The notes under the pieces were generated by a model that saw only the letters and a program-made list of their open reading frames with translations, was not told where the DNA came from and ran no database searches. This document shows, in pieces, positions 1-64,000 of a stretch of 64,000 bases of DNA (positions are counted from its first letter, which is position 1; every line of letters begins with the position of its first letter). The stretch covers positions 4,159 to 68,158 of the forward strand of contig CAZCZL010000014.1 of the NCBI GenBank assembly GCA_964503315.1, written 5' to 3'. The stretch is from an uncultured Ignavibacteriales bacterium. Its GTDB lineage: Bacteria > Zixibacteria > MSB-5A5 > GN15 > FEB-12. A program made the translations under genes and the position numbers.

Positions 1-1
1 C

Positions 2-268
2 AAGTCTGTTCAAGTTACCTGGGATTTTACCGGTGACACCAAAGTATATCGCTACTTCGAAGCTATCCGCCTTGACGGCATGTGCACCGCGTGCCACGGG
101 AAAACCGAGGATATGGATGAGGAGGTCGTGGCGAAACTTCAGCAACTTTATCCCAATGACCGGGCTGTCGGATTCAAATCGGGCGACCTGAGAGGAATGT
201 TCTCTGTCTCCGCCATCTGGCCGGATGGAAAAGCCGAAGCCGAAAAGCTTGTCGCGGCCGCACACTAA
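2..268 (+). CDS. C-terminal fragment of a c-type haem-binding sensor-like protein (DUF3365/Tll0287-like layout); 5' end lies outside the window
   Basis: Frame 2 is open from nt 2. The translation ...KVYRYFEAIRLDGMCTACHGK... carries a CxxCH haem-c attachment motif (CTACH), followed by ...YPNDRAVGFKSGDLRGMFSV. Stop at 266-268. Confidence 0.6.
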   Translation, partial: KSVQVTWDFTGDTKVYRYFEAIRLDGMCTACHGKTEDMDEEVVAKLQQLYPNDRAVGFKSGDLRGMFSVSAIWPDGKAEAEKLVAAAH

Positions 269-383
269 CTGACTCTCCATTGCGCTTACAGGGTCAGCAA
301 GCTGATTGCTCGTTGACCCTGCGGCACAAATTCGCCTTATTGTCGTTATGCGTCAAACTCCGCAGGATTGGATCAAATAACCG

Positions 384-1091
384 GTGCTTCTCGAAGTCTC
401 CGACCTTCACCTCAACTACGACCATATCGCCGCGCTTAAGGGCGTCTCGCTCACGCTGGAAAAGGGCGAGATCGTCGCCATCATCGGCGCAAACGGCGCC
501 GGCAAGACCACGCTTATTAATACTATCTCGGGTGTACTAAAACCGCACAAGGGTGAGATCCGCTTCAAGGGTGAAGTTGTTTCGGGGCAACCGGCCTACA
601 AGATCACACGCAAGAAGATCATCCAGGTCCCCGAAGGGCGCAAGGTCTTCAACAAGCTCTCGGTGCTGGAGAATATGGAAATGGGCGCTTTTGCCATCAA
701 TGACAAGGCGCGGATTCGTCAGAATATCGACCGGATGCAGGAGCTGTTTCCTATCCTGAAGGAGCGCGCATCCCAAGCCGCCGGAACTTTATCCGGTGGT
801 GAACAGCAGATGCTGGCGATCGCCCGCGGTCTTATGGCGGAACCGGAATTGCTGATGTTCGATGAACCATCGATGGGCCTCTCTCCCGTGATGGTCGAGA
901 AGGTCTTCCAGATCATTAAAGAGATAAATCAGCGTGGCATAAGTTGTCTGCTCGTCGAACAAAACGCCCGTAAATCACTGCAAATAGCCCATCGAGCCTA
1001 CGTCCTTGAGACCGGCTCTATCGTTCTTTCGGATACCGCGTCGCATCTGCTGGAAAATGAGCAGGTGAAAAAAGCGTATCTCGGCGCATAA
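384..1091 (+). CDS. livF: ABC transporter ATP-binding protein, LivF type
   Basis: 235 aa. Walker A 'GANGAGKTT', signature 'LSGGEQQMLAIARGL', Walker B 'LLMFDEPSMGL', LivF-like C-terminus '...VKKAYLGA'. GTG start. Confidence 0.85.
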   Translation: MLLEVSDLHLNYDHIAALKGVSLTLEKGEIVAIIGANGAGKTTLINTISGVLKPHKGEIRFKGEVVSGQPAYKITRKKIIQVPEGRKVFNKLSVLENMEMGAFAINDKARIRQNIDRMQELFPILKERASQAAGTLSGGEQQMLAIARGLMAEPELLMFDEPSMGLSPVMVEKVFQIIKEINQRGISCLLVEQNARKSLQIAHRAYVLETGSIVLSDTASHLLENEQVKKAYLGA

Positions 1092-1118
1092 CTGCCCGTC
1101 GCTGCTATCCACTCACCC

Positions 1119-1149
1119 GTCTGAGTTAGTCAGACTAATTTTCGATTTC
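1119..1149 (+). terminator. Weak Rho-independent terminator candidate after livF
   Basis: Hairpin gtctga-gttag-tcagac (1119-1135) followed by the T-rich run taattttcgatttc. Confidence 0.35.
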
Positions 1150-1240
1150 ATCGCGTACTCATCGTTTTTTTAGAACCTTCCGGCCGTAACGGCTGTTATC
1201 ATCTTAGTGAATTTCTTCACATGAATCTGGTCGCACTCGT

Positions 1241-2608
1241 GTGGCCCTGAGGATTGAGCTTATGGATGCGCTGACATTATCACGGTGGCAGTTCGGACTG
1301 ACCATCGGATTCCATTACCTCTTCCCCGTGCTCAGCATCGGCCTCGGCTTCCTGTTGGTCATCATGGAGGGGATGTATCTCAAGACGGGGCGGGAACTCT
1401 ACCACCAGATGACCCGCTTCTGGGTCAAGATCTTTGGACTGATTTTCGCGCTTGGAGTGGCCACCGGAATTGTCATGGAGTTCCAGTTCGGCACCAATTG
1501 GTCGAACTACTCGCGCTTTGTCGGCGATGTCTTCGGCAGCGCCCTGGCCGCAGAGGGTATCTTCGCGTTTTTCCTCGAATCCGGTTTCCTCGCCCTGCTC
1601 CTCTTCGGTTGGAACAAGGTCTCCAAGAAAATGCACTTCTTCTCGACTGTGATGGTCGCGGCAGGTGCGCACTTCAGCGCTATTTGGATAGTCGTCGCCA
1701 ATTCCTGGCAGCAGACTCCAGCCGGACACCATATCGTCAACCTTGAGATCGGCACCCGCGCTGAGATCACGGACTTCTGGGCGATGGTCTTCAATCCGTC
1801 ATTTGTCGATCGCATCTGGCATGTCTATATGGGCGCCTGGCAGGCCGGGGCGTTTTTTGTCCTGTCAGTCTCAGCATGGTACCTGCTGAAAAATCGCCAC
1901 CTCGATTTCGCGAAGATCTCCCTTAAGATCGGTCTGGTCTTCGCCGCCATTGCGTCTCTCCTTCAATTGGTCAGCGGACATGAGAGCGCGGTCGGTGTCG
2001 CGAAAAATCAACCGGCCAAACTGGCGGCGTTCGAGGCACATTACCCTGTCTCCGCTCCCGCCGACCTTTACCTGTTTGGCTGGGTCGATGATGAATCACA
2101 GATCGTCAAGTACGGTCTCAAAGCCCCGGGCATGCTTAGTTACCTTGTCTATGGAGACGTCACTCATCCGGTCACCGGACTGAATCAATTCCCCGCGGAT
2201 GAACGCCCGCCGGTCAATCTCGTTTTCCAGGCGTACCATGCGATGGTCGGTATCGGCATGCTGCTCATCCTGCTGTCATGGCTGGGGCTCTATCTTCTCT
2301 GGCGTAAGAAACTCTGGCAAGCCAGATGGTATCTCTACGCCCTGGTCGGGTCGGTGATGTTGCCGCAGGCCGCCAACCAGCTTGGATGGTTCAGTGCGGA
2401 GGTAGGACGGCAACCCTGGGTGGTTTATGGGTTGCTCAAAACCGCAGATGGCCTCTCGCCAACTGTCAAAGCGGGCGAAGTTATGGCTTCGATAATTATG
2501 TTTGGTATCATCTATGCATTGCTGTTCGTACTTTTCCTTTATCTGCTGAATGAAAAGATTCAGCATGGACCCGAAGATGATTCCATCGCGGAAGGACATC
2601 GCGCATGA
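1241..2608 (+). CDS. cydA: Cytochrome bd ubiquinol oxidase subunit I
   Basis: ORF starts at GTG 1241. In-frame ATG 1262 ([12 protein letters not shown]...) is the more typical CydA N-terminus. Motifs '[12 protein letters not shown]', '[14 protein letters not shown]', '[11 protein letters not shown]'. Length fits the short Q-loop class. Confidence 0.9.
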
Positions 2609-3627
2609 ACATTGACCTCAACACTATCTGGTTTGGGATAATTGGCATCCTTTTCACCGGGTACGCGATCCTTGACGGATTTGACCTTGGCGTCGGCGCC
2701 CTGCATCTCTTCTCCAAAGGAGACACCGAGCGACGGACCATGCTCAACGCCATCGGCCCGGTCTGGGATGGGAACGAGGTCTGGCTCGTGACCGCCGGTG
2801 GCGCGCTGTTCGCCGCCTTCCCGGAAGTTTACGCCACCGCTTTCTCCGGATTCTACCTCGCCTTCATGCTGCTTCTCGCCGCGCTGATCTTTCGGGCGGT
2901 CGCGATCGAGTTTCGATCCAAGCGAGAGGGTAAGATCTGGAGACAAGGGTGGGATATCAGTTTCTCCGCAGCTAGCATCCTTGCGTCGCTCTTGATCGGG
3001 ATTGCGCTCGGCAATATCGCGTGGGGGATACCGCTCGACTCCCAGCATGAGTTCGCCGGATCTTTTTTGGGGATGATACATCCATATTCGTTACTGGTCG
3101 GTATCACCACGGTCGCGCTGTTCATGATGCATGGTTCCATCTATGTCGTGCTCAAAACTGAAGGGAACCTCCAGGCGCGGGCCAGACTCTGGACCCGCAA
3201 TGGCATCATCTTCTTTATCATCGGGTACGCCTTCACGACGCTCTTCACGCTACTATATGTTCCACATATGACCGACACGATCAGGGAGCACCCTGCGCTG
3301 TTCATTGTCCCGATGATCACCATTCTCGCGATCGCCAATATTCCGCGCGAGATCCACCACGGCCGCGATTTCCGCGCGTTCCTCTCCTCATCGCTGGCGG
3401 TGGCCGCTTTGCTGGCGCTTTTCGGTATCGGCATGTATCCATTCATGATCTTTTCTCAGCCGATGCCGGAGAACAGCCTGACCATCTACAATGCCGCGTC
3501 ATCGCCCGACACGCTCAAGATCATGCTGATCATCGCCCTCATCGGCATGCCGATGGTGCTGGCGTACACGATCAGTATCTATTGGATATTCCGTGGAAAA
3601 GTGAAGCTGGAGAAAACTAGTTACTAG
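2605..3627 (+). CDS. cydB: Cytochrome bd ubiquinol oxidase subunit II
   Basis: 340 aa polytopic membrane protein. N-terminus '...[25 protein letters not shown]' is typical of CydB. ATGA start/stop overlap with cydA. Confidence 0.9.
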
Positions 3628-3638
3628 AGCGCGAAAGA

Positions 3639-6272
3639 CTACATCAGCACGACCAGCGTCCCGATCTGGGTCTTGCCGTTCTCATCCTCGACCGACCAAT
3701 AGTACAGCCCCGAGACGATCATCTGCACATTGCGGTTGATCATGTCCCACGTCGCGTGGTTGGCTTTGGGGTCAGACGGGTCAACATCGTGTCGAAGTTC
3801 CCGTACCAGGTCGCCGTCCAGTGTATGTATCCGGATAGTGCACTTTGCCGGCACATTGACAAAGTGTATCGCGCGTACTCGGTCGTTGATCTTTTCCGGA
3901 TGTCCTCTTCCCTCCCAACCTCCATCCCGGTACCCACCGTCAGTTCGATACGGGTTCGGATAGATATAGACTGGCGGAAGGGTTCCATCCAATTGATCCG
4001 TGGAACTGGCCGGATAGGCCGACTGCAATCCGAGAAGTTTGGCGCTCTCGAGAGGCTGGAGCCCGACCTTTGGCGATCCAAAATCAAATGCCGTCACGCT
4101 CACATAATACGGCACGGTCGGGAGGAGACCGGTGATCTCGCACTCATACTCGTAATATTTCAACTGGCCGTCTTCGGTCAGCATATCCGGTGTGATAGGC
4201 AGTTCGAAATTCGGTTTCGGTTCATTCGGGAATCGCTTCTTTATCGGCGTGTCGATCCCCAGCCGAGACACGTTGTTGTCATGCGGCACGAAATAGAGAA
4301 TAGAGTCAAGATACCGCGCCCCGCGATACGGATTCAGCGGTCCGTGGTTCGCCGGATGAAACAGCGTATCAGCGCACGGATCAAGCGCGCTGCTGAATCG
4401 GCAGCGGATCTCGTCGACTGTTGCCGGTATTCCTGTCAGCTCATATCCGGGAGTCGGCTTCTTGCGTTCGTTATACGCGTAGATATCCCAGTTATTAAAA
4501 TCGTACGATGCCGCCAGCCCTAAGCTCGCCTCTCGATCATCTCTCCCCAGATACACATGGTACCCCTCAAAATCGACATACCCCGAAAGGAAATCCCGAT
4601 AGATCTCGGAGCGATACCCGTTGAAGCGTACCTTCACCCCATTGACGATCGGTTCAAGCCAGATCAGCGGCGAAGGCGGCGGTGATTCCGCTCGCCAGTC
4701 CGGCACACCGTCCCCTTCGTAGTACGTGGTATCGACGACTGTCGCCACCCAGTGACCATCGACGAAGGAGGAATCAAGGACGCATATCCGTGTTTTCCCG
4801 AAATACCCATCGCCATCGGTATCGATCCCCGGATTATCATAAATGCGTCCCGCCCAGGCGGCATTGGTGGCGAACGGCGCTATGTTCAGACCTTGCAGAT
4901 AGCGCTCCGGATAGTAATTCCCAAATCGAAGGTTCATATAGGCGTTGATGAAGTCAACATGTAGACTCTCACCACCTATATACGCGAATGGAATGTCAAC
5001 CTGCTCACGCGGCCTAAGAGAATACGGCCCAAGCGACATCAGGTAGCACCCATCCGCGCCGCGCGAGATAGTCCTCGCGTTGGACGCGTTCGGCGGCATC
5101 CAGACAGGATCAGAGACGGCGATCCGGCCGGTCATCACCTGACCGTAATCGATCTCGCCATTACTCATTAGGAAATACTTCGCACGATCTCCGGCCGGCG
5201 CGCCAAATCCATTCCCCAGATTGCGGTAGTTCTCGCGCTTCTGAGGTCCGAAATCAAACGGCGTACCGATTCCGGGCACCCACCAGTTGAATGACAACTG
5301 CTCATCCGGGGTCGGCTGGCGAAGGAACCGGATCCCCGTCACATTCGGCACCATCAATCCTGTCGATGATACCCAGTCGCCATCCATATCCGCCGACCAG
5401 GCAAGATTCAGCGTATCGTCAAATTCGCATTGTGTGTAATTACTCGCTGGATACGACTCCAGGAACCCGATAATATCATCCCTTCCACCGGACTCTGTCT
5501 TGTTCGGCGTGGAATTGAGACTCACGCCAAAATCCACCTGGTAGCGATGCGCGTCCGGATCCATGAACACACCCGCGTACAGCGAGCTGATATCATTGTT
5601 GCCGATATTCGTTATCCGCAGATTGAACAGGATGATGTCATCCGCGTACCCATAAGACCACATGTAGGATTCCTGGCGGACCTCAATTCCAAGCGGCCGG
5701 TGCCCTCGGCCATCCGTTTGATCGAACGACGCAAACGCGTTCCCAAACGTTAAGGTATCTTGATAGACAGCGACTATATCCTGCTCTGACTTGGCGTCGA
5801 TGATCATATCCTCGGTCGGCCCAAGGGTCGATCGTCTCTGAAACAGCCCGTAAGGGTAAGCATCGGGATGAAACTCGCGCGAGTAGTTGTTCTGCTGCAC
5901 CGCGGTTGATACCAGCGTATCACGCCCTACTACGCCACCGATCCAAACGCCGCCGTGGTAGAGATAGATCTTATTGCTCGATTTTGGATACTGCATATCG
6001 CCGATCTTGGCGCCGGTGAAACAATCGTAGTAAAAGTTCTCCTTGCCGTGACTAAGCCTCCCGAAATTGGTCAACCCGACATACATCTTCCCCAGATCAT
6101 GCGCGGTTACGCAGTAGGCCGGAGTGGTGGTCTGGGCAATGACTGGCACGGATAGGCAGGTCAGCAGGAACAGGAGGAAAACTCCCCCTGAGAACATCAA
6201 GCGAGTTTTGTTTAACGTGCCGCAGACGGTCATAGTGACTTCACTAGTGCAGGAAACAGCGACCGAAGTCAA
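3639..6272 (-). CDS. Large secreted protein, paralogue 1 of an unnamed ~880-aa family with a T9SS/FlgD-Ig-like C-terminal domain
   Basis: 877-aa ORF. The start is more likely ATG 6233 (MTVCGTLNKTRLMFSGGVFLLFLLTCLSVPVIAQ signal peptide). Carries 'YDNPGIDTDGDGYFGK' (Ca-loop-like), 'GDGVPDWRAESPPPSP', 'RFNGYRSE...DFEGYHVYLGRDDRE' and 'LPTVPYYVSVTAFDFGSP' (FN3-like). The tail 'YIYPNPYR...CTIRIHTLDGDLVRELRHD...ATWDMINRN...SGLYYWSVED...IGTLVVLM' has the pattern of T9SS type-A/FlgD-Ig sorting domains. Confidence 0.85.
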   Translation of the reverse strand: MTSVAVSCTSEVTMTVCGTLNKTRLMFSGGVFLLFLLTCLSVPVIAQTTTPAYCVTAHDLGKMYVGLTNFGRLSHGKENFYYDCFTGAKIGDMQYPKSSNKIYLYHGGVWIGGVVGRDTLVSTAVQQNNYSREFHPDAYPYGLFQRRSTLGPTEDMIIDAKSEQDIVAVYQDTLTFGNAFASFDQTDGRGHRPLGIEVRQESYMWSYGYADDIILFNLRITNIGNNDISSLYAGVFMDPDAHRYQVDFGVSLNSTPNKTESGGRDDIIGFLESYPASNYTQCEFDDTLNLAWSADMDGDWVSSTGLMVPNVTGIRFLRQPTPDEQLSFNWWVPGIGTPFDFGPQKRENYRNLGNGFGAPAGDRAKYFLMSNGEIDYGQVMTGRIAVSDPVWMPPNASNARTISRGADGCYLMSLGPYSLRPREQVDIPFAYIGGESLHVDFINAYMNLRFGNYYPERYLQGLNIAPFATNAAWAGRIYDNPGIDTDGDGYFGKTRICVLDSSFVDGHWVATVVDTTYYEGDGVPDWRAESPPPSPLIWLEPIVNGVKVRFNGYRSEIYRDFLSGYVDFEGYHVYLGRDDREASLGLAASYDFNNWDIYAYNERKKPTPGYELTGIPATVDEIRCRFSSALDPCADTLFHPANHGPLNPYRGARYLDSILYFVPHDNNVSRLGIDTPIKKRFPNEPKPNFELPITPDMLTEDGQLKYYEYECEITGLLPTVPYYVSVTAFDFGSPKVGLQPLESAKLLGLQSAYPASSTDQLDGTLPPVYIYPNPYRTDGGYRDGGWEGRGHPEKINDRVRAIHFVNVPAKCTIRIHTLDGDLVRELRHDVDPSDPKANHATWDMINRNVQMIVSGLYYWSVEDENGKTQIGTLVVLM

Positions 6273-6302
6273 GCGCGACCTGGCCCGCCCTTTCGCCGCC
6301 GA

Positions 6303-8984
6303 TTACATCAGGACAACCAGTGTCCCGATCTGGGTCTTCCCCTGATCATCTTCCACGGACCAGTAGTACAACCCGGAAACGATCATCTGTACATTGCGCG
6401 AGATCATATCCCACGTCGCGTAATGCGCGTTGGGATCCGATGGATCCATATCATGCCGTAGTTCGCGGATCAGATCCCCATCCAGCGAATGGATCCGGAT
6501 CGTGCATTTCGCCGGTACATTCACGAAGTGGATCGCCCGCACCCGGTCGTTTATTCGATCGTAGTCCCCTCGGCCTTCCCACCCTCCATCGCGATACCCA
6601 TCATCCACTCTGTAGGGATTCGGGTAGATATAGACCGGCGGAAGGACATCGCCTAACTGGTCCGCGGATGCCGCGGGATAGGCATACTGAATATTCAGCA
6701 CACGCGAACTCTCCAGCGGCTGAAGGCCCGCCTTGGGTGAACCGAAATCAAACGCGGTAACATTCACATAATACGGAACAGTCGGGAGCAATCCCGGTAT
6801 CTCGCACTCATATTCGTAATACTTGAAATACCCGTCCTCGGTCAACATGTCCGGCGTCACCGGCTGCAACAGATCGGGCTTGGGTTCATCCGGGAACCGT
6901 TTCTTGATGGGCGTATCGTACCCGAGCCGGTAGACATTGTTGTCATGCGGCTGGAAATAGACGGTCGAATCAAGATACCGGGCCGACTGATACGGATTCG
7001 ACATCCCATGTTCACTCGGTCGCAGCAAGGTGTCGTTGCACGGGTCGGCCGCGTTGCTGAAGCGACACCGAATCTCTTCAGCGGTCGCCGGTATCCCCAC
7101 TAATTCATATCCCGGGCGCGGCTTTTTCTTGGGGTTATAGGCATAGATATCGTAATTCTCCCGATCATACGACGCCGCCATCGACAACGATGACTCACGG
7201 TCGTCGCGCCCGATATAGACATGATACCCCTCGAAATCGACAAGACCGGACAAAAAGTCGCGCGTCGTCTCCGACTGGTATCCATTGAACCTGACACGTA
7301 TCCCGTTCACTGTCTGGCTCAACCACATCGGCGGAGCCGGCGGTGGCGAGGCCGCTCGCCAATCCGGGATACCATCCCCCTCGTAATACGTCGTGTCTAC
7401 TACCGTATATTTCCAGACGCCGTCGACGAACGCTGAATCGAGGAAACAGAGACGCATCTTCCCCGCGTAGCCATCGCTATCCGAATCGACTCCTGGATTG
7501 TCGTAGATGCGCGATGCCCAGACCGCGTTGGTGGCGAAAGGATCGAAATTCAGCCCCTGCCAATATTTGTCCGGCTTATATCCAAACCCGAGATTCAGAT
7601 GACCATTCCACAAGTCGACATGCAGACTCTCACCGCCCACAAACGCCCATGGGATCTGAATCGTTTCATTCGGATCAAGGTCATATGGTCCCAATGACAG
7701 CAGATAGAACCCATCGCCAACCTTTGAGAGTTGCAGCGAAATCGCCGGATTTGGATACGCCCACACCGGATCACTGATGGCTATCTTCGCCGTGAACGGC
7801 TGCGAATAATCGACCTCTCCGTTACTCAGCAAGAAATACTTGCTCCGGTCACCGATCGGTTGACCGATCCCCGAGCCCAAATTCCGGAAATGGTCCCGGT
7901 GCTGTGGGCCAAAATCATACGCCGGATCGCCGTTCGGGATCCACCAGTTGAAGGACAACTGCTCATCCCCCTCCGGCGGGCGCAGGAACCTCACCCCGGT
8001 GACATTCGGCACCGCGAAGGTCTCGGTCGACCAACTGGCATCCCCATTACCGTCGGTCGTAAATGCCATCTGGATAGTGTCCACATAGTCACACTGCGAG
8101 TAATACCTCGCCGGATGCGAATACAGGAATCCGGTCACGTCATCGCGACCGTTGGTCGGACGTTTCGCCGTCCCCGGCTGGCTCGCGCCGAAATCCTGCG
8201 CGAAGGTATGAACATCGGCGTCCATATTGATACCGAAATACAGCGAACGGATCGGATGATCACTGATATTGGTTAGTTGACAATTGAACAGGATAAAATC
8301 ATCCGCATACCCATACGACCAGGCATAGGACTCCTGGTGAATGGCTATCCCCAGCGGTCGATGCGACCGGTTCTCCAAACCATCATTCGACGGAAACGCG
8401 TTCCCCGATACCAGCGTATCGTAATAATCACAGACCAGATCCTGCTCGGATACCGCGTTCAGGAATTCAGGCGCGTTCGGGTCTAGAGTCGAACGTTTCT
8501 GGAATCGGCCATCCGGAAGCGCGTCAGGATGAAATTCGCGCGACCACGTGTTATGTTCCTCGGAGGTCGAAACCAGCGTATCCTCTCCGACCACACCCCC
8601 GACCCAGACGCCCCCCTTGTACAGATAAACGGTATTGGTCCCGCGAGGATATTGACAGTCAGGGATCTTTGCCCCGGTGAAGCAATCGAAGTAGAATGCC
8701 TCATTGCCGAAGCTGAGTCTCCCGAAATTGGTGACCCCGACAAACAGCTTTCCGATATTGTGTGGCGTAATGCAATACCCCGGCGATGCCGCGCTGGCCG
8801 TAATGATCGGACGATCCGATTGGCCCACCGCTGCCGCGTGAAGCGAACTCAGAATTAATAGACTCCCCACTAACAATTGCAAAGATCTTCGAAAATTCAA
8901 TCTCTCACCACAATACTGTCGATCTACCGGAGCCAGTCGTACCATCTGTCCGGGCGGATATGATAATGGAAAGATGTGAGACAA
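6303..8984 (-). CDS. Large secreted protein, paralogue 2 (tandem copy)
   Basis: 893-aa ORF, colinear with paralogue 1 along its whole length. Long identical runs include 'RVRAIHFVNVPAKCTIRIH', 'RNVQMIVSGLYYWSVED' and 'KTQIGTLVVLM'. Hydrophobic N-terminal segment 'LLVGSLLILSSLHAAAVGQ'. Only 30 nt separate it from paralogue 1. Start codon uncertain. Confidence 0.85.
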   Translation of the reverse strand: MSHIFPLSYPPGQMVRLAPVDRQYCGERLNFRRSLQLLVGSLLILSSLHAAAVGQSDRPIITASAASPGYCITPHNIGKLFVGVTNFGRLSFGNEAFYFDCFTGAKIPDCQYPRGTNTVYLYKGGVWVGGVVGEDTLVSTSEEHNTWSREFHPDALPDGRFQKRSTLDPNAPEFLNAVSEQDLVCDYYDTLVSGNAFPSNDGLENRSHRPLGIAIHQESYAWSYGYADDFILFNCQLTNISDHPIRSLYFGINMDADVHTFAQDFGASQPGTAKRPTNGRDDVTGFLYSHPARYYSQCDYVDTIQMAFTTDGNGDASWSTETFAVPNVTGVRFLRPPEGDEQLSFNWWIPNGDPAYDFGPQHRDHFRNLGSGIGQPIGDRSKYFLLSNGEVDYSQPFTAKIAISDPVWAYPNPAISLQLSKVGDGFYLLSLGPYDLDPNETIQIPWAFVGGESLHVDLWNGHLNLGFGYKPDKYWQGLNFDPFATNAVWASRIYDNPGVDSDSDGYAGKMRLCFLDSAFVDGVWKYTVVDTTYYEGDGIPDWRAASPPPAPPMWLSQTVNGIRVRFNGYQSETTRDFLSGLVDFEGYHVYIGRDDRESSLSMAASYDRENYDIYAYNPKKKPRPGYELVGIPATAEEIRCRFSNAADPCNDTLLRPSEHGMSNPYQSARYLDSTVYFQPHDNNVYRLGYDTPIKKRFPDEPKPDLLQPVTPDMLTEDGYFKYYEYECEIPGLLPTVPYYVNVTAFDFGSPKAGLQPLESSRVLNIQYAYPAASADQLGDVLPPVYIYPNPYRVDDGYRDGGWEGRGDYDRINDRVRAIHFVNVPAKCTIRIHSLDGDLIRELRHDMDPSDPNAHYATWDMISRNVQMIVSGLYYWSVEDDQGKTQIGTLVVLM

Positions 8985-9191
8985 ACAAGGTGTATAACTG
9001 CCTGTGTGCGAAGAAGCAGGGGTGCCGTAGTGATGGCTTACCGGCCCCAGGTAATGCGCAGAATCTGCGAGTCAATGACCATGCCGAATTAGGCCTGCGA
9101 CCAGAGGATTATAACAGGTGCGACAAGCGGTTATGGCCGCCCCTCAGGATAGTGGCGGCTCCTCGCCGGATCGTACGAAACTGGCCTCCCC

Positions 9192-10904
9192 TCACAGCTT
9201 GAAGCTGGTGATGATTTTGACCAATTCTTCCGCCTGGTTGCCGAGTTCTTTCGATGTCGAGGTCGACTGTTCCGCACTTGCCGCGGTATCTCGGGTCGAG
9301 GATGCAAACTGCTCAACATTGCGCGCTATCTCTTCCGCCGCCCTGTTCTGCTCTGAGGACGCTGCGGAGATCTGCTGGATCATACCCGATACCTGTTCTA
9401 CCAACTGGACAATACCGTTGAGACTTTCGCCCGCCTTGTCCGCCAGATGGGTACCGCGTTGCACCTGATCGACGCTTGACTCCATCGATTGAACCGCCGA
9501 TTCGGTCTGCGACTGTATGTCACTGACCATGCTGACTATCTGGGTAGCCGCCTGGCCGGTCTTTTCGGCGAGTTTGCGCACTTCATCAGCTACGACCGCA
9601 AATCCCCTTCCCTGTTCACCGGCCCGAGCCGCCTCGATCGCGGCATTCAATGCCAGCAAATTGGTCTGGTCCGCTATGTCACGGATCACCTCGATCATCC
9701 GACTTATCTCATTGGCGGAGTTCGATAACTGACCGATCGACTTGGCCGATTCGCTGACTTGTGTCGCTATCTGCTGCATTCCCTGAATGGTCTGCCCTAC
9801 TACCTCGGCACCGTGGCTTGCAGTACGGGAGGCCTGTTCCGATACTGCGGTCGCCTGACCTGTGTTCTTGCTCGTCTCACCAATATTGACAACCATCTGC
9901 TCGATAGCAGCAGACATCTGACCGACGCGATCAACCTGTGTCCGCGCGCTGCCGGACACCTGCTCCGAGGCCGCCGAGATCTCCTGGGATGCCAGCGCGA
10001 GCTTGTCCGCGATCGAACGAAGCTGCGACAGGATCGACTCCAGTCGCTGGATCATGGCTGTATAGGCCCGACCTAATCTGTCACGCTCCGACCGTGGAGC
10101 AACCTCCACCCTCAGGTCCCCGTCAGCCACCTGGCTCGATGCACCGGCAAACATTTTGATATAGTCGATCAGTTGCTGAATGGATTTGAGAAATGTCCCT
10201 ATCTCATCTTCTGACCGGATCTTGATCTCCTGATCGATATCCCCTTCCGTCGCTTTGGTCAGTTTCTGGCGCACGGATGACAATGGTTCGAATATCCAGC
10301 GATGTAACACCCACGCGATTGTCCCCAGGAGAAACAGAGCCGTCAGAAACATAAGCCAGAAGTTGGTGAAGTAAGTCGAGGCCGTTGCCTCGGTCATTTC
10401 CTTCTGCGAAATGACCGTCTTCAGTCCGCCCAGGACAACGTCGGCTTTTCCGTCATGACAACTCTGGCACGCTTCGTGATTCACAAAGGCCTTGTAATAG
10501 ACTTGATACGTCTCGCCTGAATCATCCTGATAAGTAAACGAAGTATCTTTCCGCGATGACAGTACACGGTCCCAGGACGGGTCAGCTGATTTCTTACCCA
10601 CCAGCGTCTTCATGGAACTGCGCGCTACCTGTCGGTCGGCGTCAACAATCGTCATTTCGGTCGCAATGCCGCGCGTAACCGCCTCTTCCGTCAACGGCTG
10701 CAACTTGTCGTTCGCTCCATTGAGCATTATCTCCTCGATATGTCCATTAACCGACCAGCTCAACGACTCGACCCCTTTGTTACTGATATCTTTCATTGCC
10801 GCCGTTTGCAGGTGGCCATTCACGATGGCGAGGATTGTGAACAGCATCAGGAGGCTTCCCCCCAGGATTGCGAGAATTCGCGACCGCACCGATGTCATTC
10901 TCAT
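9192..10904 (-). CDS. Methyl-accepting chemotaxis protein with a CxxCH motif in the periplasmic sensor region
   Basis: 570 aa. Layout is TM1, ~150-aa periplasmic segment ending '...[13 protein letters not shown]' (codons at 10455-10469), TM2, HAMP, then the invariant signalling hairpin '[38 protein letters not shown]'. Confidence 0.9.
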
Positions 10905-11065
10905 GAGCCGTTTCCTTCCGGTTTATCCCCAACGAAGACTTCTTTGACTATGAATTCTATCGGCATTACTCGAATCATCGCCACGGAGAGATTTCGCGCA
11001 GGGAGCAGATTGTGCAGAAAACAGGCACCCGCTGCATCCATGATTAGTACTCAAGGACGGCTCGC

Positions 11066-11095
11066 AAAAAAAACGGCCCGGGGAAACCGGGCCGT
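11066..11095 (-). terminator. Rho-independent terminator of the cysteine protease gene
   Basis: On the minus strand: acggcccgg-tttcc-ccgggccgt, immediately followed by an 8-nt T run. Confidence 0.8.
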
Positions 11096-11113
11096 GTATT
11101 ACCATTTTATTAT

Positions 11114-12943
11114 CTATGACTGCGAACAGGTTAGCGGCGAGCCCGACGCGGTCAAGTAGTTGATAAGACGCGACAGGTCGGAAAGGTCTACACTTCCCGC
11201 GCCATCGACATTCGCCGAGGGACGATACGGCAACTGGGGTGAACCGGTGGTCAAATACATGATCAGGAAAGAAAGATCTGTGAGGTCCGGACCCTTGCCA
11301 TCAGCATTAACATCCCCTCCCTTACAAACGCTGACCGCGCCTCCTGTGATCGACGGCTGATAGGTGCCATTCGATGTCACTACGGTTGGACTATATACCT
11401 TGGTTCCGTTGACATACTCAGCCAGGGTTACCGGGTTCGCGCCACCCGTCGCCCCATTCGGCACGGTAAACCAGAGTCGAAGTACCGCGCCCGTCCCCGG
11501 TGCGATATCCGGCTGGGGCGAAACCGCCGTGATCTTGTAGCTCGCGCGGCTTAGGTCGAAATGCAATTGCTGCAAAGTCAACTGCGAGGATCTGAGTCCT
11601 GTGGTCGTGGCGGAATCGAACACCAGTCCCGAACTCCCCGACCATGTGATAGGAAAGACCGCTTCGTTTATCGGAACAAAATTCCGCAGCGAAATATCTA
11701 CACTGACCGGCTGGCCGGCGATCCCCTGCGCCGTTGTCGTCGAGAATGTATCGGCGTGTATCATCACACACTCATGCTCGGTCGTCGAGAAATTGCCATT
11801 GGCAGTCTGGATCGAGCACGTCACGTCATAGCAACCAGGCGCTGTATACGTATGCATTGGATTCTGTTCAGTCGAGGTCCCACCATCGCCAAAATTCCAG
11901 CTCCAGTTGGTAACGTCCAGCATGGTTTCAGCGGTAAATGTGACATCAGCCGGCGCCGGGGCCAGAGCAGAATTGCTGCTGAACCAGACGGTCCCGCGAT
12001 AGTTGATATAGGTCGCGTTGTATCCGATGTACGAACAGTTGTACGGCATCCGCATATATCCGCCTTCGCCCCAGTTGCTCCCCCAGGAATTGCGGATGAT
12101 CCAAATACCACCTGCCTGAGTATCATCCCAGCCGACCAGCGTTACGGCGTGATTAATGGTCCCATTGGCGCAGCCATTGAAAATCCCGCCGCCATAGGCC
12201 TGGAATGCGTCATTAACACTCACCGCGACTGAAACCGGACCATATTGCATCAAGGCCTGCTTCAGTTGATTAACGGTCGGCATACTGTAGGGAGTGCCGA
12301 TATATCCCCACCCATCAATTGTGTACGTGTGCGGATAAGGACATGAGCAAGCGGCATCCCTCGCTTGATACGGGAAATCCGCTTCCAAGACAGCGCCAGT
12401 TCCGTTACATGCGTCAGGCGCATTGTAGTGCATCCGGTGCTCCCACCAGCCACCTGCACAACCATACCCATTGCTGTTACAGGATACCAGATACTGCTCT
12501 GACAGGTTGACGACAAGGCCATCTTTGATCTTGATATTGCATTCGAGCGGACCAACTGTCCCAAACGCCCAGCAGCTTCCGCATCCACCTTGATTGCGGA
12601 TCGGCGGAAGACCATTGGCTTCAATGCGCCAATCAAATACCGCGGGGAGCGCCGCCGTCCCGGCGGACATCATCGGATCGAACCGAACATCCGTCGGCAT
12701 CACCTCTGGCACTTTGAATCCGCACAGTTGATCCAGTGAATACTGCGTCGCTTCGTTTTCAGTGACCTCGAAGGTCCAGCCCTCCTGTTGGGCACGGATC
12801 TTCAAATCGTCGATGTCCGCCTTCGAAAGCTGGGCAAATGCCGAGCCGGCGGACAACACGAGCAGTGCGAGACCAAGAATTGTGGCGGTTGCACGAAAAG
12901 TGAGCACACGATGCAATGTCATACCTTCATCCTCTTCCGACAT
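11114..12943 (-). CDS. Secreted papain-family (C1A) cysteine protease with PKD-like domain and C-terminal dockerin-like module
   Basis: 609 aa with a signal peptide. Catalytic motifs 'QGGCGSCWAFG' (Cys), 'NHAVTLVGWD' (His), 'NSWGSNWGEGGY'. PKD-like 'WNFGDGGTSTEQNPMHTYTAPGCYDV'. Duplicated 'GDVNADGKGPDLTDLSFLIMYL' / 'NVDGAGSVDLSDLSRLINYL' at the C-terminus. Confidence 0.9.
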   Translation of the reverse strand: MSEEDEGMTLHRVLTFRATATILGLALLVLSAGSAFAQLSKADIDDLKIRAQQEGWTFEVTENEATQYSLDQLCGFKVPEVMPTDVRFDPMMSAGTAALPAVFDWRIEANGLPPIRNQGGCGSCWAFGTVGPLECNIKIKDGLVVNLSEQYLVSCNSNGYGCAGGWWEHRMHYNAPDACNGTGAVLEADFPYQARDAACSCPYPHTYTIDGWGYIGTPYSMPTVNQLKQALMQYGPVSVAVSVNDAFQAYGGGIFNGCANGTINHAVTLVGWDDTQAGGIWIIRNSWGSNWGEGGYMRMPYNCSYIGYNATYINYRGTVWFSSNSALAPAPADVTFTAETMLDVTNWSWNFGDGGTSTEQNPMHTYTAPGCYDVTCSIQTANGNFSTTEHECVMIHADTFSTTTAQGIAGQPVSVDISLRNFVPINEAVFPITWSGSSGLVFDSATTTGLRSSQLTLQQLHFDLSRASYKITAVSPQPDIAPGTGAVLRLWFTVPNGATGGANPVTLAEYVNGTKVYSPTVVTSNGTYQPSITGGAVSVCKGGDVNADGKGPDLTDLSFLIMYLTTGSPQLPYRPSANVDGAGSVDLSDLSRLINYLTASGSPLTCSQS

Positions 12944-13084
12944 GGATTACCTGATTGGGTGAATCCTCAGGTGAGACAAGTGAGCCCGCGACCAAACCCT
13001 AGTCGAGGTGGTTATCGGTGTATCGTATAATAATTTACCCATTTTCGCGAGGATGTCAACCAGAAACTCCGCCCACCGTGGCCA

Positions 13085-13113
13085 CAAAAAAACCCGGTCA
13101 AATCGACCGGGTT
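13085..13113 (-). terminator. Rho-independent terminator of the M6-like protease gene
   Basis: On the minus strand: stem aacccggtc/gaccgggtt with a 5-nt loop, followed by a T run (A run 13085-13092 on the plus strand). Confidence 0.75.
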
Positions 13114-13138
13114 TTCAAGTAATCAGTGTCAGGATCGT

Positions 13139-16100
13139 TCAGCATCCAGGCACAAAAGTCGCGCTGCCAGGAACGGTCATGTAGGCGACCATCTTCGACA
13201 GATCCGTCAGATCGATCTTGCAGTCACCCGTCACATCTCCCACCAACTTCGGCTCGATCGTCGCGCCGCCCCCCGTGAGGTACGAGATCAACATCGACAA
13301 GTCAGTAAGGTCGGTATTGTGCGAGTGGTTGATATCCCCTAATCGCCATGTCCAGAACGACGCAGTCACCGAGGTCGACATCAACCCGCCGCGATCGCGC
13401 GCTGTGATCCGCCAGTAATAACGTGTTCCAAACGCGAGTGAATCTGTGAATTGATGCGGCGAAGACAGAAGGTCCGCCGCCGTCAATGGCGAACTGAATC
13501 CGGCGTTGTCGTCGAGTTCGATCGTATACTTGACCGTATCCATCGGATCGAAATCTATCGATGGTGACCAGCTCAGGCTTGGTTTCAACGCAAACACAGG
13601 CAACCCCGTCGGCGCGTTCGGCGCCAGGCCCGTCGCGGCACTTGGCGTGCTGGGGAACTGATCAAGCCAGAACGACCGCACGTCTGCCCAGCTTGAATAC
13701 TCATATCCATCGTAGGCGCGTACCCGCCAGAAATAATGAAAATTCTCCGTTAGATTCTGCGGCGCAATATCCAGACTAGTTGAGCCGCTGTTGACCAACG
13801 CCGCCTGCGAGGTCGCGGCGGAGTCGTAATAGACCCCATACTGGTACGTGATCGGATCGGATTCATTGTCAGTCACCGGTTGAATGGTCAACAAAGCGGG
13901 AGTCCCCGTGATCACTCCCCCTTCCGCCGGCGAAAGTAGGCTCGGTATCCCCGGACTGCTGTTGAACACCAAGCTGCTTTGGTACCAGTCCGACCAGGCA
14001 AACCCGTTGTGCGTCCGCACCCGCAGATAACAGGTCGAACCGTCTGCAAGCGAACTGCCTCCATAGACAACCGTCGTATCCGGGCCAACAAGCATGGATG
14101 GATCCCACAGCTCCGCCGTCAGCCAGTCAGTATCGGTACCGACCTCAATCTCCGCGGAATCCTGCGTATTGAGACCCGCGGCGAAATAACTCCACGCCAA
14201 TGTCGGCGTATTGTTCAACACGTGTGTCTGATTTTCGCCTACCGCCACCAATCGGGTCACCTCAGGGGCCGACACAGTAAAGGTCGAATCATCAAAGAAA
14301 CGCAGAATACGCGAGGTCAGCGTATCCCGATGCGCATACCCGCCAGCCGTATCGGTATAGCTCATCGCCTCTATCGGGAATGACAGGAACACCGTCTTGT
14401 AACTGCCGCTGTACATCACCCCGGCATGCCCCAGATAGGGAGTGCCGGTGAACAAGTTGGTCGTCTCAAACGCCAGCAAGCCGTCATCGGTCGGATTTAC
14501 CCGTTGCTGGCGTTTCATATTCGATGGCGTCCCCGGCGCAAAGACGTAGCGAGTATTCTCGGACAGCGGGTTTCCTGGAACACCATAGAAGAAGTTCGCG
14601 TACGACACGGAGTCGCGGAAGCGGACTTTGAAATAATCGCGCATGAAAGCGGAATCGAGCACATGGAGTTGCGCCGCCGCGGTCGCGCTGGCCAATACCA
14701 GATTCCCGCCGCCATCCAGATACGACTTCATGTTGGCGACGTCAGTCGATGTCAACACGCCGGTCGGCTTCTGACCGCTCATCCAGAACACATAATCAAA
14801 CTGGGAAAGCGTCGCCGCCGAGGGGGATCCTGATGTCTTGTGATGCATCGCCTGAGGCAGTCGCAGACCAGTGAACGACCGCGATAGCTCCAACTCCACC
14901 GCCGCGCCGGCATCGTCATCGACGATCAGAATATTTGGCATCCCGACCGACTGTTGGAAAGTAAAGACCTGCGAATATGCCTCATCCCCACTCCCGTTCA
15001 CCGAGTCGGCGGTAATGGTCAGTGTAAAATCAGAGATGGTCGGCGTCGTCCCCGGCGCCACGGTGAAGGTCACCGGATTGTTGGTCACGACCGACGCAAC
15101 GGACTTAAGTAACTGCGAAGATTGCAGCGTGTGATTATTGATGAACTGAACATCCGGATTGTCTGTCGTCACTTCCATCCGCCAGTTATAGGCGTTCCGC
15201 ATGGAGTTCTTCAGGCGGCAGCGGATCTCCACAGTCTCCCCAGGCTCCAAAAATCCATCCCCATCTCCACCCGCCGCGTCGGAGATCACCAGGGAATCGC
15301 TCCCGGTATACACAATGGCCGGCCGTGAGAAAGTATAATCCAGGTCAGCGTACATGATCGAATCTGAATCAGTGATATCCCATACACCTACCTCGGTCAC
15401 CTTGTTGCCGACATTCCCTTTTGAATTGGGCACACTCTGGTCATGGAACGCTCGATTGTTGGTCGACCCGGGGAATGGATCAGCGGCATCGCCGCCGCTT
15501 CCGCCAAGCGCCAGACCATTTAATCCATCGGCCTGCTCGAGCGCCACCATATAGCGAAGGTAGTTGTTATTGCTTGAGACATTCTCATCCACATGGAAGA
15601 TGCAAAGTCCATGTCCCGGCAGCGCGACGTCAAATCCGTATGGTTGACGGTTCTCCACCAGCCAGTACTCGCGACCACTGACGATATTGGTATCCTTGAT
15701 CTGATACACCACCGGATTGTATTCAACCGCGGGAAACGCGACGGAATCAAGATTGGTGGTGACATCGACGACCGTGACAAACCCGAGTTTCTTCTTGCAC
15801 CATGCATCCAGCGATGACGGATACCGGCTCCCGCCGTTGTAGCTTCCTCCTGCCATCAATGACCAACCGCCCAATCCTTCCGAAGTCGGTGGATCATAGT
15901 CGGTATCATACAGATCAGGCAATCCAAGGACATGCCCATGCTCGTGCGTGAATACACCGATCGGGGTTAACCCGCCGCCGGATTCCTCCGGATTGACGGT
16001 ATAGGGTCCGAGGCGCACGCCATCCAGGATCGGCGAGCCGGATATCTGCGATTTGTGCGACCAGATACCATACGCGCCGCTTTCCGCACCCGCTCCCGGA

Positions 16101-16729
16101 TGCACGATCACCACGCCGTCGACGTTCTGTCCATCCGACGCGAACCGGCTGAAATCAATATCGTTGTTCGCCGCGAAAACCGCATCACGAGCGAGAATGC
16201 TTCCCATACTCAGGCCATCATTATCGCCTACATAATACGCATACGTATTGGGCATCCGATACCAGCCGTAGATCTCCCCTTTGATATACGTCGAGCCATA
16301 GGAGTTTTCGAGATAGAAGTCGGTCATCGAGCCGGTCGGATTATGGATCGGATCGGTATCCCGATTAGAGAAGAGCAGTGAATCAAAGTCCGCCGGAGTG
16401 GCCGCGATTGATTGCGCGTCCCATACCCAATCGGAGAAGTCGACCAGGATCACCACAGCCATCACTGTATCCACGGCGGTTCCTGTCGACGCCGGTTTTA
16501 CCCGATGGATACGTTCGAGCACGGATGGCTCTTCCGGTGCGCACCCGCCGGCCTCTTTGAAGGCCCGAAGGTTCGCCATTTTCTGCTCAAAGATCCCCTC
16601 AGATTTCCATTTGGCGATCGCCTCAGGTGAGGGTGGTACCGCCAGAGATGCTTCGATGAGGAGCAACACGGCCAAAAATACAAAAAACGTCAGTCTGCTC
16701 CCCGCATAGTAGTTCATTCGTACTGTCAT
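13139..16729 (-). CDS. Secreted M6 (immune inhibitor A-like) zinc metalloprotease with repeated beta-sandwich regions and C-terminal dockerin-like module
   Basis: 1196 aa with a signal peptide. Zinc site 'HEHGHVLGLPDLYD' (HEHGH codons at 15932-15946) matches the M6 HExxHxxGxxD pattern. Long Ig/FN3-like repeats follow. C-terminus has 'GDINHSHNTDLTDLSMLISYL' / 'GDVTGDCKIDLTDLSKMVAYM'. Confidence 0.85.
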   Translation of the reverse strand: MTVRMNYYAGSRLTFFVFLAVLLLIEASLAVPPSPEAIAKWKSEGIFEQKMANLRAFKEAGGCAPEEPSVLERIHRVKPASTGTAVDTVMAVVILVDFSDWVWDAQSIAATPADFDSLLFSNRDTDPIHNPTGSMTDFYLENSYGSTYIKGEIYGWYRMPNTYAYYVGDNDGLSMGSILARDAVFAANNDIDFSRFASDGQNVDGVVIVHPGAGAESGAYGIWSHKSQISGSPILDGVRLGPYTVNPEESGGGLTPIGVFTHEHGHVLGLPDLYDTDYDPPTSEGLGGWSLMAGGSYNGGSRYPSSLDAWCKKKLGFVTVVDVTTNLDSVAFPAVEYNPVVYQIKDTNIVSGREYWLVENRQPYGFDVALPGHGLCIFHVDENVSSNNNYLRYMVALEQADGLNGLALGGSGGDAADPFPGSTNNRAFHDQSVPNSKGNVGNKVTEVGVWDITDSDSIMYADLDYTFSRPAIVYTGSDSLVISDAAGGDGDGFLEPGETVEIRCRLKNSMRNAYNWRMEVTTDNPDVQFINNHTLQSSQLLKSVASVVTNNPVTFTVAPGTTPTISDFTLTITADSVNGSGDEAYSQVFTFQQSVGMPNILIVDDDAGAAVELELSRSFTGLRLPQAMHHKTSGSPSAATLSQFDYVFWMSGQKPTGVLTSTDVANMKSYLDGGGNLVLASATAAAQLHVLDSAFMRDYFKVRFRDSVSYANFFYGVPGNPLSENTRYVFAPGTPSNMKRQQRVNPTDDGLLAFETTNLFTGTPYLGHAGVMYSGSYKTVFLSFPIEAMSYTDTAGGYAHRDTLTSRILRFFDDSTFTVSAPEVTRLVAVGENQTHVLNNTPTLAWSYFAAGLNTQDSAEIEVGTDTDWLTAELWDPSMLVGPDTTVVYGGSSLADGSTCYLRVRTHNGFAWSDWYQSSLVFNSSPGIPSLLSPAEGGVITGTPALLTIQPVTDNESDPITYQYGVYYDSAATSQAALVNSGSTSLDIAPQNLTENFHYFWRVRAYDGYEYSSWADVRSFWLDQFPSTPSAATGLAPNAPTGLPVFALKPSLSWSPSIDFDPMDTVKYTIELDDNAGFSSPLTAADLLSSPHQFTDSLAFGTRYYWRITARDRGGLMSTSVTASFWTWRLGDINHSHNTDLTDLSMLISYLTGGGATIEPKLVGDVTGDCKIDLTDLSKMVAYMTVPGSATFVPGC

Positions 16730-17140
16730 GGTTTCCCCGACAAGAGAGGTAAACGGTTGTTCTCCGCTAAAGGTAGCCGATTTTCCATATGTGTCAACGA
16801 TATAACCACGGCCCGCCGAGACTTGTTCTCTTCGACAAGCCGCATTTCAATAGTATCGGCGACCCGCCTGATTCACAGAGGGGGAAACCCGACATTTCGT
16901 ACTTCGGCTGTCGCCGCCCTATCTCGTTGTAGCACTGAAATAAAGGTCGGGTCAAAAGACTCAATTTTCCGAGCGACAGACAGGAAAATGGAGTAAGCGA
17001 GCCAAACTGGTCGGGCCCGAGCGTGCCTATTTTGCTCTGTCGCCGAGTCCCCTAACCGACTCTCAGGCTTAAAGTATCCGCTCGGCCTTCCGATATCCTG
17101 TGTAGGGAATGAACAGTGGGTCCGGGACGGCTCCGGGCTT

Positions 17141-19069
17141 GTGCCGCGTATGTATCCATTCACGTCAGACCACAGCCAGATGAAACTATTGAGTGTGCGC
17201 CCCAACCTTTCGGCCTGGAAAATTGCCGGTATCTACGCCATCGCGGGATACCTCTGGATCCTCTTTTCCGATCGCATTCTTCAGGGTCTCACCAACGATG
17301 CTGCCGCGCTTACCACGTTGCAGACTTACAAGGGCTGGTTTTATGTCGCCATGACCGCCCTCCTGGTTCAAGTGTTGGTGAAACGACGTCTGGCCGCCAT
17401 CAAGCAGGTTCAGATGGTCTTGCAGGAACGCGAGGTCAGATTCCGCAGACTCTTCGAGAATTCCCCCGTCCCGTTGGTCGAAGCCGACATGTCCCAGCCG
17501 TTCCTGCAAATCAATAAACTGCACAAGTCAGGTGTCTCAGATATTTGCGCCTACTTGCGCGACAACCCGGACATAGACCGGCAGATCGCGTCATTCGTCG
17601 TCATCCGCGAGGTCAATCAGGCCGCCGCGACCCTTTTCCACGCGGAATCTCCCGAGCTGCTCAAAGGCATGATCGGTAACGTCCGCAGCGAAGGCCTTTA
17701 TCAGTTGGCGCGCGAGCTTCTCTGTAAGTTCGATACCGGCGCTACTCGCTATCAGACCGAAGCGACTATGATGACGCTTTCCGGTGAGCCGATGACGCTG
17801 CTGGTATCCGCGACGTTGGCACCGGGGAACGAATCAAATTGGGAGAAGGTCATCATCTCAATGGCCGACCTCACCGCCCACCGCAAAGCGGAAGCCGAAC
17901 AGGCGCGCCTCGAAGCTCAGTTGCGTCAGGCTCAGAAAATGGAATCGATCGGCGCGTTGGCCGGCGGTATCGCGCATGACTTCAACAACATTCTTACCCC
18001 GCTCTGTGGCTATACGGACTTGGCGCTCGAGGATCTCCCCGCCGACAGCCCAGTTCGTGAGGATATCGAGCAGGTCCAGAAGGCCGCCAACCGCGGCAAA
18101 GATCTGGTCAAACAGATATTGAGCTTCAGCCGACGGTCCGACCAGCAGAAAGCGGTCATCGATCTCCGCGTCATCGTCAAGGAGACCGCCAAACTGCTGC
18201 GGGCCTCGCTCCCCCCCACTATCGATATTCAACTTGATCTCGAAGACGGGATAGGCAAGATCTCCGCCGATCCGACGCAGATACACCAGGTGCTGATGAA
18301 TCTCTGCACGAACGCTTTCCAAGCCATGAAAGAAAGCGGCGGACAGATCTCCATCAGTTTACGCCAGGTCCGCCTGAGTGATTCGTCCACTCCTCACCTC
18401 GCCTCCGGTGAGTATCTCGCCTGCGCGGTCACCGACACCGGCTGTGGTATCCCGCCGGAAAATCAGGAGCGCATCTTCGAGCCGTTTTTTACCACCAAAG
18501 AGGCCGGCGAAGGGACCGGACTCGGGCTATCCGTTTCCCATGGCATCGTCGTCTCCCACGGCGGCACGATCACGTGCACCAGCCAGCCATTTGTTGGCTC
18601 GACCTTCACTGTCTATCTTCCGGTGACCGCGGATGTTGAGGCGATGTCCCGTGTTCCCGCAAACGCCGAATTGGATGGTCGTGAATCTCTGCTTATTGTC
18701 GATGATGACCCCATTGTCGCGCAGACCGCCATTGAAATGCTCACCCGTCGCGGATACACTGTCCGCTATTGCGCGTCTCCGCTCGAAGCATTGGATTTGT
18801 TGCAGGATCGCTCCAACGCCATCGATCTGGCTATCTTCAATCAGGCCATGCCCAAGATCAGCGGTCTCCGTCTGGCAGAGACAGTTCGCGCCTATCGACC
18901 GGATCTTCCTATCGCCATGTTGACTGGATTTGGTAAAGGATTGGAAACTGAGCTGTTGGAAAGGTCAGCCATCCATGTCGTGATCGCCAAGCCATTCACT
19001 TCGACTGAAATTGCGCAGGGAGTACGTATCGCGCTGGCGAAACGACCCGTCCCGGTTACCGCTCGATAA
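17141..19069 (+). CDS. Hybrid sensor histidine kinase (TM, PAS-like, HisKA, HATPase, receiver)
   Basis: H-box 'GGIAHDFNNILT', 'LMNLCTNAFQA', 'DTGCGIP', 'GTGLGLSVS'. C-terminal receiver begins 'LLIVDDDP'. The likely true start is ATG 17180 (MKLLSVRPNLSAWKIAGIY...). Confidence 0.85.
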   Translation: MPRMYPFTSDHSQMKLLSVRPNLSAWKIAGIYAIAGYLWILFSDRILQGLTNDAAALTTLQTYKGWFYVAMTALLVQVLVKRRLAAIKQVQMVLQEREVRFRRLFENSPVPLVEADMSQPFLQINKLHKSGVSDICAYLRDNPDIDRQIASFVVIREVNQAAATLFHAESPELLKGMIGNVRSEGLYQLARELLCKFDTGATRYQTEATMMTLSGEPMTLLVSATLAPGNESNWEKVIISMADLTAHRKAEAEQARLEAQLRQAQKMESIGALAGGIAHDFNNILTPLCGYTDLALEDLPADSPVREDIEQVQKAANRGKDLVKQILSFSRRSDQQKAVIDLRVIVKETAKLLRASLPPTIDIQLDLEDGIGKISADPTQIHQVLMNLCTNAFQAMKESGGQISISLRQVRLSDSSTPHLASGEYLACAVTDTGCGIPPENQERIFEPFFTTKEAGEGTGLGLSVSHGIVVSHGGTITCTSQPFVGSTFTVYLPVTADVEAMSRVPANAELDGRESLLIVDDDPIVAQTAIEMLTRRGYTVRYCASPLEALDLLQDRSNAIDLAIFNQAMPKISGLRLAETVRAYRPDLPIAMLTGFGKGLETELLERSAIHVVIAKPFTSTEIAQGVRIALAKRPVPVTAR

Positions 19070-19474
19070 TCAGCTCTCGACGCGAATCGCTTCCTGCGGG
19101 AAACGCTTGTTCGCCAAATGCCCCCCAACATACACCCCCAGAAGCCCGACCAGTATTTGCGTGACCAAATACCAGACAGGTTGCTTGTCAATATTGGCCG
19201 CCAGCGTAACCAAACCGATAAACAGCACGACTAGAGCCAACGCATGTATATGTTTGATGCGTGAGCCACGGCAGATCACAATTGTTACTCCCGCTCCAAT
19301 GGCCGCGGCGGCTAGCCCAAACAGCTGAATCACAACTACCCATGGAATACTTGGCAGCATATCCGGTTGCGGAAAGGCACTCGGAAAGATGATCGCGATC
19401 AGCAGGAAAAACAACATGATCAGGAGCAGCATCGCCACATAGCCCGACACAACTGCAATTACGCTACGTAACAT
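19070..19474 (-). CDS. Small polytopic membrane protein, unknown function
   Basis: 134 aa with about four hydrophobic helices. Its stop codon abuts the kinase stop codon. I recognise no family. Confidence 0.5.
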   Translation of the reverse strand: MLRSVIAVVSGYVAMLLLIMLFFLLIAIIFPSAFPQPDMLPSIPWVVVIQLFGLAAAAIGAGVTIVICRGSRIKHIHALALVVLFIGLVTLAANIDKQPVWYLVTQILVGLLGVYVGGHLANKRFPQEAIRVES

Positions 19475-19633
19475 CTTCTCGTCTCCACCTGTCGATTTCT
19501 GTCGGTGCAGTCACAGCTTTCCGGTCACATTCTCGATCGGTTACACAAAGTCACCGCTGCTCATAGATAGTGTATGGTTCGAAAAGAGAATAGAGAAAAA
19601 ATCTCCCGGCCGATAGGGGCCGGAAAAATGAGG

Positions 19634-20221
19634 TCAGGTCGGTCGCTTGGCCAATCGCTTAAGTCGCTTGCTGCCCGATGCTTCGCGGCCCGCCATCTTC
19701 CGTCCGCTGCCGGACGCCTTCGGCGGCTTCGTCCGTACTACCCGCGATTTATGCCCAGTCTTGCTGTTCAACTCCAGATAATTGGCAATGACAATATCCC
19801 AGTCAACAAACTGCAGTACTCCGGCCACCTCGCGAGCCACGATCGCCGCTTTCCTTAACGATTCGACCTCCTCCGTGAGATCCAACTGCATCAGGAACTC
19901 CGGACGTTTGGTTACCTGGGCCAACGATGCGACGATGTACCGCTCAAGGTATCGTGCCGACGCGTACGCCTGCGGTGTCCTGGCCCGCCGCAGCGCCCGC
20001 TCTATCGTATGAAAGTTCTGCATCCGATAATTCAACGCCACGCGGAAACTGACCAGATATTCCCCGGTCAATCCGGGACGAACCGTTTCATCCCGCATAT
20101 GCCCGAATATCTCCTGCACGCGTCGCAGCGCGTCACCGCCCGAGGCCGCTAACACCGTGGCCTGGCCGCAATTGCCTGAGAACTCAAGGACTACATCGCG
20201 ATTGTGAAAGGTATAGGCCAT
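19634..20221 (-). CDS. Hypothetical protein with strongly basic C-terminal tail
   Basis: 195 aa with an ATG start. The last ~40 aa are 'KSRVVRTKPPKASGSGRKMAGREASGSKRLKRLAKRPT'. No motif recognised. Confidence 0.5.
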   Translation of the reverse strand: MAYTFHNRDVVLEFSGNCGQATVLAASGGDALRRVQEIFGHMRDETVRPGLTGEYLVSFRVALNYRMQNFHTIERALRRARTPQAYASARYLERYIVASLAQVTKRPEFLMQLDLTEEVESLRKAAIVAREVAGVLQFVDWDIVIANYLELNSKTGHKSRVVRTKPPKASGSGRKMAGREASGSKRLKRLAKRPT

Positions 20222-20233
20222 CCTACTAACAAT

Positions 20234-20255
20234 ATCGGCCGCCGAAGCGGCCGAT
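20234..20255 (-). terminator. Perfect 9-bp GC-rich hairpin downstream of the flavin reductase gene (terminator-like)
   Basis: atcggccgc-cgaa-gcggccgat. The flanking T/A runs are short, so terminator function is uncertain. Confidence 0.4.
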
Positions 20256-20283
20256 TTTATGGCCCAATTGTGACAGATTTGAC

Positions 20284-20763
20284 CTAGCCGAGATAGCGAA
20301 GTTTACTCCCCGATGTCGTCAGGATAGGGCTATCCTGATGCATTTCGGCCGCTTTGACCTCTCCGAAAAAGACCGTATGGTTCCCTACCGTCACCTTGTT
20401 TACGGTCTTGCAGTCCAGGTACCCCAATGCCCCTTTGAGAAGCGGACTTCTGGTCACCGGCGATGAGTCCACTTCCGCGTGCGCCAGTTTCTGATACCCC
20501 GATTCCGCCGGTCCATAATACGCCTTGGCGAATTCGGCATGATTTTCCGCGATCAAATTGACCACGAACCCGCCATGCTGATCGATCAGCCGCGACGATT
20601 GATGTTTGTTGTGCACAGCCATCGCGATGATCGGCGGCTCGGAACTGACTTGCGACACCCAACTCGCGGTGAACGCGTTGCCGCTAGTCCCCTCTCCCAT
20701 CGTGACAATATACACTCCGTACTCGAGTTTCTTTAGCGCGGCGGTGATCTGCTTCTCCATCAT
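20284..20763 (-). CDS. Flavin reductase-like (FMN-binding split-barrel) protein
   Basis: 159 aa. 'GVYIVTMGEGTSGNAFTASWVSQVSSEPPIIAMAV' and 'GFVVNL' are typical of the flavin reductase domain family. Confidence 0.75.
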   Translation of the reverse strand: MMEKQITAALKKLEYGVYIVTMGEGTSGNAFTASWVSQVSSEPPIIAMAVHNKHQSSRLIDQHGGFVVNLIAENHAEFAKAYYGPAESGYQKLAHAEVDSSPVTRSPLLKGALGYLDCKTVNKVTVGNHTVFFGEVKAAEMHQDSPILTTSGSKLRYLG

Positions 20764-20799
20764 CTCTCCATATCGGGCACATCTGCCCGTGCACTGGTG

Positions 20800-21783
20800 T
20801 CATCGTTCAAACGGATGCTCGAAAGTAAAATCAGGACGGTAGTTCACCGGGCTGTCCAGTTCCTGGACCCAGCCCCGGTGGAATCCGAGTCGATCGAATT
20901 CATCGAGCACCTCTTCGTATTCTTCCTGTAGTAACGTCCTCCCCAGCCGCGGATGTTTCGCCACCGCCGGGATCGGGTGATATTGCGACATCAGAGAAAC
21001 ATGCACGTCCGGAGAGAGTTCCTCGGCGATCCATCGCAGCACCTTCTTGCTGTTCTCTATCTGCCCCGGCAATACCAGATGGCGAATGACCATTCCGAAC
21101 TGGATGTACCCGTCGTCATCGAGATAGATATTCGGCCCCTTCTGGCGGAACATCTCCTTGATCGCGGCGGTCGCGTGGGTCACATAATTGTGCGTGTCGG
21201 AATAGGCGCCGCTCAGGCGATTCTCCATATACTTCAGATCCGGCAGATAGACATGGATGGATTCTTCAAATGACCGGATCGTCTCTGCTTTGTCGTAACT
21301 GCTGGTGTTGAACACAAAGATCGGCTCGCGCCCGCGGGCTTTAAGGGCGTTCATGATCACGCGAACCTGCGGGATGAAATGCGACGGCGACACAAAACCG
21401 ACCGCGTGACAGCCAGAGTCTAGCAAAGTTTCTATCTGCGAGATAATGTCCACCAGCTCAAGTTTGTTCTCTTCGATCGTCGCGTTACGCCGGCTTATTT
21501 GCCAGTTCTGGCAGTAAACGCACTGCATATTGCAGCGCGTGAAGAAGATATTACAGATGCCATGCTTGCCGGAAATGACCGGCTCTTCCCCCCGGTGCGC
21601 GCAAATGGACCCGACCGAAAACTCCATCCCGCTGTTGCAGAACCCCAGCTTGTCGCCGGATCTATCCGCCTGACAGTTGCGCGGACACTGCGTGCAATTC
21701 TTCAGTACTTCCAACGGCTGCAGCAATTCCTGCCACTGGGATGGCGTGAACAAATTCGTGGATGTAGGTGTGGGTCGGTCCAT
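20800..21783 (-). CDS. Radical SAM protein, PflX-like (putative activating enzyme)
   Basis: 327 aa. Radical SAM cluster motif 'CNMQCVYCQNW', preceded by the Cys-rich 'CTQCPRNCQADR...GFCN' as in PflX-type proteins. Confidence 0.75.
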   Translation of the reverse strand: MDRPTPTSTNLFTPSQWQELLQPLEVLKNCTQCPRNCQADRSGDKLGFCNSGMEFSVGSICAHRGEEPVISGKHGICNIFFTRCNMQCVYCQNWQISRRNATIEENKLELVDIISQIETLLDSGCHAVGFVSPSHFIPQVRVIMNALKARGREPIFVFNTSSYDKAETIRSFEESIHVYLPDLKYMENRLSGAYSDTHNYVTHATAAIKEMFRQKGPNIYLDDDGYIQFGMVIRHLVLPGQIENSKKVLRWIAEELSPDVHVSLMSQYHPIPAVAKHPRLGRTLLQEEYEEVLDEFDRLGFHRGWVQELDSPVNYRPDFTFEHPFER

Positions 21784-21832
21784 ATTTGCCTGGACCTAAT
21801 ATACGGAACGGCGGACCATCCCGCAAGGCGGC

Positions 21833-23821
21833 TCACTCTCCGACGCGAATCGGCAAGATCACGACCGGCAGCCCCTGATGGTAGAGCCGCTTCTGGACCG
21901 AGAAGATCGTCTGGTTGTGCAACCAGCGATTGAAGAAGGTCTCTTTCTTGAAGACCAACTGTCCGCCAAAGAAGATGGCTCGGGGAAATCTCTCAATTAT
22001 CTGCGGCACCTGGTTATCCAGCTCTTCCAGAACATCCACCCCGATCACTGTGTGGCTTTCGGCGTACAGACCATGCCGCTGCATATAATCAACATATCGC
22101 TTCCCCTCGGACTCAATATGCTCTTTGAGCTTGTCCACTTCAGCGGTCCCCTTGAAATTGCCGACATCCACCACGCCGATCTGGAGAAATACGTAGTTCT
22201 TGATCGCTCCCTCAAACAGGCTGATGACATTCAGGAGAGTATGTATCCCCAGTCCGTTGAATCCATTGACCAACAGCACCGCGGTCTTGCCCGATGGCTG
22301 CGGCTGCAGTTCCGGGACAGGCGCCGACTGTTGTTGCTCGGAGACCTGCATCGCCGTCACCAGCAAGTCATCCAGACGCTTCAATTGCTGGGCCGTTCTC
22401 CGGTAATGTCGGCGCACCCCGAATGCGATCGCTACGAGCGCGCTGGTCACCACGATCGTCAGCCATCCTCCCTGATCGAACTTAAGGATCGCCATCGTCA
22501 CCAGAATGAACGAAGACAGCGCCAGGCCGACTCCGTTTATCGTGATCTTACGCAGCCAGACATTTGACTCTTTACGTACCTGCCACCAATGCCGCACCAT
22601 TCCCAATTGCGAGAGCACGAACGTTATGAACACTGTGATGGAGTAGAGGACAACGAGGAATTTGACCGAGCCGCCTGTCGCGACGACCAATATCAACGCC
22701 AATCCGCCCATCAGTAGAATACCATTTTGAGTCACCAGCCGATCCGACAGAACCGTGAAGCGCGTCGGGAACCACCGGTCGAGCGCCATATTTGCCAACA
22801 CGCGCGGCCCTCCCAGGAAGCCCGTCTGTGCCGCGACAAACAAAAGCGCCGCCTCGGACAACAGGATCGCGAAAACGAATACCACGCCTGTTGTCCCCCA
22901 TCCCTCTGAGATCCGCTCAAACAACACCGCGTTGAGTGTTTTTCCTTCAACCGGCTTTAGATCCATCAGGAGGTAGGCGATGACAAGGCCCGTCACGATC
23001 GCGGCCAGCGATATCGCCATATACCACATCGTCCGACGGCCGTTGGCGACTTTTGGTTCTCGAATGATCGGCAGACCGTTGGACACTGCCTCAATTCCGG
23101 TGTACGTACCGGCGCCAAATGAGTACGACCGCATTAGTAAGAGGAATATACCCGCGAGGCCGATCTCCGATTGTGCCTTGGAAAAATCGCTGGCAGTCGC
23201 GGAGACCACCTCCGGTAGTTGGTCGACGTGGCTCCCCCAAGCGTACAGTATCGCGATCCCATGCAGCACCACAAACGACAGCATGATGGGGATGAGCGGC
23301 ACGACCGATTCACGCACGCCGCGAAGGTTCATTACAATCAGGAGCAGAACCCCGAACACGGTGAACCCGAGCTTGTACGAATGCCACTCCGGCGGGAGAA
23401 AACTGAACATCGCGTCAGAACCGGCCGCGACCGAGAGCGCGATCGTCAACACATAGTCGATCAGCAACGCGCACCCCGACACCATTCCCAGGGTCGGACT
23501 GAGCATCTTGCTCGCGACCAGATAACCGCCACCGCCGCCGGGGAACAGCTCGATTATCTGCATATAGCTGGCGGAGATTACAAACACTGTGATGGCCGAC
23601 CCAAGCGCGACCAGCAGACCCAGGTAGGTATGGCTCCCCAGCGCCAGGAAGGCTTCCTCAGGACCGTAGCAGGCAGACGATAACCCGTCGGCACCCAGTC
23701 CGACCCAAGCGAGAAACGCTGAAAGAGAGAGCGCGTGATAGATGGACCGATCCTGAAGATTACGGCCACGCCCTATCAGTGCGGTCTTTATGCGTCGAAA
23801 AAGAGAGGGTTGTGTTTCCAT
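21833..23821 (-). CDS. APC-superfamily permease with ~200-aa C-terminal soluble domain
   Basis: 662 aa. About 12 hydrophobic helices in the first ~450 aa. N-terminus '...LSAFLAWVGLGADGLSSACYGPEEAF' looks like APC-family amino acid/cation permeases. Confidence 0.7.
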   Translation of the reverse strand: METQPSLFRRIKTALIGRGRNLQDRSIYHALSLSAFLAWVGLGADGLSSACYGPEEAFLALGSHTYLGLLVALGSAITVFVISASYMQIIELFPGGGGGYLVASKMLSPTLGMVSGCALLIDYVLTIALSVAAGSDAMFSFLPPEWHSYKLGFTVFGVLLLIVMNLRGVRESVVPLIPIMLSFVVLHGIAILYAWGSHVDQLPEVVSATASDFSKAQSEIGLAGIFLLLMRSYSFGAGTYTGIEAVSNGLPIIREPKVANGRRTMWYMAISLAAIVTGLVIAYLLMDLKPVEGKTLNAVLFERISEGWGTTGVVFVFAILLSEAALLFVAAQTGFLGGPRVLANMALDRWFPTRFTVLSDRLVTQNGILLMGGLALILVVATGGSVKFLVVLYSITVFITFVLSQLGMVRHWWQVRKESNVWLRKITINGVGLALSSFILVTMAILKFDQGGWLTIVVTSALVAIAFGVRRHYRRTAQQLKRLDDLLVTAMQVSEQQQSAPVPELQPQPSGKTAVLLVNGFNGLGIHTLLNVISLFEGAIKNYVFLQIGVVDVGNFKGTAEVDKLKEHIESEGKRYVDYMQRHGLYAESHTVIGVDVLEELDNQVPQIIERFPRAIFFGGQLVFKKETFFNRWLHNQTIFSVQKRLYHQGLPVVILPIRVGE

Positions 23822-23896
23822 TTCCTACCGGGGCAAAGCCCCTAAAACTTTGGCGTAATTATGGAAAGCTGCGCCCGGACGCAAGACAATTCTGAA

Positions 23897-24634
23897 CTAC
23901 GCGGGCTTCTCCGCCAACCAGAACTGACGTCCGCCGCCAGCCATGCCAAATTCGGTGGAAAGGCCGGTCTTCTGCAAGATAAAACCAACCGAGGTAAGGA
24001 GTTGACTGACTGCATCACGATCGAAGGCCGTTTGTTCGAAAACCTCGTCAGTGCGATACCAGACCCCACCAATCAAACGGAACATGGCAGCATCCAGACG
24101 ACCACGCTTTAGTTCAGGATTGTAGCTGTTCCGAACCGCCAGTACATGATCTGGCTCAACGATCGACCAACTCCCCTTCCACCCTTTCAGGTACCCCTCC
24201 TCGATGTTCAGATCGAACAGAAACAGACCTCCCGGCTTCAGAGCCGCAAAGACCGACGCAAACGCCGACAACAACCGCTCTTCCGTCATCAGATGATTCA
24301 AGCTGTCATAGAGAGATATAACTCCATGCATCTGTTCGGGGAGCGCGAAGTTTTCCGCATTCGACTCAACAAAACCCGCCAAAGGCGCGTTTCGCTTGGC
24401 GAATGCCAGCATCTCCTTCGAATTATCCAGACCGGTGACTTTGTACCCTGCCTCGGTCAACCGTCCTGCCATCTGGCCGGTACCGCAGCAGAGGTCCAGA
24501 ATCCGCGCTTCACTCGGGAGTTGCGGGAGAAACCATGCCTCAAGGACTGGATATATTCTGTCCAGGAATTGGCTCCCCCAATAGCGGTCGTAGAACCAGG
24601 CCAGCCCGTCGTAGGGTGTGTGACTTTCGCTCAT
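23897..24634 (-). CDS. Class I SAM-dependent methyltransferase
   Basis: SAM-binding motif 'ILDLCCGTGQMAGRL'. Start taken at ATG 24634 (MSESHTPYDG...), which directly abuts the GNAT stop. The ORF itself extends to 24655. Confidence 0.75.
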   Translation of the reverse strand: MSESHTPYDGLAWFYDRYWGSQFLDRIYPVLEAWFLPQLPSEARILDLCCGTGQMAGRLTEAGYKVTGLDNSKEMLAFAKRNAPLAGFVESNAENFALPEQMHGVISLYDSLNHLMTEERLLSAFASVFAALKPGGLFLFDLNIEEGYLKGWKGSWSIVEPDHVLAVRNSYNPELKRGRLDAAMFRLIGGVWYRTDEVFEQTAFDRDAVSQLLTSVGFILQKTGLSTEFGMAGGGRQFWLAEKPA

Positions 24635-25029
24635 CGCTTCCGCGGAAGGAACCACGCGTCATCATTTTTGGTGAAACCGATATGCGGGTAATACTCCCGC
24701 GCCTGTGGTGCCGCCAGCAACAGCACCATTACCTCTTCGCCCAGATACTGCTGCGTCCGAAGGATCAACTCCTGCCCTATCCCCCGCTTCTGATACGCTT
24801 TGGCGACGGCAAGATCGGAGAGATAGCAGCAGTACGAAAAATCGGTAACTGAACGTGATATCCCTATCAGCTTGGCGCCATCCCGCGCCGACACGATCAG
24901 GTTCGCGTTCTCTATCATCCGCGCGATCCGGGGGAGGTCGCTCACCGGCCGATTGAGCCCCGCGTCGGCGTAAAGGTCCGCCACTTCCGCCGGTTCCACT
25001 ACTTCATTGATATGGTAGAGTATATGCAT
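24631..25029 (-). CDS. GNAT family N-acetyltransferase
   Basis: 132 aa. Acetyl-CoA motif 'YQKRGIGQELI'. Confidence 0.75.
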   Translation of the reverse strand: MHILYHINEVVEPAEVADLYADAGLNRPVSDLPRIARMIENANLIVSARDGAKLIGISRSVTDFSYCCYLSDLAVAKAYQKRGIGQELILRTQQYLGEEVMVLLLAAPQAREYYPHIGFTKNDDAWFLPRKR

Positions 25030-25103
25030 AGCGATGCCCTCGTTGAGTGATTCACGGATGTAATATGGAGTCCCGTGCGCTAGGGCGCAATGAAGGAATT
25101 TAC

Positions 25104-26486
25104 TCAGCGCATCGGCGCGAGCGCGCCCGCTTTCTCGAAGGTCACCGCGCTTAACACGGCATCAACGTAGAAATACTGCTCGGCCTTGAACGGGAGGTAC
25201 GCGAGCTGTATCTCAACCGGGCGGCACGGCTGGAAGGCTTTGTTTCGCAGATGGTCGAGCTCTGCCGCTCGACGGTACCAGAGCACTTCAAGCAACGCCA
25301 GGCTGTCATCTATCGATCGCGTCACCGGTATCTCCTGCCGGATCAGATCCCCCATCCGTTCGCACTCGATATGCTGTATCGCCGTCGTCATCCGCGAACT
25401 GAGTCGATAGGTCGTCTCCGCATTCCGCATCTCAAACGCCGGTACTACAAACTGCTGTATCCCCTGCCGCTCCGAATGTGCCTTTATAACCCAGAACGGA
25501 AAGTACGTATTCGCTTTATCAATCTTCCCTCGATTGACCAGCAGTTCTCTGTTCAACTCCGCGCACGAATCAAGAAACTCGATTCGCCCACAATTGTGAC
25601 AGGCATAGACAAGTGATCTTCCGAAAGGAAGGTCAACACCGCAGTTTGAACACCGGTGAAACTCCACCCCCAAAGACCCAAACGTGATGGACTGTTTGTT
25701 GGCAGGCTCGCTCGGGCTTTCGGCGAGAGTCTCAGTCCCCGCCACTCGACCAGTGACGGCATCGAGTACGATCCGCTCTGTCCCCTGACGCGTGTAATGA
25801 TCGGCGAGATAATAGGGGAAATAAACTATCGACCCTTTCGGGTGGAACAGAATGGTGGAGTTGTTCTTGTTGTCGGCACGGTCAAACCGGGCAAGCCCGG
25901 CTGTAGCTCTCACCGCTCTGTCCACGGCGTCATCAAACGATTCGTTGACTGTCAGGCAACGGGCATCCTGATCGATCTTCTCTTGCGCGAAAGGGAGCAG
26001 GCCAAGGTACTCAGCCCGCACGCCGAGTGAATACGGGATCGATTCAGCGACATCTGTTGCGGGTGCCGACGACGAATAGGCCGCGAGGTTGATCGTGGTC
26101 AATTCCTTCTCTTCAACCGAGCCATCGTCATACTCATCTTCCTCTGACCGAGAAACTTCGTATACCGAAGTTCGCACCTTGAGCGTCACCGCGTCGATCT
26201 TCCAGTAAGGATAGTAAATGAGTGATAGCGGCGCGTTACTGCCGGGCATGGTGATGTCATGCTTGCGACAATAACGGTCCAGCAGGAAACGGATCTCCTG
26301 AGGAGATTTCTTCGGTTTGGTGAAATAGGCGGGCGGAAGTTCCGGCATGCTGATCCGGAGCACCGATCCACAATGCGTACACTGGAGAAGGCGGAAGTCC
26401 TTTTCCAGAGCAAGGTCGGCGCCACATCCGGGACAGCCGACCTCGATCGTGAATCCGTTACTGCCCGTTCGGCGTGGACTGACCAT
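25104..26486 (-). CDS. Internally duplicated double zinc-ribbon protein, unknown function
   Basis: Start taken at ATG 26486 ([25 protein letters not shown]...). Two CxxC...CxxC ribbons: '[16 protein letters not shown]' and '[15 protein letters not shown]'. Each is followed by an aromatic beta-like segment ('[11 protein letters not shown]', '[10 protein letters not shown]'). Overlaps the upstream SPFH gene by 29 nt. Confidence 0.6.
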
Positions 26487-27495
26487 CAACCGGCTTTCCA
26501 CAGTTGGCGCAGAAATTCGCGCCGACCAGTAACTCCGATGAACAGAACTTGCAGGACAATTTGCTGTGCAGCTTGGTGCCGCAATTCGGGCAGAAACTAG
26601 AATCTGACGGTACTTCGCGTTTACACGAAGTGCAGGTGAGATAGACCTCGGTCCGCTCGGCACCCATCGACTTCTGGAAGATCCCCGGGGTCATCAGCCC
26701 AACTCCGGCTCCCATCATCATGCCGGCGCCCGCCGATGCCGCGCCTCCCTGCGTCCCGAGACCCTTGGCGATCTCATACTTCATGAATTTGTCGAGATCC
26801 CCAACTGCTCCCATACCGGAGCGCTGGTCGATCATCTTGGCGACCTCATCCGGCGGGGTGATGGTCGAGATATAGAAATCGACCAACGCCAGACCGTATT
26901 TCTCGAATTCCACCTTGATGATCTTCTCGAACTCCTTCGCCAGTTCGCTGTACTGCGCCGGCAGGTCGAGAATTGTTTTGAGACGCTCGCCGAGCAGATC
27001 ATTCAGCCGCGCGATTATCACATCGCGCAGGTAGTCGTTGATATCCTCAGTCGTATACTTCGCCTGGCGTCCCACAAGCGAATTGAGGAAGAGCGACGGC
27101 TTCTCAACGCGGAAAGTATACGTCCCATGTCCGCGCAGACGAACCAGACCAAGTTGGTTGTCCCGGAAGGTCACAGGGTCGCGGGTCCCCCATTTCAGAT
27201 TGGTGAAGACCTTCAGATTGACAAAGTAAACTTCCGCGCGGAACGGCGAGTTGAACCCGAATGGAAACGCCAGAAGGCGGGTCAGGATCGGGAGGTTCAT
27301 CGACGTCAGCGTATGGCGACCGGTCGAGAACATATCCGCGGCATGGCCATCCTTGAAAAAGATCGCCTGTTGACTGTCGCGGACGATCAACTGGGCGCCA
27401 AGTTTGAAATCCGCGGAACCTTCCTGCGGCAACCGGTAGATCATCTCGTCACCGGATTGGTCCATCCATTCAATAATTTCGATAAGCAGGGACAT
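26458..27495 (-). CDS. SPFH (stomatin/prohibitin/flotillin)-domain protein with C-terminal double zinc ribbon (COG4260/YdjI-like layout)
   Basis: 345 aa. N-terminus '[25 protein letters not shown]...[19 protein letters not shown]' and the central region match the 'virion core protein-like' SPFH family as I remember it. C-terminus has '[16 protein letters not shown]' and '[16 protein letters not shown]'. Confidence 0.75.
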
Positions 27496-27656
27496 GGTAT
27501 CTCCTGTGCTATTTTCTTAATCAGTTACCTTGATTGTCGGTTGATATTCAGGTTTGTGAAGCGAATTGCCTGACCGATTATTGCACAGTCAGACCCCGGC
27601 CGAACCCAAACCTGTTTGGCGAGTTAGCTGGTCGGCCAACTCCACGCAGGTAACAG

Positions 27657-27684
27657 AAAAAGCCCCCGGCAAATCGCCGAGGGC
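27657..27684 (-). terminator. Rho-independent terminator of the lipoprotein gene
   Basis: On the minus strand: 9-bp stem with one mismatch (gccctcggc/gccgggggc), followed by ttttt. Confidence 0.6.
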
Positions 27685-27709
27685 TCAGATGATCCTTTGT
27701 CAAATCTCG

Positions 27710-28795
27710 CTAGTCCGAAGCAATATCCGAATCATTCGAGGTTGGACATTTGAACCGGAAAACACCGGCCATCGACAGCGCCAACGGCAGCGGTGTTGGT
27801 GTCGCGATCGTCATTTCGCCGAACCCGCCCTTAAGTACACCGACTGATTGACCGGTAAGGTCGAATATCTCTCCTTCAAAGACTCCGTACCGCGTCCCGC
27901 AGACCGGACACATCGCATAGTCCGTATACATCCAGGTCCCCTGAACATTACCGGTGACAACTCCGTTCGCATCCATCCAGACACCGGCAAACAGATTCTG
28001 GGCATCCCCGGTCCAGAAATTCCCCTGCAGCCTCCCGACCGCGCCGACAGAACCAGTGTTGGTTCCGACGGACCGCCAGACTGCTTCAAAGGCGCCATTC
28101 ATATGCGTCGAATCAGCGCGAACCCATTGACCACTGATCTGCCCCCGCGGACAAATGATTGGTCTCAGCTTTCGGCCATAGATCGCCAGGCCGGAGAGAT
28201 TCCCCGTCGGATAGAATGCCTGAAAATGAGCTAGCTGATCGACCGCTATTTCTACATTGACCGGCGCGCTGCGGAAATAGAACGAGGGTGCCTGAATATA
28301 GACTATCCCCCGTTTCATCGCGATAAATGTCACCAGCCCGTCAATATCATTCGTCGTCAACGATCTCCACGCGATCGTCATCGGATCAGTTGTCGGTATC
28401 AGTGAATCCTGGCCATTGTCAAAAGAGATGACCGCGACAACACCCATGTCACCAACGCCATTGACGTTGATCGAACCTGACCAATCGACCGTAGTAGTAT
28501 TTTGCGGCGGAGTGCCGGCCGTAGAAAATGAGCCCCAGACCGTTGTCACTGCATAAACGTCGTAGCTGGTATCCGCGAGATAATGCTCAAGCCCGAGACG
28601 TACGGCGTCGGCCATATCAAGTTCCAGCGCGCCTTCGTCGGTTGCGCCATATAGCGCCACCATTTGATCGGCTTTTTCGGGGAGATCGGCGGTTGGTGAA
28701 GATGTGTCGGATGTTGGTGCCGTGACGGTGGAATCACTGCATCCTATTAGCACCGCGAGGATCAGCCCGGTCAGCAGAAGTGTGAGTTTAGCCAT
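27710..28795 (-). CDS. Lipoprotein, unknown function
   Basis: 361 aa. Lipobox 'LAVLIGC' in 'MAKLTLLLTGLILAVLIGCSDS'. Gly/Trp-rich internal repeats ('GNFWTGDAQNLFAGVWMDANGVVTGNVQGTWMY'). Confidence 0.65.
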   Translation of the reverse strand: MAKLTLLLTGLILAVLIGCSDSTVTAPTSDTSSPTADLPEKADQMVALYGATDEGALELDMADAVRLGLEHYLADTSYDVYAVTTVWGSFSTAGTPPQNTTTVDWSGSINVNGVGDMGVVAVISFDNGQDSLIPTTDPMTIAWRSLTTNDIDGLVTFIAMKRGIVYIQAPSFYFRSAPVNVEIAVDQLAHFQAFYPTGNLSGLAIYGRKLRPIICPRGQISGQWVRADSTHMNGAFEAVWRSVGTNTGSVGAVGRLQGNFWTGDAQNLFAGVWMDANGVVTGNVQGTWMYTDYAMCPVCGTRYGVFEGEIFDLTGQSVGVLKGGFGEMTIATPTPLPLALSMAGVFRFKCPTSNDSDIASD

Positions 28796-28946
28796 TGCTA
28801 TTCTCCCAGTAGCGGATTAAAGAGGATTCAGGTCAATTGACTCTTTGTAGTAAATACGTCTCAAGGGAGAATTCATGCAATGATTTTTCGAACCTCCCGC
28901 GCAGGGAACCAAGGAGTAACTGCCAAACTGTTATGGCGCAATTGGG

Positions 28947-29705
28947 TCAATTGGTGGCCAACGGCGTCAGTTCGCCGTCACGAAACATCTCTTTTTTCTG
29001 TTCGAGACCGGTATCGGAGTACGTTATCCAGACACCATGCTTTTTGCCATCCACATACTCCCCCTCGGACTGCCGCATTCCCGTTGTATGCCACGCAATG
29101 TAGAGGCCGTTTGGTATTCCGTTCTTGTAATGTAACTCTTCCTGCTTCTTCCCATTCGGATGCCAGTTCATCCACTTACCGTCCTTCAGTCCGTTGTCGA
29201 ATTTCCCCTCTTCAGCCAGTTTCCCGTTTGGATGCCAGCGTTTGAACTCTCCATTCTCCGCGCCGTCCCGGTATGACCACTTCTGCGCCAGACGTCCATT
29301 CGCGTGCCATTTCGACCACTTGCCGATCGGTTGATCTTTCTTGTAAGACCCTTCCGTCTCAACATGGCCATTTGGGAAATAGCTGGTGTGAACTCCATCG
29401 CGGAGACCCTTGAGATAACTCACGGACTCCTTCATATGACCATCGGGATACCACGCTATCCATGGACCGGATTTCTGCCCGCGCAAGTACTCCCCGCGCG
29501 CCTGCCGCGCCCCGGTCTCGTAGAACTGCTCGTACTGACCATTTTTGACATACAGTCCGTTGGAATCACGGACCTCGGACCACCGCTCCTGAAGTTTGTG
29601 CGAAGGGTAATATTCGTGGCGTGTTTTGACCGTACTGCTGCAGGCGATCACTAGTATACATACCAGCGCGGCAACAGACAGACAAATCGGGATTCGCGAG
29701 TTCAT
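28947..29705 (-). CDS. MORN-repeat-variant (YwqK-like) lipoprotein
   Basis: 252 aa. 'LVIACSS' lipobox-like signal. About 8 repeats of the G-x-W-x-x-W/Y-x-N-G-x-x-x-x-E-x-x-Y/F-x-x-G type ('GPWIAWYPDGHMKESVSYLKGLRDG', 'GKWMNWHPNGKKQEELHYKNGIPNG'). Confidence 0.75.
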   Translation of the reverse strand: MNSRIPICLSVAALVCILVIACSSTVKTRHEYYPSHKLQERWSEVRDSNGLYVKNGQYEQFYETGARQARGEYLRGQKSGPWIAWYPDGHMKESVSYLKGLRDGVHTSYFPNGHVETEGSYKKDQPIGKWSKWHANGRLAQKWSYRDGAENGEFKRWHPNGKLAEEGKFDNGLKDGKWMNWHPNGKKQEELHYKNGIPNGLYIAWHTTGMRQSEGEYVDGKKHGVWITYSDTGLEQKKEMFRDGELTPLATN

Positions 29706-29836
29706 TCCTGGACAGACCTCCGGTACGATGGTCTCCCTAGTATCGGAAAGATTGGAGAAACGGTTTATAGGCCGCCGGAATCAATTGACACTTGGCTACT
29801 TAGCACGACCGACAAAAAGCGGAAACAACCCGAAAA

Positions 29837-30220
29837 TCAGTCCTTGCTCTCAAGCCATTTAATCGCGTCAAACCGCGCCGTAAAGAGCTTGAGATTGAGA
29901 TTGGTTGGACGAACCTCATGCAGCATGATATACAGTTTCGCGTTGGACAGGGTCACGCCGCCATTCGAAACCAATGCCCATTTGGTCGGCCCCATTTCGC
30001 GGGCCATCTCATGGACATGCATCCGGAACCGATCGATATCCTTCATCCCCCAGTCGTAGATCGCGGAAGTCATGTCAATGATCGAGTTCATCCCCTTTTG
30101 ATAATTGGCATCGGCCCGTATCTTGGCGATCAGGTCGATATCTTCATCGACCGTGACCGGCCCGGATTTTTCGATCACGATCAGGTTCCGCGACTTGTCG
30201 AAGTAGTATGAGAACTTCAT
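29837..30220 (-). CDS. Hypothetical small protein (possibly STAS/SpoIIAA-like fold)
   Basis: Start at ATG 30220, preceded by GAGGAGAT. 127 aa, 'MKFSYYFDKSRNLIVIEKSGPVTVDEDIDLI...'. The fold assignment is a guess from the sequence pattern. Confidence 0.5.
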   Translation of the reverse strand: MKFSYYFDKSRNLIVIEKSGPVTVDEDIDLIAKIRADANYQKGMNSIIDMTSAIYDWGMKDIDRFRMHVHEMAREMGPTKWALVSNGGVTLSNAKLYIMLHEVRPTNLNLKLFTARFDAIKWLESKD

Positions 30221-30450
30221 ATCTCCTCGCCCGGTTGAGGTGACAGCGCGACAGCGGGGAAAGTGGCCGACAGCCACTGCCGCGATCGCAAGATTGGTGT
30301 TGTTCAGGTCGGATAGGATGTCTGGTCTCGTTGTGGCGCCCCCCGCACCATTACCCAGACTGCATGCTTATGCAAGAAGTACTATTGTCAACTGTCCGTC
30401 AAGAATCAATCCGAGTTATATCTGGGAGACAGAACAGTGGAAACCCTTAC

Positions 30451-30539
30451 TGGCGGAGAGACTGGGATTCGAACCCAGGATAGGGGTGACCTATACACGC
30501 TTTCCAGGCGTGCGCCTTCAACCACTCGGCCATCTCTCC
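30451..30539 (-). tRNA. tRNA-Ser(GGA): tRNA-Ser (anticodon GGA), CCA encoded
   Basis: Reverse complement is GGAGAGATGGCCGAGTGGTTGAAGGCGCACGCCTGGAAAGCGTGTATAGGTCACCCCTATCCTGGGTTCGAATCCCAGTCTCTCCGCCA. It folds with a 7-bp acceptor stem, anticodon stem CACGC/GCGTG, loop CTGGAAA, a long variable arm, T-loop GTTCGAATC, discriminator G and CCA. Confidence 0.95.
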
Positions 30540-30543
30540 GTAG

Positions 30544-30573
30544 CAAAACAAAAAACGAGCGTTCAGAACGCTC
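30544..30573 (-). terminator. Terminator-like hairpin downstream of the yhaM-like gene, just upstream of tRNA-Ser
   Basis: On the minus strand: gagcgt-tctga-acgctc followed by gttttttgttttg. Confidence 0.5.
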
Positions 30574-30678
30574 CAATTTACACGCCAATTCCAAAAAGGC
30601 AACACGAATCCCGCCCCCACCAAAACTAATTAACCGCTTGTCGGACTTATTATTCCCCCGCTTCTCCCGACCTTTGCC

Positions 30679-31644
30679 CTATTCGTGATCTTCCCCCGCT
30701 GTCTCAAAATAGAGGAACCGGTCGAGCATCTTAACAAACTCCGACCACCCCGCCTCTTTCTGCTTCCGCCGGATCCGGTCCATCGCCCCCATCTTGCTGT
30801 CAATCTCATCACAATAGTAGAGCACCAGCGACTCCGGCATCATCGGAACCACCGGCGACCCGTAATCCCTCTCTCCTTGGTGTGACAGTATCATATGCCG
30901 AAGCTTTATCAGAAGTTTCTCTGGAAAACCCTCTATCTGCGCCGCCCGCTGCGCGACCCAGGCATCGCAAATGCAAATGTGGTCGATCAGGCGGCCTTCA
31001 TCGGTGAAATCGATCTTCATGTCCGCCGAATATGACCGGATCTTGCCGGCATCGTGAAATATCCCACCGAAAATGAGATAGTCCTTGTTGAGAAAGTCAT
31101 ACCCCGCCGCGACCCGTAGTGCCAACTCGCCGACATTGGCCGAATGCTCGGATAACCCGCCGACATACGCATGGTGCCAGAGCTTGCCGGCCGCGGCTTT
31201 CAGATAGTCATCGAGGAACTGCTTGTCATTGAGGAACAGATCAACCAACTGACGCACATACGTATTCTGTATCTTGTCCGCGAGTGCCATGATCCGCGCG
31301 AGTCGTTGCTCGTTGCTCTGGCTCGAGTGCGGGAGGATATCCTCCAGCTGGTATTCGTCATCCTTGGCCAGACGGATACGATTGACCTGAAGTTGTAGCT
31401 TGTTATTGTACTCCCCGACCAATCCCCCGACCTTGACCACCATCCCTTCGGTCAGATCGGTCTGGCTGAAATAGTCCGGCTCCCAGATAACCCCCATTAT
31501 CCGCCCGGTATTGTCCCCCAGCTCAAGTTGAACATAGACCCCTTTGCGGTACTCTTTGACATCCTTTTTCCGGACGACGAAATAGCCGATGATCTGGTCT
31601 TTGACGACGTAGTCGCGAATTTTCTTTGTATCCATCTGGCTCAC
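30679..31644 (-). CDS. 3'-5' exoribonuclease YhaM-like (OB-fold + HD domain)
   Basis: 321 aa. N-terminal OB-fold segment 'GYFVVRKKDVKEYRKGVYVQLELGDNTGRIMGVIW'. HD domain 'LSEHSANVGELAL...IFGGIFHDAGKI'. Confidence 0.75.
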   Translation of the reverse strand: MSQMDTKKIRDYVVKDQIIGYFVVRKKDVKEYRKGVYVQLELGDNTGRIMGVIWEPDYFSQTDLTEGMVVKVGGLVGEYNNKLQLQVNRIRLAKDDEYQLEDILPHSSQSNEQRLARIMALADKIQNTYVRQLVDLFLNDKQFLDDYLKAAAGKLWHHAYVGGLSEHSANVGELALRVAAGYDFLNKDYLIFGGIFHDAGKIRSYSADMKIDFTDEGRLIDHICICDAWVAQRAAQIEGFPEKLLIKLRHMILSHQGERDYGSPVVPMMPESLVLYYCDEIDSKMGAMDRIRRKQKEAGWSEFVKMLDRFLYFETAGEDHE

Positions 31645-31773
31645 CCCTGTAGGCTGGACATTTGCCGGTCAACCGCTAACATACAGTCGCCCGAACCGGT
31701 TGCCAACAACTTCGAACGGCCGGGAATATAAAAGTTGTCAGCCGGGTATAACTGGTATATTTTCCAGAGCCTT

Positions 31774-33105
31774 ATGAAGATCCTCCAGCGCTACATACTG
31801 AAAGAGCACATCGCGCCCTTTTTTTTCGCGCTCTTCATTATCACCTTCCTGCTGATCATCGAGTATGTCCCCAAAATAGTCGACCAGGTGATTGACAAGG
31901 ATCTCTCCATCTGGGTGGTGCTCGAACTCATTGGCCTTAATCTCGCCTGGATGTTGGCGCTTTCTGTTCCGATGTCTGTGCTTGTAGCGACTCTCATGGC
32001 CTTCGGACGCCTCACCGCGGACTTCGAGGTCACCGCTATCAAATCTTCCGGCATCAACCTCCTGCAACTCCTGATACCGTTATTGATCGCCGCGTCTATT
32101 CTGACCGGCGTGATGATCTGGTTCAATGACGCCGTCCTGCCCGATCTCAACAAACGCGCTCGTATGCTCTGGGGGGATATCTCCGCCATGCGACCAACCC
32201 TGGTCTTCCGTTCCGGCGTATTTGTGACCGAGATCCCCGGCTATCTGGTCCAGCTTGATCATATCGACCACGCGACCTCGCGCGTCGAAGGGGTCCGCAT
32301 CACCGAGACCAAGAATCCGACCAAACCGCGGCTGATCATCGCTGAGTACGGATATCTCAAGTCGATGGACAACGGCAAGAACCTCCAATTCACGCTCTAT
32401 AATGGTGAACTCCATTCCATGGATCTGGAGAATCCGGCCAACTATCGCAAAGTCGATTTCGAGAATCAGGTGATCAATATCGGCGGCACCGGCTCGGAGC
32501 TGGTCCGCACGGAGTCTGAATACCGCACCGACCGCGAGATGCCTATTGACACCATGAAACAGCAGGTCATCACCAACCTCAAACAGATGGAGCCGCTGCG
32601 CGCCAGTTCATATAACAGCCTGAAAGAGAAATTTACGTTCCTCTTCTCCGACACGTTCGCCCCTCCCTCGAAAGCGCTGATGACCGACTCCACCGCCCGC
32701 ACCTCTCTGCAATCTGACATTCTCGTCCTGGTAAAATCACTCGAGCGAAATATTCAGCAACTGGAAAGCCGCCAGAAGGCGGTCGCCAAGTTCCAGATAG
32801 AGATATATAAGAAATATTCCATCCCCTCCGCATCGCTCGCGTTTGTGCTGATCGGGGCACCCTTAGCGATCATGGCGCGTAAAGGTGGGATGGGAATTGC
32901 CATCTCTATATCGATCCTGCTCTTTATTATCTACTGGGCATTCCTGATCGGCGGCGAGGATCTGGCCGACCGCGGCATTCTCTCCCCCTTTATCGCCATG
33001 TGGGGGGCGAATATCCAGCTCGGCACCATTGGTATCTATCTCATCTACATCGTCGTGACTGAAAAGCCGGTCTTCGGTTTCTTCCGGCAGGTGCATCGCG
33101 GATGA
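31774..33105 (+). CDS. lptF: LptF/LptG-family LPS export permease
   Basis: Start at ATG 31774 (MKILQRYILKEHIAPFFFALFIITFLLII), a typical YjgP/YjgQ N-terminus. Three TM helices, a periplasmic beta-jellyroll region, then three TM helices. Confidence 0.8.
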   Translation: MKILQRYILKEHIAPFFFALFIITFLLIIEYVPKIVDQVIDKDLSIWVVLELIGLNLAWMLALSVPMSVLVATLMAFGRLTADFEVTAIKSSGINLLQLLIPLLIAASILTGVMIWFNDAVLPDLNKRARMLWGDISAMRPTLVFRSGVFVTEIPGYLVQLDHIDHATSRVEGVRITETKNPTKPRLIIAEYGYLKSMDNGKNLQFTLYNGELHSMDLENPANYRKVDFENQVINIGGTGSELVRTESEYRTDREMPIDTMKQQVITNLKQMEPLRASSYNSLKEKFTFLFSDTFAPPSKALMTDSTARTSLQSDILVLVKSLERNIQQLESRQKAVAKFQIEIYKKYSIPSASLAFVLIGAPLAIMARKGGMGIAISISILLFIIYWAFLIGGEDLADRGILSPFIAMWGANIQLGTIGIYLIYIVVTEKPVFGFFRQVHRG

Positions 33106-34184
33106 TCAAGAAACTCGACCTCTACTTGTTGCGTCACTATCTGTTGGCGCTGCTGGTTGTCACCGTAGCGATCGGCCTAACGATCATAGTGGTCAACATG
33201 GTTGAGCAGTTGCGCGACTTTGTCGACCACCAGATACCGCTGCTGACCATTCTTCAATACTATCTCTTCTTTGGCGGGTGGGTCCTCAAGTCGTTTCTCC
33301 CGATGTTTGTCCTGCTCGCCGCGCTCTTCTCCGTCTCCATTCTCGCGAGACGTCGCGAGATCCTCGCTATGAAAGCCGCCGGTATCTCTCTCTACCGCGT
33401 TATCGCGCCTTATCTGGTCGCGACCGCCATCCTCGCCGCGGCTCACTTCTATTACAGCGAGTACCTCTTCCCACCGCTCAACCAACGTCGCGTGGAGATG
33501 AAAGAGTTCACCATAGAGTCCCGCTCCAAAGCGGCGCTCGCCAAAGTGCGGAATGTTTACCGCCAGATCAGCCCCGGCAAGTTCTACACTATTACGTCAT
33601 TTGACACCGACCGTGGCGATGGCCGCGATTTCAAGTTCTACTCAACCCAGAACCACCGGCTGGTGCAGATCGTCACCGCCGAAAAAGTCCGCTTCGAGGA
33701 CCATCGATGGCTCCTTACTTCCGGGCAGGTGCGCGATTTCGATTCCACCGCCAAAGAGACTTTCTCCGAGTTCGATACCCTGACCTTTACCCTCATCAAG
33801 GATAAACCCGGCGATTTCCAGAGCAGACTCGTCAAGCCCGAGGATATGGGACTTGACGAATTGAAAGATTACATCGAACTGCAGAAACGGACCGGCGGAC
33901 CATATCTCAGAGAATCGATCGACCTTCAGATCAAGTATGCGTTCCCGCTCACCTCGGTTATCATCATCCTGATCTGCGTTCCGTTCGCGGCCAATCCGCA
34001 ACGGTCCGGCATAGCGGTCTCGTTCTCTGTCGGTGCGGGGATATCTCTGCTCTATTTTGTACTCTTCAAGATCCTGCAGTCCGCGGGCTACAACGAAAAG
34101 GTTCCCGAACTCGTGGCGGTCTGGGGAATCAATGCGGTCTTTCTTCTCATTGGACTGATCGTTTTGATCGGAGCGCGCAAGTAA
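33102..34184 (+). CDS. lptG: LptF/LptG-family LPS export permease
   Basis: 360 aa. 'MIKKLDLYLLRHYLLALLVVTVAIGLTIIVVNMVEQLRDF'. ATGA overlap with the preceding gene. Confidence 0.8.
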   Translation: MIKKLDLYLLRHYLLALLVVTVAIGLTIIVVNMVEQLRDFVDHQIPLLTILQYYLFFGGWVLKSFLPMFVLLAALFSVSILARRREILAMKAAGISLYRVIAPYLVATAILAAAHFYYSEYLFPPLNQRRVEMKEFTIESRSKAALAKVRNVYRQISPGKFYTITSFDTDRGDGRDFKFYSTQNHRLVQIVTAEKVRFEDHRWLLTSGQVRDFDSTAKETFSEFDTLTFTLIKDKPGDFQSRLVKPEDMGLDELKDYIELQKRTGGPYLRESIDLQIKYAFPLTSVIIILICVPFAANPQRSGIAVSFSVGAGISLLYFVLFKILQSAGYNEKVPELVAVWGINAVFLLIGLIVLIGARK

Positions 34185-34963
34185 TGCCGCACGATGGACA
34201 CGAACTGAATCGCCGGATGTGGAACGAACTGGTTGATATCCACGTCGCCCATCCATCCTATCGCGTGAAGGAGTTCCTCGATGGCGGTTCCACACTCAAA
34301 CAACTAGAGCAGCGCGAACTTGGCGATGTCTCCGACAGAACTCTTCTCCACCTGATGTGCCAGTTCGGCCTTGATACGCTTTCGTGGGCACGTAAAGGAG
34401 CTATCGTCACCGGTGTCGACATTGCCGACCAGTCAATTCTCCGCGCCAACGAACTGAAACATAAGGCGGGACTTGATCCCGCGCGATTCATTCGAGCCGA
34501 TATTCTGGAATTACCGACGAAGTTGACTGAGCAGTTTGATATCGTCTATCAATCCTATGGCACACTCTGTTGGCTGGGGGATATATCACAATGGGCGAAA
34601 GTTGTAGCACATTTTCTGAAGCCGGGCGGGCAGTTTCTCCTCATCGACGACCACCCCGCGTCGCTCGGCATGTATGAAACCTCCCTCCATTACTTTTCAA
34701 CTGAGTCTGAGACACTCGCGGACCTCCCCGATTACGCCGACCGCGCCTACCGGCGACAGAATCCAAGCACCGAATGGCAGCACACGCTGGCTGAGGTCAT
34801 CAATTCACTCATAGCCGCGGGGCTCAACATCACCAAGCTCGGGGAATACGATTACTCCTACTACCAGGTCACCGAACAGTGGCGCCAGGTCGAGGATCGC
34901 TGGTATCCGCCCGATGGTCCCTACAAATTCCCGATCATGCTGATGGTTCGCGCCACGCGCTGA
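34184..34963 (+). CDS. Class I SAM-dependent methyltransferase
   Basis: 259 aa. 'LLHLMCQFGLDTLSWARKGAIVTGVDI' (motif I region). Start overlaps the lptG stop. Confidence 0.7.
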   Translation: MPHDGHELNRRMWNELVDIHVAHPSYRVKEFLDGGSTLKQLEQRELGDVSDRTLLHLMCQFGLDTLSWARKGAIVTGVDIADQSILRANELKHKAGLDPARFIRADILELPTKLTEQFDIVYQSYGTLCWLGDISQWAKVVAHFLKPGGQFLLIDDHPASLGMYETSLHYFSTESETLADLPDYADRAYRRQNPSTEWQHTLAEVINSLIAAGLNITKLGEYDYSYYQVTEQWRQVEDRWYPPDGPYKFPIMLMVRATR

Positions 34964-34968
34964 TAACA

Positions 34969-35667
34969 CTAGTGCGCGCGAAGCACCGCCATCTTCGCGT
35001 GAAACGCCGACTCGATCAGCGAGACCGCGCTCTCCAGACTCATCAAACCGGTATTGATCACTAGATCGTAATGCATTGGATCATCGATGTCATGGTGATA
35101 CACCGATTTGATGAAGTCGCGGCGCTCCTTGTCGGACTTGTCGATCATCTCCTTCGCGTCGCGCGGCGCTATCTGCTTATAGCGGCAGATATTCTCGATT
35201 CGCGTCGCGTACGGGCAGACCACTCGCACGTGCATCCCTTTGCGCGGCCCGAGGATGAAATTCCCGCCCCGCCCCATCAGGATCACTCCGCCCAATTCGG
35301 CCAGTGACATCACGACCTTATGGAGATACTCATTGTAGTCTGACCGATCGACCAATTGACCGGTCATGGCTGCTTCGAACGCGCTGTGCAGATGTCCACG
35401 TGTCCGTTCATCGAGCGCCTCAAGCAAGCGCTTGTAGTACCCCGACTCTTTAGCGATCGCATCGATCACCTCCCGATGTAATCGCTGGAAGCCTAGTCGT
35501 TCCGCTAACTCTGTGGCGAGATACGAGCCGCGTGAGCCGGTTTGACGGCTGATCGTGATAATGCGGTACGGTTCCGCGTGCGGCGGATGAGTCTCCTCAG
35601 ATGTCCGCCGACGCTCCAACTCCCACTTGAGGAGTTGTCGATTGATAATGGCATCAATCGAGGTCAT
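34969..35667 (-). CDS. Cytidylate kinase-like family protein
   Basis: Start at ATG 35667, preceded by GGAGGTGAT. 'IITISRQTGSRGSYLATELAERLGF' is a P-loop variant typical of this family. Confidence 0.7.
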   Translation of the reverse strand: MTSIDAIINRQLLKWELERRRTSEETHPPHAEPYRIITISRQTGSRGSYLATELAERLGFQRLHREVIDAIAKESGYYKRLLEALDERTRGHLHSAFEAAMTGQLVDRSDYNEYLHKVVMSLAELGGVILMGRGGNFILGPRKGMHVRVVCPYATRIENICRYKQIAPRDAKEMIDKSDKERRDFIKSVYHHDIDDPMHYDLVINTGLMSLESAVSLIESAFHAKMAVLRAH

Positions 35668-35749
35668 ACGAATCACCTCCACCACAATATACGGACAAAT
35701 CGTGGAGTTGCTACTATATTTTTTGTCTGATGGAGAGTGTCAGGAGGTT

Positions 35750-35807
35750 CTTCCCCGCTCCCCCTGGGAGAGGGTGCCCCCGTGCAGGCGGGGACGGGTG
35801 AGGGAGT
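35750..35807. repeat. GC-rich imperfect palindromic element immediately after the csaA-like stop
   Basis: ccccgc...ccct-gggag-aggg...ccccg-tgcagg-cgggg. It resembles a class of GC-rich intergenic hairpin repeats that I know only by pattern. Confidence 0.3.
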
Positions 35808-36161
35808 CTAATACAGCCGTCCGCCCAACTCCGCTTCCTCCACCGGGCTGACCAGCACCAAGCCTCCTCCCGGACGCGGCACCCCCAGCATCAGAACCTC
35901 GGAGAGGAACCCGCCGATATTCTTCGGCGGAAAATTCACTACCGCCAGGCATTGTCGATTGAGCAGCTGCTCGGGCGTATAATCGGTCTTGAATCGCGCC
36001 GAGGTCTGTTTGATCCCTATCTCCGCCCCAAAATCGATCTTCAGCTTGTACGCCGGTATCTTCGCCCGCTCAAAGTCGACAACCTCGATTATCCGCCCCA
36101 CCCGGATATCAACCTTAACAAAATCATCATACGTCAATGGTTCGCTCATGGAGGTAATCAA
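35808..36161 (-). CDS. csaA: tRNA-binding domain protein (CsaA/EMAP-like)
   Basis: 'FVKVDIRVGRIIEVVDFERAKIPAYKLKIDFG...IGIKQTSA' matches the tRNA_bind OB-fold family. Start is either TTG 36161 or ATG 36149. Confidence 0.75.
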   Translation of the reverse strand: MITSMSEPLTYDDFVKVDIRVGRIIEVVDFERAKIPAYKLKIDFGAEIGIKQTSARFKTDYTPEQLLNRQCLAVVNFPPKNIGGFLSEVLMLGVPRPGGGLVLVSPVEEAELGGRLY

Positions 36162-36214
36162 TCGAAAACCAAAGCCCCCGGCAAGTGAGAACCGGGGGTC
36201 CGGTTGTTGCTGAT

Positions 36215-37648
36215 TTAGCTATGCCACATCTTCATATGGTCGGCATGCGTATGCAGATATCCTCCCGCCTGCATATTTTTGTCGTAGAAATCGAGATCCA
36301 GATGGTGCGCCTGCAGGAAAGTCAGCGTGTAGACCGATGGCACCGTCCCGGGGAACCGCCCAAACGTGTCGTAGATATACTGTGCCTGCAACGCCACACA
36401 CTCTTTGAACTGCTCGTTCATCTGCGCCGCCGCGCCGCGCACTTTGGCGGTCTCTTTCCATGGACCCGGTGTTTCCGGATTGAACGGTCCGCCCGGACCA
36501 TACTTCCGCTGCACCAGCGCGTCCACCGCCGCCCGCATATGCGGATAGTGCGGCGGACAGTATGCCTCAAAAACCCCTTCTCGACCGGTGAAATTCGGCA
36601 CCGGCCATTTCGGATTGGTGTCGAAGCGGAACCCGAGTCCCGGAACCGCGGGATTCCCCGACGCCCCCAACAGCGAGAACGGATCGATGCCGTCAAACAT
36701 CCATCCGCCCAACCCGAGCGCCTGAAGCATCAGCATCCCGGCATAACAGGAGGTCGACAACTCCGCGCAGACTTCAGTCAGCAGGAATTGCTCCATAAAC
36801 GATACCGGATAGGCCGCTTTCGGGTCGATCAAGTCGGAGAACTTCTCGATTCCGGGTATCGGGCGTCCATTGATATCATCCATAAGGCATTTGCCGTTCT
36901 GCGCGAGATACGCGATCCCCGCCAGATAGTGTTGGGCGACATCCGCCACCGGGATGATCAGGGTGCTCCCCGGAACATTCACACACCAGGTATTGTGCGG
37001 CTCAAGGTACGGCTCTTCCGCCGGAAGATTCAGTCGCTTGTCATCAAGCTTCCTGATGCGGGCTTTGTGCGCCGAAAGCCATCCCTCCAGATCATGTTCG
37101 CCGTTCTCATTCATCTTAAGCAGCGACCCGGAGTCACGCGTCGGCAGAAAGTATGTGCCGTTGTCATCGGTAAAGAAAATCTCGGTCGTGTGGAATCCGG
37201 CCGATGACGGAAACGTCCTCCCGCCCGCCGCGTTGGCGTAATTCGACAATTTCGGCGCGTACCGACTGGCGCGATAATGCATGTAATGCCAGCCGTTGTT
37301 GCCGGTCGCGGCGGCGAGCACCAGCATCTGCTCGAGGTCAGAGAGCGGCATCGGCGCATGTTTTGATTTGTACGCCAGCACGCCATCGGGGATCTCATCC
37401 CCCATCGCGAACCGTCGGGCGCGACGTCCCAGCAATGCTTCGATCAATGGGAAATTGACCGCCTGCTCCAATCCTTTGGGGAGTGACGGCACTCTGTCGA
37501 GAAGTACTTTGCCGCGTTCGGTCGTTTGCGCGGCGAGATTTGAGAAGCCGAGTCCTGAAAGAGCGGCGCCGGCGCCGATAGCGAGGTGTCCGAGCATGCG
37601 ACGGCGGGTAACGGGCATCCATCCGGTGGTGTGGCCATTGTCAGACAT
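36215..37648 (-). CDS. Tat-signal protein with nitroreductase-like signatures, function unknown
   Basis: Start at ATG 37648, preceded by AGGAGG. Twin-arginine signal 'TRRRMLGHLAIGAGAALSG'. 'LLGRRARRFAMGDEIP...LEQMLVLAAATG' and 'AGMLMLQALGLGGWMFDG' recall nitroreductase-fold motifs. 477 aa. Confidence 0.6.
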   Translation of the reverse strand: MSDNGHTTGWMPVTRRRMLGHLAIGAGAALSGLGFSNLAAQTTERGKVLLDRVPSLPKGLEQAVNFPLIEALLGRRARRFAMGDEIPDGVLAYKSKHAPMPLSDLEQMLVLAAATGNNGWHYMHYRASRYAPKLSNYANAAGGRTFPSSAGFHTTEIFFTDDNGTYFLPTRDSGSLLKMNENGEHDLEGWLSAHKARIRKLDDKRLNLPAEEPYLEPHNTWCVNVPGSTLIIPVADVAQHYLAGIAYLAQNGKCLMDDINGRPIPGIEKFSDLIDPKAAYPVSFMEQFLLTEVCAELSTSCYAGMLMLQALGLGGWMFDGIDPFSLLGASGNPAVPGLGFRFDTNPKWPVPNFTGREGVFEAYCPPHYPHMRAAVDALVQRKYGPGGPFNPETPGPWKETAKVRGAAAQMNEQFKECVALQAQYIYDTFGRFPGTVPSVYTLTFLQAHHLDLDFYDKNMQAGGYLHTHADHMKMWHS

Positions 37649-37794
37649 ACGATCCTCCTTCGTGTCTGTTGAGGTGAAGATGAAATGGAGGTTCAGAGAC
37701 CTTCCCGCCCGGACAGCGGAATGATACAATAATGGACCAGATTGGTCAATGAGGAAATCAAGCGCAATAGTTCCCCTACAGCAAACAGGTTAAT

Positions 37795-39495
37795 TTAAAA
37801 CAGATAGTGCTGTAACCCGATTGAGACTCTATAGCTCCAGTCGGATTCGACCGTATCAGAACCGCCGCCACTGTAATCATAGCGGCTGTTCCGTAGGGAC
37901 AGATCGAGCATCAGTGTTGTAGGCACACTGATGCGATAATCAAGACTCGAAGAGATACCAAGAAAACGACGCGACTCACTTCTGCTCTGATTTGCTGCTA
38001 CCAGCTCGCCCAGATCATAGTCCAGATACTGATCGACCCAACTCCAGACTAGCGATGTGTAGGACCAATTGCCTCCCACCGATAGGCTGGTGCGTGAGTC
38101 CACAAGCCACTCCAAACTGATATTGCCTTCAAGCATGTAGTTGTCGGTGTATTCAAGATCGGTAGCGGAAACTAGAGAGACCCAAGCACTTCCATTGAGC
38201 GCGGCCGTCTGAAGAGAGGCTGGTCGCAATGGAGTTTCCTCGCGCAAATAGTACCTTCCAGTGCCCCAGGCGCTGAAATGCCAGTGGGCACCCAATGGTC
38301 GAGAATGATCAGCTCTCATAAAGAGATACGATTGCTCTTCAGAAGATACAGGATGAAAGAAGTTGTAATAGGAATCACTAAGAAGGGAGACTGTGTCAAC
38401 CGCACCAATTGAGTTCAAAAACTCGTTCGTGACAATCTGATACATGCTCCCGCTCAGTCCGGACTGGCTCGACTGTCGGCTGTAATAGAAACCAATACCT
38501 CCAGTCACCTTACTGCCAAAGACCCTTTTGTTTCTTGGGTAGTAATCCCACACATCTTGGATGACATAGCACTGTCGTATATTCGATAAACTAATCAGAC
38601 CTTCCGATTGTAGGTAGGACGTGATTTCTTCCAGAGCTTCTATCCGCCTTAATCGGTCGTCTACCATATGTCGCCTGCGCAGGTCGTATATCATAGCGGC
38701 CAGGAACGTCATTTGGTCATATGAAGGTTGGTCGTCAAGGAGGCCATGCTTGTCGAGTACTTCGACAAGTAATAATGCGGTCGCCGCATATTCACCGACT
38801 TCGGTACGACCCCAGCCTGCCGCCAGCTCACCTGAAAAACGATACTGCTTGGAATCCCCGACATTCTCCGCTCGGTTTTCCTCGGATTGCTTCTGAATAA
38901 CGCTGTCATCAATATCGTGAAAGACCCAATCAGTAGACTCAGCCTGAATGTCCTTGAAAGTTGACTGGTAAATGACCTGAGTTGCTATCCCCGCACACAG
39001 GAAGATGTCCCTGAACAGGTACTCCCCACCATCGGCCTGAATTACTCCTCGCAGTTGGTAAGAGCCAAAGTCGCTAAGACGAGTCATTCTTCCGGTGCTC
39101 GATTCATTAGAGTAGCTGGAATACATGGATTCATTCCGGTCATTCTTGTCTCGCGTCCAGACCGGCTCAAATCGAATCAGAGCATTGAGGAAACGCGGGG
39201 TTGTTTTGTAGGTGTATCGGATTGATGATCCTGCGTCCAGTCGAAGCTGATCGCGTGAGCCGTCCGCGCTCAAGTTACTGAATCCCATAGTTGACGAACT
39301 CGAGTGCCTGTTATCCCCAGATGTACCGTTGGCTCCAAAGCTCCCATCCACCCGCCACTCCAGATCGGTAAACTTCTCCGGTATATAACTATCCACCCGA
39401 AACGGCTTCGTCTCCTGTGCGGCGCAGATTGATGTGAACAGAAAAAGACATGACGCCGCGAATGCGGCACTGGACGCGAGTTGTCGAACTGACAT
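37795..39495 (-). CDS. Outer-membrane beta-barrel protein, unknown function
   Basis: 566 aa. Signal peptide 'AAFAASCLFLFTSICAAQE'. Alternating Tyr/Ser/Gly-rich strands. C-terminal 'SIGLQHYLF' ends in the terminal aromatic residue typical of OMPs. Visibly lower GC than its neighbours. Confidence 0.7.
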   Translation of the reverse strand: MSVRQLASSAAFAASCLFLFTSICAAQETKPFRVDSYIPEKFTDLEWRVDGSFGANGTSGDNRHSSSSTMGFSNLSADGSRDQLRLDAGSSIRYTYKTTPRFLNALIRFEPVWTRDKNDRNESMYSSYSNESSTGRMTRLSDFGSYQLRGVIQADGGEYLFRDIFLCAGIATQVIYQSTFKDIQAESTDWVFHDIDDSVIQKQSEENRAENVGDSKQYRFSGELAAGWGRTEVGEYAATALLLVEVLDKHGLLDDQPSYDQMTFLAAMIYDLRRRHMVDDRLRRIEALEEITSYLQSEGLISLSNIRQCYVIQDVWDYYPRNKRVFGSKVTGGIGFYYSRQSSQSGLSGSMYQIVTNEFLNSIGAVDTVSLLSDSYYNFFHPVSSEEQSYLFMRADHSRPLGAHWHFSAWGTGRYYLREETPLRPASLQTAALNGSAWVSLVSATDLEYTDNYMLEGNISLEWLVDSRTSLSVGGNWSYTSLVWSWVDQYLDYDLGELVAANQSRSESRRFLGISSSLDYRISVPTTLMLDLSLRNSRYDYSGGGSDTVESDWSYRVSIGLQHYLF

Positions 39496-39564
39496 GAATA
39501 ACTCCCCGTTATATGGTCTCCCCGAAATAAGCCGAAAACTCCCCGGAAGTCAAGCGTAGACTGT

Positions 39565-40506
39565 CTACGCCATATTCACCGCCACTCGCGGACGAAATCC
39601 ACCCATCGCCAGCAAGGTCTCCTGACGGCGGCGAATCTCGTTCTCCGTCATCGCGAAATCCGGCCCCACATGCTCGATCATGATCGAGGACGTACATGAC
39701 GCAAAACATCCCGCCCGCCGCAAATCCCCCTTCGTCTTGAGATACTCGTACGTGAACCCCGCCATGTAGGTATCTCCCGCGCCGGTCGCGTCGATCAGAT
39801 CTATCTCATACGGCGGGATATCGATGAACTGCTTGCCGTCATAGATCACCGACCCGAGTTCCGCGAGCGTGACGATCACGATCTTCGGCCCCCACGACTT
39901 GAGTATCTTCGCCGCTTCGTACGGATTTTCGCGGCAATCGATCCCGGTCAATACTTTCGCTTCCATCTCGTTCGGCTTGACGATATCAAACAGCGCAAAC
40001 GCCTTCTCTATCCCTTCCGGCTTGTCATGCGTGATCCTCATCTGCGAATCGATATCCCGTAACAACCCCTGCGGATCCAGGAAGAACAGACCGTTCGGAT
40101 AATTCTTCCGTATCTGCGCGACCATTTCCAGCGAGACTTCCTTGAGGATCGGCCCGATCAATATCGCTTCGGAATCCTTGTACAGCGAAGCGTCTATCTC
40201 ACTGATATTCGCCGCCCGTCCCAATAGGTCGAGCGTTCTATTCCCAAACGCGTCGTAATAGATCAGAGAGAATCCGCCGGTCTCTTTTGAAGGCGTGATA
40301 TGGGGCGTGATCTTATGCTTCCGCATATCCGCCATGAATTGCGCTTTGAGATCATCCCCCACCGACCCGACCAGCGTCACCTCTTTGCCGAGTTTCGCCA
40401 GCACGAGCGCGGCATTGGTCGAACAGCCGGAGAGAATGCGGGTCTTAGTATCGACACGTGGAGTTTTGATATAGTCATACACAGGATTGCCGATTGCCGT
40501 GATCAT
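39565..40506 (-). CDS. PfkB-family carbohydrate/small-molecule kinase
   Basis: 313 aa. C-terminal signature 'DATGAGDTYMAGF'. 'VKPNEMEA' region. Confidence 0.8.
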   Translation of the reverse strand: MITAIGNPVYDYIKTPRVDTKTRILSGCSTNAALVLAKLGKEVTLVGSVGDDLKAQFMADMRKHKITPHITPSKETGGFSLIYYDAFGNRTLDLLGRAANISEIDASLYKDSEAILIGPILKEVSLEMVAQIRKNYPNGLFFLDPQGLLRDIDSQMRITHDKPEGIEKAFALFDIVKPNEMEAKVLTGIDCRENPYEAAKILKSWGPKIVIVTLAELGSVIYDGKQFIDIPPYEIDLIDATGAGDTYMAGFTYEYLKTKGDLRRAGCFASCTSSIMIEHVGPDFAMTENEIRRRQETLLAMGGFRPRVAVNMA

Positions 40507-40542
40507 AGAGACTTTCTTCGAATAACGGGGTGAAAAACGAGG

Positions 40543-43365
<2,823 letters not shown>

Positions 43366-43369
<4 letters not shown>

Positions 43370-43635
43370 TATCACAGACCGCCAAAATCGTTAATAAACT
43401 CGGCTTGCATGCCCGCCCGTCGGCACTGCTGGTGACAACCGCCTCGAAATTCCAATCCGAGGTGCACTTCACCAAAAACGGCCTCCGCGTCAACGGCAAA
43501 TCAATTTTGGGCGTAATGATGTTGGCGGCTGAATTCGGTTCAGACCTATTGGTCGAAGTCAACGGCCCCGATGAAGAGCAGGCGCTGACTGATATTCTCG
43601 CCGTTATCGAATCCCGTTTCGGCGAAACGGAATAA
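43366..43635 (+). CDS. ptsH: Phosphocarrier protein HPr
   Basis: 89 aa. His15 context 'GLHARPSALLV' and Ser46 context 'NGKSILGVMML'. ATGA overlap with dprA. Confidence 0.9.
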
Positions 43636-43675
43636 TCCGTAAATCAGAATAATTCTCCAAACTCAAGCTAACTGT

Positions 43676-44040
43676 CATCACGAGCTTTGCTTGATCCATT
43701 TAGCAAGGCAAAGCGTCGTGATCTCAGTTTCTTCTATGTTTGGGAGAGATCGCGACGCCAGCGATGAGTGGATCCCAGCTTTCGCTGGGATAAGGAGTAT
43801 CGTGGCTCGCGATGACGGAACGAGAGTGGGCGATCGTACTACAAAAGGCTCGCGATGACGGGATGGGGGCACGGAAGGTTGCGGAGTGCAACCATCAAGT
43901 GCGTGGGGAATAAGGAGAAAGGGAAATTGGCAACATTGGGCAACCATCAAGTTGTTGGCATTTAACAAAGGGTGGCGGGGTGCGAAGTAGTTCGTATCGG
44001 GAATGGGGTCAGCGATGCGGGGCAATAGGATGATGGTTGC
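43676..44040. repeat. Cluster of short hairpins and direct repeats in a 550-nt non-coding tract
   Basis: Imperfect inverted repeat at 43678-43723. Inverted repeat gcgtcgtgatctc (43713-43725) / gagatcgcgacgc (43746-43758). 8-bp hairpin atcccagc-tttc-gctgggat (43772-43791). 15-nt direct repeat ggctcgcgatgacgg (43804-43818 and 43847-43861). 13-nt direct repeat gcaaccatcaagt (43888-43900 and 43940-43952), plus an inverted gcaaccatca at 44031-44040. Confidence 0.7.
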
Positions 44041-44193
44041 ATGTGCGAACCTGATCCGGCCGCTCATCGGTTTGGTGAGGGCGGTTCAGATTTTCGGCGA
44101 GGGGTGAGCAGACTACGCCCTCTATTAATGGGGACAGAGTTGGGGGAACTGACGATTGTCATACAATGCACGGTGATGAGGCGAAACGTTCGA

Positions 44194-46833
44194 TTATCTG
44201 ATTATCACCAACTTCCCTATCTGTACCGGGCCGGAATCCGGTTCCACTGACCAATAGTATAGGCCGGACTCAACTGCCATAATGTTACGATTGATCAGAT
44301 CCCAGGTATCATGGTCGGAGGCGGGGTCGTTCGGGTCCATGTCGTGGCGAATCTCGCGGACCATGTCGCCATCGAGGGTGTGTATCCGTATCCAGCATTT
44401 AGCGGGGAGGTTGGCGAAATGAATTCGTCGTTCGCGATCGTTGATCCGGTCGGAGCCACGACCTTCGTACCCCATGTCGCGGTATTTGGCGTCAGTGCGA
44501 TAGGGATTCGGGTAGATGTAGACTTGCTTGTTAGTCGCGCCGGTTTGATTGGCATTTTCTAAGGCGTAGCAGTCCTGCAGTCCAAGAAGCTTGCTTGATT
44601 CGAGTGCTTCGACTCCACCGGCAGGGTCGCCGTAATCGAATGCGGTGACATTCACGTAATATGGAACAGTTGGAAGCAGGCCATCGATGATGCACTCGTA
44701 TTCATAGTATTTCAGATAACCGTCTTCGGTGTAGGCGGAGTCGGGAATTGGTTCGCCGGGGATAGGTTTCGGTTGGTTGGGGTAGAGCTTTCTGATCGGA
44801 GTGTCAATGCCGAGTCGGCTTGCGTTATAGCCATGTTGGACGAAGTAAAAGATGGAGTCGCCAAGATATCCCGGTAGACGATATGGCGTACCGGCAGTGT
44901 ACGCGAGTGGGTCGAAGAGCGAGTCATGGCATGGATCATTCCCTAACCCGTAGAGACAGCGGAGTTGATCGAGAGTGAACGGGACTTCCTGAACCTCGAA
45001 GCCACCGGAGGGATATATCTTCGGGTTCCAGACGAATTTGTCGTAGTTTTTCAGGTCACAGCCTGCGGCGAGAGCCAACGATGCTTCGCGGTCGTCCCGA
45101 CCGAGATAGATCCGATACCCTTCGAAATCAATCCGATTCGAAACTAAGTCCTTGGTCGTTTCGCTTAGGAGTCCATTGAACCGAACCCGGATCCCTTTGT
45201 CGTACGGATAGAGCCAGAACTTGGGTGCAGGTGGTGGGCCGACCGCACGCCAATCGGGAATGCCATCACCGGCATAGTAGGTTGTCTCCGCAACCGATGG
45301 AATCCAGACCGAGTCAACCAACACGGAGTCAAGCACGCAGACATGATATTTGCCACGGTAGCCGTCGCCATCGGTATCGTAGCCTGGGTTGTCATAGACC
45401 CACTCGGCCTGCTTGGCGTTTTTGACGAGGTCGGTGAAATCGACATTGGCATACCAAGCGTCGACGCCAGAAGTGTCGAGATTATTGAAATTTGTGGGGT
45501 CGTTATGGAAATTCTCACCTCCAATGACAGCGAACACGACTGTTTTCACTTCGCCTGCCTCCAAATCGAATGGCCCAGTCGAGAGTATTGCCCGAAAGCG
45601 ATTCAGGCCCCAGAAGAAATATAGCCGTGCGATTGATGGCGGGTAGGCCCACACTGGATCGTTTGGCAGAATCTCGATGACTCTTGCAATGTCCGGGTCC
45701 ATTTCGCCATTCGCCATCATGTAATATTTGTCAACATCTCCCATCGGCGTACCCGAGTTTCTACCCATCGGGTGTATCGGCAAACCACCCGGGCCCTTGT
45801 GTTGCGGCCCATAGTCAGCCTCCAGATTTGTGGCCGCAGGATTCCACCAGTTGAAACTTAATGTGTGAGCCTCTTTCGGCGATTCCAAGAGGCGGACACC
45901 AAGTGCGGTTCGCGTCGACCTAAAAGGACCTGATTCTTCCCAACGGGGCGGAAACACGTCGGAATTAGGCTGACCATCATTGCTTGATGCCCACAACATG
46001 TTCAGAGTGTCCAGGAAAGGACAACCAATAGGTGAGGGTACATCTACCAGAAAACCGCCAAGCTTTTGCGCAAAAGCAGCACTCAGCCAAGCATAGGCGC
46101 CAAAAAACGGATCGAGGTAAAAGCCTACATACATGTCACGAAGCTTGTTCCTTCCAATATTCGTGATGCGATATTCGATCAGCACAAAATCATCCACTAG
46201 CGTGCTCGACCACTGTGACGATATCTGCGTAACGTGTATCCCTAATGGCTGATGAGACTTCCCGGATCGAAAGTCCATCTGCAATCCCGGCTGATACCCT
46301 CTCACAGTATCTGTGAATGCCGTGACATAATCCTGATCTGACCTGGCTGGGTCCGATGGCCTATCTGTCGCAAGTGACCGAACTAAAATGGGACTAGATA
46401 GATCGGGAGCTGGCGAGAACTCAAAGTTGGGTGGTTGATCGGAAAAGTATTGCAGGTCTGAATATCCGACTGATACAAGAGTGTCTCCCTGCTCAGTGAT
46501 TCCACCAATCCAGATTGCGGCATTTCTGATACAAGCCGACCCGCTTCCTCGTGGATACTCTCCGGCTCCAAACTCGCCAATGAGTGTTACTTCTCCCAAA
46601 TGACAACCAGCTTGGTCGTGGGAGTAGGAGGTAAGCGGCTGCATGTCTCCGGGGAAATTGCCCGTGCCGAACATTCCGCCATTGGTGATCATTAGGGATA
46701 GTCTACCCACATCATGAGTGGCTGTGCAGTATGTGGAAGCAACGAAGGATTGGGCTTGGGATTGCACAGGTTCGCGGGCAAAAGACAAGCTGGCCAAGAG
46801 AAGAACGCAAAGACAATACAGACTTCGACGCAT
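44194..46833 (-). CDS. Large secreted protein, paralogue 3 (divergent, dispersed copy) with T9SS/FlgD-Ig-like tail
   Basis: 879 aa. Signal peptide 'MRRSLYCLCVLLLASLSFA'. Shares 'YDNPGYDTDGDGYRGK', 'GDGIPDWRAVGPPPAP', 'IRVRFNG', 'DFEGYRIYLGRDDREASL', 'LLPTVPYYVNVTAFDYG', 'YIYPNPYRTD' and 'SGLYYWSVE' with the copies at 3.6-9.0 kb. Confidence 0.85.
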   Translation of the reverse strand: MRRSLYCLCVLLLASLSFAREPVQSQAQSFVASTYCTATHDVGRLSLMITNGGMFGTGNFPGDMQPLTSYSHDQAGCHLGEVTLIGEFGAGEYPRGSGSACIRNAAIWIGGITEQGDTLVSVGYSDLQYFSDQPPNFEFSPAPDLSSPILVRSLATDRPSDPARSDQDYVTAFTDTVRGYQPGLQMDFRSGKSHQPLGIHVTQISSQWSSTLVDDFVLIEYRITNIGRNKLRDMYVGFYLDPFFGAYAWLSAAFAQKLGGFLVDVPSPIGCPFLDTLNMLWASSNDGQPNSDVFPPRWEESGPFRSTRTALGVRLLESPKEAHTLSFNWWNPAATNLEADYGPQHKGPGGLPIHPMGRNSGTPMGDVDKYYMMANGEMDPDIARVIEILPNDPVWAYPPSIARLYFFWGLNRFRAILSTGPFDLEAGEVKTVVFAVIGGENFHNDPTNFNNLDTSGVDAWYANVDFTDLVKNAKQAEWVYDNPGYDTDGDGYRGKYHVCVLDSVLVDSVWIPSVAETTYYAGDGIPDWRAVGPPPAPKFWLYPYDKGIRVRFNGLLSETTKDLVSNRIDFEGYRIYLGRDDREASLALAAGCDLKNYDKFVWNPKIYPSGGFEVQEVPFTLDQLRCLYGLGNDPCHDSLFDPLAYTAGTPYRLPGYLGDSIFYFVQHGYNASRLGIDTPIRKLYPNQPKPIPGEPIPDSAYTEDGYLKYYEYECIIDGLLPTVPYYVNVTAFDYGDPAGGVEALESSKLLGLQDCYALENANQTGATNKQVYIYPNPYRTDAKYRDMGYEGRGSDRINDRERRIHFANLPAKCWIRIHTLDGDMVREIRHDMDPNDPASDHDTWDLINRNIMAVESGLYYWSVEPDSGPVQIGKLVIIR

Positions 46834-46910
46834 AAACTCCCCAGTTTTGTCTGGTCAAACATAGACGTTTAGAGCGCCATTGGCAACCAAGGAATTCTGC
46901 GGGAGATGAA

Positions 46911-46966
46911 CTGAGATCGCGACGCCTTGCCCTCGTACGAGCAGACGAAGACGTCTGCCGAGCAGA
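46911..46966. repeat. Repeat/hairpin element upstream of paralogue 3, in the region divergent with ptsI
   Basis: gagatcgcgacgcc (46913-46926) is identical to 43746-43759. Hairpin gcagacg-aaga-cgtctgc (46941-46958) is flanked by the direct repeat cgagcaga (46938-46945 and 46959-46966). Confidence 0.55.
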
Positions 46967-47074
46967 GTCGTCTACCTGACATCCCCGCCTTTTGGCTACC
47001 CCTGTTATTCCGCTTGCCTATCATTTCCATAACTGCCTATCTTAGAGTAGACTATAGCCGCAAGTGATTGACCA

Positions 47075-48817
47075 ATGAAGAGTAATCGAAAAGTCATTAA
47101 AGGGGTGCCGGCCTCGCCCGGGATCGCTGTCGGCAACGCGCGCATCATCCTCCCCGATGATATCCGCATCCCCGAAATGATCATCCCCGCCGCACGCTGT
47201 CAGTCCGAGATCGACGCGCTCGACCGCGCGGTCGCGGCGACGATGGCCGAAGTCCGGAAACTTCGCGACGCCGCCAACCGCAAAGCATCCGGCCCGATCG
47301 CCAAGATCTTCGATGCCCAGATGCTGATCGCCTCAGATTACGATTTCATCCAGCAGGTGAAAGAGCAGATCGTCGCGAAACGTCGCCCTGCGGGATATAT
47401 CTACAAGCAGTTGGTGGACAAGATCACCGCGCCATTGCGGCTTGCTGCCGACCCGTACATGCGTCAGATGTCGATGGAGATCGATGCGGTCGCGCGGAAG
47501 ATCCTCTCCAAACTGGGAACGGGTGCGACCGACGAAGATATCGAGTTTCCGCCGAACACCATTCTGGTGTCGCAGGTTTTCACTCCCGGCCAGGTGCTGA
47601 CCTTCCGCGACCGCAAGGCCGCCGGTTTTGCCGCCGCTGAAGGCGGGCGCACGTCGCACATGGCGCTCATCGCCCGCTCGCTGATGATCCCCATGGTCAT
47701 CGCCGAGGATATCGCCGAGCTGGTCGAGAACGACGCGAGGATCATTGTCGATGGTTCCGCCGGCGTGGTGATTATCAATCCATCTGAGGAAGATTGTGCT
47801 GAAGCCTCGCGCCTGAAAAAACGCCAGGGGCCGGCCCTTATCACTCAGATCAAGAAACTTGAGACGATCCCGCCGAAGACCGCCGATGGGCGCACGCTTA
47901 ATATCGCGGCCAATCTTGAACTCCCCGGCCCGATCGATGAGATACTGGCCTCCAAAAAGATCTGCGTTGGATTGTATCGAACCGAGTTTCTCTACCTTCG
48001 CGAGGGGGACTTCCCGGACGAAGAGACGCAGTACGAGGTCTACTCGCAGATCGCGGAGACCTTTAGTCATTGCGGCGTGATCCTGCGGACATACGATATC
48101 GGTTCGGACAAGATCAAAGCCGATGGCGAATTCGGCCACGAAGACAACCCCGCGCTCGGATGGCGGGGAATCCGGTCGATGCTTGAGATGCCGGATGTCT
48201 TCAAAGCCCAGATCCGGGCGATGTTGCGCGCTTCAGCCCGCAAGAATCTCAAGATCATGCTCCCCATGATCTCCGACCTGATCGAATACGAACGGGCAAA
48301 GAAGCTCATCCAGCAGGTGATGCTCGACCTGAAGCGTGCGCGCATCCCGTTTGACCCGCAAATCCCGATAGGGATCATGGTCGAAGTCCCCTCGGCGGCC
48401 TTGACCGCCGACCTGCTGGCCCAGAAAGTGGACTTCATATCTATTGGTACCAACGACTTGACGCAATACACGATGTCCGCGGACCGGGCCAATGCGAAAG
48501 TCGCCGGTCTCTACAATTCCTACCACCCCTCTGTCCTGCAACTGATTAAAATGACGGTTGAGGCTTGTAAAAAGCACCGGAAACCAGTATCTATATGCGG
48601 CGAAATCGCGGGTGACCACTTGGCGCTCCCCCTTTTCGTCGGTTTGGGCGTGGAGCAACTCTCCATGAACCCCGCCAAGATATATGATATGTGCCGGTTG
48701 GTCGGCAAGATCGACACCGGAGTGGCTCGACATTTGGCCGAAACGGTCATGAAGTGCCCCTCTGCCGCCGCCGTTACCCGTCGCCTGGAAACATTCCAGG
48801 ATGCACTCGAGAAGTAG
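47075..48817 (+). CDS. ptsI: Phosphoenolpyruvate-protein phosphotransferase (PTS enzyme I)
   Basis: 580 aa. Phosphohistidine region 'GGRTSHMALIARSL', 'GLYRTEFLY', 'LGWRGIR', 'FISIGTNDLTQYTMSADR', 'CGEIAGD'. Confidence 0.9.
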   Translation: MKSNRKVIKGVPASPGIAVGNARIILPDDIRIPEMIIPAARCQSEIDALDRAVAATMAEVRKLRDAANRKASGPIAKIFDAQMLIASDYDFIQQVKEQIVAKRRPAGYIYKQLVDKITAPLRLAADPYMRQMSMEIDAVARKILSKLGTGATDEDIEFPPNTILVSQVFTPGQVLTFRDRKAAGFAAAEGGRTSHMALIARSLMIPMVIAEDIAELVENDARIIVDGSAGVVIINPSEEDCAEASRLKKRQGPALITQIKKLETIPPKTADGRTLNIAANLELPGPIDEILASKKICVGLYRTEFLYLREGDFPDEETQYEVYSQIAETFSHCGVILRTYDIGSDKIKADGEFGHEDNPALGWRGIRSMLEMPDVFKAQIRAMLRASARKNLKIMLPMISDLIEYERAKKLIQQVMLDLKRARIPFDPQIPIGIMVEVPSAALTADLLAQKVDFISIGTNDLTQYTMSADRANAKVAGLYNSYHPSVLQLIKMTVEACKKHRKPVSICGEIAGDHLALPLFVGLGVEQLSMNPAKIYDMCRLVGKIDTGVARHLAETVMKCPSAAAVTRRLETFQDALEK

Positions 48818-48844
48818 TGAACGTTTAGATACAGGATACGCGAT

Positions 48845-49912
48845 TTGGCATTGCTTGATGATGTTGACACGATACGCTCAGTCGATCCGTCGAATATGTA
48901 CAACCGGATATTCGACTTCCCTGAGCAGATGGCCGATGCCCTGAAGTTGGCGGATGGCTGGAATATTCGGGCGAACGATTTTGCGGGGATCCGCAACGTG
49001 GTGGTTATCGGCATGGGCGGTTCCGCGATCGGCGGCGACCTTGTCCGCACCCTCCTGGCCGACCGACTAGTCATCCCCTTCTTTGTGAACAGACACTATA
49101 AGCTGCCGGAGTTCGTCGACGACGAGACGCTGGTGATCGCTTCCTCATATAGCGGTAACACTGAAGAGACCCTTGAGGCTCTCGATGACGCCCTGGATCG
49201 CAAGGCCCAGATAGTCGCCATCACGACCGGCGGAATGCTCGAAGAGGTCGCCAAGCTGAACGACATTCCGTTGATGCAGATCCCCGGTGGCATGCAGCCC
49301 CGCGCCGCGCTCGGCTACTCGTTTGTGCCGGTCGCCATGCTGTTCGAGAAACTCGGTATGGTGAAAGGGATGTCCAAGGAGATCAACGGCGCGATCCGTT
49401 TGATGCAGACTTTCCGCGAACGGTATATCGAAGATTCACCGACTGAATCCAACATGGCGAAGAATATCGCCGAGCGACTGCTCGCCAAGATGGCGATAGT
49501 GTATACCGGCCCGACATTAATGGATGTGGTGGGGCTTCGCTGGAAAGGCCAGTTCTGCGAAAACGGCAAGAACATGACCTTCCATAACGTCTTCCCGGAA
49601 TTCAACCATAACGAACTGGTCGCCTGGTCTGACCCTATCGGCCCCCATACCGAGAATCTCCAGGTGCTCTTTATTCGCGACCAGGGAGATCACCCAAAGG
49701 TGCAGAAGCGAATGGATATCGTCAAAGGGTTGATCGAGAAGACGGGAGTCGACGTGCTCGAATTACGCTCTATCGGCGATTCGCCACTTGAGCGCATGTT
49801 CAGCATGATCCAGTTGGGTGATTTCGCCTCTTACTATCTGGCGGTGGTGAACGATACTGACCCGACGCCGGTAGAAGCGATAGAAAGCCTGAAAAAGGCG
49901 CTGGCCAAATAG
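48845..49912 (+). CDS. Bifunctional phosphoglucose/phosphomannose isomerase (SIS domain)
   Basis: 355 aa. 'VVVIGMGGSAIGGDL' and 'LVIASSYSGNTEETL'. Layout typical of the PGI/PMI family. TTG start. Confidence 0.75.
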   Translation: MALLDDVDTIRSVDPSNMYNRIFDFPEQMADALKLADGWNIRANDFAGIRNVVVIGMGGSAIGGDLVRTLLADRLVIPFFVNRHYKLPEFVDDETLVIASSYSGNTEETLEALDDALDRKAQIVAITTGGMLEEVAKLNDIPLMQIPGGMQPRAALGYSFVPVAMLFEKLGMVKGMSKEINGAIRLMQTFRERYIEDSPTESNMAKNIAERLLAKMAIVYTGPTLMDVVGLRWKGQFCENGKNMTFHNVFPEFNHNELVAWSDPIGPHTENLQVLFIRDQGDHPKVQKRMDIVKGLIEKTGVDVLELRSIGDSPLERMFSMIQLGDFASYYLAVVNDTDPTPVEAIESLKKALAK

Positions 49913-49937
49913 AGTCGACACTGCCGGGCAGTTCGAC

Positions 49938-50156
49938 ATGGCTGAATCAATCACACAGTCGACCAGAGTAGAAGACCTGGTCGAACAACACCCCCAGGCG
50001 ATCGGTATGTTCATTGAGCATGGATTGCCCTGTGTTGTCTGCGGCGAACCGTTCTGGGGAACGATCGCCGAACTGGCCGCCCTCAAGAATTGGGAGCCGG
50101 CCCGCGTGGAAAAACTCGTGCACGCATTGAACCGCCGATTACTCAAATCCGAGTGA
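49938..50156 (+). CDS. DUF1858-like small redox-disulfide protein
   Basis: 72 aa. 'VEDLVEQHPQAIGMFIEHGLPCVVCGEPFWGTIAELA' matches the hybrid-cluster-associated CxxC small-domain pattern. Confidence 0.6.
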   Translation: MAESITQSTRVEDLVEQHPQAIGMFIEHGLPCVVCGEPFWGTIAELAALKNWEPARVEKLVHALNRRLLKSE

Positions 50157-50203
50157 ACAGAATCGACGGTTCCTCAGTCTAATGTAAGGTACACCGATTC
50201 GCA

Positions 50204-51103
50204 TTGACCCGCGCTGATGGAGTTCGCAGAGTGACTGTAGGTAAACGGATTCGCCCTCTTCTTCTATCTCTATCCTCCCTGTTGGCGGCATCCAGCGTTT
50301 TGGCGCAGGAAACGGCAGATAGTCAGTCACTCTTCCGGACCGATCGATTTAACGCGCTCATTCTGATCCTCGTTTTCTCCGGAGTTGTCCTGCTGTATAC
50401 CCGCTGGGCGCGCCAGGGGAAGACGTTGTTCATTCGCAAAATGGCCGGTCTCGATGCCATGGAAGAAGCAGTTGGCCGTGCGACCGAAATGGGACGTCCG
50501 GTGCTCTTCATCCCCGGATTGCAGGAGATCGATGAAATAGAGACGATCGCCGGTATTTCCATCCTCGGACGTGTTGCTCGCATTACCGCACAGTACGAAA
50601 CCCCGCTCCTTGTGCCGGTCCGTTATCCGATGGTCCTTGCCGCCGGACAGGAAGTTGTCGAGCAGGCCTATACCGAAGTTGGACGGCGCGACTCGTACAA
50701 CAAAGATATCGTCCGTTATGTCGCCGGCGAGCAGATGGCCTTCACCGCTACCGTCAATGGGATGATGATGCGAGAGCGCCCTGCGGCGAATATCTTCATG
50801 GGCGCGTTTTTCGCCGAATCACTGCTCCTCGCCGAAACCGGCAACGCGGCCGGCTCGATTCAGATAGCTGGTACCGCCCGCCCCGAACAGCTCCCCTTTT
50901 TCGTCGCCGCCTGTGACTACACATTAATGGGCGAAGAGCTGTATGCGGCCTCGGCGTATCTGTCGCATGAACCGATCATGCTCGGCGGCCTCAAAGGACA
51001 GGATTTCGTCAAGGTCATAATTATCCTCATGATCATCCTCGGAGTCGTACTCGCAAGCCTCGGTTATGGCGAGTCCTTCATCAAACTGTTTGAGGCCGTG
51101 TAG
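50204..51103 (+). CDS. Unknown membrane protein A1 (signal/TM, ~190-aa soluble domain, C-terminal TM)
   Basis: 299-aa ORF starting at TTG 50204 or GTG 50231. 'KRIRPLLLSLSSLLAASSVLAQE', then TM 'ALILILVFSGVVLLY', a soluble middle, and C-terminal TM 'VKVIIILMIILGVVLASLGY'. No family recognised. Confidence 0.65.
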   Translation: MTRADGVRRVTVGKRIRPLLLSLSSLLAASSVLAQETADSQSLFRTDRFNALILILVFSGVVLLYTRWARQGKTLFIRKMAGLDAMEEAVGRATEMGRPVLFIPGLQEIDEIETIAGISILGRVARITAQYETPLLVPVRYPMVLAAGQEVVEQAYTEVGRRDSYNKDIVRYVAGEQMAFTATVNGMMMRERPAANIFMGAFFAESLLLAETGNAAGSIQIAGTARPEQLPFFVAACDYTLMGEELYAASAYLSHEPIMLGGLKGQDFVKVIIILMIILGVVLASLGYGESFIKLFEAV

Positions 51104-51109
51104 CCCAAC

Positions 51110-51772
51110 ATGAGAACCGTCGCCCCCATCGTCATTGCCTTCCTATCCGGGTTCGTCATGATCCTGTCGTTCTTCTTTAATCCGGATCGGACATTCCTGG
51201 GGCGCATCGAATCCGAGGTGCTGGTCTGGGTTACAATCGTCGGCGGCTTCACGCTGCTGTTGGGTGTGGTCTCGATCACGCGCGTTAATTTCCGCGCCGT
51301 GCGCAATCAGAAGTCAGGCTGGTTCTACAACCTGATGACTCTGATTTCGATCTTTGTCATGGCCATTCCCGCGATGCTTCCTGTTTCCTGGTCTCCGCTC
51401 TTCGGCGACCGTGAGGGTTCCATCTACGACTGGCTGTTTACGTATGTTGATTCGATCATGATGCAGACCATGTTCGGTCTGCTTGCGTTCTATATCGCGT
51501 CGGCCGCCTATCGCGCGTTCCGCGCGCGCAATGCCGAGGCGACCCTGCTCTTGTTGACCGCGGTCCTCGTCATGCTCTGGCGTATCCCGATGGGCGAGGC
51601 ATTTCTTCGCCTCTTCTCCGACAACCTCCCGCAGTGGATCAATACCTTCGTGATGAACGGCGCCAATATGTCCGTGCAACGAGGTATTATCATCGGTGCC
51701 GCGCTCGGCGCGGCCTCCATGTCGCTCCGTATCCTGCTGGGGATCGAACGCACCTACATGGGGAAGGGATAA
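51110..51772 (+). CDS. Unknown polytopic membrane protein B1
   Basis: 220 aa with about 6 hydrophobic helices. Starts 6 nt after A1. No family recognised. Confidence 0.65.
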   Translation: MRTVAPIVIAFLSGFVMILSFFFNPDRTFLGRIESEVLVWVTIVGGFTLLLGVVSITRVNFRAVRNQKSGWFYNLMTLISIFVMAIPAMLPVSWSPLFGDREGSIYDWLFTYVDSIMMQTMFGLLAFYIASAAYRAFRARNAEATLLLLTAVLVMLWRIPMGEAFLRLFSDNLPQWINTFVMNGANMSVQRGIIIGAALGAASMSLRILLGIERTYMGKG

Positions 51773-51776
51773 GCGG

Positions 51777-52616
51777 ATGAATATCTGGGACAAGATATCT
51801 TCGCTCGACCGTCGCTGGATCTACCTGCTGGTCGCCCTGACTGTCATTTTCCCCTTGATAGTCCCGGCCGACTTCCCGGTCCGCATAACGCCCGAAGCGA
51901 CGCAGCTCTATGAGGCTGTCGAAGCTCTGCCGGATTCATCTGTCGTCCTGTTGACGTTCGACTACTATCCGTCTTCCACCGCGGAGACCGAGCCGATGTC
52001 GACCGCGGCGTTGCATCATCTCTTCCGCAAGCACTGCAAGGTGCTGACGATGACCACCATTCCACTCGGTGGGCCATCCATCGCCGAGCGTGTCACCCGC
52101 CATATCGCGGCAGAATACGGCAAGCAGTATGGTGTCGACTTCGTCAACCTTGGCTACAAAGCCAACTACGTCGCCGTCCTCAAAGGGATGGGGACTTCAA
52201 TCGAAGCGATCTACCCGACCGACAACTCCAGCACGCCGCTCGCTCAACTGCCGATGATGCAATCCATCAAGAACTACAGTGATATCGACTTCATCTTCGC
52301 GGTGGCTGATAACGCTATCGTCGAGTATTGGATCTCCATCGTTAACGCGCAGTATGGCACTCGCGTGGGCGCCGGCGTTACCGCCGTCTCCGCTCCCAAG
52401 TATTATTCCTTCGTCAGCTCCGGTCAGATGACCGGCCTGCTGGGAGGAATGAAGGGGGCCGCAGAATACGAGCAACTGGTCAGCAAGCCGGCGATCGCCA
52501 TGAAAGGAATGGGGATCCAGTCGCTCATCCACCTCCTTATCATCGCGCTGGTTCTGGTCGGCAACCTCGGCTACTTCCTGGGAAAACGGAAAGATAACAA
52601 GGGGATGTCCGTATGA
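51777..52616 (+). CDS. Unknown membrane protein A2 (N-terminal TM, soluble domain, C-terminal TM); distant paralogue of A1
   Basis: Start at ATG 51777 (MNIWDKISSLDRRWIYLLVALTVIFPLIV), 4 nt after the B1 stop. C-terminal TM 'LIHLLIIALVLVGNLGY'. Colinear weak similarity to A1. Confidence 0.65.
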   Translation: MNIWDKISSLDRRWIYLLVALTVIFPLIVPADFPVRITPEATQLYEAVEALPDSSVVLLTFDYYPSSTAETEPMSTAALHHLFRKHCKVLTMTTIPLGGPSIAERVTRHIAAEYGKQYGVDFVNLGYKANYVAVLKGMGTSIEAIYPTDNSSTPLAQLPMMQSIKNYSDIDFIFAVADNAIVEYWISIVNAQYGTRVGAGVTAVSAPKYYSFVSSGQMTGLLGGMKGAAEYEQLVSKPAIAMKGMGIQSLIHLLIIALVLVGNLGYFLGKRKDNKGMSV

Positions 52617-53254
52617 GTTTCATCGACATCCTCCAGATCTGGATCGCCGCGTTTTTTACCCTGGCTATCTTCTCGTTCCTCTACAAAGACAACCCGGTAT
52701 ACAAGTTCGTGGAGCATATCTTCGCCGGTCTCTCCGCGGGGTACTATGTCGGTCTCATCTGGAAGTCGGTCATTATCCAACAGCTGTGGGAGCCGATGAC
52801 CCGCGCCGACAATCCCAAATGGTATCTCTTCCTCCCCGGCATTCTCGGCGCCCTCATGTTCGCGCGCCTGGTCCCCAAGATATCTTGGGTGTCGCGACTC
52901 GCGCTCGCGTTCGTAATGGGGAATACCGCCGGAGTCTTCATCATCTCGCAATTGCACGGTCTCGTCCTGCCGCAGATGCAGGATACGATGTTGCCGGTCA
53001 CCGATGGCGGCTTCGCGGCCAGCATCCTGACCATTATCACGATAGTCGGTGTCCTTTCGACGCTCATCTATTTCTATTTCTCGAAAGAACATACCGGAGC
53101 GCTGGGCGTGACCGCCAAGGTCGGCGTCTGGTTTATCATGATATCCTTTGGCGCGCATTTCGGCTACACCGTCATGGGCCGCGTTTCCCTTTTGATCGGG
53201 CGCGTCTATTTTCTTTATAATGACTGGATTGGTTCCTTTTCCCAGATTTTCTGA
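52613..53254 (+). CDS. Unknown polytopic membrane protein B2
   Basis: 213 aa with about 6 hydrophobic helices. ATGA overlap with A2. Same size class as B1. Confidence 0.65.
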   Translation: MSFIDILQIWIAAFFTLAIFSFLYKDNPVYKFVEHIFAGLSAGYYVGLIWKSVIIQQLWEPMTRADNPKWYLFLPGILGALMFARLVPKISWVSRLALAFVMGNTAGVFIISQLHGLVLPQMQDTMLPVTDGGFAASILTIITIVGVLSTLIYFYFSKEHTGALGVTAKVGVWFIMISFGAHFGYTVMGRVSLLIGRVYFLYNDWIGSFSQIF

Positions 53255-53324
53255 GCGATTCCATGTGATCGCCGTATAATATTCGCTGGCTCTCTGAATG
53301 CCGGCACTATAAGTTGTGCGAGAT

Positions 53325-54398
53325 ATGCGAAAACTGATTCCCCTATTCAGCGTTCTTGTTTTAGTAATTCTTGGCGGCTGCGGACAGGACCCCTCCAAGT
53401 CCGTCTATGACACAAAAACCAATCCCGAGGGTTACCCCGCGCGCGCCTGCCTGATGCTCGAGCAAATAGAGTCTGGCGAACTAGCCACCTACGACGACAT
53501 CACCAACAATTTCGGCCAACTCTATACCTCGTTCCCTGAACTGCTTGACAATCTCCAGTGGCAGCAACTAATAGAGAAACTAGGCGTGAAGTTCCGCTAT
53601 CGCGCGGATCAACTGGTCGATTCCGGCGTCGTCTGGTATCGCGAAGCCGCCAAGCTGTACACGCTTGCGGCCTTTGCCCGCCCACTCGATGAACGGCTTC
53701 AGCATCGCAACAATATGTTCGCCACCTACGAGAAGGCGGTGCAGGACTCGGTCATTCCACCTAATTTCGATCCGGTCACCGTGCCGATCGAGGTTCCGGA
53801 TCAGTTGCGCATTCTTCGTTATTTCATGCTCGATGACTCTATTCATCAGCAGTTCGCCAACGAGTTTCTGGTCCCCCGCATTCTGAACCGTCATGCAGCC
53901 GAGGCCGCTATGAAGGTGGTCGGCCCACAGCAGCTCCCGGTGATCGACAAATGTTTCCTGACCACACTCGGCTTCAAATATCGCGGCCCCAGTCAGCCAA
54001 TGGCCAGTTTTGCCGAACCGGCCATCGATCTGATGTCCTGCCAGATCGCACGCCAACCCAATGGTTGGTATCACGCCGAGTTCTACTTTATCCCGCGCGA
54101 AAGCCTCAAGGCAGACTACACTGTGGCACTCCGTCTGGCCGTTTCCGATTCCACAGCGGCCAACCCTGCTACAACTTTCCGCCAATTATCCTTTGATTTC
54201 CATCCGAATCGGTCGACCCAAGGCTGGAAAGCGGGCGAGCTCGCGCCGGCCTATCGACGGTTCGCCTATCCCGGCGAGATCAGTCAGGTCGCGATCGGCA
54301 TTTACGAGAAGTCGGCGGACTCAACTCATTTCGTCTCACTGCGCGATACCGGCGAGCCGATCCTGGTTCTGCCACATTCGGTTATCAGCGGCCGTTGA
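53325..54398 (+). CDS. Lipoprotein of unknown function, last gene of the A-B-A'-B' cluster
   Basis: ATG 53325 gives 'MRKLIPLFSVLVLVILGGCGQD' (lipobox LGGC). The C-terminal ~110 aa ('YTVALRLAV...FDFHPNRSTQGWKAGE...YPGEISQVAIGIYE') resemble beta-sandwich domains seen at the C-termini of some bacterial membrane glycosyltransferases. That resemblance is pattern memory only. Confidence 0.6.
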   Translation: MRKLIPLFSVLVLVILGGCGQDPSKSVYDTKTNPEGYPARACLMLEQIESGELATYDDITNNFGQLYTSFPELLDNLQWQQLIEKLGVKFRYRADQLVDSGVVWYREAAKLYTLAAFARPLDERLQHRNNMFATYEKAVQDSVIPPNFDPVTVPIEVPDQLRILRYFMLDDSIHQQFANEFLVPRILNRHAAEAAMKVVGPQQLPVIDKCFLTTLGFKYRGPSQPMASFAEPAIDLMSCQIARQPNGWYHAEFYFIPRESLKADYTVALRLAVSDSTAANPATTFRQLSFDFHPNRSTQGWKAGELAPAYRRFAYPGEISQVAIGIYEKSADSTHFVSLRDTGEPILVLPHSVISGR

Positions 54399-54488
54399 AC
54401 GGGCTAACCTCCCCAGCTCTCCCACTTTGCGCTTTACTTGCCGGGGGGCATTGGCTACTTTGGCCTCAAGTTTCATGGAGATACAGCA

Positions 54489-55463
54489 ATGAAAGTCATA
54501 GTCCCGGTAGCGGGAGTTGGAAGCCGGCTTCGCCCGCACACTCACTCCACCCCCAAAGTATTGCTGCCGGTCGCCGGAAGACCGATCATCGACCATGTTC
54601 TGGAGCCGATTGCTCGGCTGAAGCCGGAGGAGGTGGCCTTTGTCGTCGGTTACCTCGGCGCCGAGATCGAGGCCTACGTCCAGGCGAACTACTCTTTCAA
54701 ATCCAGATTTGTCTGGCAGGAACGTCTGCTTGGGCTCGGCCATGCCATCAACCTCGCTGTGCAGCAGATGTCCGACGGCCCCATTCTTGTCGTCCTGGGT
54801 GACACGATCGTCGAAACCGATCTGACCAAATTCATTGCCGCAGGCGACTATGTCCTGGGCGTGCGACAGGTCTCCGACCCGCACCGCTTCGGTATCGCGG
54901 AAGTGCGCAATGGTTTTGTAACGAATCTGGAGGAGAAGCCTTCCATTCCCAAAACCAACCTCGCCGTTATCGGCTTGTACTATTTCCATGAATCCCAGAC
55001 GTTGCGCAAAGCGCTTCAGGAACATTCCGCATCCGGCATGACCACCCAGGGTGAAGTGCAGTTCACCGACGCCCTGCAGCGAATGATCAAGACGGGAACG
55101 AAATTCCTTCCATACGAGGTCAACGGATGGTACGACTGCGGCAAGAAAGAGACTGTCCTCGAGACCAACCGTCACTTCCTCAGTTATGAGACCTCGACGC
55201 CGACCCGTGAAGGCTGCACCATTATCCCGCCGGTCTTCATCGCCGAATCAGCGCGGGTGACCGCTTCGGTAATCGGCCCCTATGTCGCCATATCCGACGA
55301 GGCCGTGGTCGAAAGTTCAGTCATCAAAAATTCCATCATCGGCCCGAAAGCGAGCGTCCGGAATCTCATCCTGCATGATTCGCTGGTCGGGAGTAACGCG
55401 ACGCTCAACGGCGTCAGCTCGGTTGTCAATGTGGGTGATTCGTCGGAAACGGCCTTCACCTGA
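54489..55463 (+). CDS. Sugar-phosphate nucleotidyltransferase with C-terminal left-handed beta-helix
   Basis: Start at ATG 54489, preceded by GGAGA. '[34 protein letters not shown]' is the NTP-transferase G-x-G-t-R-l motif. C-terminal hexapeptide-like repeats ('[30 protein letters not shown]'). Confidence 0.8.
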
Positions 55464-55501
55464 GCATAGAGTATACGAAGCACCACAAGGAGTATGTAGT
55501 C

Positions 55502-56665
<1,164 letters not shown>

Positions 56666-56668
56666 ACC

Positions 56669-57925
56669 ATGATCAAGTCGGATATTAAGAATATCAAGCT
56701 TGCCGCGCAGGGGAAGCAGAAGATCGAATGGGCCGACCGCTCGATGCCGGTCCTCGAACTGATCCGTGAGCGGTTCACCAAAGAAAAACCGCTCAAAGGT
56801 GTCAATATCGCGGCCTGTCTGCATGTGACGACTGAGACCGCCAACCTGATGCGGACGCTCAAAGCCGGCGGCGCCAATCTGACGTTATGTGCGTCGAATC
56901 CCCTCTCTACGCAGGATGACACAGCCGCCGCGCTGGTCGCGGAATACGGCATTTCCACCTTCGCCATCAATGGCGAAGACCACAAGACCTACTACAAGCA
57001 TATTCATCAGGCGCTGGATATCGAGCCGCATATCACGATGGATGACGGCGCCGATCTGGTCTCGACTCTTCACACCGAACGAAAGAGCCAGGCGGGCAAA
57101 GTCTGGGCAGGGACGGAAGAGACCACCACGGGTGTCATTCGTCTCAAAGCAATGGAGCAGAACAACGCGCTTCTGTTTCCGGTGATCGCGGTGAATGAGT
57201 CTAAGACGAAGCATCTGTTCGACAATCGGTACGGTACCGGACAGTCAACTTTAGATGGTGTCATTCGTGCCACCAATATGCTGATCGCCGGCTCAACCGT
57301 AGTGATCGCCGGTTACGGATGGTGCGGGCGTGGTGTTGCCAGTCGCGCCAAAGGTCTCGGGGCGAATGTGATCGTCACCGAGGTCGACGCGGTCAAGGGT
57401 ATCGAAGCGGCGATGGATGGCTTTATGGTGATGCCGATGGCCAAGGCTGCCTCGATGGGTGATCTGTTTATTACGGTGACTGGTGATATCAATGTCATCC
57501 GACTTGAGCATGTGCTCAAAATGAAAGACCGCGCCATCATCTGTAATTCCGGCCATTTCAATGTTGAGATCGATCTGAAGGCGATCGCCAAAGCGGCGAA
57601 GTCTCATCGAATCGTCCGACCGCATGTCGAGGAGTTTGTGATCGGGAAGCGGTGCGTGTATATCCTCGCCGATGGCCGTTTGATCAACTTGGCTTCTGCC
57701 GAGGGACATCCGGCGATGGTGATGGATATGTCGTTCGCCAACCAGGCAATCGCGGCTGAGTATGTGGTGCAGAACCACGCCAAGCTGCAGAAGCGGGTCT
57801 ACTCGGTTCCGGAGAAGCTGGATAATCTGATCGCGAGTCTGAAGCTGAAGTCGATGGGTGTCTCTATCGACCGCCTAACGCCCGAGCAGAAGAAGTATCT
57901 GGCAAGCTGGGAGTTGGGGACTTGA
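56669..57925 (+). CDS. ahcY: Adenosylhomocysteinase
   Basis: 418 aa. 'MDDGADL', 'EETTTGV', '[23 protein letters not shown]', NAD site '[12 protein letters not shown]', 'GHFNVEID'. Confidence 0.95.
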
Positions 57926-57945
57926 TCTGCCATTAATGATGATTT

Positions 57946-57980
57946 AAAGGCGAAGCCGTGTGGTTTCGCCTTTTGTTGTT
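57946..57980 (+). terminator. Rho-independent terminator after ahcY
   Basis: 9-bp stem aaaggcgaa/ttcgccttt with a 10-nt loop, followed by ttttgttgtt. It is the first convincing terminator after ptsI on this strand. Confidence 0.8.
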
Positions 57981-57991
57981 ACTGATGGTGT

Positions 57992-58055
57992 GATGACGTC
58001 GTCATTGCGAGGAACATGCGAACGGAGTGAGCGGTCGACGAAGCAACCAACTCTC
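57992..58055. repeat. Short intergenic element with palindromic core (gatgacgtcgtcattgcgagg...cgacgaagcaa)
   Basis: Palindrome atgacg-t-cgtcat plus the 'cattgcgagg / cgacgaagcaa' wording. It resembles a widespread bacterial intergenic repeat type that I know by pattern only. Confidence 0.25.
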
Positions 58056-58057
58056 TG

Positions 58058-58711
58058 TTACGCTTTTATCCCATCAAACAGCACCGAAATCAAGTATTCC
58101 CCAGATGGTCGCGAGGAGATCCGCTTCCCAGCGTATTCTCTTCCGACAAGCGCGCCGAAGATGATCGCCACAAGATAGCCGGTAAGCTCCGGTTTGACAT
58201 CGCGGCGTATCTCCCCCGTCTCTTCCCCGCGCTCGATGATCTCCTGCACATACTCGTGCACATGCCGTTCGATATCGATCCCTTCTATCTCCACAGCGGC
58301 GTGCTCCATCGCGTGCGTCGCGAACAGGTAGAAAATCTTTTCCGCCGGAAAAAGCTTCGCGTTGAGCACGACAGCATGATACAGGTGCAGTAGTCGATCA
58401 CGAGCAAGCACCGCCTTCTCCTGGTGTTTTACTTCGGCGATCCACTTCCCGAAGAAATCATCGAAGACCAGAATGACAAACTCCAACAAATGCGATTTGG
58501 ACGGAAAGTACTGGAAGAACGACCCCTTGGATATCCCCGCTTCTTTGCACAACCGGTCGATCGGCAGACCATCATACCCGTATCGTCCAAATAGCCGTAT
58601 CGCCGTTTGATAGATAAGATTCTTCTTCTCCGGCGGTAGTCGCCGGAAAGTCTCGGTAACTACCTTCAGCTTGGCTAATTGCGCTATCTGATTCTCATCA
58701 ATGACCGGCAT
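58058..58711 (-). CDS. TetR/AcrR family transcriptional regulator
   Basis: 217 aa. N-terminal HTH 'IYQTAIRLFGRYGYDGLPIDRLCKEAGISKGSFFQYFPSKSHLL'. Confidence 0.85.
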   Translation of the reverse strand: MPVIDENQIAQLAKLKVVTETFRRLPPEKKNLIYQTAIRLFGRYGYDGLPIDRLCKEAGISKGSFFQYFPSKSHLLEFVILVFDDFFGKWIAEVKHQEKAVLARDRLLHLYHAVVLNAKLFPAEKIFYLFATHAMEHAAVEIEGIDIERHVHEYVQEIIERGEETGEIRRDVKPELTGYLVAIIFGALVGREYAGKRISSRPSGEYLISVLFDGIKA

Positions 58712-58726
58712 CCCGATACCTCATAT

Positions 58727-58744
58727 TATGACTATTTGGTCATA
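58727..58744. promoter_or_regulatory. Palindromic operator candidate in the TetR/ino1 divergent region
   Basis: TATGAC-tatttg-GTCATA lies 16 nt upstream of the TetR start. The surrounding AT-rich DNA contains TATATTTG (58763-58770), which fits the Bacteroidetes-type -7 motif TAnnTTTG. Confidence 0.45.
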
Positions 58745-58871
58745 GAATATATACTATTACTGTATATTTGTCGTCAAGATTTCATTTCCGTTTGACTGGC
58801 GACGATAGCGGAATAGATTGCCGGGTATTACGACCTGATAATTCACACTTAGAGGAAGGGATACCTGAACA

Positions 58872-60059
58872 ATGGGTAAAGTACGAGTCGCCATTATCGG
58901 CGTCGGCAACTGCGCGTCATCGCTGGTGCAAGGTGTCGAATTCTACAAGAAGGCGAAAGATGATGATATGGTGCCGGGGTTGATGCATGTCAACCTGGGT
59001 GGCTATCATATCCGTGATATCGAGTTCTCCGCCGCCATCGATATCGACAAAAACAAGGTCGGCAAGGATCTGGCGGATGCCGTCTTCACTAAGCCGAACT
59101 GCACGTACAAGTTTTCCAACGTGCCCAAGACCGGTGTCATCGTCCAGCGCGGCATGACCCACGATGGCCTCGGCCATTATCTTTCTCAGATCATCGAGAA
59201 GGCCCCCGGTGACACGGTCGATATCGTGAAACTGCTTCGCGACACCAAGACCGATGTCGTCATCAACTACCTGCCGGTCGGCTCGGAAGAAGCGACCAAG
59301 TGGTATGTTGAGCAGATCCTCGAAGCCGGCTGCGGTCTTGTTAACTGCATTCCGGTCTTCATCGCCCGTGAGCCGTATTGGCAGAAGCGGTTCCGTGAGA
59401 AAGGTCTCCCGGTCATCGGCGATGATATCAAATCGCAGGTTGGCGCCACGATCGTCCACCGCATCATGACCCGCCTTTTCTACGAGCGCGGAGTTCGTCT
59501 TGAGCGGACCAGCCAGCTCAACGTCGGCGGCAACACCGACTTCCTGAATATGCTGGAGCGTTCGCGCCTCGAGTCCAAAAAGATCTCCAAGACCAACTCG
59601 GTGACCAGCCAGTTGCCGTACGAGATGGAGCCGGCCAATATCCATATCGGTCCGTCCGACTATGTCGAGTGGCTCTCCGACCGCAAGTGGGCGTATATCC
59701 GCATGGAAGGGACGACCTTTGGCAATGTCCCGCTCAACTGCGAGATGAAGCTGGAAGTTTGGGACTCCCCGAACTCCGCCGGTGTGGTGATCGATGCCGT
59801 CCGTTGCTGCAAGCTCGGTATGGACAACGGTCTCTCCGGCGCGTTGATCGAGCCGTCCTCCTACTTCAAGAAATCTCCGCCGGTACAGTACACGGACGAG
59901 GAAGCTCGCCGCCTGACCGAGGAATTCATCGCGAAGTACGGCTGGAAACAGGCTGGCAAGGCTGAAAAGCCGATGCGTGCCGCCGCTCGCAAGCCCGCGA
60001 CTGCTGCTCCGGCCAAGCAGGCCGCCGGCAAAAAAAGAGTCGTGAAGAAGAAAAAATAA
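58872..60059 (+). CDS. ino1: myo-Inositol-3-phosphate synthase with Lys/Ala-rich C-terminal tail
   Basis: 395 aa. '[26 protein letters not shown]', '[11 protein letters not shown]', '[15 protein letters not shown]', 'LNVGGNTDF'. C-terminal '[37 protein letters not shown]'. Confidence 0.9.
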
Positions 60060-60090
60060 GTTTCCTCTTCTTCCGTCTCGTCTCTACTTT

Positions 60091-60123
60091 AACCGGCGAC
60101 CATTGGTCGCCGGTTCTTTATTG
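60091..60123 (+). terminator. Rho-independent terminator after ino1
   Basis: 10-bp stem aaccggcgac/gtcgccggtt with a 5-nt loop, followed by ctttattg. Confidence 0.75.
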
Positions 60124-60143
60124 AAAGCGGCAGACAGAGCAGT

Positions 60144-60773
60144 ATGACTCAGAAACTCAGCGGCAAACTGATCACCTTCGAAGGGATCGATGGCTCCGGG
60201 AAATCGACCCACCTGGTCCGCTGCCAGCATTGGCTGGTAGAGCGCGGACTTTCGGTGCGGGTGCTGCGTGAGCCGGGGTCAACCGAGGTCGCTGAGCGTA
60301 TCCGCGCTATTCTTTTGGATCGCAAGGCGCAAATGACGCCGCTCACCGAATTGCTGCTGTATGAAGCCTCCCGCGCCGATATTGTCGACCAGCAGATTCG
60401 TCCACTTCTCAAGAAAGGGCATATAATCCTTCTGGATAGGTTTTACGACAGCACCACCGCCTATCAGGGATATGGACGCAAGCTGGATATCAAGATGGTC
60501 AAGCAATTGAACGCGATCGCCACCAGCCGGACCGTGCCGGATCTGACGCTGTTCTTTGATGTTGATATCGCCACCGGCATGAGCCGACTAGGCAAGGACC
60601 TTGATCGGCTTGAGTCTGAGTCGCGCGCGTTCTTCCGCAGGGTCCGCGCCGGATTTCTGGAGATCGCCCGGAAAGAAAAGCGCCGGGTGAAAGTAATCGA
60701 CGCTACGCGCTCGATAGATATAGTCTTCGAAGATGTCCGGCGCCTTGTCGCCCAGAAACTGAATCTTGCATGA
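60144..60773 (+). CDS. tmk: dTMP (thymidylate) kinase
   Basis: 209 aa. P-loop 'FEGIDGSGKST', 'LDRFYDSTTAYQG'. Confidence 0.9.
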   Translation: MTQKLSGKLITFEGIDGSGKSTHLVRCQHWLVERGLSVRVLREPGSTEVAERIRAILLDRKAQMTPLTELLLYEASRADIVDQQIRPLLKKGHIILLDRFYDSTTAYQGYGRKLDIKMVKQLNAIATSRTVPDLTLFFDVDIATGMSRLGKDLDRLESESRAFFRRVRAGFLEIARKEKRRVKVIDATRSIDIVFEDVRRLVAQKLNLA

Positions 60774-62353
60774 CCGATTCATCCCCCAAGATCGACCGTC
60801 GCGACCTGCTGCTGGCGAGCATCTTCGCTTTCCTGCTGACCGTGATTTGCGGCGTGATCGGCATGGTCGTCCTCTCCGACCCGGATATAGAGCGGGCATT
60901 CAAGATCCCATCCATAGCTCTCCAGATCCAACGTGAATACTCCGGCCAGGTGAATTGGGATAAGATGTTTGATGCCGCGCGTAGAGCGATGTTCGCCGAT
61001 CTCGACCGCTATTCCGACTATGTTGAGCCAAGTACTTTCCGCGCGATGGATGAAGAACTGACCGGCGGCTACACTGGTATTGGTGTCTCTGTCGTGCGCC
61101 ACGAGCAAGGTCTGCTGGTGATGGCCGTGCGCGAGGATGGTCCTTCGGACAAAGTCGGCCTGATGACCGGTGATATCATCATCCAGGTTGATTCAACCTC
61201 GCTTAATGGCAAAGAAGTCGCCGAAGCGACCGATCTGCTACGCGGACGCGAAGGGACCTCTGTTGGTTTATCAGTATTCCGCCCATCAACCGGCGATACG
61301 CTTTCCATCACCGTCACCCGCCAACGTATAAGTTTCCAACATATCCCGTTTGCCGGATTCACCCCTGACAGCATGTTGTATGTGCGGCTGTTGGATTTCG
61401 ATGCCGGCGCGGCCGCTGATCTGCGCAAGGCAATAGACACGCTCATCGAAGCAAATCCCGGCAAAGCTCGCGGCATCATGCTTGACCTTCGCGGCAATCC
61501 CGGCGGCCTTTTCACCGAAGCATTCGAAACTGCCGACCTGTTTCTCGAGGCCGGGCAGTTTATTGTCGGCACCGATGCACGCTCACGGTGGAACCGCGAG
61601 ATCCATGAAGCCACGGGGTACGATATCACGAATGGGCTGCCGATGGTGGTGCTGGTTGACCGCGGCTCAGCCTCGGCTTCGGAGATCGTTGCCGGCGCGC
61701 TCAAGCAATCCGGTCGCGCTGAACTGGTGGGCGACACCACATTCGGCAAAGGGCTGGTGCAGGGCTTCACTCGATTTCAGGATGGAAGCGGTGTTCGCCT
61801 CACCATCTCGCGTTACTATCTGCAGGGTAATGTCTACTTGAACGAACTCGACTCGGTGCTGCATGACACCGGCACCGGACTCCCGCCAGATCACTATGTC
61901 GATCTTCCGGAGAATGATCCCTTCATTGGGGCGATAGAAATATCCCTGCTTCTTTCCAAATTCGCGCACCAGCATCAGGATGACATCATCGCCGGCCCTC
62001 CCCCACTGGGACCCGACAGCAGTTGGGGCTCGCAATTCGCGACCTTCGCGGCCAGCCAGGGATTTGAGTACATCTCTCCGCGCTCAGACGCCGCCTTACT
62101 CGTTCTGTTGACAGCCCAGGCGAGTGGCTATTCCGCCGAGGTGCAGAAATCCGCGCGCGATCTGTATGATCAGTCGCGCCAACTCGATAGAAGGCTCTTT
62201 GTCGACTATCAGGACTACATCGAAATGCGTCTTCGCCAGGAAGCGTACGAGAGGAAACTCAACGCGTATCGCGCTTACGCCGATGTCATCGTACACGAAC
62301 GTCCGGACATTAGGGTGGCGGCCGAGGTCCTGAAAAGGAAAGTCCGCTCGTGA
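60770..62353 (+). CDS. S41 family C-terminal processing peptidase (membrane-anchored, PDZ domain)
   Basis: 527 aa. N-terminal TM. PDZ 'GIGVSV...GPSDKVGLMTGDIIIQVD'. 'DLRGNPGGL', catalytic 'VLVDRGSASASEIVAGAL', 'TFGKG'. ATGA overlap with tmk. Confidence 0.85.
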   Translation: MTDSSPKIDRRDLLLASIFAFLLTVICGVIGMVVLSDPDIERAFKIPSIALQIQREYSGQVNWDKMFDAARRAMFADLDRYSDYVEPSTFRAMDEELTGGYTGIGVSVVRHEQGLLVMAVREDGPSDKVGLMTGDIIIQVDSTSLNGKEVAEATDLLRGREGTSVGLSVFRPSTGDTLSITVTRQRISFQHIPFAGFTPDSMLYVRLLDFDAGAAADLRKAIDTLIEANPGKARGIMLDLRGNPGGLFTEAFETADLFLEAGQFIVGTDARSRWNREIHEATGYDITNGLPMVVLVDRGSASASEIVAGALKQSGRAELVGDTTFGKGLVQGFTRFQDGSGVRLTISRYYLQGNVYLNELDSVLHDTGTGLPPDHYVDLPENDPFIGAIEISLLLSKFAHQHQDDIIAGPPPLGPDSSWGSQFATFAASQGFEYISPRSDAALLVLLTAQASGYSAEVQKSARDLYDQSRQLDRRLFVDYQDYIEMRLRQEAYERKLNAYRAYADVIVHERPDIRVAAEVLKRKVRS

Positions 62354-63108
62354 CGATCGCGCTTCTGATATTCTGTGGCGTCCTCGCCGGATTGATGGGA
62401 GGCTATCTCGGTGTTGGCGGCGGAATAGTCATTGTCCCCTTTCTAACCCTCGTGATGGGGTATGACATCAAAACAGCAATCCCCATCTCGATGGCCGCGA
62501 TCGTTATCAACTCTCTCGCGTCATCATCCGAGTACCTCAAGAAGGGGATGGTCGACCTTGAATTGATGGTCGTGCTGACATGCGCGATGGTGTTCGGCAT
62601 GATCATCGGAAGCACACTCCTGACCATCGTCCCCGCCGGCTATGTGAAGCTTCTCCTTGCGACGGTGCTGGTCTATACCGCTGTCTCTCTACTCAAAGGG
62701 AAAGAGAAACCGGCGGCCGAAGTGCATGAGAACAAGCGTTCACGGATGGGACTTTGTGTGATCCTTGCCGCGCTCGGCGGCATCCTGGCGGGACTGGTCG
62801 GCATCGGCGGCGGCGTTATCGTCATTCCTCTCATGTTCCTGCTGTTCGGCTTGCCGTTGGCCACCGCGCGTGGAACCTCGTCATTCATCGTTGGTTTCTC
62901 CGGCGCCGCGTCACTGGTGGTGTACTTCATCAACGGGTTAGTGAGCCTCACTGTGGCTCCCGCGGTGATTCTCGGGACGGTCATCGGCGGAAAACTTGGC
63001 GGAAGATTGGGAACGGTCGCCAAACCGACGGCGGTGAAAGTAGTCTTCTTTCTTCTGCTCCTTTATGTTGCGACCAAGCTGGCTCTCGGAGCCTGGAGGG
63101 AACTGTGA
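62350..63108 (+). CDS. TauE/SafE family sulfite/anion exporter-like membrane protein
   Basis: 252 aa. Two homologous halves, each starting with 'G(L/I)xGGxxGxGGGxxxxP'. Start overlaps the S41 stop. Confidence 0.8.
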   Translation: MTIALLIFCGVLAGLMGGYLGVGGGIVIVPFLTLVMGYDIKTAIPISMAAIVINSLASSSEYLKKGMVDLELMVVLTCAMVFGMIIGSTLLTIVPAGYVKLLLATVLVYTAVSLLKGKEKPAAEVHENKRSRMGLCVILAALGGILAGLVGIGGGVIVIPLMFLLFGLPLATARGTSSFIVGFSGAASLVVYFINGLVSLTVAPAVILGTVIGGKLGGRLGTVAKPTAVKVVFFLLLLYVATKLALGAWREL

Positions 63109-63392
63109 GCGGAAGATCGTTCATTGATTGGCTCGTCTCCTTCGATCACTGGTCATGGCTCTTTTTTGTCATCTGGTTTGCCGGAAGTCTCGGGTTGAAC
63201 CTCGCTGGCATCGATAAGGATGGCACGCTCAGTCTTTGGGGGATCATTCTGCTCCTGCTCTGCTACCATATTCGCCTGGTCTTCGTCGCCGAGCACTTCA
63301 GAGTCGAGGGGCGGTACAAACTTCGTCTTGTGACCTATCTTCTGCTGGCCACTCTGGCGATTTCGGTGGCTGTCCAGCTGCTGCGGCAGTAA
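63105..63392 (+). CDS. Small membrane protein (candidate)
   Basis: GTG 63105 overlaps the TauE stop (GTGA). 95 aa, 'VSGRSFIDWLVSFDHWSWLFFVIWFAGSLGL...LLLLCYHIRLVF...LLLATLAISVAVQLL', with three hydrophobic helices. The longer ORF from 62754 overlaps TauE and is not credible. Confidence 0.4.
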   Translation: MSGRSFIDWLVSFDHWSWLFFVIWFAGSLGLNLAGIDKDGTLSLWGIILLLLCYHIRLVFVAEHFRVEGRYKLRLVTYLLLATLAISVAVQLLRQ

Positions 63393-63401
63393 ATTGATAG
63401 A

Positions 63402-64000
63402 ATGCGAACACTCATCTTCTGTGATTTTGACGGCACTGTCTCCCGACGAGATATTGGCTACACCCTGTTCCATCATTTCTCCGGTGGGCGGAATGACGCT
63501 CTGCTGCCGGATTGGAAATCAGGCAGGATGTCCAGTCGAGAAGTTCTGACTCGTGAAGCCGAGATGGTCGACGCGACACCCGCTGAGATAATGGAGTTTC
63601 TGGAGCAGTTCGAAATAGACCGTGGCTTTGCCGGATTTATCGACCTCTGCCGCGGAAACCAGATTGAACCGGTCGTACTTTCCGATGGCCTTGACCTTTA
63701 TATCAGATTTGTCCTTGAGAGATATAAGCTTACGGACCTGCAGGTGATTTCCAATGTCGCCCGCCTGAAGGAGAACGGACTGTCGATAGAGTTCCCGCGC
63801 ACCAACCGCGCCTGCCTACGATGCGGCAACTGCAAAGGTGAGATCATCCAGGAGTTCCGCGACAGAGCCGACGAAGCGGTTCGTACGGTCTTTATCGGCG
63901 ATGGTTACTCCGATACCTGCGCCGCGCACGAAGCGGATATTTTGTTCGCGAAAAAAGACTTGGCCCACTACTGTCGCGAGAAGCATATTCCCTTTACTGA
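63402..64000 (+). CDS. HAD-IB family phosphatase (MtnX/PSP-like); 3' end lies outside the window
   Basis: ATG 63402 gives 'MRTLIFCDFDGTVSRRDIG' (DxDGT motif). '...CLRCGNCKG...' and 'FIGDGYSDTCAA' (motif IV). No stop before nt 64000. Confidence 0.75.
   Translation, partial: MRTLIFCDFDGTVSRRDIGYTLFHHFSGGRNDALLPDWKSGRMSSREVLTREAEMVDATPAEIMEFLEQFEIDRGFAGFIDLCRGNQIEPVVLSDGLDLYIRFVLERYKLTDLQVISNVARLKENGLSIEFPRTNRACLRCGNCKGEIIQEFRDRADEAVRTVFIGDGYSDTCAAHEADILFAKKDLAHYCREKHIPFT

Follow-up and report, generated by a model that had tools for sequence, protein, structure and literature searches.

The region 50204-53254 of the window, by which we mean the whole stretch of 64,000 nt analysed here (uncultured Ignavibacteriales bacterium, GTDB Zixibacteria; GCA_964503315.1, contig CAZCZL010000014.1, positions 4,159 to 68,158), is best explained as one instance of a widespread cassette of four genes that is self-contained; these genes will be referred to as A1, B1, A2 and B2. 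We propose, with a probability of roughly 0.4, that the cassette encodes a hetero-oligomeric inner-membrane complex of a translocation type, serving either uptake or export of an unspecified cargo.

All four genes lie on the + strand. A1 (50204..51103) encodes a DUF6754 protein according to Pfam PF20539, hydropathy and an AF2 model, and A2 (51777..52616) a bitopic protein of 279 aa as judged from hydropathy and AF2. B1 (51110..51772; 220 aa) and B2 (52613..53254; 213 aa) were assigned from their ORFs and hydropathy as polytopic proteins; each shows about six hydrophobic segments, consistent with the approximately six TM helices described before. A lipoprotein gene (53316..54398, +; 360 aa, lipobox LGGC) follows. 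For these five co-directional ORFs the gaps of 6 nt and 4 nt and the 4-nt overlap given in the earlier note were confirmed, the B2 start overlapping the A2 stop (ATGA), whereas the last gap is 61 nt instead of the claimed ~70 nt. Tight packing is not, however, peculiar to these five genes, as the same close spacing runs through all 11 genes from PtsI (47075) to AhcY (57925), and the only strong + strand terminator is located at 57946-57973. The neighbours of the cassette in the window include PtsI, PGI/PMI, DUF1858, a nucleotidyltransferase, MetK and AhcY. A search for a riboswitch found none and gave no clue to a substrate. As stated earlier, none of the five genes encodes an ATPase and none matched a transporter family in Pfam or NCBIfam.

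Comparison across genomes demonstrated that the four cassette genes behave strictly as a unit in inheritance, order, spacing and duplication. The arrangement A1-B1-A2-B2 was found in a single order in 151 loci (187 A1 copies) covering several poorly studied groups, namely Zixibacteria, Eisenbacteria, Aegiribacteria/Fermentibacteria, Planctomycetota and Armatimonadota. It was recorded in 68 genome loci of at least five phyla and in 80 metagenome loci. A1 was adjacent to B1 in 170 cases, B1 to A2 in 160 and A2 to B2 in 140, and no alternative order was detected. Median intergenic gaps of 10 nt (A1-B1), 6 nt (B1-A2) and 2 nt (A2-B2) go along with translational coupling of the genes. Two or three tandem copies of the whole cassette are present in at least 18 loci. 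Since these paralogous copies share only 33-54% identity, the duplications must be old, with all four genes retained each time. The suggestion of a hetero-oligomeric membrane set is thus supported by invariant order, coupling and duplication as a unit, from which we infer that the four products, almost certainly working as a hetero-oligomer, assemble into one inner-membrane complex.

The fifth gene does not belong to this unit. That it encodes a lipoprotein was confirmed by a signal peptide (MRDMRKLIPLFSVLVLVILGG-C) whose lipobox Cys is conserved without exception in 14 homologues. The gene is present in 14 Zixibacteria loci, with 24-41% identity beyond close relatives, and absent from all cassette lineages outside Zixibacteria; the lipoprotein of the window matches no family in Pfam, NCBIfam or PADLOC. 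Synteny in relatives, expected for all five genes, therefore holds for A1-B1-A2-B2 in the 151 loci but not for the lipoprotein outside these 14. The conserved unit consists of four genes rather than the five originally proposed, and the lipoprotein, confined to a Zixibacteria sub-lineage, is a lineage-specific neighbour and not a core subunit or a conserved periplasmic or outer-membrane partner.

A1 is the only product assigned to a catalogued family. It matched PF20539 with E 1.3e-117 and 391.9 bits (cutoff 27) over profile positions 3-249 of 257, and DUF6754 was likewise recognised in 16 of 16 diverse A1 homologues. The statement that no family is recognisable consequently fails for A1, but stands for B1, A2 and B2, each of which found no match in Pfam, NCBIfam, PADLOC or the PDB. 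The PADLOC anti-phage models gave 0 matches to the five window proteins and to four accessory proteins found beside the cassette elsewhere, and no mention of DUF6754 was found in the literature searched. A database protein (P0001; 290 aa) is 100% identical to A1, its gene call starting at 50231. Hydropathy confirmed the architecture described for A1 and A2, with hydrophobic helices at both termini enclosing about 200 aa. In A1, a signal-peptide-like N-terminus precedes TM1 (approximately aa 49-67), and the C-terminal TM helix spans approximately aa 267-288. The AF2 model of A1 (pLDDT 76, pTM 0.63) is of moderate confidence overall and least confident in the most conserved stretch, and Foldseek against the PDB returned only generic α/β matches, each with an E value above 1e-3.

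Of the four subunits A1 is the best conserved, with 43-58% identity across phyla and about 45 invariant positions, of which many hold charged residues; the invariant polar residues include R69, E79, R83, T85, E86, E141, Q168 and R181, followed by E196, E202, C228-D229-Y230, E236, D258 and K261. Such a set of charged residues would fit an enzyme equally well. One might hence consider a membrane-bound enzyme complex, for instance for modification or polymerisation of envelope lipids or glycans, in which A1 is catalytic and the other three proteins anchor it or hand over the product. The conservation of A1 and its many invariant polar residues, the Rossmann-like folds typical of enzymes using nucleotides or sugar phosphates, and carbohydrate-related neighbours (PGI/PMI and the nucleotidyltransferase in Zixibacteria; a GT4 glycosyltransferase, GNAT acetyltransferases and Wzi in Aegiribacteria) are in line with this. 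Nevertheless, no enzyme family or nucleotide-binding motif was detected, and the carbohydrate-related neighbours represent lineage-specific synteny: PGI/PMI and the sugar-phosphate nucleotidyltransferase, from which a glycan or envelope role had been hinted at, are confined to Zixibacteria and close relatives, and the hint goes no further than this synteny. Moreover, old tandem expansion of a whole cassette is a pattern seen more often in transport or receptor systems than with a single enzyme. We therefore regard the enzyme complex as unlikely.

The AF2 model of A2 (pLDDT 89.9, pTM 0.84) places a Rossmann-like α/β domain between membrane helices at aa 15-32 and aa 249-268, the latter followed by a basic tail. 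Foldseek against the PDB yielded only generic matches for this model (TM-score at most 0.49, E above 1e-3). At 50% identity the A2 family falls into approximately 4450 clusters, and Pfam offers no model for it. K+R is enriched in both A2 tails (3.2 and 4.3), the start of the domain being acidic, while K+R amounts to 4.3 in the 15 residues following TM1 of A1. Among homologues, A1 proteins outside Zixibacteria are about 400 aa long, several of them carrying the name fibronectin type III domain-containing, and a CARDB domain is inserted within the α/β domain of one A2 homologue (P0439). Based on the charge bias and these extracytoplasmic domains, the ~200-aa Rossmann-like α/β domain of A1 is predicted to be cytoplasmic and the ~215-aa Rossmann-like α/β domain of A2 to be periplasmic, placing the two on opposite faces of the membrane. 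For B1 an N-in/C-in orientation is predicted, its loops 2 and 4 being rich in K+R (4.2 and 3.0); a conserved motif surrounds FYIASAAxRAFRAR. B2 carries two conserved E-H motifs and an FGAxFGYTVMxRxSLLIGR motif, and charge bias weakly indicates an N-out orientation.

The earlier note had described an envelope system of five genes, generated by duplication of an A-B module, which resembles GldG/GldF without an ATPase and has the lipoprotein as partner. A1 and A2 are indeed of similar length and their AF2 models present secondary-structure elements in the same order (TM, α0, five or six βα units, long TM helix), with the motifs aligned previously sitting on equivalent elements (α0/β1 and β5). B1 and B2 agree in size and TM count, and the charge bias hints at A-B modules inverted relative to each other, as known from some old duplicated membrane pairs. 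However, Rossmann-like folds recur by convergence, and BLASTP of A1 against A2 and of B1 against B2 gave E values of 0.26 or worse. In hhalign comparisons, including those with 130-170 sequences per family, A1/A2 reached probabilities of 1.4-12%, restricted to the C-terminal membrane helix, which at 10-12% is the only, and weak, profile match between them; B1/B2 reached 0.3-1.1%. The cross-type controls A1/B2 and B1/A2 scored no worse than these pairs. The colinear similarity claimed for A1/A2, like any similarity between B1 and B2, is thus at control level, and an ancient tandem duplication from A-B to A'-B' is left without sequence or profile support. The GldF/GldG analogy fared no better, as all family tests performed were negative: ABC2_membrane matched neither B1 and B2 of the window nor 15 and 16 diverse members of their families, and ABC_transp_aux matched neither A1 and A2 nor 13 A2-family and 16 A1-family members, at E up to 10. 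Taken together with the lack of the lipoprotein outside one Zixibacteria sub-lineage, these results make the duplicated five-gene system decidedly improbable.

In other lineages a further set of genes adjoins the cassette. It consists of a GlmL-like protein of the ASKHA superfamily together with three proteins of 374 aa (g374), 112 aa (g112) and 163 aa (g163), and was recorded at about 35 loci spread over several lineages. The GlmL-like protein matched Pfam MutL (PF13941) with E 1e-124 and 417 bits (cutoff 27). Against the NCBIfam models GlmL, Or-4 and glmL_fam it scored 220, 208 and 161 bits, below the respective cutoffs of 475, 600 and 204, which points to a divergent member of the GlmL/MutL family (PF13941). 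Homologues of the GlmL-like protein, g374, g112 and g163 were searched for within the 64-kb window and none were found. The claim that no nucleotide-binding protein accompanies the genes consequently holds for the window, but not for the many other lineages in which the GlmL-like ASKHA ATPase adjoins the cassette. Apart from this module no consistent cross-phylum neighbour was found, and no ABC ATPase recurs beside the cassette in the 151 loci, the Opp genes of Eisenbacteria representing lineage synteny. By-eye reading further noted a STAS-domain-like gene between B1 and A2 in two loci (L107, L110) and LiaF-like genes inserted in two other cassettes (L092, L098).

These neighbours bear on a third alternative, a trans-membrane complex for sensing, regulation or scaffolding, in which A2 and the FN3 or CARDB modules sense the envelope and A1 relays the signal to the GlmL-like or STAS protein. 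One domain on each membrane face with adhesion-type β-sandwich modules outside the membrane would suit such a role, as would the STAS-like and LiaF-like inserts; in addition, ASKHA proteins frequently dock onto bitopic membrane partners. But the inserts are lineage-specific calls made by eye, no kinase, cyclase, HAMP, PAS or other signalling domain is present in the cassette, and the presence of two conserved 6-TM proteins in each cassette would be left unexplained. This alternative appears very improbable.

The proposed translocation-type complex would comprise about 16 membrane helices per protomer and one globular α/β domain per membrane face, an architecture with which hydropathy and K+R bias agree. 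B1 and B2 would most likely form the conduit, A2 would most likely deal with the substrate in the periplasm, and coupling or gating on the cytoplasmic side would most likely fall to the highly conserved A1 domain. In some lineages extracytoplasmic β-sandwich modules, FN3 on A1 and CARDB in the A2 homologue, would be added. The GlmL-like ASKHA ATPase with its 374-aa partner and the two small proteins may energise or regulate the cassette. No component matched a transporter, channel or secretion family in sequence or fold (Pfam, NCBIfam, PDB). As no characterised system was matched, the cassette probably builds a still-undescribed inner-membrane machine. Going further, we tentatively consider that it might be the core of an undescribed class of machine, built from four mutually unrelated families, expanded into two or three old paralogous copies in many genomes, and driven or served in its full form by the GlmL-like ASKHA ATPase; three families without a database model, domains on both faces, and a motor that is neither ABC, AAA+ nor P-loop would then be its distinguishing features.

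The roughly 4450 clusters of A2 and the at least 8000 candidates obtained in A1 homologue searches argue for a large and old membrane gene set that is inherited strictly together. One DUF label aside, the cassette has no annotation, solved relative or literature. Identifying its cargo or product would close a gap that recurs in the envelope biology of uncultured phyla. Should the GlmL-like protein prove to energise the cassette, the GlmL family would have a role outside B12-mutase operons.

Among known families, A1 is a full-length member of DUF6754 (PF20539), a catalogued domain of unknown function whose entry is silent on B1, A2, B2, the cassette and the GlmL-like module. The cassette recalls the GldF/GldG ABC-2 systems in that a protein of about six TM helices lies beside a periplasm-facing α/β protein anchored by two helices (A2); it differs in having no ABC ATPase partner and in the predicted cytoplasmic position of the A1 domain, and GldG is about twice as large as its cassette counterpart. 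With ABC importers and Mla it shares a layout of 6+6 TM with periplasmic and cytoplasmic α/β domains, the lipoprotein neighbour in Zixibacteria and the STAS-like insert mentioned above. In contrast to these systems, Walker A/B motifs and an ABC signature are missing from the cytoplasmic domain, A1 matches to P-loop ATPases in Foldseek were weak (TM-score ~0.25), and BPD_transp, MlaE and MlaD matched none of the cassette proteins. RnfA/RnfE and NqrD/NqrE with RnfG/NqrC likewise combine two 6-TM proteins of about 200-220 aa with bitopic soluble-domain proteins, and an opposite orientation of the two cassette 6-TM proteins is weakly suggested. B1 and B2 are, however, not detectably homologous to each other; the Rnf-Nqr and FMN_bind HMMs gave no match, and the cassette contains no conserved cofactor-binding Cys or His clusters. 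The families of PilM-PilN-PilO-PilP and GspL-GspM did not match the cassette either. Each of its A proteins has two TM helices, pilin, secretin and hexameric ATPase are all lacking, and the ASKHA protein at its side belongs to the GlmL/hydantoinase branch and not to PilM/FtsA. Nevertheless, the cassette has in common with these assemblies an ASKHA protein next to bitopic proteins in many lineages and, in Zixibacteria, a lipoprotein gene that follows.

The ORF listing placed the four membrane-protein genes A1 (50204-51103), B1 (51110-51772), A2 (51777-52616) and B2 (52613-53254) and the following lipoprotein gene (53316-54398) on the forward strand, separated by 6 nt, 4 nt, a 4-nt ATGA overlap and 61 nt, which confirmed the five co-directional genes described in the earlier note; the database gene call for A1 starts at 50231 (290 aa, protein representative P0001). 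The tight packing is real but not peculiar to these five genes, as their neighbours are packed alike: 11 co-directional genes with short gaps extend on the forward strand from PtsI (47075) to AhcY (57925), comprising PtsI, PGI/PMI, a DUF1858 protein, the five genes, a sugar-phosphate nucleotidyltransferase, MetK and AhcY. A terminator-like hairpin with a 12-bp stem and a T run, the sole strong one on the forward strand, is located 3′ of AhcY (57946-57973), and the region 47075-57973 may represent a single long transcription unit. A sigma-70-like promoter match (TTGATC, 18-nt spacer, TATAAT; 10/12; 53192-53221, forward strand) lies within the 3′ end of B2, approximately 95 nt 5′ of the start of the lipoprotein gene; sites of this kind are no more numerous in the region than expected from shuffling. 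The gene directly 5′ of A1 (49938-50156, forward strand) encodes a 72-aa protein with a DUF1858/hybrid-cluster-protein-associated redox disulfide domain, scoring below the family cutoffs; its position is kept in six more Zixibacteria loci (L002, L011, L023, L025, L032, L040) and it is absent beside A1 in other phyla. Riboswitches were sought upstream in the window and in four diverse loci, and none was found; the only match at Rfam gathering score in the whole window was a tRNA gene (RF00005, 62.1 bits; 30454-30539, reverse strand).

Scanning genomes yielded 68 homologous loci and scanning metagenomes 80 more, the closest genome locus (L001) being that of a Candidatus Zixiibacteriota MAG with an A1 97% identical to that of the window, which itself derives from a Zixibacteria genome. 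The A1-B1-A2-B2 block, hereafter the cassette, was present in Zixibacteria, Eisenbacteria, Aegiribacteria/Fermentibacteria, Planctomycetota, Armatimonadota (Chthonomonas, Fimbriimonadales) and a Brocadiaceae fragment, with identities to the window proteins outside Zixibacteria of 43-58% (A1), 33-39% (B1), 25-40% (A2) and 32-47% (B2). When HMMs of the four families were used to label 151 loci, 187 copies of A1 were identified, together with the adjacencies A1 to B1 (170), B1 to A2 (160), A2 to B2 (140) and B2 to the next A1 (46); no gene order other than A1-B1-A2-B2 occurred among these loci, and the intergenic distances had medians of 10, 6 and 2 nt for A1-B1, B1-A2 and A2-B2, respectively. 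The families are sizeable, with at least 8000 candidate homologues of A1 obtained in searches and 4450 clusters at 50% identity for A2 (E ≤ 1e-3). The cassette thus represents a large, old and strictly co-inherited family.

In at least 18 loci, two or three complete cassettes are arranged in tandem, head to tail (e.g., L063, L088, L090, L096, L103, L108, L136), with three copies in L056/L070 and L149 and two in L048/L051. Copies inside one locus are merely 33-54% identical, so duplication of the whole cassette must be old, and every duplicated copy has retained all four genes. This retention in each old copy argues strongly for a joint action of the four products. In several triple-cassette loci the third A1 is short (about 295 aa) and lacks the ectodomain, resembling the A1 of the window. 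Aegiribacteria/Fermentibacteria carry in addition a solitary second DUF6754 gene without B1, A2 and B2 (L071:10001-11158; also L058, L059 and L062), flanked by genes for a GT4 glycosyltransferase, two GNAT acetyltransferases and a Wzi-family protein. Some relatives of the Zixibacteria have genes inserted between B1 and A2: a 115-aa protein, by eye alone similar to STAS-domain anti-sigma antagonists, in L107 (11571-11918) and L110 (8805-9152), and, again by eye alone, a small TM protein, a LiaF-like two-TM protein and a Cys-rich 91-aa protein in L092 (11606-12833) and L098 (8919-10155). Among the locus ORFs no fusion of cassette genes was detected, an apparent A2-B2 fusion in L013 being an artefact of ORF extension across a stop codon; a 248-aa fragment from the protein searches (P0395), which joins the C-terminus of A2 to the N-terminus of B2, may be a fusion or else an assembly error.

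Of the five-gene unit proposed earlier, the four genes A1-B1-A2-B2 stood, conserved in order, whereas the fifth fell outside. It encodes a genuine lipoprotein, as had been suggested, since the lipobox Cys is invariant in the homologues aligned. Its proposed role as a conserved partner was not borne out: the gene was present in only 14 loci, all from Zixibacteria, and in none of the other lineages, and its sequence diverges rapidly (24-41% identity outside close relatives).

Scans of the five proteins against Pfam, NCBIfam and PADLOC gave a single match, which clearly identified A1 as a member of DUF6754 (PF20539; E 1.3e-117, 391.9 bits versus a cutoff of 27). The earlier view that no named domain is encoded was therefore wrong for A1, although the DUF6754 name tells nothing about function; for B1, A2, B2 and the lipoprotein, no family was recognisable in these three collections, as previously stated. 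For each family, 13-16 phylogenetically diverse members were scanned individually against Pfam with E up to 10, and no recurrent weak family emerged; DUF7521 weakly matched five of 15 B1 members (best E 0.013), which was judged uninformative. Searching every PDB chain sequence with profiles of the four families likewise yielded no meaningful match. In the literature searched, no paper on DUF6754, PF20539 or PF13941 was found, and "GlmL" gave nothing pertinent.

Family-averaged hydropathy agreed with the two-TM layout proposed for A1 and A2 and with about six TM helices in B1 and B2: A1 has a signal-peptide-like segment followed by TM helices at approximately aa 49-67 and 267-288, A2 has TM helices at approximately aa 15-32 and 249-268, and B1 and B2 show about six hydrophobic segments each. 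The AlphaFold2 model of A2 (121 homologues) was confident (pLDDT 89.9, pTM 0.84) and consists of an N-terminal TM helix, a helix α0, a doubly wound six-strand α/β domain and a long C-terminal TM helix. The A1 model (150 homologues) was of moderate quality (pLDDT 76, pTM 0.63) and similar in pattern, with a TM helix, α0, five βα units and a long TM helix. Foldseek comparison of both models with the PDB yielded only generic Rossmann-like matches (TM-scores ≤ 0.49, all E > 1e-3), namely short-chain dehydrogenases, GT-B halves, universal stress proteins, SLOG/LOG domains and P-loop ATPases. A membrane-bound enzyme complex appears an unlikely reading of the cassette.

The 15 residues following the first TM helix of A1 contain on average 4.3 K+R and 0.2 D+E, and the A1 domain is therefore predicted to be cytoplasmic. 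Both A2 tails are rich in basic residues (3.2 and 4.3 K+R) and the A2 domain begins with an acidic stretch, for which reason this domain is predicted to be periplasmic. The charge bias thus points to α/β domains on opposite faces of the membrane. Two independent observations agree with this topology. A1 homologues outside Zixibacteria, of about 400 aa and named fibronectin type III domain-containing proteins by several sources, have an added N-terminal region after the signal peptide, and in P0439, an 838-aa homologue of A2, a CARDB cell-surface domain (29.2 bits versus a cutoff of 22.7) is located inside the α/β domain. The insertion in P0439 comprises approximately 550 aa including CARDB, and four further A2-family proteins of about 400-440 aa (P0445, P0450, P0467, P0484) carry an insertion of 120-150 aa before the C-terminal helix. 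B1 is predicted to be N-in/C-in since its loops 2 and 4 are basic, and a weak charge bias suggests that B2 is N-out. Domains on both faces might also fit a sensing or scaffolding complex, which we consider improbable.

The earlier note had derived the cluster from an A-B to A′-B′ tandem duplication and had compared the pairs with the GldG-like and GldF-like components of ABC-2 systems. BLASTP revealed no significant match between A1 and A2 or between B1 and B2, and hhalign was negative with three sets of alignments. Locus-derived alignments gave a probability of 10.8% for A1/A2, confined to 18 alignment columns in the C-terminal TM helix, and 0.6% for B1/B2; alignments of 150 and 121 sequences gave 12.4% for A1/A2, again in the C-terminal TM helix alone; and 129-173 sequences per family gave 1.4% for A1/A2 and 0.3% for B1/B2, equal to the A1/B2 and B1/A2 controls. 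The four membrane proteins are not detectably related to one another or to any characterised family. The A1 and A2 domains do show the same order of secondary-structure elements in the AlphaFold2 models, and the motif pairs noted previously map to corresponding elements (α0/β1 and β5). Since α/β domains are common and the two are predicted to face opposite sides, the duplication is possible but unsupported. A duplicated ABC-2-like envelope system seems somewhat less probable than the enzyme complex.

In Eisenbacteria, four co-directional genes lie directly 5′ of the cassette (L069:6084-9853), encoding g163 (our name, as for the other two unnamed proteins; 163 aa, two hydrophobic segments), g112 (112 aa), a GlmL/MutL-family protein of the ASKHA superfamily (606 aa; PF13941, E 1e-124) and g374 (374 aa, without family match). 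The GlmL-like protein is a divergent member, as it scores under every NCBIfam GlmL cutoff. This accessory module adjoins the cassette in many non-Zixibacteria lineages (also L043-L055, L072, L080, L105, L106, L109) and recurs in many metagenome lineages beside single or multiple cassettes (L088, L091, L094, L095, L124, L136, L141, L147, L149); furthermore, the g112 gene adjoins the cassette in Armatimonadota (L064, L068, from MAGs related to Chthonomonas and Fimbriimonadales) and the g374 gene in the Brocadiaceae contig L065. No homologues of the four accessory genes were present within the 64-kb window. Two ideas were abandoned: a swivel motif like that of PEP-utilising enzymes, seen by eye in g374, has a His that differs between L069 and L053 and no Pfam match, and a B12-binding domain in A1, conceived from the GlmL association, lacked a DxHxxG motif and a B12-domain Foldseek match.

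Other neighbours include glycine-cleavage genes, LplA and Opp genes in Eisenbacteria, and transketolase, a GT4 glycosyltransferase, GNAT acetyltransferases and Wzi in Aegiribacteria; one triple cassette is adjoined by dockerin and β-helix proteins. The glycan role formerly hinted at from PGI/PMI and the nucleotidyltransferase has these genes as neighbours in the window, but the PtsI-PGI-cassette-nucleotidyltransferase-MetK-AhcY arrangement is common only to Zixibacteria and close relatives (A1 64-81% identical), so a sugar or glycan role is weakly evidenced. A PTS link through PtsI, two genes upstream, was counted as lineage synteny for the same reason.

We propose that A1, B1, A2 and B2 would form a single complex that carries an α/β domain on either face of the membrane and whose core is probably made up of the two 6-TM proteins B1 and B2; the GlmL-like ASKHA protein, where present, may service or energise this complex. 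Four features make a translocation-type machine the most likely function, with a probability of roughly 0.4: the 6+6 TM helices of the core, the adhesion-type modules on the periplasmic domain, the strong conservation of the cytoplasmic domain, and an expansion into paralogues of the kind typical of transport systems. As neither Pfam, NCBIfam, PADLOC, the PDB (by sequence and fold), Rfam nor the literature searched ties any component to a known system beyond the DUF label, we rate the cassette as probably lying outside the known kinds of system.
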